Positions 1-1,821 of a stretch of 1,821 bases of DNA are shown here, piece by piece. How positions within the stretch are numbered: position 1 is the stretch's first letter; each line of letters begins with the position of its first letter. The stretch is from assembly GCF_003334315.1 (NCBI RefSeq), contig NZ_QOWR01000112.1. One strand, given 5' to 3'. The translations under genes were made by a program, and so were the position numbers. The notes beneath the pieces were generated by a model. That model did no database searches. It was given only the letters and a program-made list of their open reading frames with translations, and was not told the origin of the DNA. The DNA is from Escherichia coli (GTDB lineage Bacteria > Pseudomonadota > Gammaproteobacteria > Enterobacterales > Enterobacteriaceae).

Positions 1-75
1 GGTCGTTAGCTCAGTTGGTAGAGCAGTTGACTTTTAATCAATTGGTCGCAGGTTCGAATCCTGCACGACCCACCA
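1..75 (+). tRNA. lysV: tRNA-Lys (anticodon UUU), missing its first nucleotide at the window edge; ends in encoded CCA at 73-75
   Basis: Sequence matches the E. coli tRNA-Lys(UUU) from nucleotide 2 onward as I recall it. Anticodon TTT is at 33-35 and the T-arm GCAGG-TTCGAAT-CCTGC at 48-64. The lysV assignment (rather than a lysT-operon copy) rests only on the convergent xapR-like gene downstream, i.e. synteny inference. Confidence 0.93.
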
Positions 76-118
76 ATGTAAAAAAGCGCCCTAAAGGCGC
101 TTTTTTGCTATCTGCGAT
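58..118 (+). repeat. Direct repeat copy 1 (61 bp): tRNA-Lys 3' end (T-loop to CCA) plus terminator hairpin and trailer
   Basis: 58-118 is identical over 61 bp to 214-274 (ATCCTGCACGACCCACCAATGTAAAAAAGCGCCCTAAAGGCGCTTTTTTGCTATCTGCGAT), compared by eye. Copy 1 is the genuine tRNA 3' end. Confidence 0.9.
80..106. terminator. Rho-independent terminator for the tRNA transcript; symmetric, so potentially bidirectional
   Basis: A-tract 80-85, stem GCGCC 86-90, loop CTAAA 91-95, stem GGCGC 96-100, T-tract 101-106. It starts 5 nt after the tRNA CCA. Confidence 0.8.
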
Positions 119-213
119 ACTCAAAGATTCGAACCTGCAGCAGGTTTGAGTTGAGCGCAGCGAAACAACGGAGCCGCTCGCGGCGACGGCCCGAAGGGCG
201 AGCGAAGCGAGTC

Positions 214-274
214 ATCCTGCACGACCCACCAATGTAAAAAAGCGCCCTAAAGGCGCTTTTTTGCTATCTGCGAT
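214..274 (+). repeat. Direct repeat copy 2 (61 bp): orphan tRNA-Lys 3'-end fragment (18 nt, ATCCTGCACGACCCACCA) plus second copy of the terminator hairpin
   Basis: Identical to 58-118. Only the last 18 nt of the tRNA are present, so this is not a functional tRNA gene. The repeat period is 156 bp. Confidence 0.9.
236..262. terminator. Second copy of the bidirectional rho-independent terminator; likely also terminates the convergent xapR transcript
   Basis: Same A-tract / GCGCC / CTAAA / GGCGC / T-tract hairpin as 80-106. It lies 78 bp beyond the xapR stop codon (340-342) on the minus strand and is flanked by A/T runs on both sides. Confidence 0.7.
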
Positions 275-339
275 TTGCGAAATTGCCTGATGCGCTTCAC
301 TTAGCAGACTACTATTTCCGGCAATTCCTGTCTCCTCAC

Positions 340-1224
340 CTACTGTGTCAATGCAGCCAACAGCTTAACCATCGCGGGCGTCACCTGCTGTGTTTCATAA
401 ACAATATATAAATCTGCAGGGATGCGCTGTTTGAGCGGACGGAAAATGACACCTGGCCAGTTCATTTGTGCGTAGCTGTCCGCTATCAATGTGATACCAA
501 TGCCCATACTGACCATAGCGAGTACCGTTTGCGGTTCATTAACTTCGCGAATAACAACCGGTGAAAATCCCACCTGCTGGCAAACTCGCTGCAAAAAATC
601 CCAGTCAGTGTAAACGGGCGGCATTGTAACAAAATACTCGTCACGTAGCGCTTCCAGCGGGACGGTGGAAAATGATGAGAGATGATGCTCTTCAGGCATC
701 GCCACCAGAAACGCCGATTCATGCAACCGTAAGCTGGTAAAACCAGTCGGTGGTTCTGTCGCCATTCGCCAGATCCCGGCATCAAGTTCGCGGCGTTCCA
801 GCAAGGCCATTTGCATCGCGGGCATCTTTTCGCGAAAAAGAACGTCAACGTTAGGATTTTCCCTGAGGAATCGCCGCATAACCGGGCGCATCCGTCCCCA
901 CATTGCCGTTCCCACTACGCCGAGTTCAATCCGCCCTGCTTCTCCCCGACCTATTTGTTCAATCCGAGCCAATACATTATTAGCATTCACCAGCAATCGA
1001 CGCGATTCTTCCATCAAGATTTTGCCCGCGTGTGTCAGTACGACGCTGCGCGAATGGCGAATAAAAAGCTGCGTGCCGAGTTGATTTTCCAGCTCTTTAA
1101 TATGAATGCTGAGCGGAGGCTGAGACATATTTAAACGCGCTGCTGCGCGGCCAAAATGCAACTCTTCCGCTACGGCAAGAAAATAACGGAGCAACTTAAG
1201 ATCTGTTCTGTATACGCGTTCCAT
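340..1224 (-). CDS. xapR: LysR-family transcriptional regulator (294 aa), most likely the xanthosine operon regulator XapR
   Basis: The ORF-track frame is 340-1239 (299 aa). The N-terminal region (LKLLRYFLAVAEELHFGRAAARLNMSQPPLSIHIKELENQLGTQLF) is a typical LysR-type winged-HTH and the remainder a LysR substrate-binding domain. I place the start at the second ATG (1222-1224, MERVYRTDL...) because GGAG (complement of 1234-1237) sits 9 nt upstream of it, while the first ATG at 1237-1239 has no Shine-Dalgarno. The xapR call rests on recalled sequence and on position next to lysV; it was not verified by search. Confidence 0.8.
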   Translation of the reverse strand: MERVYRTDLKLLRYFLAVAEELHFGRAAARLNMSQPPLSIHIKELENQLGTQLFIRHSRSVVLTHAGKILMEESRRLLVNANNVLARIEQIGRGEAGRIELGVVGTAMWGRMRPVMRRFLRENPNVDVLFREKMPAMQMALLERRELDAGIWRMATEPPTGFTSLRLHESAFLVAMPEEHHLSSFSTVPLEALRDEYFVTMPPVYTDWDFLQRVCQQVGFSPVVIREVNEPQTVLAMVSMGIGITLIADSYAQMNWPGVIFRPLKQRIPADLYIVYETQQVTPAMVKLLAALTQ

Positions 1225-1253
1225 AATTAAGTGCTCCATATAATAAATACATC

Positions 1254-1296
1254 GTATTAAATTATCATGGCATAAAGTATTTCACCACCAGATATC
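1254..1296 (-). promoter_or_regulatory. Candidate sigma70 promoter for the regulator gene (weak, speculative)
   Basis: On the minus strand a -10-like GATAAT (complement of 1261-1266) lies about 37 nt upstream of the ATG at 1224, in an AT-rich interval. The best -35 candidates 16-18 bp upstream (GTGGTG/GGTGGT/TGGTGG) are poor. Picked by eye, not scored. Confidence 0.2.
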
Positions 1297-1368
1297 CGAC
1301 ATACATAAACACAATGGATAATATACCCGGTAATACATTTGGTACAGGAATAGGCAAGCGCACGATTG

Positions 1369-1391
1369 GGTAATGACTCCAACTTATTGAT
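1369..1391. repeat. IS1 terminal inverted repeat (insB-proximal end, IRR)
   Basis: About 23 bp, GGTAATGACTCCAACTTATTGAT, matching the IS1 right terminal inverted repeat as I recall it. The insB stop codon (complement of 1384-1386) lies inside it, as in canonical IS1. Confidence 0.85.
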
Positions 1392-1821
1392 AGTGTTTTA
1401 TGTTCAGATAATGCCCGATGACTTTGTCATGCAGCTCCACCGATTTTGAGAACGACAGCGACTTCCGTCCCAGCCGTGCCAGGTGCTGCCTCAGATTCAG
1501 GTTATGCCGCTCAATTCGCTGCGTATATCGCTTGCTGATTACGTGCAGCTTTCCCTTCAGGCGGGATTCATACAGCGGCCAGCCATCCGTCATCCATATC
1601 ACCACGTCAAAGGGTGACAGCAGGCTCATAAGACGCCCCAGCGTCGCCATAGTGCGTTCACCGAATACGTGCGCAACAACCGTCTTCCGGAGCCTGTCAT
1701 ACGCGTAAAACAGCCAGCGCTGGCGCGATTTAGCCCCGACGTATCCCCACTGTTCGTCCATTTCCGCGCAGACGATGACGTCACTGCCCGGCTGTATGCG
1801 CGAGGTTACCGACTGCGGCCT
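1384..1821 (-). CDS. insB: IS1 transposase InsB reading frame, 3' portion; the N-terminal part and the insA frameshift region lie beyond the window
   Basis: The ORF-track frame 1384-1761 ([16 protein letters not shown]...[13 protein letters not shown]) matches the C-terminal ~125 aa of IS1 InsB. The complement of 1762-1821 matches IS1 sequence immediately upstream of the MDEQ codon, so I extend the frame to the window edge. One residue (YDRLRKT versus recalled YDSLRKT) suggests an IS1 variant. Confidence 0.9.

Follow-up and report, generated by a model that had tools for sequence, protein, structure and literature searches.

tRNA-linked repeats (TLRs) have been known since 1978. The 178-bp repeats distal to tyrT and tyrV (RtT RNA, rttR) were reportedly described by Egan and Landy in 1978 and by Bosl and Kersten in 1991. 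They lie directly after the last tRNA gene of their operon and on the same strand, and their units end in the last 18-19 nt of their own tRNA. In Escherichia coli K-12, 22 TLRs are now catalogued at 10 loci; they repeat 18-19 nt from the 3' terminus of the preceding tRNA or 5S rRNA gene, and no function is known for any of them (PMC8144298). The phenotype originally reported for RtT has been retracted, and a strain from which all 22 TLRs are deleted has been built, with rlV listed in its genotype beside the lysV coordinates (PMC8144298). A mobilome preprint only restates the old stringent-response claim for RtT, and RtT has disappeared from the current version of the CoCoNuT preprint. The TLRs rrA, rrB and rrF of rrnA, rrnB and rrnD each lie between two terminators and end by repeating the last 18 nt of the gene upstream (Stenum et al. 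2021); they are produced by readthrough of the first terminator, T1 (PMC8144298). Our literature search found no paper that treats lysV together with xapR, the two genes between which the repeat described here is located.

The window analyzed, by which we mean the whole stretch of 1,821 nt of E. coli DNA, opens within lysV. This gene for tRNA-Lys(UUU) occupies positions 1-75 on the + strand (nt 2-76 of the tRNA) and, according to the annotation of identical E. coli sequence, is the final gene of a Val-Val-Val-Lys operon. The Rfam tRNA model matches positions 1-72 with 71.1 bits and a cut 5' end; ARAGORN called no tRNA in the window because the first G of the gene falls just outside it. A repeat search of the whole window returned a single direct-repeat family, with copies at 58-118 and 214-274 that are identical at 61 of 61 nt, lie 156 nt apart from start to start and are separated by 95 nt (119-213). 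An exact 61-mer repeated within 1.8 kb cannot be attributed to chance. The description in the sequence-only reading, of a 61-bp tRNA-tail/terminator unit present twice with a 156-bp period, was thus correct to the base.

Both copies are read on the + strand. The first consists of nt 59-76 of tRNA-Lys, from the T loop to CCA, followed by the trailer, the terminator hairpin T1 and a further 10-12 nt. Its tRNA portion (ATCCTGCACGACCCACCA, 58-75) is the final 18 nt of the gene and recurs in full at 214-231, and identity between the copies runs on for 43 nt past CCA. The second copy correspondingly comprises a pseudo 3' end of tRNA-Lys (214-231), the trailer, a second hairpin T2 and 10 nt more. T1 (78-108) and T2 (234-264) are the same 13-bp hairpin, AAAAAAGCGCC/CTAAA/GGCGCTTTTTT, which folds with -19.1 kcal/mol in each position and is directly followed in each repeat copy by GCTATCTGCGAT. 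By sequence and fold, the locus contains two G+C-rich intrinsic terminators in tandem, each running into TTTTTT, and T1, with an A tract upstream of its stem and a T tract downstream, is bidirectional in form; T2 is likewise flanked by an A tract and a T tract. A scan for consensus terminators flagged neither hairpin, an artefact that arises because extension of the stems takes in the A and T tracts and leaves no free T run. On the far side of T2, and convergent with the tRNA operon, is xapR (340-1224, - strand; annotation of identical sequence and ORF list), the 3' end of which faces T2. K-12 MG1655 has the same arrangement at lysV, with the repeat identical at 60 of 61 nt: it has A (locus L009, position 961) against G at window position 107, just past T1.

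The interval between the repeat copies contains further pieces of the tRNA. Positions 126-138 (+ strand) are an inverted copy of the T arm of tRNA-Lys, the reverse complement of 48-60 (13 of 13 nt complementary in the repeat search), and positions 140-149 (+ strand) read as a forward copy of tRNA-Lys nt 49-58, GCAGGTTTGA as compared with GCAGGTTCGA in the tRNA itself. The two pair as a hairpin in the minimum free energy fold. They are followed on the same strand by a conserved core of 64 nt (150-213) with the 3' end GAGTC, which is common to the tyrT units and to 136 distinct gammaproteobacterial copies. Within it, helix H2 is formed by 173-176 with 181-184 and has G-A/G-A at its flanks, H3 is GCCC-GAA-GGGC (189-199) and H4 is GC-GAA-GC (202-208). 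Set against the tRNA, the unit reads GCAGGTT(C/T)GA (49-58), then the 64-nt core, then the 18-nt tail (59-76), which places the core exactly at T-loop position 58/59.

The stretch 106-231 on the + strand matches the Rfam family RtT (RF00391) with 46.7 bits against a gathering threshold of 45 (cmscan, E 1.9e-7), a marginal pass. For comparison, units in Photorhabdus score 80-89 bits and those of the K-12 lysT operon 54-60 bits. NCBI annotation has an ncRNA feature, 'RtT sRNA', at these coordinates, between Val-Val-Val-Lys and xapR (loci L001, L002 and L006). The unit also has the features by which TLRs are recognized: it lies directly downstream of a tRNA gene on the same strand (1-75 and 106-231), its 3' end copies the last 18 nt of that gene, and the core helices H2, H3 and H4 are present at 173-208. 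Two observations count against the identity. The lysV unit does not form the outer stem of the Rfam model, as the mismatch marks in the alignment indicate, and the minimum free energy fold of the single sequence (z = -2.0) differs from the consensus helices of the family. The lysV-distal duplication is nevertheless an already known element, the catalogued tRNA-linked repeat with the EcoGene name rlV, of the RtT family. The sequence-only reading had noted a resemblance to the tyrT-distal repeats that carry the tRNA 3' end and had offered an integration scar as the alternative. The first of these stands, and as homology rather than mere likeness, given RF00391, the NCBI RtT label, the common core and the list of K-12 TLRs; the second does not.

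Like the tyrT and tyrV repeats, with which it shares membership of RF00391, the lysV unit directly follows the last tRNA of its operon and ends in a copy of the 3' end of that tRNA. The core common to tyrT and lysV can be written as ...GAGCGC(C)AGCGA..-hairpin-CG(G/A)CCCGAAGGGCGA-hairpin-GAGT(A/C)ATCC and is preceded in both by an inverted copy of the T arm. The differences lie in scale and setting. The period is 156 nt at lysV compared with 178 at tyrT, and there is one unit compared with 3.14. Unlike its tyrT counterpart, the lysV repeat includes a complete intrinsic terminator, so that the unit sits behind a terminator, and it is without the outer stem that is made at tyrT by the complement of the acceptor 3' strand. 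In its position between two terminators, the lysV unit is like rrA, rrB and rrF, and the rrn TLRs have TTGAACG-hairpin-GGCCCGGAGGG in common with it. They are not detected by the Rfam RtT model. In the rrn operons, however, T1 and T2 are different hairpins and the upstream gene encodes 5S rRNA, and the rrn TLRs, unlike the lysV unit, have GGA motifs and bind Hfq and CsrA.

A 28-aa Arg-rich ORF at 151-237 (+ strand; MSAAKQRSRSRRRPEGRAKRVILHDPPM) is the frame equivalent of the 'protamine-like' Tpr of the K-12 tyrT repeat (MRSFDQGSTRAPARERCRRQRPEGRSAQR). It was considered as a Tpr-like peptide and rejected, as it has a TTG start and shares with Tpr only the RPEGR that the core forces; the motif is common to both because both carry the conserved CCCGAAGGGCGA. 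The ORF is probably a by-product of G+C-rich hairpins.

The terminator-TLR-terminator module has a paralogue in K-12 at the end of the lysT operon, behind its final gene, lysQ. The lysQ-distal TLR is identical to window positions 1-267 in many strains and has the same terminator, in agreement with the reported identity of the lysV and lysQ terminators (PMC4176162). It differs from the lysV element in that its repeat is 54 nt long, since the lysQ flank diverges after GCTAT. The interior of the lysQ unit contains CTGCGAT, which is the native flank of lysV in empty alleles; because lysQ keeps this lysV flank, the comparison suggests that gene conversion carried a copy of the unit from lysV to lysQ. 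The K-12 lysT operon has, in addition, a short TLR in each of four spacers, those after lysT, lysW, lysY and lysZ, whereas in other genera the operon has short TLRs only. The short unit in the K-12 lysZ-lysQ spacer retains traces of the 5' part of tRNA-Lys (GGTGGTTA...CTGGTAGAG). It is absent from strain bR_120_Kylling, in which the spacer is 33 nt long (L010 1046-1144 in comparison with L005 1576-1608), and short TLRs, too, are therefore presence/absence polymorphisms.

Copy number of the 156-bp unit at lysV varies across E. coli, as had been anticipated from the sequence: alleles with zero, one and two units are seen. At least one unit is present at lysV in 2,446 of 5,426 complete E. coli genomes (~45%), counted as those that cover at least 80% of window positions 1-340 in one place; no other allele can reach this coverage, so a genome that does so has at least one unit at lysV. 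When lysQ is included, 3,240 of the 5,426 genomes have a long Lys unit at one or other locus, and ~40% are without it altogether. Among 60 evenly spaced E. coli genomes, the unit was found at lysV in 26, only after lysQ in 10 and at neither locus in 24, the last group including BL21(DE3) and O157:H7. In sequence, the zero-unit allele differs from the window by lacking exactly one 156-bp period. The two-unit alleles are few. Their second unit differs at three positions, all within the T-arm hairpin, where it has the exact GCAGGTTCGA with the ancestral GGTTCGA; this variant second unit is found at ≥99% identity in 436 genomes.

Gain and loss of whole periods is the outcome expected from recombination or slippage between the 61-bp repeats. 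As the alleles show, the repeats are at the DNA level substrates for homologous recombination or slippage, by which whole 156-bp periods are removed or added. The arrangement itself extends beyond E. coli: Val-Val-Val-Lys followed by a long unit and the same terminator is found in Enterobacter, Citrobacter, Leclercia, Erwinia and one divergent Escherichia genome. This conservation across genera indicates that the lysV unit is old and that the empty alleles of E. coli are secondary losses. With more than half of E. coli genomes lacking it at lysV, the unit is dispensable.

The alternative put forward in the sequence-only reading was that the duplicated tRNA 3' end is an attL/attR scar, left by an integrase-borne element in the 3' end of lysV that has since been reduced to 95 bp. 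The T loop is the usual crossover zone of P4-type integrases, and the lysV duplication begins in the T loop. Its likeness to P4-type tRNA att sites extends to the tRNA 3' direct repeat and to the existence of occupied and empty alleles, and the variable xapRBA/FlxA-like region begins 3-4 nt past the second repeat. However, the repeat is not confined to a tRNA 3' recombination core, taking in nt 59-76 together with 43 nt that include the whole terminator, and the 95 nt between the copies hold no integrase fragment, the ORFs of the region being only 28-44 aa long and those of the interval 28-35 aa at most. A blastn search with 11-nt words found no match to 58-274 in 50,697 phage records, and a scan of viral contigs with the core pattern gave six matches, all of them host tRNA or TLR flanks within provirus predictions. 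The E. coli genomes sampled contained no island or other foreign DNA between the lysV repeats; tandem two-unit alleles do occur. The interior, moreover, is a TLR core that is found also after Tyr, Arg, Gln, Ser, Pro and Asp tRNAs and after lysQ, and the arrangement is conserved across genera. In all, the lysV unit departs from P4-type att sites in having no integrase, a mere 95 nt between its repeats, a terminator within them, multi-unit tandems and the same interior at many tRNAs. With no integrase remnant, no phage match and the same core after other tRNAs that supply their own 3' ends, the scar as stated is largely refuted; we reject it as highly improbable.

The second alternative, which we regard as unlikely, though less so than the scar, is that readthrough of T1 yields a functional small RNA or cis element from the unit, as has been proposed for rrA, rrB and rrF between the rrn T1 and T2. 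It draws on the conservation and covariation of the core helices, with R-scape support (PMC8250186), on the fact that several genera have kept the unit at the valU operon, and on the expression of the rrn TLRs and their binding to Hfq and CsrA in vitro (PMC8144298). The transcription of the operon speaks against it. In K-12, Northern analysis and RNA circularization revealed a full-length valU operon transcript of ~438 nt that ends mainly at the first hairpin, T1; the terminator is taken off by RNase P, which cleaves 2-3 nt downstream of CCA (PMC4176162). With termination at T1, the TLR and T2 can be reached only by readthrough, and with that termination efficient, RNA from the unit may be very rare. 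On the favored reading of the locus as a TLR, polymerases that pass T1 would transcribe the unit and stop at T2, and the same enzymes could trim the unit, the CCA-AUG context of which is that of the tRNA. T2 would also terminate convergent transcription of xapR, and an effect of two tandem bidirectional terminators between the tRNA and xapR is plausible from the sequence. Further points against a small RNA are that TLRs of tRNA operons scored <0.01 as CsrA binders and that the original RtT phenotype was withdrawn (PMC8144298), and that ~55% of E. coli genomes have no unit at lysV, and ~40% no long Lys unit at all. Absence on this scale, with the construction of a strain deleted for all 22 TLRs, means that any function is weak, conditional or absent. 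Taken as a whole, the locus is very probably best explained as a known TLR/RtT unit lying between the identical terminators T1 and T2, of which whole periods are lost and gained by recombination or slippage and which the cell can do without.

Beyond lysV, the pattern CCCGAAGGGCGA-N6-20-GAGTMATCC was searched for over 100,044 species genomes and gave at least 120 stretches; among the matches listed, almost all are from Gammaproteobacteria or unclassified proteobacterial metagenome-assembled genomes (MAGs). Six tRNA isotypes are followed by TLR cores, and every one of these TLRs ends in the 3' sequence of the tRNA to which it belongs, in many cases with identity that reaches into the trailer. 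An inverted cognate T arm is present in the TLRs of Tyr, Ser, Pro, Gln and Arg tRNAs; from one isotype to another, both T-arm pieces, inverted and direct, covary with their cognate tRNA. Over the 136 distinct copies of the core, covariation is extensive, with 67 different stems for H2 and 35 for H4, and the loops are mostly GNA triloops. Such triloops are very stable in single-stranded DNA.

The most complete units are those of Photorhabdus. In P. caribbeanensis, cpoB and two intact tRNA-Lys genes are followed by a tandem array of 14 units, whose period is 174-175 (L016 5425-7866). These are complete copies of tRNA-Lys with a core of ~64 nt between GGTTCGA and ATCC, that is, at T-loop 58/59; they keep the anticodon TTT and have an intact acceptor stem only in some cases. 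Interrupted tRNA-Lys copies of this type occur at other loci (L053, L095, L096 and L123-L125), and in a member of the Rhodanobacteraceae a copy of tRNA-Tyr is interrupted by the core in the same manner (L049). We found no description of T-loop-interrupted tRNA arrays in Photorhabdus in the literature.

A further class of core copies is not linked to tRNA genes. Its members are dispersed, several to a genome, in Xanthomonadaceae, Rhodanobacteraceae (including the isolate Tahibacter soli), Thiogranum, Thiohalobacter and other gammaproteobacterial MAGs (L046-L050, L055, L060-L066, L076, L080, L090-L093, L105, L109-L112, L117, L127 and L128). Here the core lies within a REP/dRS3-like hairpin, ...ATTCCCGC-GAAG-GCGGGA, core, ATCCAG, or in general form cgtcATTCCCGCgaagGCGGGA, core, ATCCag. 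A structural regular expression applied to the fetched loci found nine empty and 14 filled REP-like hairpins near one another. Exact empty-site searches for the non-tRNA copies gave no match because the hairpin loops vary. The pattern by which the class was found has H3 and the 3' junction as fixed parts, and the link of the class to the TLRs rests on that pattern and the common architecture: a non-tRNA copy scores only 19.6 bits with the Rfam RtT model, and the copies of this class fall short of the gathering threshold. The strict upstream motif AGCGRRMC does not carry over to the non-tRNA copies, and the looser RGCGAR is enriched in both classes. One tRNA-Pro TLR (L131) has the core subtype typical of non-tRNA copies, and the rrnB TLR aligns with the short non-tRNA subtype.

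Two other occurrences of the core were observed. Aggregatibacter sRNA 22 (RF02902) has the consensus GAACG-hairpin-GGCCC..AAGGGGCGAG-hairpin-GAGUA and scores a sub-threshold 18 bits on the core (L110 8424-8526); this family may represent the module in Pasteurellaceae. In one of the six viral-contig matches, an IMG/VR provirus call that contains a Citrobacter-like valU operon (L136 10241-11054), the TLR ends in ...GAGTCATCC and is followed by phage DNA with genes for a Hin/Gin-type invertase, tail fiber and baseplate. The pseudo tRNA 3' end is absent, and the prophage end thus adjoins the TLR exactly at the core/ATCC junction.

These distributions bear on how TLRs arose. One possibility, compatible with the explanation of the lysV locus favored above and held tentatively, at rather less than even confidence, is that the 64-nt core (150-213) is a copy of a small, highly structured insertion module, widespread in Gammaproteobacteria, that goes into the 3' side of a hairpin with GA before and ATCC after it, and that TLRs are tRNA copies interrupted in the T loop and decayed from the 5' end. 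The units known today may then be stages of such decay, with whole tRNA copies still present in Photorhabdus and only the T arm and 3' end left in E. coli. The proposal draws on the occurrence of the core in several contexts, namely the T loop of tRNA copies, REP-like hairpins and the neighborhood of the 5S rRNA 3' end, and in particular on the 14 tRNA-Lys copies of Photorhabdus and the tRNA-Tyr copy of the Rhodanobacteraceae that carry it in the T loop. Empty and filled hairpins in the same loci are consistent with it, as are the core subtypes shared by the tRNA-Pro and rrnB TLRs with non-tRNA copies, and the predominance of GNA triloops hints at action as single-stranded DNA. Against it, the GA/core/ATCC junctions have no target-site duplication, and there are no terminal inverted repeats and no associated transposase; a non-exhaustive search found no autonomous copy of the module. 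The hairpins with and without a core could represent a single repeat that exists in two forms, not sites before and after insertion, and the pattern-defined non-tRNA class, with its low RtT score, tempers the argument from these contexts. An insertion module by itself accounts neither for the inverted T-arm copy nor for the intact gene that is almost always upstream. No description of the TLR core as an insertion module was found in the searchable literature, and this origin hypothesis is the sole part of the present analysis that might be new.

The neighborhood of the unit is variable on its xapR side. In E. coli W and O157:H7, a FlxA-like gene stands beside yfeR in place of the xapRBA segment (L006 1775-1860; L007 1619-1700). 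The two versions part after ...GCTATCTGCGATTTG (window 277/278), so that the variable region begins at the end of the tRNA-terminator module, with zero or one TLR units alike. Further along, at 1369-1821 of the window, an IS1 end (GGTAATGACTCCAAC...) lies inside a small gene of the DUF1427 family (1265-1423 by comparison with L001), which in uninterrupted strains is located between xapR and xapB. The top-ranked complete E. coli genomes match across the IS1 junction in two pieces, not one, and in strain EC5 an IS1 is found elsewhere, between the DUF1427 gene and xapB.

The lysV duplication is accordingly to be annotated as the TLR/RtT unit rlV and not as an integration scar, and its presence or absence is a strain polymorphism that arises from recombination between its own flanks. 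This polymorphism bears on annotation, on the design of primers and recombineering constructs near lysV and xapR, and on the reading of 'RtT sRNA' calls. For the family as a whole, the finding that complete tRNA copies carry the TLR core at position 58/59, and that it also occurs at the 5S rRNA 3' end and in hairpins that are not tRNA-linked, provides a concrete and testable hypothesis of origin.

Follow-up and report, generated by a model that had tools for sequence, protein, structure and literature searches.

The window, by which we mean the whole stretch of 1,821 nt of Escherichia coli DNA that was analysed, opens inside a tRNA gene. Its first base already belongs to the lysV tRNA-Lys and base 1 of that tRNA lies outside the window. 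Comparison with complete E. coli genomes shows this to be where the valU-valX-valY-lysV tRNA operon ends. The features from the tRNA to the convergent xapR gene are as follows.

1-75, plus strand: lysV tRNA-Lys(UUU), tRNA positions 2-76 (71.1 bits with the Rfam tRNA model, cut at its 5' end; tRNA-Lys in RefSeq, following three tRNA-Val genes).
48-64: T-arm of this tRNA.
58-118, plus strand: first copy of a direct repeat, made of the last 18 tRNA nucleotides (tRNA positions 59-76, ATCCTGCACGACCCACCA) and a 43-nt trailer.
78-108: first intrinsic terminator, GCGCC-CTAAA-GGCGC, preceded by an A6 and followed by a T6 run (predicted to fold as a 13-bp hairpin).
106-231, plus strand: RtT element (Rfam RF00391) of the terminal Lys type, degenerate.
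119-125, plus strand: site of piece a, worn down to ACTCAAA; the family form would be GTGCAGG.
126-138, plus strand: 13-mer composed of the T-loop complement and of piece b, the reverse complement of the 5' strand of the T-stem.
127-151, plus strand: local hairpin in which 127-137 pairs with 141-151 around a CAG loop at 138-140, the stem being prolonged by pairs of 120-123 with 152-155.
140-150, plus strand: piece c, a direct copy of the 5' strand of the T-stem and of the start of the T-loop (GCAGGTTTGAG, against GCAGGTTCGAA in the tRNA, as read from the sequence).
153-213, plus strand: conserved RtT core, with GAGCG..GCGA, a hairpin, GCCC-GAA-GGGC (189-199) and then GAGCGAAGCGAGTC, as placed by the alignment columns.
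214-231, plus strand: piece d, a direct copy of the last 18 tRNA nucleotides (positions 59-76, CCA included), unpaired here.
214-274, plus strand: second copy of the direct repeat, 61 nt, 100% identical to 58-118.
234-264: second intrinsic terminator, the same as the first and also facing the convergent xapR.
340-1239, minus strand: xapR, convergent with the tRNA.

ARAGORN found no tRNA in the window because the first base of the gene is missing from it, and the identity of the gene is settled by the Rfam tRNA model and RefSeq. Both terminators rest on the predicted fold and on our own scan for a hairpin followed by a T run; a consensus terminator scan detected neither of them, since its stem extension absorbs the T run. 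The first one is bidirectional in form, with A6 upstream and T6 downstream of the hairpin. At about position 1369, the window enters an IS1 copy.

The spacer between the two repeats is part of an element that is already known, catalogued and annotated as RtT. RtT has been described as an RNA released from the transcripts of tyrT and other tRNA operons (PMC4986893). The RF00391 model matches positions 106-231 over its full length (model positions 1-130) with 46.7 bits, for a gathering score of 45 (E = 1.9e-7), and an "RtT sRNA" is annotated between tRNA-Lys and xapR in RefSeq E. coli genomes. The unit begins 31 nt past the CCA of the lysV tRNA-Lys, on the same strand, and ends as RtT elements do, on a copy of the tRNA 3' end (214-231 is identical to 58-75, 18 nt, CCA included). 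All the invariant columns of a 44-unit alignment (A1) are present in 153-217, namely GAGCG..GCGA, the hairpin, GCCC-GNA-GGGC and ..GAGTNATCC. The closing stem is lost. Indeed, non-canonical marks run along the outer stem in the cmscan alignment of the window unit, and the duplex between its pieces a and d is worth -3.3 kcal/mol, as compared with -3.2 when unrelated tails are used and with -9 to -26 in relatives. The window unit also scores below all of 13 other RtT matches at the gathering threshold, which span 55-107 bits. The curated model recognises Pro, Arg, Ser and canonical Lys units in the same range (55-107 bits), and the breadth of the family is within existing database knowledge.

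The same 95-nt spacer is found, identical, downstream of lysQ, the last gene of the lysT operon. A dispersed intergenic repeat of the REP/BIME, ERIC or a similar kind was considered and rejected, as the spacer occurs at a median of two places per genome and at six at most, and all the places examined adjoin tRNA-Lys. A coding role was rejected as well: no convincing reading frame was found within the 95 nt between the repeats, the tpr-like frame of tyrT-type units is absent here, and the lengths of the hairpin loops in the family vary by non-multiples of three.

The first-pass annotation of this DNA had singled out the 13-mer, and what it saw in the letters is real. In the T-arm of tRNA-Lys, positions 48-60 (GCAGGTTCGAATC) have their exact reverse complement at 126-138 (GATTCGAACCTGC). 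The match stops at both ends without extension, and no inverted match of 13 nt to the tRNA was obtained in 2000 shuffles of the 95-nt spacer, the longest one being 11 nt. The flanking repeats are exact over their 61 nt (58-118 and 214-274). The complementarity noted around the 13-mer, CTCAAA (120-125) with TTTGAG (145-150), is equally genuine and extends to 7 nt, ACTCAAA with TTTGAGT (119-125 with 145-151). The register that this pairing requires is an alternative one, at +6.5 kcal/mol with respect to the best fold.

The bases of the 13-mer also align directly to the tRNA, at 14 of 16 positions with one gap. This is possible because a T-arm reads almost the same on both strands (GCAGG-TTCGAA-T-CCTGC). 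The inverted orientation is the right one for the family since piece a, in relatives, runs on into the complement of the 3' strand of the acceptor. Judged from sequence comparison, the orientation of the segment is thus decided by the relatives only, the window alone being insufficient.

Relatives were collected by scanning one genome per species with a pattern restricted to the core. At least 120 loci were obtained, and the matches listed belong to Enterobacterales, Orbales, Vibrionales and Oceanospirillales, among other orders. Upstream of the units, the closest tRNA in the same orientation is a Tyr one in at least 41 cases, Lys in at least 31, Pro in at least 26, Ser in at least 9 and Arg in at least 7. 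At least 39 units have no detected tRNA; most of these are cut by the edge of the contig or of the locus, and the 3' end of a tRNA is still visible. In the general unit, the tRNA is followed by its trailer, piece a, a short GAGAA and piece b; some bases further on, piece c leads into the conserved core, after which come piece d (the last 18 tRNA nucleotides including CCA) and the trailer again. Piece a is complementary, in inverted order, to the 3' strand of the T-stem and to part of that of the acceptor, piece b likewise to the 5' strand of the T-stem, and piece c is a direct copy of this 5' strand followed by TTCGA. The core, of about 65 nt, sits where T-loop positions 58/59 would be.

All four pieces switch with the identity of the neighbouring tRNA. 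The stretch a-b-c reads GAGGATGAGAACCTCC..GGAGGTTCGA in Pro units, CGCCTGGAGGGTGAGAACCCCCGATGGGGTTCGA in Arg-CCG units and GAGATAGGGTGAAGAACCTTAGAGAGGGTTCA in Ser units. At tyrT/tyrV, the start of the unit, GGGGAAGGATGAGAAGCTTCGA, compares with GGGGAAGGATTCGAACCTTCGA, the reverse complement of the tRNA-Tyr T-arm and of three acceptor bases. In a first test for such a cognate relationship, based on a fixed 9-nt piece, no signal was obtained for Pro, because the inverted segment of Pro units barely enters the acceptor. That test was replaced by duplex energies and longest exact matches. According to the former, the own tail is a better partner for piece a than the tails of other identities in 7/7 classes (for instance, -25.7 versus -9.5 kcal/mol for Arg-CCG and -15.5 versus -7.7 for Ser). 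Among the matches listed, 87 of 114 units contain 8 nt or more in exact inverted match with the cognate tRNA; in the same 114, the median length of the longest exact inverted match is 9 for cognate and 5.5 for non-cognate tRNAs. GAGAA replaces the T-loop complement in 74 of these 114 listed units, which shortens the match to the T-arm of the tRNA.

The fold was assessed on the family alignment. In the 44 units, pairing of the proposed partners amounts to 86%, and it drops to 31-46% when these are slid by 1-3 columns; such column counts underestimate the Ser and Arg units, which are shifted by 1 nt in register. The helices of the core are 88-98% paired, and helix H4 displays compensatory changes, with 19 CG, 15 GC and 2 UA at one pair and 12 AU and 9 GC at another. 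The core thus has the properties of a single strand whose fold is under selection. The arms are less clear-cut. Pair counts do not separate a scheme in which a pairs with d and b with c from one in which a pairs with b and c with d (89% and 86% paired, respectively), because the T-stem is self-complementary. Where a tail has diverged from its tRNA, at 15 positions in all, no compensatory support for the a-d pairing was found within classes: piece a agrees with the tail at one of them and with the tRNA at eight. A piece a that was copied at the origin of the unit and decayed later would fit these data at least as well as selection for pairing.

We think it probable that the 13-mer is the 5' arm of a small hairpin within a degenerate RtT unit lying downstream of lysV, and that RtT units are fold-back partial copies of the 3' third of the neighbouring tRNA. 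Piece b complements the T-arm of the tRNA because it complements piece c, which is itself a copy of the T-arm. In the single strand, piece b would pair with the adjacent piece c. The predicted b-c hairpin of the window has 11 bp, G-U pairs included, and a free energy of -15.2 kcal/mol (z = -4.4, none of 200 shuffles being as stable). In a lysQ allele of E. coli (L006), 8 nt of the 13-mer are deleted and a perfect 11-bp local hairpin is retained. The first-pass annotation had proposed to check whether the inverted match is conserved at homologous loci, and this turned out to be the case: the same 13-mer is present in units of Citrobacter (L023 and L046) and Pseudocitrobacter (L034). The stretch on its 5' side varies among these Citrobacter and Pseudocitrobacter units. 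The retention of the 13-mer in three genera (Escherichia, Citrobacter and Pseudocitrobacter), without that of its 5' neighbour, could mean that the b-c hairpin is constrained.

In well-preserved relatives, piece a would pair with the tail d to form a stem that ends in NCCA and that may resemble the acceptor/T minihelix of a tRNA. This likeness may explain why the mapped 3' end of the tyrT rtT RNA falls exactly at the copied CCA. In K-12, rttR is annotated up to the A of the CCA copy in the first tyrV unit (L003, position 1567). Its annotated 5' end is 8 nt past tyrV and not at the base of the a-d stem, so that the minihelix idea covers at most the 3' end. Units would be gained or lost by recombination between the repeats formed by the tRNA 3' end and its trailer. 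For those who work on tRNA operons, RtT elements thus come out as fold-back copies of the acceptor/T-arm surrounding a covarying core, beside tRNAs of five or more identities, and this layout points either to a tRNA-like end that directs processing or to an origin by insertion in the T-loop. In the limited literature that we covered, a fold-back layout with cognate-matched arms was not found described, and no priority is claimed for it.

The window unit itself is a worn, degenerate member of the family: its piece a is eroded, its closing stem is lost and it is flanked by two terminators. When positions 107-231 are folded, the 3' tail is left unpaired, and the RtT unit folded alone is barely more stable than its shuffles (z = -2.0). 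Alleles of lysV with 0, 1 and 2 RtT units are found in E. coli. The 0-unit allele (L008) has exactly the sequence expected from a clean recombination between the two 61-nt repeat copies. A copy of the spacer (coverage of at least 80%) is present in 3240 of 5426 complete E. coli genomes, about 40% of them being devoid of a full-length copy. Natural variants fall in the 5' module. They include the above 8-nt deletion inside the 13-mer, a variant second tandem unit with two substitutions, and a T-to-C change (allele L005) that turns piece c into GGTTCGAG and brings it nearer to the tRNA. We infer that the window unit is dispensable, with little or no function of its own, and that the 13-mer has no effect on the upstream tRNA. 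The terminator that separates the unit from its tRNA speaks for a low expression of the unit.

rtT reportedly acts on the response to amino-acid limitation. It might be supposed that the window unit, too, is a functional sRNA like tyrT rtT, produced by read-through and processing, whose b-c hairpin and core act in trans, for example under amino-acid limitation. We regard this as unlikely, though it fares better than the other alternatives. The unit passes the gathering score of RtT, its core is intact and belongs to a family in which the core covaries, and the b-c hairpin is kept together with the 13-mer in three genera. The release of rtT from tRNA operon transcripts, as reported in the passage of PMC4986893 that cites Bosl and Kersten 1991, is a further point in its favour. 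However, the unit lies behind one strong terminator and ahead of another, the closing stem that defines the family is absent, and the isolated unit is hardly more stable than its shuffles. Its absence from many E. coli genomes and its variable copy number weigh against this role as well, and nothing here corresponds to the tpr reading frame of the tyrT units.

An origin by insertion is another alternative, of slightly lower standing. More than processed spacers, RtT elements would in this view derive from a small, non-autonomous, site-specific module, as its copies, relics or footprints. The module would enter the T-loop of a tRNA gene, after position 58 and before position 59, and would restore the tRNA 3' end as integrative elements do; about as improbable is the more specific proposal that a-b and c..d are recognised by a trans-acting recombinase, or are scars left by the insertion chemistry. 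Such a module would account for the presence of the same structured core at the same place beside Tyr, Lys, Pro, Arg and Ser tRNAs, the arms agreeing with the tRNA in each case, and the 13-mer of the window would be a surviving piece of its recognition site or scar. The core does occupy the same T-loop position in five tRNA identities, the units are enclosed, as att sites would be, by direct repeats comprising the tRNA 3' end and the trailer, and both their presence and their copy number are polymorphic. Core-like elements without tRNA flanks (L080 and L090-L092), chimeras in which tRNA positions 1-58 are joined straight to the core (L117 and L122), and a piece a that seems to have been copied at the origin and then to have decayed, rather than being kept by compensation, can be read in the same way. 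On the other side, no recombinase gene adjoins any of the E. coli loci, and searches of phages and plasmids yielded no credible copy. The repeated trailer is that of the host locus itself, for which unequal crossing-over is a simpler explanation, and homologous recombination between repeats of 55-61 nt suffices to change the copy number. Finally, the covariation of H4 points to a selected single-stranded fold, which double-stranded att sites would not need.

The first-pass annotation had also suggested that, in a read-through transcript, 126-138 could pair with the T-arm of tRNA-Lys; by doing so it might modulate the folding, processing or stability of the tRNA in cis. This we hold to be quite improbable. 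In the unconstrained fold of 1-275, the T-arm is paired with itself and 127-137 with 141-151. The perfect 13-nt complementarity speaks for the idea, and the forced structure, with 48-60 paired to 126-138, lies only 4.6 kcal/mol above the best fold. Moreover, the nearest-neighbour model places it 1.5 kcal/mol below the fold in which the cloverleaf is enforced. The energy model alone leaves a transient misfold of this kind physically conceivable in an unmodified read-through transcript. That piece a of relatives matches the tRNA and not the drifted tails is also what would be expected of an element pairing with the tRNA. Nevertheless, the pair probability is 0.006 for 48-60 with 126-138, against 0.99 for the local hairpin (131 with 147), and the tRNA is made and folded before the 13-mer emerges, with a strong terminator (78-108) and its T run in between. 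Against the idea are also the natural 8-nt deletion within the 13-mer, the lack of a full-length copy in some two fifths of the complete E. coli genomes, and the GAGAA that stands instead of the T-loop complement in most of the listed units. The tempting notion of a downstream anti-T-arm regulation of tRNA-Lys is unsupported and is thus removed.

The last idea of the first-pass annotation, a relic of an inverted tRNA fragment left by a past rearrangement, was sound in spirit but too narrow in scope, the fragment being part of an RtT family module that follows Tyr, Lys, Pro, Arg and Ser tRNAs and not the outcome of a local rearrangement. Taken literally, as a one-off inversion or duplication of a tRNA-Lys fragment, it would explain an inverted tRNA piece between exact direct repeats, but it is very improbable, given that the same module lies at the same place at lysQ, that the identical 13-mer occurs in other genera, and that Tyr, Pro, Arg and Ser tRNAs have versions with their own sequence next to them, always with the same conserved core.

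Our preferred reading, a degenerate unit of a fold-back RtT family, can be set beside several known systems. The direct repeats of the tRNA 3' part, the intact tRNA upstream and the polymorphic presence are reminiscent of the attL and attR sites of integrative elements. The window differs from these in having only 95 nt between the repeats, with neither integrase nor cargo, and a repeat that runs 43 nt into the trailer of the host; furthermore, the RtT core occurs at five tRNA identities in several orders of Gammaproteobacteria. No integrase or element genes were found beside the repeats, the neighbours at the E. coli loci being xapR, nadA and narI/purU, and searches of phages and plasmids with the element gave no real matches.

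tRNA-like ends such as the tRNA-like domain of tmRNA are mimics of the acceptor/T-arm minihelix. Preserved RtT units are similar to them in that piece a would pair with the copied 3' strands of the T-stem and acceptor, giving a stem of 8-13 bp that ends in N-CCA. Unlike these mimics, RtT elements have a large insert with several hairpins instead of a T-loop, and their acceptor part usually amounts to 2-7 bp. In the window unit, this stem cannot form.

The closest comparison is with the RtT units of tyrT, annotated as rttR. The four classical units of tyrT/tyrV score 133-137 bits, versus 46.7 for the window. They have in common with the window unit the core, the position 3' of a tRNA on the same strand, the tail that copies the last 18 tRNA nucleotides including CCA, the inverted and direct T-arm pieces before the core, and a tandem order in which the trailer is repeated. 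The arms of the window unit are the tRNA-Lys version of these pieces, with piece a eroded and the closing stem gone. It keeps the true T-loop complement ATTCGAA, whereas most members have ATGAGAA, and its second core hairpin is GCCGC..GCGGC instead of the CGTTGC..GCAACG of the tyrT type. A terminator separates it from its tRNA, a situation found in 0 of 29 Tyr units, and it has no equivalent of the tpr-like frame of the tyrT units. RtT-family RNAs also adjoin Asn and Lys tRNA genes in Pasteurellaceae (PMC4986893).

Within E. coli, the lysT-valT-lysW-valZ-lysY-lysZ-lysQ operon carries shortened RtT units after all four tRNA-Lys genes upstream of lysQ. They share with the window unit the same tRNA-Lys, the tail ATCCTGCACGACCCACCA and the end of the core, GGCCCGAAGGGCGAG..GAGTC, and they pass the RtT threshold with 52-60 bits. 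In contrast to the window unit, these internal units are transcribed operon spacers with no terminator. They retain piece a (GTGAAGGAT) and are devoid of b, c and GAGCG..GCGA, hence of the inverted 13-mer. The window type is the reverse of them: b and c are kept, while a is lost.

The two 61-nt repeats that enclose the 95-nt spacer behind lysV are identical in the window, unlike those of K-12, where copy 1 reads TTTTTTACTATC and copy 2 reads TTTTTTGCTATC, a single-base difference.

Window 58-274, and locus L001 1558-1774: 61-nt repeat pair with its spacer

Behind lysQ, the last gene of the lysT operon, the repeat is shorter (55 nt) and ends in GCTAT. Since the 95-nt spacer is nevertheless identical to that of lysV, one and the same RtT unit has been exchanged between these two tRNA-Lys loci. 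Each of the four tRNA-Lys genes upstream of lysQ is followed by a shortened unit.

Locus L002 1435-2381: shortened RtT units of the E. coli lysT-valT-lysW-valZ-lysY-lysZ-lysQ operon

These consist of piece a (GTGAAGGAT) and a single hairpin, together with GGCCCGAAGGGCGAG and the tRNA tail of 18 nt; neither the GAGCG..GCGA part nor the inverted 13-mer is present. They score above threshold in the Rfam RtT model solely because it borrows the T-arm of the real tRNA.

The inverted T-arm copy is altered in most units.

Alignment A1 (44 units), columns 36-61: T-loop complement region of the inverted T-arm copy

Among the matches listed, 74 of 114 units carry ATGAGAA instead of the true T-loop complement, ATTCGAA. 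The three altered bases correspond to T-loop positions 56-58, which adjoin the break made by the core in the direct copy. TTCGAAC is kept in only 11/114 of the listed units, the window's type included.

Two loci contain tRNA-Tyr/RtT-core chimeras and four contain RtT-like cores without tRNA-derived flanks.

L117, about 1000-1200: chimera
L122, row Tyrgta_L122_3105 of A1: chimera
L080 438-489: core without flanks
L090 11917-11965, minus strand: core without flanks
L091 2278-2322: core without flanks
L092 1784-1828, minus strand: core without flanks

In both chimeras, a complete tRNA-Tyr 5' part extending to the T-loop GGTTCGA is followed directly by the RtT core and then by AATCCTTCC. They resemble a tRNA gene whose T-loop has taken up an RtT core, and are most simply read as the outcome of a deletion running from the tRNA T-arm to piece c of the RtT unit that follows. 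The four unflanked cores retain the conserved RtT motifs and hairpins. That of L090 is preceded by a P-loop-like coding sequence and has GCTCAGC on either side. The RtT core may be independent of tRNA genes in some taxa.

The core search pattern is also matched by an intergenic repeat of Pseudomonas spp., TAGGCTGGYGTA-GAGCGYAGCGACAGAACGGCAGGACGTCGTTCTGCACAGC...CCCGYAGGGTGA-GGTGCATGGATGCACCTCATGAAACCCAGC.

L016, L017, L085, L094-L097: intergenic repeat, about 110 nt

At these seven loci it has neither tRNA pieces nor adjoining tRNA genes, and so looks like a repeat family separate from RtT.

At its right end the window runs into an insertion sequence.

Window 1369-1821: IS1 copy, IS1A-family transposase on the minus strand

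It opens with the terminal inverted repeat GGTAATGACTCCAACTTATTGATAGTG and lies beside a small DUF1427 gene, upstream of xapR. The corresponding place in K-12 reads xapR, DUF1427, xapB, without IS1.

Among the matches listed for loci L010-L129, it depends on the tRNA class whether an intrinsic terminator, scored by a strict perfect-stem test, separates the tRNA from its first RtT unit. It is present in 14/14 Pro-CGG, 6/6 Ser and 12 of 24 Lys cases, and in none of the 29 Tyr or 3 Arg-CCG cases. Many RtT units are therefore enclosed by two terminators, an odd arrangement for RtT, an element thought to work as a processed RNA.

Follow-up and report, generated by a model that had tools for sequence, protein, structure and literature searches.

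What is the GC-rich island that lies between two A/T-rich terminators downstream of the lysine tRNA gene lysV in Escherichia coli? We analyzed a window of 1,821 nt (the whole stretch of DNA under study, one strand of contig NZ_QOWR01000112.1 of the Escherichia coli assembly GCF_003334315.1), in which the original prediction, made from the sequence alone, had singled out a stem-loop with CGCTCGC and GCGAGCG as its arms. It had offered either a role as a structured 3' trailer or small-RNA stability element, or simply an origin as part of an old repeat, and the last of these suggestions was right. Judged by its sequence, the island is not a separate element but the middle of a degenerate copy of the RtT repeat, in the core of the unit (RF00391; 'RtT sRNA' in RefSeq). 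An odd GC-rich segment between two terminators is thereby explained as a copy of a repeat that is already catalogued at these coordinates, and to this extent the finding is already known. The features on which the argument rests are collected in Table 1.

Table 1. Features of the window around the lysV RtT unit (positions count from the first nucleotide of the window)
Feature	Positions	Strand	Basis or description
tRNA-Lys(UUU) gene lysV	1-75	+	Rfam tRNA, 71.1 bits, 5'-cut; the window begins at tRNA position 2
Direct repeat, copy 1 (61 nt)	58-118	+	last 18 nt of the tRNA, T1 and 12 nt further
Terminator T1	80-106		inverted repeat AAAAAAGCGCC-CTAAA-GGCGCTTTTTT
RtT-family repeat unit, degenerate lysine-type copy	106-231	+	Rfam RF00391; RefSeq/PGAP
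5' hairpin (family helix P2)	119-151	+	carries the tRNA-Lys T arm in antisense at 126-138 (GATTCGAACCTGC), which pairs with half of a T arm in sense at 140-149 (GCAGGTTTGA)
Hairpin D	152-164	+	T152-A164, tandem G153.A163 / A154.G162, G155-C161, C156-G160
Hairpin A	169-188	+	C169-G188, G170-C187, tandem G171.A186 / A172.G185, G173-C184, C174-G183, C175-G182, G176-C181; loop CUCG 177-180
Proposed stem-loop	175-204	+	175-181 with 198-204, loop 182-197; inverted repeat search
Hairpin B	189-199	+	GCCC-GAA-GGGC; holds the proposed inner hairpin and the first two bases of the proposed 3' arm
Hairpin C, reduced	199-211	+	G202-C208, C203-G207 around GAA; holds the rest of the proposed 3' arm
Direct repeat, copy 2 (61 nt)	214-274	+	copy of the tRNA-Lys 3' end, 214-231 (ATCCTGCACGACCCACCA), T2 (236-262) and 12 nt
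Terminator T2	236-262		inverted repeat, same AAAAAAGCGCC-CTAAA-GGCGCTTTTTT as T1
xapR (LysR-type regulator)	340-1224	-	RefSeq annotation of collinear genomes; ORF 340-1239 on the minus strand
Presumed IS1 end	1369-1821		context only; outside the RtT element

The gene upstream had been called lysV, correctly. ARAGORN made no tRNA call on the window because the window edge removes one base of the gene, and the identity of lysV is settled by the Rfam match together with RefSeq, which annotates a tRNA-Lys at the matching coordinates in genomes of 100% and 99.7% identity. Over positions 1-340 of the window, identity is 100% with E. coli strain 203740 and 99.7% with K-12-like genomes. On the far side of the island, xapR is oriented convergently on T2. 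Collinearity with a K-12-like genome (99.9% identity) stops at 1368, and an insertion sequence, starting GGTAATGACTCCAACTTATTGATAG, takes over from 1369; we take it to be a terminus of IS1.

The stem that drew attention to the island exists as described: its two 7-nt arms are exact reverse complements with 16 nt between them. The G+C content of the 30-mer that they delimit, put at roughly 75%, is in fact 83% (25 of 30). The inner hairpin that had been noticed in the loop, GCC (189-191)/CGAAG/GGC (197-199), is also present, but it competes with the outer stem for bases 198-199, and full formation of one precludes that of the other. Moreover, the proposed stem is no more than chance gives. Folded alone, the 30-mer adopts this stem at -15.2 kcal/mol, compared with -12.1 +/- 2.7 kcal/mol for shuffled sequences (z = -1.15; 21 of 200 shuffles as good), and a perfect inverted repeat of at least 7 bp with a loop of 3-30 nt is found in 13-20% of the dinucleotide shuffles of the surrounding 50-107 nt. 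When the whole of 106-231 is folded, each of the seven proposed pairs has a probability of 0.001, and the partner of GCUCGC (176-181) is then another copy of GCGAG, at 207-212 (p ~0.97).

RtT is a tRNA-linked repeat that was first described downstream of tyrT, the E. coli representative, rttR, being the 178-bp repeats at tyrT/tyrV; we know of no established function for the family. The RF00391 model matches 106-231 over its full length (model positions 1-130) with 46.7 bits and E = 1.9e-07, a narrow margin of 1.7 bits over the gathering threshold of 45; the tyrT copies score 133-137 bits. In collinear RefSeq genomes, the NCBI pipeline places the ncRNA 'RtT sRNA' on exactly the bases 106-231, and in the curated MG1655 record only the tyrT copy is named, as rttR. 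The pattern built from the core motifs GAGCGnAGCGARA and CGRCCCGWAGGGYGA matches the window once, at 153-201, with 0 matches expected from 200 shuffles, and the third core motif, GAGTMATCC, is present as GAGTCATCC at 209-217. Like the family at large, the unit follows a tRNA gene in the same orientation and has at its end a copy of the 3' terminus of that tRNA including CCA, a rule that holds in at least 173 units from the scanned loci. Hairpins A, B and D can form in the lysV copy, and hairpin C is down to 2 standard pairs (+0.6 kcal/mol). The outer helix of the family is lost, because its 5' strand was replaced by duplication-junction sequence: only 5 of 10 positions pair in the family alignment, and the Rfam alignment flags non-standard pairs.

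The junction belongs to a duplication that a repeat search of the window exposes directly. The segments 58-118 and 214-274 are 100% identical at a spacing of 156 nt, and the 156-bp unit consists of a 95-bp RtT body (119-213), the tRNA-Lys 3' end, a terminator and 12 nt. The order downstream of lysV is tRNA, T1, RtT body, tRNA 3' end copy and T2, with 214-231 the same as 58-75, that is, the 3' end of lysV including CCA. An A tract, a GC stem and a T tract make T1 bidirectional in form, with a 5-bp GC stem and six U residues, and T2, by its sequence form, is equally good when read on the minus strand. T1 is the Rho-independent terminator of the valU operon and is identical to the lysT operon terminator, the lysV and lysQ terminators having the same sequence (PMC4176162). 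Northern analysis and end mapping show a valU-lysV primary transcript of ~438 nt with its 3' end at T1, directly after lysV (PMC4176162). A terminator scan missed both T1 and T2 on the plus strand, probably because it extended the stem through the A/T pairs and was then left without a T tail; the sole site that it flagged is weak, on the minus strand and inside the RtT element. A scan for promoter-like sites found none in positions 1-400.

The RtT body starts after T1 and is therefore not part of the normal valU-lysV 3' trailer; the terminator separates lysV from the unit, which thus does not occupy the place of a 3' trailer or 3' external transcribed spacer. Nor does the proposed stem have the form of an intrinsic terminator, since no U run follows position 204, where AAGCGAGTCATCC stands, and the scan flags no plus-strand site. 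The flagged minus-strand site, running from 192 to 171 with 7 pairs (5 G-C), brings up another role for the island: read as its complement, 171-192 is a GC-rich hairpin with CGTTGTTTCG after it and might back up T2 in terminating xapR transcripts. We regard this role as very improbable. The flagged hairpin is followed by no more than a short, broken T run, the xapR transcript would meet T2 first, which is a much better terminator on the minus strand, and substitutions across the family (see below) suggest selection on the plus strand.

The segment 175-204 is identical in every E. coli copy of the lysV subtype that was retrieved; because these copies are uninformative on the stem, other species had to be scanned. 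One genome per species was searched for the core motifs, yielding at least 173 units, 148 of them distinct, with a taxonomic range that is a lower bound; the matches listed include units from Enterobacterales, Gilliamella, Photobacterium, Enterovibrio, Marinobacterium and others. Eleven distinct lysV-subtype units at lysV or lysQ loci of Escherichia, Citrobacter and Pseudocitrobacter, among the matches listed, were taken as the orthologue set. In these, no compensatory change is seen in the proposed stem, which has two broken pairs and one lost base: G180A disrupts the pairing in two species of Citrobacter, one of which has also lost G204. The covariation analysis, which the original prediction itself had put forward as a check, thus turned out against it. 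The alternative stem 176-181/207-212 has the same outcome in the same sequences. Hairpin A is 100% paired in the 11 orthologues: C174-G183 is replaced by U-A in Citrobacter sp. R56, Citrobacter sp. On2M has G173.U184, and the other variable sites in 169-188 are only the loop positions 177, 179 and 180 and A172, a base of the tandem G.A. A score as high was reached by 42 of 500 shuffles of these 11 sequences, and the orthologue support for hairpin A is suggestive rather than decisive.

For the choice between the pairings, the alignment of the whole family is decisive. A model of six helices (the outer helix P1, P2, D, A, B and C) is 88.8% paired over 149 sequences, compared with 32-45% when the 3' partners are slid by 1-3 columns. 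Both sides change at 21 pairs and in 334 cells; shuffling gives 96 +/- 7.5 cells, and the observed number was reached in 0 of 500 shuffles. The proposed stem is 46% paired in the same alignment, with slid controls at 31-47%. On the MAFFT alignment of the family, which does not align the variable hairpins by structure, RNAalifold found no more than 11 pairs; the helices were then set by hand and the segments between the anchors folded without an alignment. RtT RNA is also among the families for which covariation support and a tandem G.A motif have been described (PMC7657543).

Hairpin by hairpin, the 5' hairpin forms an 11-bp helix in the minimum-energy fold of the lysV copy, family helix 4 is 85.9% paired, and the inverted repeat from which this hairpin draws its antisense strand is complementary at 13 of 13 positions (48-60 against 126-138). 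At the closing pair of hairpin D (RNAalifold pair 61-74), 122 sequences have C-G and 20, the lysV copy among them, have U-A; the two inner pairs of this hairpin are invariant. Hairpin A is 95.6% paired in the family, with changes on both sides at 5 of 7 pairs; folded alone with RNAfold, its segment gives -9.2 kcal/mol, and a hairpin forms at the matching position in nearly all of 80 distinct family variants. In hairpin B, with a pair probability in context of 0.96-0.97, CCC/GGG is invariant in the 149 sequences and the neighbouring G-Y pair occurs as G-C (97 sequences) or G-U (52). All 5 pairs of hairpin C are changed on both sides in the family (e.g., GGCGC/GCGCC, GCCAC/GUGGC, AUCAC/GUGAU, GCAU/AUGC), and in alignment-free folding the segment after GGGYGA forms this hairpin with many different stems. 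The remnant in the lysV copy might be extended by the tandem G200.A210 / A201.G209 and by C199-G211. Across the core helices, G.U pairs outnumber A.C pairs by 74 to 10 cells (cells counted, not independent events), which points to selection on an RNA of the tRNA-sense strand.

The predicted energies order the folds otherwise. In the lysV copy, the family fold is assigned -15.9 kcal/mol, the proposed fold with the inner helix -16.7 kcal/mol and the 176-181/207-212 alternative -20.2 kcal/mol, that is, the nearest-neighbour model makes the family fold the least favoured of the three. Nevertheless, the comparative data show that the proposed pairing is a chance alternative and not the fold that the RtT family conserves. 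Its arms are complementary only because hairpin A holds CGCUCGC and the junction of hairpins B and C reads GCGAGCG in the Escherichia/Citrobacter lysine subtype; the 5' arm thus falls in the stem and loop of hairpin A, and the 3' arm takes in the last bases of hairpin B, the conserved GA and the first bases of hairpin C. A role of the 175-181/198-204 pairing in the lysV transcript, whether as a 3' trailer or as a stability hairpin, is very improbable: a perfect, GC-rich 7-bp stem that folds in isolation speaks for it, but the stem lies past the terminator, does not exceed chance, is nearly absent from the ensemble in context, is broken without compensation in two orthologues and is not maintained across the family. 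That the most conspicuous hairpin differs from the one kept by the family is a caution against reading structure from single GC-rich sequences.

An encoded product is scarcely credible. The tyrT repeat contains tpr, a 'protamine-like' ORF, and a small arginine-rich peptide would come either from a tpr-like plus-strand ORF at 151-237 (28 aa) or from a minus-strand ORF at 108-215 (35 aa). Both ORFs exist and the plus-strand frame has RPEGR in common with K-12 tpr, but this pentapeptide is no more than what the invariant CGRCCCGAAGGGYGA of hairpin B translates to, the start codon of the plus-strand ORF is TTG, and the core lengths of the 148 distinct units fall into all three classes modulo 3 (62, 55 and 31 units), with no frame consistently open.

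Within E. coli, the unit varies in copy number, with 0, 1 or 2 units at the two lysine-tRNA loci, and it brings with it a duplicate of the terminator beside xapR and nadA. In addition to the lysV site, K-12 has an identical unit downstream of lysQ, four shortened versions, one in each of the spacers after lysT, lysW, lysY and lysZ, and four high-scoring copies at tyrT/tyrV. The lysV site is filled in 2446 of 5426 complete E. coli genomes and thus lacks the unit in ~55%; any copy of the lysV subtype is found in 3383 of the 5426, at 1-5 places per genome, and the subtype is missing from ~38%. Both empty lysV sites and two-unit arrays at lysQ were seen. A unit at lysV is also present in Citrobacter, Pseudocitrobacter and another Escherichia species and therefore predates E. 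coli; the empty sites are probably deletions between the 61-bp repeats. An origin from a mobile element was considered and appears unlikely: there were no phage matches except for one mislabelled Salmonella chromosome contig, and most plasmid matches, all on records of ~280 kb or more, look like mis-assigned chromosomal pieces, an assessment that covers the plasmid matches other than three smaller records (E. coli, 50 kb, 97.3% identity; Salmonella, 34 kb, 72.9%; Klebsiella, 145 kb, 78.7%).

Altogether, the lysV copy is a member of the RtT family whose proposed pairing is not conserved, and it is probably a largely silent, dispensable relic. It has lost the 5' strand of the outer helix, which in other members pairs with the tRNA-derived 3' end. 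The RtT body would lie silent between two identical bidirectional terminators, with transcription of the valU operon stopped on one side and that of xapR on the other; units would be gained and lost by unequal recombination between the 61-bp repeats, and identity to the lysQ copy would be kept by gene conversion. The duplicated terminator may protect xapR, or nadA in the case of lysQ, against read-through from a strongly transcribed tRNA operon. One observation sits uneasily with a neutral relic, namely the conservation of the core 150-231 at the same locus over three genera (94% mean column identity among Escherichia, Citrobacter and Pseudocitrobacter, with one compensatory change), where more drift would be expected; gene conversion with lysQ could explain it.

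This conservation is also the main argument for a functional small RNA of the RtT type, made if some valU-operon transcripts pass T1 and end at T2, stabilized by the GC-rich hairpins and perhaps acting like the tyrT rtT RNA, for which an influence on the stringent response was reported by Bosl and Kersten in 1991. The lysV copy keeps the core motifs together with hairpins A and B, identical copies occupy two loci, and with the heavy transcription of tRNA operons a read-through of a few percent might already give appreciable RNA. We nonetheless consider such a function unlikely, though not negligibly so. T1, with its GC stem and U run, is the observed transcript end, the outer helix that would give a tRNA-like end is lost, hairpin C is left as a remnant, and the unit is absent from the lysV site, and its subtype from the genome, in the large fractions of complete E. 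coli genomes given above. In the literature searched, we found no paper with expression data for the lysV or the lysQ copy. The reading as a largely silent relic is the one that we favor.

Several observations concern the relation of RtT units to tRNAs in the family as a whole. Among the matches listed, the RtT core is always flanked by the two halves of the T arm of a tRNA. The 5 nt that precede TTCGA base-pair with the 5 nt that follow AT, and their sequence changes with the neighbouring tRNA: GCAGG/CCTGC where it is Lys, GGAGG or AGAGG/CCTCT where it is Pro, and YAAGG/CCTTC, with 4 of 5 pairs, where it is Tyr. The 3' flank runs on into the acceptor strand of the neighbouring tRNA and CCA, as was seen for Tyr, Lys, two Pro species, Ser and others, and typical units have, in their 5' part, the same 3' portion of the tRNA in antisense. 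The embedding was seen across Enterobacterales, Orbales, Vibrionales and Oceanospirillales, which is a lower bound on its range. In two Xenorhabdus species, two ordinary tRNA-Lys genes per locus were found upstream of three units that have a whole tRNA 5' part as their flank. After removal of their 64-nt core in silico, ARAGORN calls six tRNA-Lys in this pair of species; in Citrobacter sp. MGH106 and in Leclercia adecarboxylata, removal of the core restores a tRNA-Tyr from one unit each. Such restorable tRNAs could represent deletions between the T arm of a tRNA and the T-arm half of a unit, or they could be the original form of the RtT element.

With due caution, we can envisage a broader interpretation, which at present seems possible rather than probable. 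The RtT core would be a structured RNA module of 64-69 nt set inside a T arm (xxGGTTCGA / ATCCxx) and followed by the acceptor 3' strand and CCA, and RtT elements would be tRNA-derived, T-loop-interrupted tRNA mimics that are released by the tRNA processing enzymes and function at the RNA level, a class undescribed so far. If this is true, the lysV copy is a decayed example. Strong covariation, together with embedding in the T-arm halves of at least four tRNA identities, makes a processed mimic of a tRNA end a concrete hypothesis. The relation of RtT to T arms was not described in the literature searched, the scope of which did not extend to the older works (Egan and Landy, 1978; Rossi et al., 1981; Rudd, 1999), and this family-level relation is the only part of the present findings that might be new.

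Among known systems, the closest comparison for the lysV unit is rttR, the RtT element at tyrT/tyrV. Both lie on the same strand directly after a tRNA gene and end in the 3' end of that tRNA including CCA, and both have the core motifs GAGCGnAGCGARA, CGRCCCGWAGGGYGA and GAGTMATCC as well as hairpins A, B, C and D. In contrast to rttR, the tRNA-derived parts of the lysV copy are of the lysine and not the tyrosine type, its Rfam score is far lower (46.7 against 133-137 bits), the outer helix is missing, hairpin C has shrunk, and hairpin A contains a tandem G.A where rttR has two U-A pairs. Furthermore, the lysine-type unit carries an intrinsic terminator of its own, and its body comes after a terminator and not inside the transcript. 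With the four spacers of the lysT operon (after lysT, lysW, lysY and lysZ), which Rfam identifies as RtT at 54-60 bits, the lysV copy has the 3' half in common, namely AACG, hairpin A, GGCCCGWAGGGCGAG, hairpin C and GAGTCATCCTGCACGACCCACCA. Unlike the lysV copy, these spacers keep the 5' strand of the outer helix (CGTGAAGGAT), lack the 5' hairpin and the GAGCGnAGCGARA hairpin D, have CGTTGC/GCAACG as hairpin A and are transcribed inside the operon.

Two further systems offer themselves for comparison. Small RNAs of the 3'ETS-leuZ type derive from the 3' external transcribed spacer of a tRNA operon, between the tRNA and the terminator; the lysV RtT unit is likewise located downstream of the last tRNA of its operon and could be released by tRNA processing enzymes, but it begins only after the terminator. 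The other comparison is with acceptor/T-arm minihelices of tRNAs and with tRNA-like structures. In a typical RtT element, the outer helix is formed by a complement of the 3' strands of T stem and acceptor, joined to a tRNA-derived 3' end with NCCA, and is continuous and ends in CCA, as a minihelix does. With only half of its outer-helix positions paired, the lysV copy is where this resemblance fails.

The 156-bp unit downstream of lysV (window 58-274) is a copy-number polymorphism within E. coli. The lysV site contains either no unit or one and is filled in 2446 of the 5426 complete E. coli genomes, and the lysQ site contained one or two units in the genomes inspected; the lysV-type RtT subtype is wholly absent from 2043 of the 5426 genomes. 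In K-12-like strains, the lysV and lysQ copies, which are located 1.7 Mb apart, are identical across approximately 267 bp, and this identity suggests gene conversion between the two loci.

The 5' hairpin of the unit includes an antisense copy, 13 nt long and without mismatches, of the tRNA-Lys T arm (GATTCGAACCTGC; window 126-138 against 48-60). In other genera, the antisense copy reaches into the acceptor strand (CGTGAAGGGTTCGAACCTGC, compared with the exact complement CGTGCAGGATTCGAACCTGC), and the outer helices consist of this extended antisense copy and a sense copy. At four loci, an RtT core of 64-67 nt separates TTCGA from ATCC and so interrupts the T loop of tRNA-Lys or tRNA-Tyr sequences; excision of the core in silico yields a sequence that ARAGORN calls as a tRNA. 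The interrupted copies in Xenorhabdus are tandem triplets located 3' of two ordinary tRNA-Lys genes. Some other cores have 3' ends of tRNA-Ser and of two isoacceptor types of tRNA-Pro as their flanks, in place of tRNA-Tyr or tRNA-Lys ends. The cores of Photobacterium and Enterovibrio possess an additional stem-loop of about 14 nt within hairpin A and lack hairpin C.

One small motif occurs three times in the unit: tandem G.A/A.G pairs close a short stem of G-C pairs, in the pattern CGAGC-GNA-GCGAG. RtT RNA is noted as having a tandem G.A motif in a published covariation study (PMC7657543).

Features and comparison loci (L numbers denote retrieved loci; L006 is the K-12 lysT operon)
Feature	Location	Organism or context
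Tandem G.A motif copies	window 152-164, 169-188, 199-211	
Empty site	L003	
Two-unit lysQ sites	L002, L009	
Interrupted tRNAs	L096; L101; L104; L122	Xenorhabdus kozodoii; X. beddingii; Citrobacter sp. MGH106; Leclercia adecarboxylata
Pro-/Ser-flanked cores	L015-L016, L020-L021	Gilliamella
Pro-/Ser-flanked cores	L048, L057, L103, L112	Kluyvera, Pluralibacter, Citrobacter koseri, Trabulsiella
Pro-/Ser-flanked cores	L038, L049, L093, L094	Photobacterium
DUF1427-family gene	window 1265-1423	genomes without the interruption; between xapR and xapB
RtT matches (Rfam)	L006 1062-1230, 1351-1517, 1655-1821, 1877-2044	K-12 lysT operon

The K-12 gene order is lost from window position 1369, where an insertion sequence end (GGTAATGACTCCAACTTATTGATAG...) begins that occupies 1369-1821 and disrupts the small DUF1427-family gene; we take this element to be IS1. 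A consensus terminator scan reported neither 80-106 nor 236-262 on the plus strand, although both terminators are experimentally supported, probably because the stem is extended by the scan through A/T pairs, so that no T tail is left.

The Rfam RtT matches in the K-12 lysT operon (about 168 nt, 54-60 bits) begin within each tRNA-Lys gene and span the next spacer; therefore, part of what is counted as 'RtT RNA' in databases overlaps genuine tRNA genes. A Klebsiella study (PMC4147364) reports differential expression of 'RtT RNA' features of 166-170 nt, which probably belong to the same tRNA-overlapping kind.

Follow-up and report, generated by a model that had tools for sequence, protein, structure and literature searches.

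The arginine-rich open frame of 28 codons downstream of the Escherichia coli tRNA-Lys gene lysV is in all likelihood a non-coding by-product of a tRNA-linked repeat (TLR), a structured module of ~125 nt between two lysV trailers. This view was obtained by comparing the sequence of a 1,821-nt stretch of DNA, hereafter called the window, with that of homologous loci. The frame lies in a known element; it is already known and not new. The original prediction had described an ORF from TTG to TAA with an AGG 6 nt before the start, and had considered it probably non-coding. The ORF and its peptide were found as described in the ORF listing, and the AGG is located at 142-144. The non-coding verdict was supported, too, in that the frame is not maintained and has no synonymous bias, and RNA pairing explains the variation. 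Yet the prediction had overlooked that its "spacer" is itself a named, catalogued element and that E. coli strains differ in whether they have the whole 156-bp unit. The features of the region are compiled in Table 1.

Table 1. Features of the window (positions count from its first base)
Feature	Position	Strand	Basis
tRNA-Lys(UUU) gene lysV, first base cut off by the window edge; CCA at 73-75	1..75	+	Rfam tRNA 71.1 bits, truncated 5' end
61-nt direct repeat, copy 1: 3'-terminal 18 nt of tRNA-Lys, the terminator and the next 12 nt	58..118	+	repeat search, 100% identity, spacing 156
First intrinsic terminator, AAAAAAGCGCC-CTAAA-GGCGCTTTTTT, symmetric A6/T6	80..106	.	inverted repeat
RtT / TLR, Lys type	106..231	+	Rfam RF00391 46.7 bits (gathering 45), E = 1.9e-7
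Antisense ORF, 35 aa, ATG start, Arg-rich like the sense frame; control for frames on both strands	108..215	-	
Helix P_a, T-arm 5' half and complement	129-138/140-149	+	
Helix P_b	150-166	+	
28-codon TTG...TAA frame, judged non-coding	151..237	+	ORF listing; peptide (M/L)SAAKQRSRSRRRPEGRAKRVILHDPPM
Helix P_c	169-188	+	
Helix P_d	189-199	+	
Helix P_e	200-210	+	
tRNA-Lys 3' fragment	214-231	+	
61-nt direct repeat, copy 2: orphan tRNA-Lys 3' end 214-231 and second terminator 236-262	214..274	+	
xapR, LysR-type activator, convergent with the tRNA operon	340..1224	-	annotation of identical sequence in locus L001
IS1 copy, cut by the window end, inside the small DUF1427 gene adjoining xapR	1369..1821	-	InsB ORF 1384-1761

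The lysV locus and its tRNA-linked repeat

The window is a segment of the E. coli chromosome and begins at the end of an operon, valU-valX-valY-lysV. A 340-nt stretch was identical in many complete E. coli genomes, where it comes after gltX and three tRNA-Val genes; in NZ_CP025913.1 the identical region is annotated as a tRNA-Lys preceded by three tRNA-Val genes. ARAGORN reported no tRNA in the window because the 5' truncation deprives lysV of its first base, and the tRNA identity of 1-75 was settled by Rfam instead. In complete genomes the opposite strand downstream of the valU operon carries xapR, a DUF1427 gene, xapB and xapA. By the ORF listing, the xapR ORF extends over 340-1239, i.e. by five codons (MEHLI, window 1225-1239) upstream of the annotated MERVYRTD start. 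The end of the IS1 element begins at 1369, and the insertion point falls within the DUF1427 CDS of L001. In other E. coli the interrupted gene, which encodes 52 aa, separates xapR from xapB (window 1240-1368 plus 1369-1821). The identical IS1/DUF1427 junction was not seen among the top database matches; IS1 near the same gene was matched each time in two separate pieces.

From the 3' end of lysV onwards the window carries a perfect direct repeat of 61 nt (58-118 = 214-274). It starts with the last 18 nt of lysV, so that 214-231 are identical to 58-75 (ATCCTGCACGACCCACCA), and the identity runs on through the terminator. The frame runs into this orphan tRNA fragment, as the original prediction had stated, and its TAA at 235-237 falls just past the CCA of the tRNA-Lys copy. 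The twin terminators 80-106 and 236-262 flank the TLR. Both were missed by a simple terminator scan, because their A/T extensions consume the T tail, and were located by the repeat finder and a fold; the hairpin of the second one forms in the MFE fold. The lysV terminator is symmetric (A6-stem-loop-stem-T6), and its second copy, 78 nt past the convergent xapR stop, may terminate xapR as well.

The literature calls the RtT family tRNA-linked repeats and counts 22 of them at ten K-12 loci (PMC8144298). By the definition of Rudd (1999), a TLR is placed in a tRNA or rRNA operon straight after the stable-RNA gene and on its strand, and its last 18-19 nt repeat the 3' end of this gene exactly (PMC8144298). 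The element of the window is situated directly downstream and on the same strand of lysV, the last gene of the valU operon, and its bases 214-231 are the 3' end of this gene. The RF00391 match spans model positions 1-130. Its score is borderline compared with the 133-137 bits of the tyrT copies, because the outer helix of the family has been lost here; the K-12 copy scored 47.3 bits with the same model. NCBI PGAP annotates an ncRNA "RtT sRNA" on exactly the same bases in many genomes, while the spot is unannotated in the curated K-12 record. Model R1, a covariance model that we built from the family alignment A1, had its sole match in the window at 105-236 with 98.6 bits. Near-identical Lys-type TLR copies are located both inside the lysT operon and behind it, upstream of nadA; the lysQ-distal copy of K-12 is near-identical, too. 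The Arg-rich frame lies wholly within the RtT / TLR region and the trailer behind it, the TLR itself being placed between two identical lysV trailers, each with the 18-nt tRNA-Lys 3' end and an intrinsic terminator.

The copy number of the element varies. The exact 156-bp unit (window 58-213), which consists of the tRNA 3' end, the terminator and the TLR, was present in 0, 1 or 2 copies at lysV-xapR among E. coli genomes. One locus (L214) equals the window minus 119-274 and has no unit, another one (L215) has two units and three terminators. The TLR together with the xapR flank was matched in one piece by about 35% of genomes, and the unit-less lysV-xapR form made up about 40% of evenly sampled rows. 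This polymorphism is consistent with unequal recombination between the 61-nt repeats. With its outer helix lost and the unit absent from many strains, the lysV-distal TLR copy is dispensable and partly decayed. As a side observation, Klebsiella sp. BIGb0407 (L081 241-1700) and Pantoea sp. IMH (L107 1321-2510) carry 3-6 tandem Lys-type TLR units, many of them spaced about 156 nt, and the Klebsiella locus has a tandem duplication of the entire Val-Val-(Val)-Lys operon.

At full length the valU transcript measures about 438 nt and has its end at the terminator behind lysV; in Northern blots the terminator probe was assigned to this transcript (PMC4176162). RNase P removes the lysV terminator 2-3 nt after CCA, and the terminators of lysV and lysQ are identical (PMC4176162). 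A sigma-70-like site was looked for in 1-420 on both strands and none was found. Because the valU transcript ends at the first terminator and no promoter-like site is at hand, the ORF would be transcribed only by read-through. The rrn TLRs between twin terminators are reportedly made in this manner (PMC8144298). We infer that transcription of the window TLR would take place only when RNA polymerase passes the first lysV terminator. Such an RNA would extend to the second terminator and contain a lysV-like CCA-AUG processing site. Trimming to a discrete RtT-like RNA may follow, in the way described for the tyrT and rrn members.

Comparative tests of the open frame

The original prediction had allowed for a chance origin of the frame from CGN-rich DNA, and this was borne out by 2000 dinucleotide-preserving shuffles of 75-280, of which 76% contained at least one ORF of at least 28 aa. 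The window has three such ORFs in 75-280 compared with a shuffle mean of 1.19 (P = 0.077), and antisense ORFs of 35 and 33 aa overlap the sense frame. Arg and Lys account for 9/28 residues in the sense frame and for 8/29 in one antisense frame. The frame is rich in Arg because the CG-rich TLR helices are read with CG at codon positions 1 and 2 (CGN = Arg).

Homologues were collected with two patterns. One genome per species was scanned with the 16-nt core ACGRCCCGAAGGGYGA, which yielded at least 120 loci, of which about three quarters were chance matches in GC-rich genomes; about 30 gammaproteobacterial loci among the matches listed were usable. These Tyr-type, Lys-type and other TLRs originated from Escherichia, Citrobacter, Enterobacter, Klebsiella, Superficieibacter, Pantoea, Acerihabitans, Zophobihabitans, Marinobacterium, Amphritea, Photobacterium and Salinicola. 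A scan of metagenomes with a pattern specific to the sub-family of the window gave 82 loci that condensed to 58 distinct copies, i.e. alignment A2.

In A2 the position of the start codon was occupied by CCG in 26 copies, TCG in 24, TTG in 6 and TCT in 2. Frame-shifting indels were present in 6 of the 58 copies (-2 nt in four, +5 nt in two), in-frame stops within the 13 codons before CCC in five. The N-terminal half of the translated frame was highly variable. In 43 distinct ungapped segments 12/16 sites were variable at the first, 12/16 at the second and 14/16 at the third codon position. The pooled Nei-Gojobori pN/pS was 0.70 in the ORF frame and 0.60-1.29 in the other five frames (1.29 and 0.83 in the other sense frames; 1.01, 0.60 and 0.81 in the antisense frames). 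It is the antisense frame with 0.60 whose third positions coincide with those of the ORF frame; thus the mild depression of pN/pS is a property of the sites and not a strand-specific code. Frame maintenance and synonymous bias in homologues, which the original prediction had proposed as a test, accordingly spoke against coding. Purifying selection at the protein level, a criterion for dual-function sRNAs, was not seen, the codon positions being equally variable. A synonymous bias in P_c between E. coli on the one hand and Citrobacter and E. cloacae on the other (4/5 changes at third positions) had been a candidate for such selection and was dismissed, as it was gone in the 58 variants; its origin was two covarying pairs in which third positions of CGN/AGY codons are paired with each other.

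In the wider family the second hairpin varied in length by 3, 4, 6, 7 or 8 nt. Because some of these changes are not multiples of 3, the Lys-type copies of Klebsiella and Acerihabitans read the tRNA fragment in another phase. Many copies had GGG-TGA straight after Pro-Glu-Gly, and in one Enterobacter copy stops flanked QRPEG on both sides. In the closest relatives the frame was usually open from some start codon to just past CCA, a result that is uninformative as the sample is in part fixed by the search pattern. The frame corresponds to about 2521404-2521490 on the + strand of K-12. The ribosome-profiling supplement of Stringer et al. lists no ORF at K-12 25214xx, which is a weak argument as repeats map poorly. 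Neither tpr nor this locus is mentioned in the papers on small proteins that were consulted.

The tyrT-tyrV operon, the place from which RtT was first described, carries in K-12 rttR with tpr (b1229, MRSFDQGSTRAPARERCRRQRPEGRSAQR) inside. Altman et al. are said to have described tpr in 1981 as an ORF for a "protamine-like protein" in the first tyrV-distal repeat. The resemblance to this tyrT-distal frame, to which the original prediction had pointed, is real: the window element is an RtT homologue and has RPEGR in the same phase as K-12 tpr. In cmscan alignments the conserved core reads CGG CCC GAA GGG CGA in the window frame and CGA CCC GAA GGG CGA in tpr. BLASTP of the window peptide against Tpr showed 9/15 identities with E = 0.001 for the pair. 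This match arises because the core shares its phase in homologous repeat DNA. Thus, the peptides are alike because the DNA repeats are homologous and not by protein conservation. The ATG of tpr (GGAUGAG) aligns with AGAUUCG here, the homologous codon being ATT at 127-129, and the tpr stop (C UGA GUA AUC C) corresponds to CGA GUC AUC C in the window. Indels shift the local phase between the two frames. Among 13 distinct Tyr-type copies an in-frame ATG was present only in the K-12 tpr copy, 11 were devoid of any start codon, and 7 had a stop directly after PEG. Thus, tpr itself is confined to a single repeat copy of K-12 and lacks conservation in other genera. NCBIfam has no family model for either the window peptide or Tpr.

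Could the frame nevertheless encode a small basic protamine-like peptide, a paralogue of Tpr that is produced by valU read-through from the TTG or from the ATT at 127? The phase and the RPEGR in common with annotated tpr, with the BLASTP match that goes with them, would be expected from such a gene, and so would a frame that is open in most close relatives and an AGG 6 nt 5' of the TTG; some Enterobacter-type copies even have an in-frame ATG 63-66 nt before CCC. On the other hand, TTG is kept in 6/58 copies only, frameshifts and stops occur, and third-position or synonymous bias does not exceed that of other frames. Both the ATG and the stop of tpr are lost in the window, and tpr is not conserved either (ATG in 1/13, stop after PEG in 7/13). 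Furthermore, the AGG and the TTG are paired as parts of conserved helices, the unit lies behind an efficient terminator without a promoter-like site and is absent from many E. coli, and the peptide matches no protein family in NCBIfam. We therefore regard a Tpr-like peptide as very improbable.

The antisense ORF was considered as the real small gene of the region. It reads from 215 to 108 and starts with ATG. With 35 aa it exceeds the sense frame in length, it is rich in Arg (8/29) and remains open in most variants, and none of the other five frames has a lower pN/pS. Yet the value of 0.60 is no coding signal and mirrors the 0.70 of the sense frame through the shared third positions. The ATG arises as the complementary strand of CAT within GTCATCC, a conserved junction; the ORF lies downstream of the symmetric terminator 236-262 that faces xapR, there is no promoter-like site on either strand, and the same indels shift it as the sense frame. 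Its chances of being a gene are negligible.

Base pairing of the TLR

The internal helices of RF00391 and the core ACGRCCCGAAGGGYGA are present in the window, where P_a, P_b, P_c, P_d and P_e can all be formed. The outer helix, in which the 5' end pairs with the tRNA-derived 3' end, is lost: its pairs are flagged as non-canonical by cmscan, and the strand CTCAAAGAT does not pair with ATCCTGCACG. The 5' flank of the TLR in the window is a degenerate outer-helix strand. Other Lys- and Tyr-type copies have retained the outer helix, with compensatory changes, and there it varies in accordance with the tRNA type.

In the 58 copies of A2 the five-helix structure left 95.6% of cells paired compared with 27-46% when the partners were slid. 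Helix P_b contains the base pair switches UA32/CG22, CG52/UA6 and AU46/GC8 with almost no unpaired cells, and double changes in P_b and P_c were seen across the sub-family. The six-helix structure of the family alignment A1 had 88.6% pairing and 18 double-change pairs, while 8-11 were counted after sliding. A search of the collected loci with model R1 retrieved 62 copies. Their CM-based alignment displayed compensatory changes in 29/35 pairs and 90.7% paired cells, figures that are in part raised by the fitting of this alignment to the model. The "start" TTG of the frame belongs to the 5' strand of the covarying hairpin P_b, and the AGG and the TTG are both base-paired in the MFE fold. The data suggest that selection acts on base pairing rather than on the frame. 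The TTG is a piece of P_b, and the remainder of the frame passes through P_c, P_d, P_e and the tRNA-derived 3' end. An additional R-Y pair (GCCC/GGGC) of the CCCGAAGGG flanks was rejected as unsupported, A·C combinations being common.

The anatomy of the TLR is that of a divided T arm. The T-arm 5' half GCAGGTTYGA (140-149) pairs with its complement 129-138 and is followed by four conserved hairpins, the T-arm 3' half, the acceptor strand and CCA (214-231); joining 149 to 214 restores the T arm of tRNA-Lys. The same anatomy was observed in family loci L003, L054, L057, L081, L107, L080 and others. Facing GA/GA dinucleotides occur in three hairpins of the window (153-154/162-163, 171-172/185-186 and 200-201/209-210). 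In Citrobacter sp. FP75 and C. werkmanii (L077 1033-1175, minus strand, and L031 382-498) the tyrT locus opens with a fused tRNA-Tyr-like gene, in which a tRNA-Tyr-like 5' part (anticodon GCA) is joined at AAGGTTCGA to the TLR core, with the acceptor 3' strand lost. We did not accept this fusion as proof of an insertion into an intact tRNA, since a deletion between two AAGGTTCGA repeats is simpler; probably it is a deletion between the T-arm repeats of the tRNA gene and of the next TLR. Weak matches of the TLR model in Salinicola (L041 5813-5907 and 8128-8219) and Photobacterium (L122 2571-2716) contain the core, but a tRNA 3' end is not evident. Perhaps they represent remote relatives of the insert that reside outside tRNA operons.

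It is conceivable, if rather unlikely, that the TLR of the window is a neutral DNA relic without an RNA role, left by unequal recombination or by a decayed tRNA-gene duplication and regenerated or deleted through the 61-nt repeats. The 0, 1 or 2 exact 156-bp units, the lost outer helix with an Rfam score of 47 vs 133-137 bits for the tyrT copies, and the fact that most transcripts end before the TLR are in line with a relic. In addition, the literature reports no known function for tRNA TLRs (PMC8144298). However, drift would not predict internal hairpins with compensatory changes and 95.6% pairing in 58 variants of the sub-family. Moreover, the core pattern retrieved copies with the 3' ends of Tyr, Lys and 5S-rRNA genes from several orders of Gammaproteobacteria, and the covariance model found additional copies without the exact core. 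With respect to the frame a relic agrees with the explanation that we prefer, the non-coding by-product of a structured TLR: in both cases the frame is non-coding.

Meaning of the element and comparison with known systems

Conservation was seen for the RNA helices beneath the frames, but not for the frames as such, that of tpr included. This bears on annotation: the reasoning that listed tpr in K-12 would add "protamine-like" ORFs at every TLR. A coding frame would have added a second peptide to a family of small basic ones concealed in tRNA trailers, which is unlikely now. The role of TLR RNAs is a matter of the element rather than of the Arg-rich frame.

In the TLR architecture a strand complementary to the tRNA's own 3' end precedes the split T loop. 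The arrangement is maintained by compensatory changes for tRNA-Tyr and tRNA-Lys, and the core precedes the 3' end of 5S rRNA as well. A TLR looks like a tRNA 3' half with its T loop split (GGTTCGA / ATCC) by a conserved four-hairpin module. Tentatively, and with probability rather against it, such a module could be a functional RNA or a spreader that targets T loops. A functional RNA might, e.g., imitate the acceptor/T minihelix as a decoy or as a guide for processing. Under both possibilities the Arg-rich frame would only be carried along as a passenger.

Tpr and the window frame are alike in the phase over the core (…RRQRPEGR… vs …RRRPEGR…) and in being Arg-rich through the CGN codons of GC-rich helices. 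The window frame differs from tpr in that it ends inside the tRNA trailer.

One of the closest known systems is the RtT RNA / rttR of the tyrT-tyrV operon, reportedly described by Bosl and Kersten in 1991; the original functional claim and phenotype of rtT have been retracted (PMC8144298). It has homologous sequence, helices and the core ACGRCCCGAAGGGYGA in common with the window copy. Both are located directly after a tRNA gene of the same strand and end in its 3' end including CCA, and in both the number of units is variable. Yet the window copy is of the Lys type instead of the Tyr type, scores 47 vs 133-137 bits, has lost the outer helix, and its second hairpin is shortened to GC-GAA-GC. 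Furthermore, each unit of the window has a full intrinsic terminator, so that the TLR lies behind a terminator and not within the transcript as at tyrT.

RrA/RrB/RrF, TLR-family sRNAs between the twin terminators T1 and T2 of rrnA, rrnB and rrnD, have a 3' end that repeats that of the upstream stable RNA like the window TLR, and this repeat has been proposed to guide processing (PMC8144298). They are located after 5S rRNA, unlike the window TLR, and use GGA loops to bind Hfq and CsrA; the predicted CsrA-binding score/probability was <0.01 for all 19 TLRs of tRNA operons (PMC8144298). Finally, 3'ETS-leuZ is comparable to the candidate lysV-trailer RNA as a trailer RNA of a tRNA operon and a by-product of tRNA processing. 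It has no sequence relation to the window TLR, however, is located before the terminator and not after it, and has a demonstrated function as a sponge.

Follow-up and report, generated by a model that had tools for sequence, protein, structure and literature searches.

Between the last tRNA gene of the valU operon and the convergent gene xapR of Escherichia coli lies a symmetric hairpin, and the question that it raises is which of the two transcripts it serves. A preliminary description took it to be a single terminator plausibly shared by both, backed up by a first copy of the same hairpin that would also protect the tRNA from antisense read-in. To answer this, the structure of the hairpin, the transcript ends reported on both strands and the fate of the hairpin in other strains and genera have to be considered together.

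The interval between lysV and xapR

The stretch of DNA analysed, a window of 1,821 nucleotides, is the E. coli valU-valX-valY-lysV / xapR locus, and window position p corresponds to coordinate 2521253+p of NC_000913.3. Positions 1-420 occur as a 100% identical stretch in annotated genomes, and K-12 differs by one base. An identical genome carries a tRNA-Lys annotation at 1-75; the gene is named lysV in K-12. ARAGORN called no tRNA in the window because the window edge removes the first base of lysV, which is recovered by Rfam. The features that bear on the question are the following.

1 to 75, plus strand: lysV, tRNA-Lys(UUU), its first base missing at the window edge (Rfam tRNA, 71.1 bits, 5'-cut)
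58 to 118, plus strand: repeat copy 1, 61 nt (direct-repeat search, 100% identity, spacing 156)
80 to 106, either strand: hairpin 1 (fold; primary transcript of ~438 nt, PMC4176162)
106 to 231, plus strand: RtT-Lys element, a tRNA-linked repeat or TLR (Rfam RF00391; PGAP 'RtT sRNA')
214 to 274, plus strand: repeat copy 2, 61 nt (direct-repeat search, same family as 58-118)
236 to 262, either strand: hairpin 2, distal copy of the tRNA-Lys operon terminator (fold; plus-strand 3' terminus; scan in the xapR sense)
263 to 339, minus strand: 3' untranslated spacer of xapR, 77 nt (coordinates)
284 to 312, minus strand: decayed REP (repetitive extragenic palindrome) copy in the xapR spacer (local alignment)
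340 to 1224, minus strand: xapR, LysR-type activator of xapAB, 294 aa (ORF 340-1239; NCBIfam NF007439, 531 bits; annotation)

The stop codon of xapR, at 340-342 on the minus strand, is followed by the 77-nt spacer and then by hairpin 2, just as the preliminary description had placed them. The decayed REP copy aligns with an intact Citrobacter REP found in the same position, 25 of 30 aligned columns being identical, with one gap. Positions 275-278 form the left border of the xapABR cassette. At the other side of xapR, an IS1 end with the inverted repeat GGTAATGACTCC... starts at 1369, which is 145 nt upstream of the xapR start, and the element runs within 1369-1821, where its insB-type ORF occupies 1384-1761 on the minus strand. 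A 53-aa DUF1427 gene, which other genomes keep intact at 1265-1423, has lost its first 19 codons to the insertion. No contiguous match to the whole window exists among 5426 complete genomes, and the best matches carry IS1 at other places.

Hairpin 2 consists of AAAAAAGCGCC-CTAAA-GGCGCTTTTTT, its 11-nt arms being 100% complementary around a 5-nt loop, and its layout, A6-GCGCC-CTAAA-GGCGC-T6, is a perfect palindrome. The two elements of an intrinsic terminator are present: a stem-loop, in which a 5-bp GC core is lengthened to 11-12 pairs, and a U6 tract that follows the G+C stem in both orientations. The hairpin thus offers a U-tract on both strands at a site between two convergent transcription units. 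The bidirectional character first proposed for it is borne out by the U6 on each side and by stable folds on both strands; in a 41-nt context, the plus-strand RNA folds with -19.1 kcal/mol (z = -5.85) and the minus-strand RNA with -15.6 kcal/mol (z = -4.37), and none of 200 dinucleotide shuffles was as stable on either strand. Hairpin 1 at 80-106 is an exact copy, again as originally noticed. A standard terminator scan, which extends stems maximally, overlooked both copies because maximal A-T pairing swallows the T-run into the stem, and a scan that permits sub-maximal stems recovers hairpin 2 in the xapR sense. Structurally, hairpin 2 qualifies as a genuine intrinsic terminator that can act in both orientations.

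Transcript ends on the two strands

For the tRNA strand, the study by Agrawal, Mohanty and Kushner (2014; PMC4176162) describes a Rho-independent terminator of the valU and lysT operons with the same sequence as the hairpin considered here. Northern analysis and RNA circularisation gave a primary transcript of the valU operon of ~438 nt, this being the authors' predicted size fitted to the northern band, without a 3' end at nucleotide resolution. In the same article, transcription starts 9 nt upstream of valU, a terminator probe hybridises to the full-length valU species alone, RNase P cuts the terminator off 2-3 nt past the lysV CCA, and the lysV and lysQ terminators are identical. From the start at 2520922 to the end of the hairpin 1 T-run at 2521359 (window 106), the distance is 438 nt exactly; a transcript ending at hairpin 2 would measure 594 nt. 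The ~438-nt length therefore marks 80-106 as the main terminator of the tRNA operon. For this operon, hairpin 2 is the second barrier and not the first, so that the roles of terminator and backup have to be exchanged with respect to the preliminary description.

Downstream of hairpin 1, a TRS re-analysis of RNAtag-seq data (PMC10687069) places a plus-strand terminus at 2521513-2521523 (window 260-270, hairpin 2), with a signal of 0.94-0.95 in two datasets, and another at 2521470-2521479 (window 217-226, within RtT), with a signal of about 0.47-0.49. Both termini are also called in the module beside lysQ (781797 and 781844, the RtT-internal one being mirrored at 781794-781804). Since the modules are identical over window 1-267, reads at hairpin 2 and RtT are unassignable between lysV and lysQ, and short-read 3'-end maps in general are unable to assign ends within exact repeats that are common to both loci. 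The standard 3'-end pipelines drop termini beside tRNA genes and are therefore silent on hairpin 1. The two termini mean that RtT is transcribed. A possible release of RtT as a discrete RNA from the tRNA primary transcript would involve the termini called at 217-226 and at the following hairpin, from reads that map to two loci. A sequence scan found no promoter-like site in 76-340; an independent RtT promoter was rejected on this ground, and read-through of hairpin 1 is the simplest source of RtT. The terminus at 217-226 lies 5-14 nt before the pseudo-CCA end of RtT and could be a processing or pausing site.

Transcription that passes both hairpins was captured by Adams et al. (2021; PMC7815308). 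On the plus strand at K-12 2521597 (window 344), 4531 reads fall in the 800 nt upstream versus 24 downstream, and bicyclomycin lifts the downstream coverage about 3-fold, from 24 to 67 reads, with a Rho score of 2.97. A Rho-dependent termination region antisense to the xapR 3' end is reported at this position. Read-through into antisense xapR is therefore tiny and Rho-sensitive, and the rise with bicyclomycin suggests that Rho clears the small tRNA-operon read-through that escapes both hairpins.

On the xapR strand, the curated Term-seq table of Adams et al. (PMC7815308) has no lysV or xapR entry, and no minus-strand xapR 3' end is listed in the 3'-end tables of PMC7815308 and PMC10687069. Weak expression of xapR would account for the lack of a listed end. 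Two terminator scans found no other hairpin with a U-tract in the spacer at 263-339. Apart from the hairpin at 236-262 and, behind it, the identical hairpin 1, nothing terminator-like was found on the way from the xapR stop to the tRNA. As the first and only canonical stem-plus-U6 past the xapR stop, it is the most likely xapR terminator.

An intrinsic terminator of xapR had already been supposed by Steinrueck and Guet (PMC5526668), who described a primer as "upstream of xapR terminator". We place this primer at window 330-311, in the xapR sense, its partner being in the gltX-valU intergenic region. RT-PCR from the xapR 3' UTR to beyond valU gave no product, whether Rho was wild type or the mutant M416I, and the authors regarded the xapR transcript as not Rho-terminated by computational terminator classification. 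The negative RT-PCR fits termination at the hairpins; it leaves the stop site of xapR unplaced, and low xapR abundance could equally explain it. Termination of xapR at 236-262 is likely, given the lone downstream terminator-like structure, the spacing of 20-21 nt in E. albertii (see below) and the negative RT-PCR.

Thus, of the proposal that one hairpin serves both transcripts, the bidirectional structure between convergent units stands, but the tRNA operon ends mainly at the other copy, 80-106, and no listed xapR end falls on the hairpin. Shared use of one hairpin in both directions could hold in strains that carry a single copy.

The 156-bp unit and its distribution

Each hairpin is part of a 61-nt direct repeat (58-118 and 214-274; period 156, 100% identity). 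The repeat opens with the 18 nt that close tRNA-Lys and continues with ATGT, the hairpin and GCTATCTGCGAT. The whole tandem unit of 156 bp carries, after these 18 nt, ATGT, the hairpin and 12 nt, a 95-nt core of the RtT or tRNA-linked-repeat type. The preliminary description had noticed neither the repeat, nor its start within the tRNA, nor the RtT element between the hairpins. The segment between the hairpins is labelled 'RtT sRNA' by PGAP, the NCBI pipeline, and scores 46.7 bits with RF00391 at 106-231, a slim margin over the gathering score of 45, the model's outer helix being unformed here; copies at tyrT score 133-137 bits. The pseudo tRNA-Lys 3' end ATCCTGCACGACCCACCA at 214-231 equals 58-75 and agrees with the definition of tRNA-linked repeats in PMC8144298. 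According to that review, such repeats number 22 copies at ten K-12 loci, each ending with 18-19 nt of the upstream tRNA or rRNA, and are without known function except for the rrn-linked rrA/B/F sRNAs. RtT-Lys is conserved across genera, with some compensatory pairs. Its inner helix shows modest covariation under a hand-written structure; RNAalifold overlooked it because one alignment mixed two RtT subtypes.

Pieces of the cognate tRNA recur inside the element. In RtT-Lys, 126-138 is an exact inverted copy of the lysV T-arm (48-60, GCAGGTTCGAATC), and 140-149 is a near-direct copy of it. RtT-Tyr of the K-12 tyrT locus (L010, 1267-1398) likewise holds direct and inverted tRNA-Tyr pieces beyond the common 3' end. 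From these, tRNA-linked repeats look like chimeras of tRNA fragments and a common core. RtT-Lys units of 206-230 nt in several genomes (L055, L105, L109, L118 and L119) are split by a ~70-nt insertion starting GACAAAATTGTCGGGAACAATTTTG. The insertion has its own hairpin of the CCCGAAGGG type and may therefore be a nested repeat or a miniature mobile element.

The number of units differs between E. coli strains. Alleles L003 and L007 have one hairpin and no RtT; the window, K-12 and alleles L001 and L006 have two hairpins and one RtT; allele L004 has three hairpins and two RtT. The hairpins of the 1-, 2- and 3-copy genomes are in exact 156-nt register, with a constant spacing from the last hairpin to xapR, so the single hairpin of strain L003 lies 4 nt past the tRNA and 77 nt past xapR. 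These counts speak against a main-plus-backup pair by design, the copies being the ends of a 156-bp RtT unit. The hairpin sequence is invariant across the retrieved E. coli alleles, including lineages at 93-94% identity, and the RtT-Lys core is present in 3243 of the 5426 complete genomes.

The module is also found where xapR is not. Strain S21 lacks the xapABR cassette entirely and keeps both hairpins and RtT; it follows the window as far as position 277, a point 3 nt beyond the 61-nt repeat, and differs from there on. Such an xap-less junction, with a FlxA-like gene next, occurs in 1315 of the 5426 complete genomes, and the K-12-type xapR junction in 2498. Repeated horizontal transfer of xapR and xapA is a textbook example (PMC2395238). 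Elsewhere in the chromosome, the lysT-lysQ operon ends with the same module, base for base identical to window 1-267, and the next gene after it, nadA, is co-directional. Each tRNA-Lys gene of the lysT operon is followed by an RtT-like element. In K-12, the lysV and lysQ modules differ over 267 nt solely at window 107 (G in the window and in the K-12 lysQ copy, A in K-12 lysV), which hints at gene conversion between the loci. The occurrence of the module beside a co-directional nadA and its retention in genomes without xapABR show that the symmetry is a trait of the terminator family and not an adaptation to xapR. The symmetric hairpin belongs to the ends of tRNA-Lys operons, not to the convergent neighbour.

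A wider view was obtained by scanning species-representative genomes for a tRNA-Lys 3' end followed by an A-run and a T-run. At least 120 stretches matched. They come from numerous genera of Enterobacterales and from a few taxa besides, and tandem copies spaced by 155-200 nt are frequent; the scan pattern itself demands the runs, and their prevalence is therefore no unbiased estimate. Among the matches listed, the stem varies in a compensatory manner (GCGCC/GGCGC, GGCGCC/GGCGCC, GCACC/GGTGC, GCTCC/GGAGC, GGAGAGC/GCTCTCC). When 26 distinct units are aligned, pairing in the terminator helix reaches 98%; A-U is replaced by G-C in 10 sequences and G-C by A-U in 3. Hairpin copies at the same loci that the pattern had not selected (n = 23; copies not phylogenetically independent) include 10 that lost the A-run and kept the T-run and 1 with the reverse. 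As judged from sequence, this suggests that the tRNA-sense U-tract is the more constrained side of the hairpin. Crude ORF calls among the matches listed put a convergent gene next in about 58 loci and a co-directional one in about 40.

Orthologues of xapR (68-83% identity) face the hairpin in Citrobacter, E. albertii, cryptic Escherichia, Enterobacter sp. MGH24 and Entomohabitans. Only 20-21 nt separate the xapR stop from the hairpin in E. albertii and the cryptic Escherichia lineage, as against 77 nt in E. coli; three of four Citrobacter loci have a gap of 107-226 nt, taken up by one to four REP elements. No REP is seen at the xapR 3' position in E. albertii or the cryptic Escherichia lineage. 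The hairpin copy nearest to xapR has, in several genera, a U-tract that is interrupted when read in the xapR sense.

Competing explanations and their meaning

The explanation that we favour, with a probability of about three in four for the whole, is that both tRNA-Lys-terminated operons of E. coli end in the same Rho-independent terminator, of which 236-262 is the second copy, duplicated along with an RtT-Lys unit. A polymerase coming from the valU operon meets hairpin 1 (80-106) first, and most transcripts end there, as the 438-nt species shows; RNase P then trims the terminator off 2-3 nt past the lysV CCA. A minority of polymerases would pass hairpin 1, transcribe RtT and stop at hairpin 2. 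Those going on into antisense xapR make up the small fraction, shown to be less than about 0.5% of upstream coverage, that increases ~3-fold when Rho is inhibited. Transcripts of xapR would stop at hairpin 2, with hairpin 1 behind it. The capacity to act in both directions would be a by-product of the A6/T6 symmetry of the family, which xapR can exploit and which presumably did not evolve for xapR.

The main competitor concerns the xapR strand. There, the transcript may end independently of the hairpin, by Rho or by decay or processing in the 77-nt spacer with its REP remnant, so that the hairpin would matter for the tRNA strand only. Such an ending would agree with the lack of xapR 3' ends called at the hairpin in the tables of PMC7815308 and PMC10687069, with the REP-like remnant held by the spacer and with the U-tract that is broken in the xapR sense in several genera. 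However, the E. coli REP is decayed and the spacer fold is no more stable than shuffles (z = -1.5), while the 20-21 nt in E. albertii and the cryptic clade provide scant room for a Rho loading site. In addition, the Rho mutant M416I gave no read-through product, and the computational classification of Steinrueck and Guet (both PMC5526668) did not count xapR among Rho-terminated transcripts. We consider hairpin-independent termination possible but unlikely. That the hairpin at 236-262 alone serves the tRNA operon and xapR, with 80-106 as a backup shielding the tRNA from antisense transcription, has geometry and symmetry in its favour, as well as the single hairpin of the one-copy strain L003, 4 nt past the tRNA and 77 nt past xapR, and the plus-strand 3' terminus called at hairpin 2. 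It appears improbable when set against the ~438-nt primary transcript, which corresponds to hairpin 1 and not to the 594 nt that hairpin 2 would need, against a copy number that is polymorphic from 1 to 3 and derives from a repeat unit, and against the same hairpin pair at lysQ without a convergent gene.

Converging tRNA-operon and xapR polymerases might end each other by collision, as in the SEnd-seq model, the hairpin acting mainly as a pause site. According to bioRxiv 10.1101/2022.10.23.513370, endings of this class are common where E. coli genes converge, but in the same report they are unlike intrinsic terminators, and the hairpin here is a textbook example that carries U6 on either side. 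Moreover, most polymerases moving in the tRNA sense already stop 156 nt before, at hairpin 1, and the same hairpin works at lysQ in the absence of a convergent partner, which makes collision very improbable. Alternatively, the 61-nt repeats could be attL/attR-type scars left by an integrase at the tRNA 3' end, the hairpin being duplicated solely by this event. Integrative elements that target tRNA genes characteristically leave a duplicated tRNA 3' end around the DNA they insert, and the boundary of the xapABR cassette is 3 nt past the repeat. Yet the interior, at just 95 nt, has no integrase gene. It is a conserved RtT core, which recurs in tandem arrays and behind each tRNA-Lys gene of the lysT operon, and the units are conserved across genera. 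The scar was rejected on account of the 95-nt interior, the tandem arrays and the presence of the unit at two loci, and we attach almost no weight to it.

A more speculative extension, which we judge quite improbable when its parts are taken jointly, is that the 156-bp unit as a whole, from the tRNA 3' end through the symmetric terminator to the RtT core, is functional and propagates itself as a module. The leakiness of hairpin 1 would then set the dose of an RtT-Lys small RNA, hairpin 2 would define its 3' end and insulate it from the convergent neighbour, and the tRNA-derived pieces of RtT, the exact inverted T-arm copy among them, would reflect templated copying that spreads units behind tRNA genes.

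Several known systems resemble parts of this arrangement. The accessible part of PMC4176162 deals with the tRNA-proximal terminator copy only and makes no mention of the second copy, RtT or xapR (zero occurrences of 'xapR'), so that hairpin 2 is a distal copy of what is described there. The tRNA-linked repeats and RtT RNA (Egan and Landy, 1978; Rudd, 1999; RF00391; reviewed in PMC8144298) are like RtT-Lys in being found downstream of a tRNA and in carrying an 18-nt tRNA 3' end; RtT-Lys units differ from them in that each also holds a complete terminator hairpin. In rrnA, rrnB and rrnD, dual terminators T1 and T2 flank the TLR-type sRNAs rrA/B/F, T1 being leaky (87%) and T2 tight (PMC8144298). 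The order terminator-TLR-terminator parallels that of the window. However, T1 and T2 differ in sequence, whereas the hairpins of the window are exact copies produced by tandem duplication, the second abutting a convergent gene. Bidirectional intrinsic terminators between convergent genes show the same symmetric arrangement of A-run, stem and T-run; unlike that class, the symmetric hairpin studied here also occurs beside co-directional neighbours, and its dual use is a candidate one.

No literature naming xapR together with lysV was found. Earlier publications already contain the terminator, its identity at lysQ and its removal by RNase P, as well as the tRNA-linked repeat and the notion of an intrinsic "xapR terminator", and nothing here is new in kind. 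The significance beyond housekeeping is small. It lies in a terminator whose copy number varies from 1 to 3 between E. coli strains, and in a symmetric design that travels with tRNA-Lys and not with xapR, which advises caution in inferring purpose from symmetric hairpins between convergent genes.

Follow-up and report, generated by a model that had tools for sequence, protein, structure and literature searches.

Translation of xapR in an Escherichia coli lysV–xapR region probably begins at the second of two in-frame ATGs, as already annotated

In E. coli K-12 MG1655 the gene order is valU-valX-valY-lysV, followed on the opposite strand by xapR, xapB and xapA, and XapR is the LysR-type transcriptional activator of xapAB in xanthosine catabolism. 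K-12 xapR (b2405, NP_416900.1) is annotated as 885 nt encoding 294 aa, and the same 885-nt xapR is given by PGAP in five other E. coli genomes, that is, in every PGAP record inspected. Typical LysR-type regulators (BenM, CatM, OxyR, HcaR and AlsR) have an architecture in common with XapR, consisting of an HTH_1 domain plus a LysR_substrate domain.

The stretch of DNA analyzed here (the window, 1,821 bases) is the E. coli lysV–RtT–xapR–xapX–IS1 region. Its best matches are E. coli chromosomes at 98–100% identity, and the features annotated under those matches are a tRNA-Lys, an RtT sRNA, xapR, a DUF1427 family protein and an IS1 transposase. The K-12 xapR locus has the same flanking genes (lysV, xapX and xapB) as the E. 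coli matches. Since the region and its annotated features match the E. coli and K-12 locus, the minus-strand open reading frame at 340..1239 (299 aa) is xapR. The translation aligns over its full length with the NCBIfam XapR equivalog NF007439 (531.3 bits against a curated cutoff of 290; model positions 1–296 of 296 with residues 6–299 of the long ORF), and carries Pfam HTH_1 (PF00126) at residues 14–73 of the long ORF (E 2e-23, model positions 1–60 of 60) and LysR_substrate (PF03466) at residues 98–297 (E 4e-39). As judged from its sequence, the predicted protein has every feature of XapR and of the LysR family that could be tested. Of 5,426 complete E. coli genomes, only 4,081 contain the xapR start region (window 1160–1300); this part of the xap locus is therefore lacking in about one strain in four.

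At the far end of the window from the xapR start lies a tRNA-Lys (lysV, 1–75) whose first base is missing at the window edge. Rfam RF00005 detects this tRNA and flags it as cut off at the 5′ end; owing to the same missing base, ARAGORN reported no tRNA in the window. Positions 58–118 and 214–274 form a perfect 61-nt direct repeat, which comprises the tRNA-Lys 3′ end and a hairpin; with the T-run that follows it, the hairpin looks like an intrinsic terminator. These repeats bracket an Rfam RtT RNA match at 106–231 (46.7 bits, gathering score 45), and this arrangement is the known tRNA-linked repeat architecture.

On the other side of xapR, the window differs from K-12 in that an IS1 element cuts xapX and parts xapR from xapAB. 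Closely matching E. coli genomes (95–100% query coverage at 98–100% identity, in separate pieces) carry xapR-xapX-xapB-xapA, and within the window a xapX remnant alone is visible before IS1. This 3′ remnant of xapX (DUF1427/TIGR03510) spans 34 codons at 1265..1368 on the minus strand and matches TIGR03510 at profile positions 18–48 of 49 (E 1e-10), while other strains have an intact 159-nt DUF1427 gene as annotated by PGAP. Its stop codon, a TGA at 1267..1265, is separated by 25 nt from the first ATG of the xapR frame. IS1 occupies 1369..1821 and runs past the end of the window, with a terminal inverted repeat (GGTAATGACTCC...) starting at 1369 and a transposase ORF on the minus strand that matches an annotated IS1-like IS1A family transposase. 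We placed the junction by alignment with K-12, where homology ends at 1368; the cut in xapX thus lies 129 nt before the first ATG and 144 nt before the supported start. A search of 5,426 complete E. coli genomes found the exact IS1/xapX junction in none of them. In other strains IS1 lies between xapB and xapX or inside xapR, and the A/T-rich xap region therefore seems to be a recurrent target of IS1. The truncation of xapX by IS1 is the only unusual feature near the xapR start.

The question addressed here is where in this frame translation begins. The minus strand reads ...TATTTATTAT ATG GAG CAC TTA ATT ATG GAA CGC GTA TAC..., and a sequence-only reading of the window had proposed that the second of these two ATGs starts the gene. 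Both ATGs can be read directly from the minus strand, in frame and five codons apart. The first (1239..1237) opens the longest ORF (340..1239, 299 aa), has no Shine-Dalgarno (SD) sequence and is probably not the start. From the second (1224..1222), the coding sequence runs over 340..1224 on the minus strand, giving 885 nt, or 294 aa plus stop. That reading also saw a GGAG 9 nt ahead of the second ATG, and this holds: GGAG lies at 1237..1234 on the minus strand, is separated from the second ATG by exactly 9 nt (CACTTAATT), and its stretch is predicted to form a duplex with the 16S rRNA 3′ end at −5.6 kcal/mol. Upstream of the first ATG the predicted duplex reaches only −0.6 to −1.6 kcal/mol, in agreement with the claim that this codon has no comparable ribosome-binding site. 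One detail needs correcting, in that GGAG overlaps codon 1 (the G of ATG) and codon 2 (GAG) of the long frame, and not codons 2 and 3.

A GGAG at 9 nt lies within the 5–10 nt spacing of a canonical SD-led start, and the second ATG fits this pattern; a spacer of 9 nt behind a 4-nt SD is among the longest usually seen, which counts against it. Among the 66 ATGs on both strands of the window, five (7.6%) have an equally good duplex at −18 to −5, and two (3%) have GGAG in that interval. At these background rates the SD motif alone is moderate evidence and not decisive.

When one genome per GTDB species was scanned for orthologs, 33 Enterobacterales loci with 60–96% protein identity were recovered, and for each the DNA upstream of the aligned start was read independently of annotation. 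In the 23 closer loci, from Escherichia sp. MOD1-EC7003, Pseudocitrobacter, Citrobacter, Klebsiella, Silvania, Enterobacter and Atlantibacter, an ATG followed by ME(R/P/Q) stands at the position of the second ATG in every case (23/23), and 19 of the 23 have GGAG 9–10 nt ahead of it. None of the 33 orthologous loci has an ATG at −15, where the first ATG stands in E. coli. The residues MEHLI, whose conservation in homologs had been named beforehand as an observation that would overturn the second start, are likewise conserved in 0 of 33. The nearest relative, Escherichia sp. MOD1-EC7003 (96% identity), has ACG at the first-ATG position and keeps the GGAG.

Two further features of the orthologs bear on whether the stretch between the ATGs is coding. 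In four loci an in-frame stop precedes the start by one or two codons, at −3 in one (L022) and at −6 in three (L010, L017 and L035). The GGAG-to-ATG spacer (alignment A2) measures 9 nt in Escherichia and Pseudocitrobacter and one base more, 10 nt, in the remaining genera, and because a 1-nt indel is incompatible with coding, the spacer is non-coding. These observations weigh against the reading in which translation starts solely at the first ATG (1239..1237), making XapR 299 aa long. The first ATG is the first in-frame ATG after an upstream stop, so the longest-ORF rule picks it, but it has no SD, its extra residues are conserved nowhere among the 33 loci, and both the upstream stops in four orthologs and the indel in the corresponding stretch tell against it. 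In addition, curated annotations all use the second ATG, and the family model starts at residue 6. We regard a 299-aa XapR made from the first ATG only as very improbable.

Annotation points the same way as the orthologs. The K-12 DNA around the start codon is 100% identical to the window, and since the sequences are identical here the annotated start is the second ATG; the annotated K-12 protein is the 294-aa product from that codon. Position 1 of the NCBIfam XapR model corresponds to residue 6 of the long ORF, which is the first residue of the 294-aa protein. Agreement among K-12, PGAP and NCBIfam is partly circular, because annotations propagate among sources, and these are not fully independent. 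Taken with ortholog conservation, the K-12 and PGAP annotation and the NF007439 boundary support the predicted product length of 294 aa, not 299 aa.

We put the probability that xapR translation starts at the second ATG (1224..1222) by SD-directed initiation, giving a 294-aa XapR, at about 0.9. The GGAG at 1237..1234 would pair with the 16S rRNA 3′ end, and a 30S subunit bound there would set its P site 9 nt downstream, on the second ATG, to yield the 294-aa protein. The first ATG would then be an accident of the E. coli lineage whose final G doubles as the first base of the SD, and the five MEHLI codons would be untranslated leader. That ribosomes use only the second ATG is what we infer from sequence and conservation.

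It is possible, if unlikely, that both ATGs are used in E. coli, with 294 aa as the main product and a minor 299-aa isoform arising by SD-independent initiation on the A/U-rich leader. The first ATG was kept in all five E. coli genomes examined (K-12 and four chosen from lower-identity matches), and from these sequences it looks like a fixed feature specific to the E. coli lineage and not a sequencing quirk. The 25 nt preceding it are rich in A and U, and a moderate unpaired probability (0.58) is predicted for the last 20 of them; an A/U-rich leader of this kind, probably unstructured, can support SD-independent initiation. The first ATG itself, however, has a predicted unpaired probability of 0.08 in a 140-nt fold, lacks an SD, and would be occluded by a ribosome bound at GGAG. 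It is also missing in all other species, with ACG in the nearest Escherichia sp., and its absence outside E. coli therefore indicates no conserved function. There is a small chance that the codon, having arisen within the E. coli lineage by an ACG to ATG change, gives a low-level 299-aa isoform; if it did, five extra residues would stand ahead of the DNA-binding domain, and the N-terminus of this LysR regulator would have been extended recently and in this lineage only.

We also considered a hairpin that would sequester the SD, in which GGAGCACUUAA (the SD plus spacer) pairs with UUAAGUUGCUCC (codons 9–13) with one bulge (window 1170–1240, minus strand). This candidate was rejected, with a z of −0.97 and 33 of 200 shuffles folding as well, and RNAalifold gave no consensus structure over 18 orthologs.

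The sequence-only reading had also argued against the first ATG on the grounds that it lies only about 20 nt from AT-rich promoter-like sequence. This argument fell away. The putative sigma-70-like consensus match (1240..1268, minus strand) has a −35 ATGATA at 1268..1263, a 17-nt spacer and a −10 TATTAT at 1245..1240, and the −10 directly abuts the first ATG instead of lying some 20 nt off. One such site occurs in the window against a mean of 2.3 in shuffles; this is no more than chance and therefore carries no weight. The same match underlies another explanation, in which transcription from TATTAT would begin at about 1234–1231, leaving GGAG and the first ATG out of the mRNA and the second ATG with a very short leader and little or no SD. 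Although the window has no other sigma-70-like match and this one sits right against the first ATG, a single match does not exceed the number in shuffles, the −10 hexamer is changed to TTTTAT in two E. coli strains, and the GGAG is kept across genera, which argues for a place in the mRNA. We consider such a short leader quite unlikely, more so than a minor second isoform, and it alters the mechanism and not the choice of start codon.

Published genome-wide data were searched for the transcription start and the N-terminus. Neither xapR nor its coordinates gave a match in the supplements of Cappable-seq and dRNA-seq genome-wide TSS studies, and XapR was not found in the TRAINSPOTTER N-terminomics supplements. 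Genomic SELEX has placed an RpoN holoenzyme binding peak in the K-12 xapB-xapR spacer and assigned it to xapR, at position 2520564 in that paper's own coordinates (PMC8743547). The spacer with this peak corresponds to about 1240–1370 of the window, and the peak is too coarse to place a transcription start.

A start at the second ATG is correct but already known and restates the existing annotation; because the reference annotations already use this start, nothing new for biology follows. Its relevance is to annotation hygiene only, in that a longest-ORF or six-frame call would make XapR five residues too long. The comparative approach taken in this analysis, which looks for an indel between SD and ATG, for stop codons in frame ahead of the start, and for an upstream ATG that sister species have lost, could serve for other disputed start codons.

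Compared with its relatives, XapR shows some movement of the start codon. The ten most distant orthologs (L023, L024, L026–L032 and L036, around position 1490 of these loci; from Buttiauxella, Cedecea, Limnobaculum and Pragia) represent this regulator at 60–70% identity with the same ...RVYRTDLKLL N-terminal core, and each starts at an ATG or GTG of its own, three codons ahead of the position used in E. coli, with its own (A/G)GGAG or GGGG 4–5 nt upstream. The start codon has therefore drifted in the XapR family, but never to the E. coli first-ATG/MEHLI position. Alignments with other LysR models and with LysR-type regulators of solved structure start only at residue 13 of the long ORF, and the 294-aa XapR already has a longer N-terminus than most relatives. 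In BenM, CatM, OxyR, HcaR and AlsR, residue 2 aligns with residue 8 of the 294-aa protein, and XapR thus carries a short N-terminal extension (MERVYRT) relative to typical LysR-type regulators even when translated from the second ATG.

Follow-up and report, generated by a model that had tools for sequence, protein, structure and literature searches.

An IS1 element interrupts the small gene xapX upstream of an intact xapR in Escherichia coli

In E. coli K-12, the genes xapA, xapB and xapR lie in this order on one strand, an arrangement that was given in the first-pass annotation and that matches the K-12 record. In a 1,821-nucleotide stretch of an E. coli contig (NZ_QOWR01000112.1; this whole stretch is termed the window), a copy of the insertion sequence IS1 stands upstream of xapR instead. 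The locus thus raises the questions of what IS1 has interrupted, whether it was simply inserted or has removed xapA and xapB, and whether xapR can still be expressed. The window stops within IS1 and by itself does not decide between insertion and deletion; the far IS1 end, the target duplication and the fate of xapB and xapA all lie outside it. The features of the window are as follows.

1-75, plus strand: lysV, tRNA-Lys(UUU), complete but for its first base, which lies before the window start (Rfam tRNA, 1-72, 71.1 bits)
106-231, plus strand: RtT-type repeat element downstream of lysV (Rfam RF00391, 46.7 bits; gathering score, 45)
340-1224, minus strand: xapR, intact, LysR-type activator of xapAB, 294 residues (NF007439 equivalog)
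1225-1264, minus strand: native 40-bp xapX-xapR spacer with a GGAG ribosome-binding site, which holds most of the best sigma-70-like site
1265-1368, minus strand: 3' remnant of xapX (DUF1427/TIGR03510), made up of the final 2 nt of codon 19 and all that follows it (codons 20-52, stop codon)
1360-1368, no strand: GCACGATTG, the 9 bp abutting IS1, read directly; the predicted copy of a target-site duplication if the insertion is simple
1369-1821, minus strand: IS1 (IS1A-like), 453 of 768 bp from the right inverted repeat (1369-1391), running off the window end

Window layout and the IS1 junction

The native part of the window (bases 1-1368) is colinear with E. coli K-12 MG1655 2521254-2522621, with a single difference at position 107, and it is identical to the xapR-xapB interval of uninterrupted genomes through base 1368. 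The earlier hint at a Shigella-type gene decay finds no support in this native DNA, which was compared with K-12 and departs from it at 1 of 1368 bases. The gene xapR adjoins lysV and is convergent with the valU operon. The tRNA gene lysV is the last of the valU-valX-valY-lysV cluster, and colinear genomes annotate a tRNA-Lys at this place; ARAGORN called no tRNA in the window, because lysV is truncated at its 5' end. Downstream of lysV, positions 58-118 are directly repeated at 214-274, and RefSeq genomes annotate an RtT sRNA here. The copy number of this RtT-type repeat varies, as the unit 119-213 is missing in the genomes of the ST361 clade and in several others; RefSeq annotates no RtT sRNA in the ST361-clade genomes (L002, 3975-4035).

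The identification of the regulator as xapR, made at first from the letters alone, holds: the protein scores 531.4 bits against the NF007439 equivalog in a profile search (cutoff, 290) and is identical to K-12 b2405 over 294 of 294 residues. RefSeq places xapR at the same coordinates in colinear genomes. Its start codon according to RefSeq and K-12 is the ATG at 1224, preceded by a properly spaced GGAG; an in-frame ATG further upstream, at 1239, would lengthen the protein by five codons (MEHLI).

The IS1 part begins with the right inverted repeat GGTAATGACTCCAACTTATTGAT at 1369-1391 (first bases, GGTAATGACTCC), a terminal repeat with the IS1 sequence, and the whole of 1369-1821 is 100% identical to the first 453 bp, on the side of the right inverted repeat, of a complete 768-bp IS1 of strain NCTC11023. 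An open reading frame at 1384-1761 of the minus strand, with its stop codon at 1384-1386, holds the 3' part of insB, and this partial transposase (the InsB part) scores 139.8 bits against NF033558 (cutoff, 100) over profile positions 82-199. The transposase genes of IS1 and xapR point in the same direction. Exactly 144 bp with a GC content of about 0.33-0.37 separate the xapR start codon (1224) from IS1 (1369); the first-pass positions of the xapR start, the IS1 end and GCACGATTG at 1360-1368 were all correct.

The break coincides to the base with the IS1 terminus, so 1368/1369 marks a true transposition junction rather than a fortuitous similarity. Among neighbouring simple IS1 insertions at the xap locus, the target overlaps measure ~9 bp (7-10 bp by BLAST). 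We consider it very improbable that the junction is an assembly artefact, in which the end of a chromosomal contig was chimerically joined to a collapsed IS1 repeat. The window does begin in a repeat (tRNA-Lys) and end in another (IS1), as is common for short-read contigs, and its junction is unique among all collections searched; however, the break sits right where the IS1 inverted repeat begins, which fits transposition rather than a random misjoin, and finished genomes carry many real IS1 junctions within a few tens of base pairs.

The exact IS1/xapX junction was absent from 5,426 complete E. coli genomes, in which a 60-bp probe gave no true match, and a 30-bp exact junction pattern found none in species-representative genomes, metagenome contigs or viral contigs; a plasmid collection likewise lacked it. 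Exact-protein look-ups of two junction-specific or truncated open reading frames gave no matches, and full-text literature searches returned no report of IS1 at the xap locus. The genome of NCTC11023 matches the full window at 100% identity and 100% coverage, but it was rejected as a carrier of the same allele, since its IS1 lies inside xapR and the match consists of three rearranged pieces. This exact allele is new to the collections searched, yet it is an ordinary example of a well-known IS1 event.

The interrupted gene xapX and the xapR promoter

Contrary to the first description, xapB is not the immediate upstream neighbour of xapR, as a conserved 52-codon gene of the DUF1427 family, xapX, intervenes. 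In uninterrupted relatives, xapX occupies the window-equivalent positions 1265-1423 on the minus strand, between xapB and xapR; a terminator-like hairpin sits between xapB and xapX, and the 3' end of xapB would, absent the insertion, begin at window-equivalent 1476. The native product, VKDILFSSGVGFGIGALFTIVRLPIPVPNVLPGILSIVFMYVGYLVVKYFMP, scores 64.2 bits against TIGR03510 in a profile search (cutoff, 27.8), whereas the frame in the window reads ...IVRLPIPV...YFMP-stop. No intact open reading frame for XapX (~50 residues) is left, because IS1 removes the start codon and the first 18 codons; the element cuts the gene at codon 19, 107 bp short of the expected position of the xapB stop codon. The 144 bp upstream of xapR therefore consist of the 40-bp spacer and the last 104 nt of xapX. 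The description of this segment as AT-rich agrees with its GC content, but the segment is mostly the 3' part of xapX rather than an anonymous spacer, so the insertion is a gene disruption and not an intergenic hit.

RefSeq names the xapX product “DUF1427 family protein” or “XapX domain-containing protein”. The gene is without annotation in the K-12 reference record NC_000913.3 and is present in PGAP-annotated RefSeq genomes; it lies natively at 3519-3677 of the K-12 locus L009, on the minus strand, and its product is very hydrophobic. Between K-12 and two B2-lineage strains, 7 of 159 nucleotides of xapX differ, every one of them in the third position of a codon, with no change in the protein. 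That all seven differences are synonymous, together with the RefSeq annotation, suggests that xapX behaves as a real gene, coding for a small membrane protein, which IS1 would have inactivated in the window. The “intergenic” DNA upstream of xapR is a disrupted xapX, a gene under purifying selection that the K-12 reference annotation misses. A bolder idea, which we hold to be doubtful, is that XapX works together with the XapB permease or has a part in xapR expression.

The spacer between xapX and xapR is invariant between K-12 and the B2 lineage (0 of 40 positions), compared with 6 differences in 52 positions for the xapX-xapB spacer. Promoter scans placed the best sigma-70-like site of the interval at 1268-1240, with a -35 element ATGATA (1268-1263), a 17-bp spacer and a -10 element TATTAT (1245-1240). 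We regard this site as a candidate xapR promoter. It would place the mRNA start downstream of the GGAG ribosome-binding site; for that reason, the true xapR promoter could lie further upstream and hence be cut off by IS1. Upstream of the retained best site, a position-weight scan gave nothing scoring above 7.0. The insertion destroys a second-best and weaker native candidate (1395-1365, with a -10 element TACAAT at window-equivalent 1370-1365). When the IS1 end was scanned by position weights for a hybrid promoter reading outwards, no comparable promoter-like site across the junction came to light.

One published source describes xapR as constitutive, not autoregulated and in a transcription unit separate from xapAB (PMC7205307, citing Seeger 1995), and another places RNA polymerase holoenzyme binding, at low resolution, in the xapB-xapR spacer as an RpoN gSELEX peak (PMC8743547). 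Since IS1 has left the invariant spacer of 40 bp and the best promoter-like site in place, xapR probably keeps its own low, constitutive expression. The first-pass annotation had made xapR dependent on a native promoter remnant or on read-out from IS1; the remnant indeed holds the best promoter-like site, whereas a dependence on read-out is not indicated. Transcription of IS1 runs towards xapR, so some read-through into the gene is possible. As IS1 transcription is weak and self-repressed, such read-through would be expected to add little.

IS1 alleles at the xap locus in other E. coli genomes

The same locus carries IS1 in other E. coli genomes, at the positions below. Coordinates are window-equivalent, that is, coordinates of the K-12 locus L009 minus 2254, and the orientation is given relative to the IS1 of the window.

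YSP8-1: IS1 at 1162-1170, in xapR; simple insertion; same orientation
NCTC11023 and DAX4: IS1 at 1167-1176, in xapR; simple insertion; same orientation
WP2-W18-CRE-03: IS1 at 1195, in xapR; catA1 and TnAs3 lie beyond it; same orientation
600055: IS1 at 1308-1316; simple insertion; same orientation
FDAARGOS_944: IS1 at 1312; xapAB deleted; same orientation
PEC408: IS1 at 1317; deletion into yfeN; same orientation
Survcare045: IS1 at 1340-1348; simple insertion; opposite orientation
ET734: IS1 at 1355; xapAB deleted; opposite orientation
DAX4 (second copy): IS1 at 1438-1446; simple insertion; same orientation
HNSQ2209: IS1 at 1449; xapAB deleted; same orientation
ST361 clade and EP91B (the latter with a different IS1 variant): IS1 at 1506-1514; simple insertion; same orientation
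2017.02.04CC: IS1 at 1523; xapAB deleted; same orientation
PK6: IS1 at 1607; xapAB deleted; same orientation
B19695: IS1 at 1937-1943, in xapB; simple insertion; same orientation

Together with the window, beside whose own junction other genomes have at least 13 other IS1 positions within ~450 bp in both orientations, the locus has at least 14 distinct IS1 junction positions in ~450 bp. The resolved alleles comprise 10 simple insertions with xapAB intact (YSP8-1, NCTC11023/DAX4, 600055, Survcare045, the second DAX4 copy, the ST361 clade, EP91B, B19695 and the ST131 strain 5392), six IS1-flanked deletions of xapAB and one allele that leads into a catA1 resistance region. An apparent preference for one orientation was rejected as an ascertainment artefact, because the queries were derived from the window; a query with flipped IS1 found seven genomes with the opposite orientation. 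IS1 alleles at this locus are rare overall: 4,066 of the 4,078 genomes with the xapR-xapB spacer match at least 80% of a 311-bp probe (L009 3450-3760) in one place, a count that misses insertions near or beyond the probe ends, such as that at the ST361 site. The spacer had no megablast match in 1,348 of the 5,426 complete E. coli genomes, which suggests that roughly one genome in four lacks the xap locus or has a strongly divergent version.

In DAX4 (L003, 4161-8854), the xap locus holds three insertion sequences: xapR and the interval between xapX and xapB each contain an IS1, and xapA contains an IS3-family element. Elements of the IS110 family break the yfeC/yfeD region in two unrelated strains (IS4321 in EC20, L002 151-1869; IS5075 in B19695, L011 153-1508), which hints at a specific chromosomal target.

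The first-pass annotation had offered simple insertion and deletion of xapAB as the alternatives for the window, and both kinds occur at this locus in other E. coli. Our best overall explanation, to which we give an even chance, is a simple IS1 insertion in xapX with the xapR promoter retained. An IS1 copy has transposed into the AT-rich xapB-xapR interval of a K-12-like E. coli chromosome, splitting the small membrane-protein gene xapX at codon 19 and leaving its right inverted repeat 144 bp upstream of the intact xapR. In a simple insertion, a second GCACGATTG, the 5' end of xapX, the xapB terminator and xapB-xapA would follow the left end of IS1. The left end would join GCACGATTGTAAACAAAGC..., or equivalently be followed by GCACGATTG and TAAACAAAGC, and the right junction would read ...AAGTTGGCAGCATCACC / GCACGATTG / TAAACAAAGCACCAATACC. 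The insertion is one of many independent IS1 hits here, in line with the AT-rich target preference of the element. If xapAB is present, induction by xanthosine would persist, and xanthosine catabolism would stay inducible, since the xapA promoter, ~2.3 kb away, is controlled by XapR in trans.

An IS1-flanked deletion, which would have removed the 5' end of xapX, xapB and xapA up to the xapA promoter or yfeN, is a substantial possibility that we nevertheless place below an even chance. It could have arisen by intramolecular transposition of IS1 or by recombination between two IS1 copies. Six independent xapAB-deletion alleles are present in complete E. coli genomes (2017.02.04CC, PK6, HNSQ2209, PEC408, FDAARGOS_944 and ET734/PSJ-07), and three of the six have their IS1 junction inside xapX, 13-56 bp from the site of the window. 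Inside xapX itself, the five other IS1 junctions divide into two simple insertions and three deletions (FDAARGOS_944, PEC408 and ET734). Moreover, the far ends of four deletions lie 4-32 bp before the xapA ATG, a spot at which the ST131 strain 5392 has a simple IS1 insertion. Across the locus as a whole, however, simple insertions are somewhat more numerous, with 10 resolved alleles against six. Were the deletion true, xapR would be an orphan regulator, and the strain would make no use of xanthosine through XapAB. On balance, a simple insertion with xapAB retained is slightly likelier than the alternatives.

The far ends of the four independent deletions fall within 29 bp (L009 5883-5911; L004, L005, L007, L010 and L015), and the insertion of strain 5392, just upstream of xapA, separates the gene from its promoter. 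This short stretch, 4-32 bp before the xapA ATG, makes a second hot spot for IS1.

Outcomes other than simple insertion or deletion have, taken together, a small probability. Beside the two alternatives first considered, a third outcome is seen at the locus, in which IS1 forms the edge of a resistance region. In strain WP2-W18-CRE-03 (and in 258E, by its matching hit pattern), the 5' end of xapR harbours an IS1, beyond which lie catA1, a GNAT gene and a TnAs3 transposase. For the window, a larger IS1-bounded element (Tn9-like, or a resistance region) or an IS1-mediated inversion with IS1 at its edge is quite unlikely: this arrangement accounts for one of about 17 resolved alleles at the locus, and the window shows nothing of such an element. 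In WP2-W18-CRE-03, the segment L014 4597-9328 is a chromosomal resistance region at the xap locus, with catA1, a GNAT acetyltransferase and a TnAs3-type transposase.

Significance and comparison with known alleles

The allele of the window is a routine case of IS1 insertion that would knock out a small gene, and a loss of xanthosine catabolism may or may not accompany it. IS1 has repeatedly hit the xapR-xapB and xapA-promoter segments, which generates orphan-xapR alleles. The xap locus is thereby a natural example of IS1 target preference and of operon loss mediated by insertion sequences, with a modest value for population genetics. A bolder reading rests on the at least 14 junctions in ~450 bp, the two orientations and the six independent xapAB deletions, whose right ends cluster 4-32 bp upstream of xapA: the locus would be a genuine hot region for IS1, with repeated, convergent losses of xapAB that selection in gut- or livestock-associated E. 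coli might favour, as opposed to neutral decay. We hold this reading to be doubtful.

IS1 prefers AT-rich targets, duplicates 9 bp of target DNA, exerts polarity, causes adjacent deletions and forms composite transposons. This classical behaviour was reportedly worked out by Galas, Calos and Miller in 1980, Zerbib et al. in 1985, Reif and Saedler in 1975, and Prentki et al. in 1986. The window shares with it the AT-rich target and the precise terminus, and the neighbouring alleles show the 9-bp duplications and adjacent deletions. No departure from it was seen here, and no hybrid outward promoter is evident at the junction.

Among the alleles of other strains, those of 600055 (NZ_CM129037.1) and Survcare045 (NZ_CP076318.1) resemble the window most closely, with IS1 inside xapX and an intact xapR. 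In both, IS1 is complete, xapB and xapA are intact beyond it, and the target overlap is 9 bp. They differ in the target itself, which lies at 1308-1316 in 600055 and at 1340-1348 in Survcare045, 20-60 bp from the site of the window, and the IS1 of Survcare045 has the opposite orientation. FDAARGOS_944, PEC408, ET734, HNSQ2209, 2017.02.04CC and PK6 likewise combine an intact xapR with IS1 upstream in the same segment, 88-383 bp from the xapR start codon; in these six deletion alleles, yfeN or the xapA-promoter region follows IS1, and both xapB and xapA are gone.
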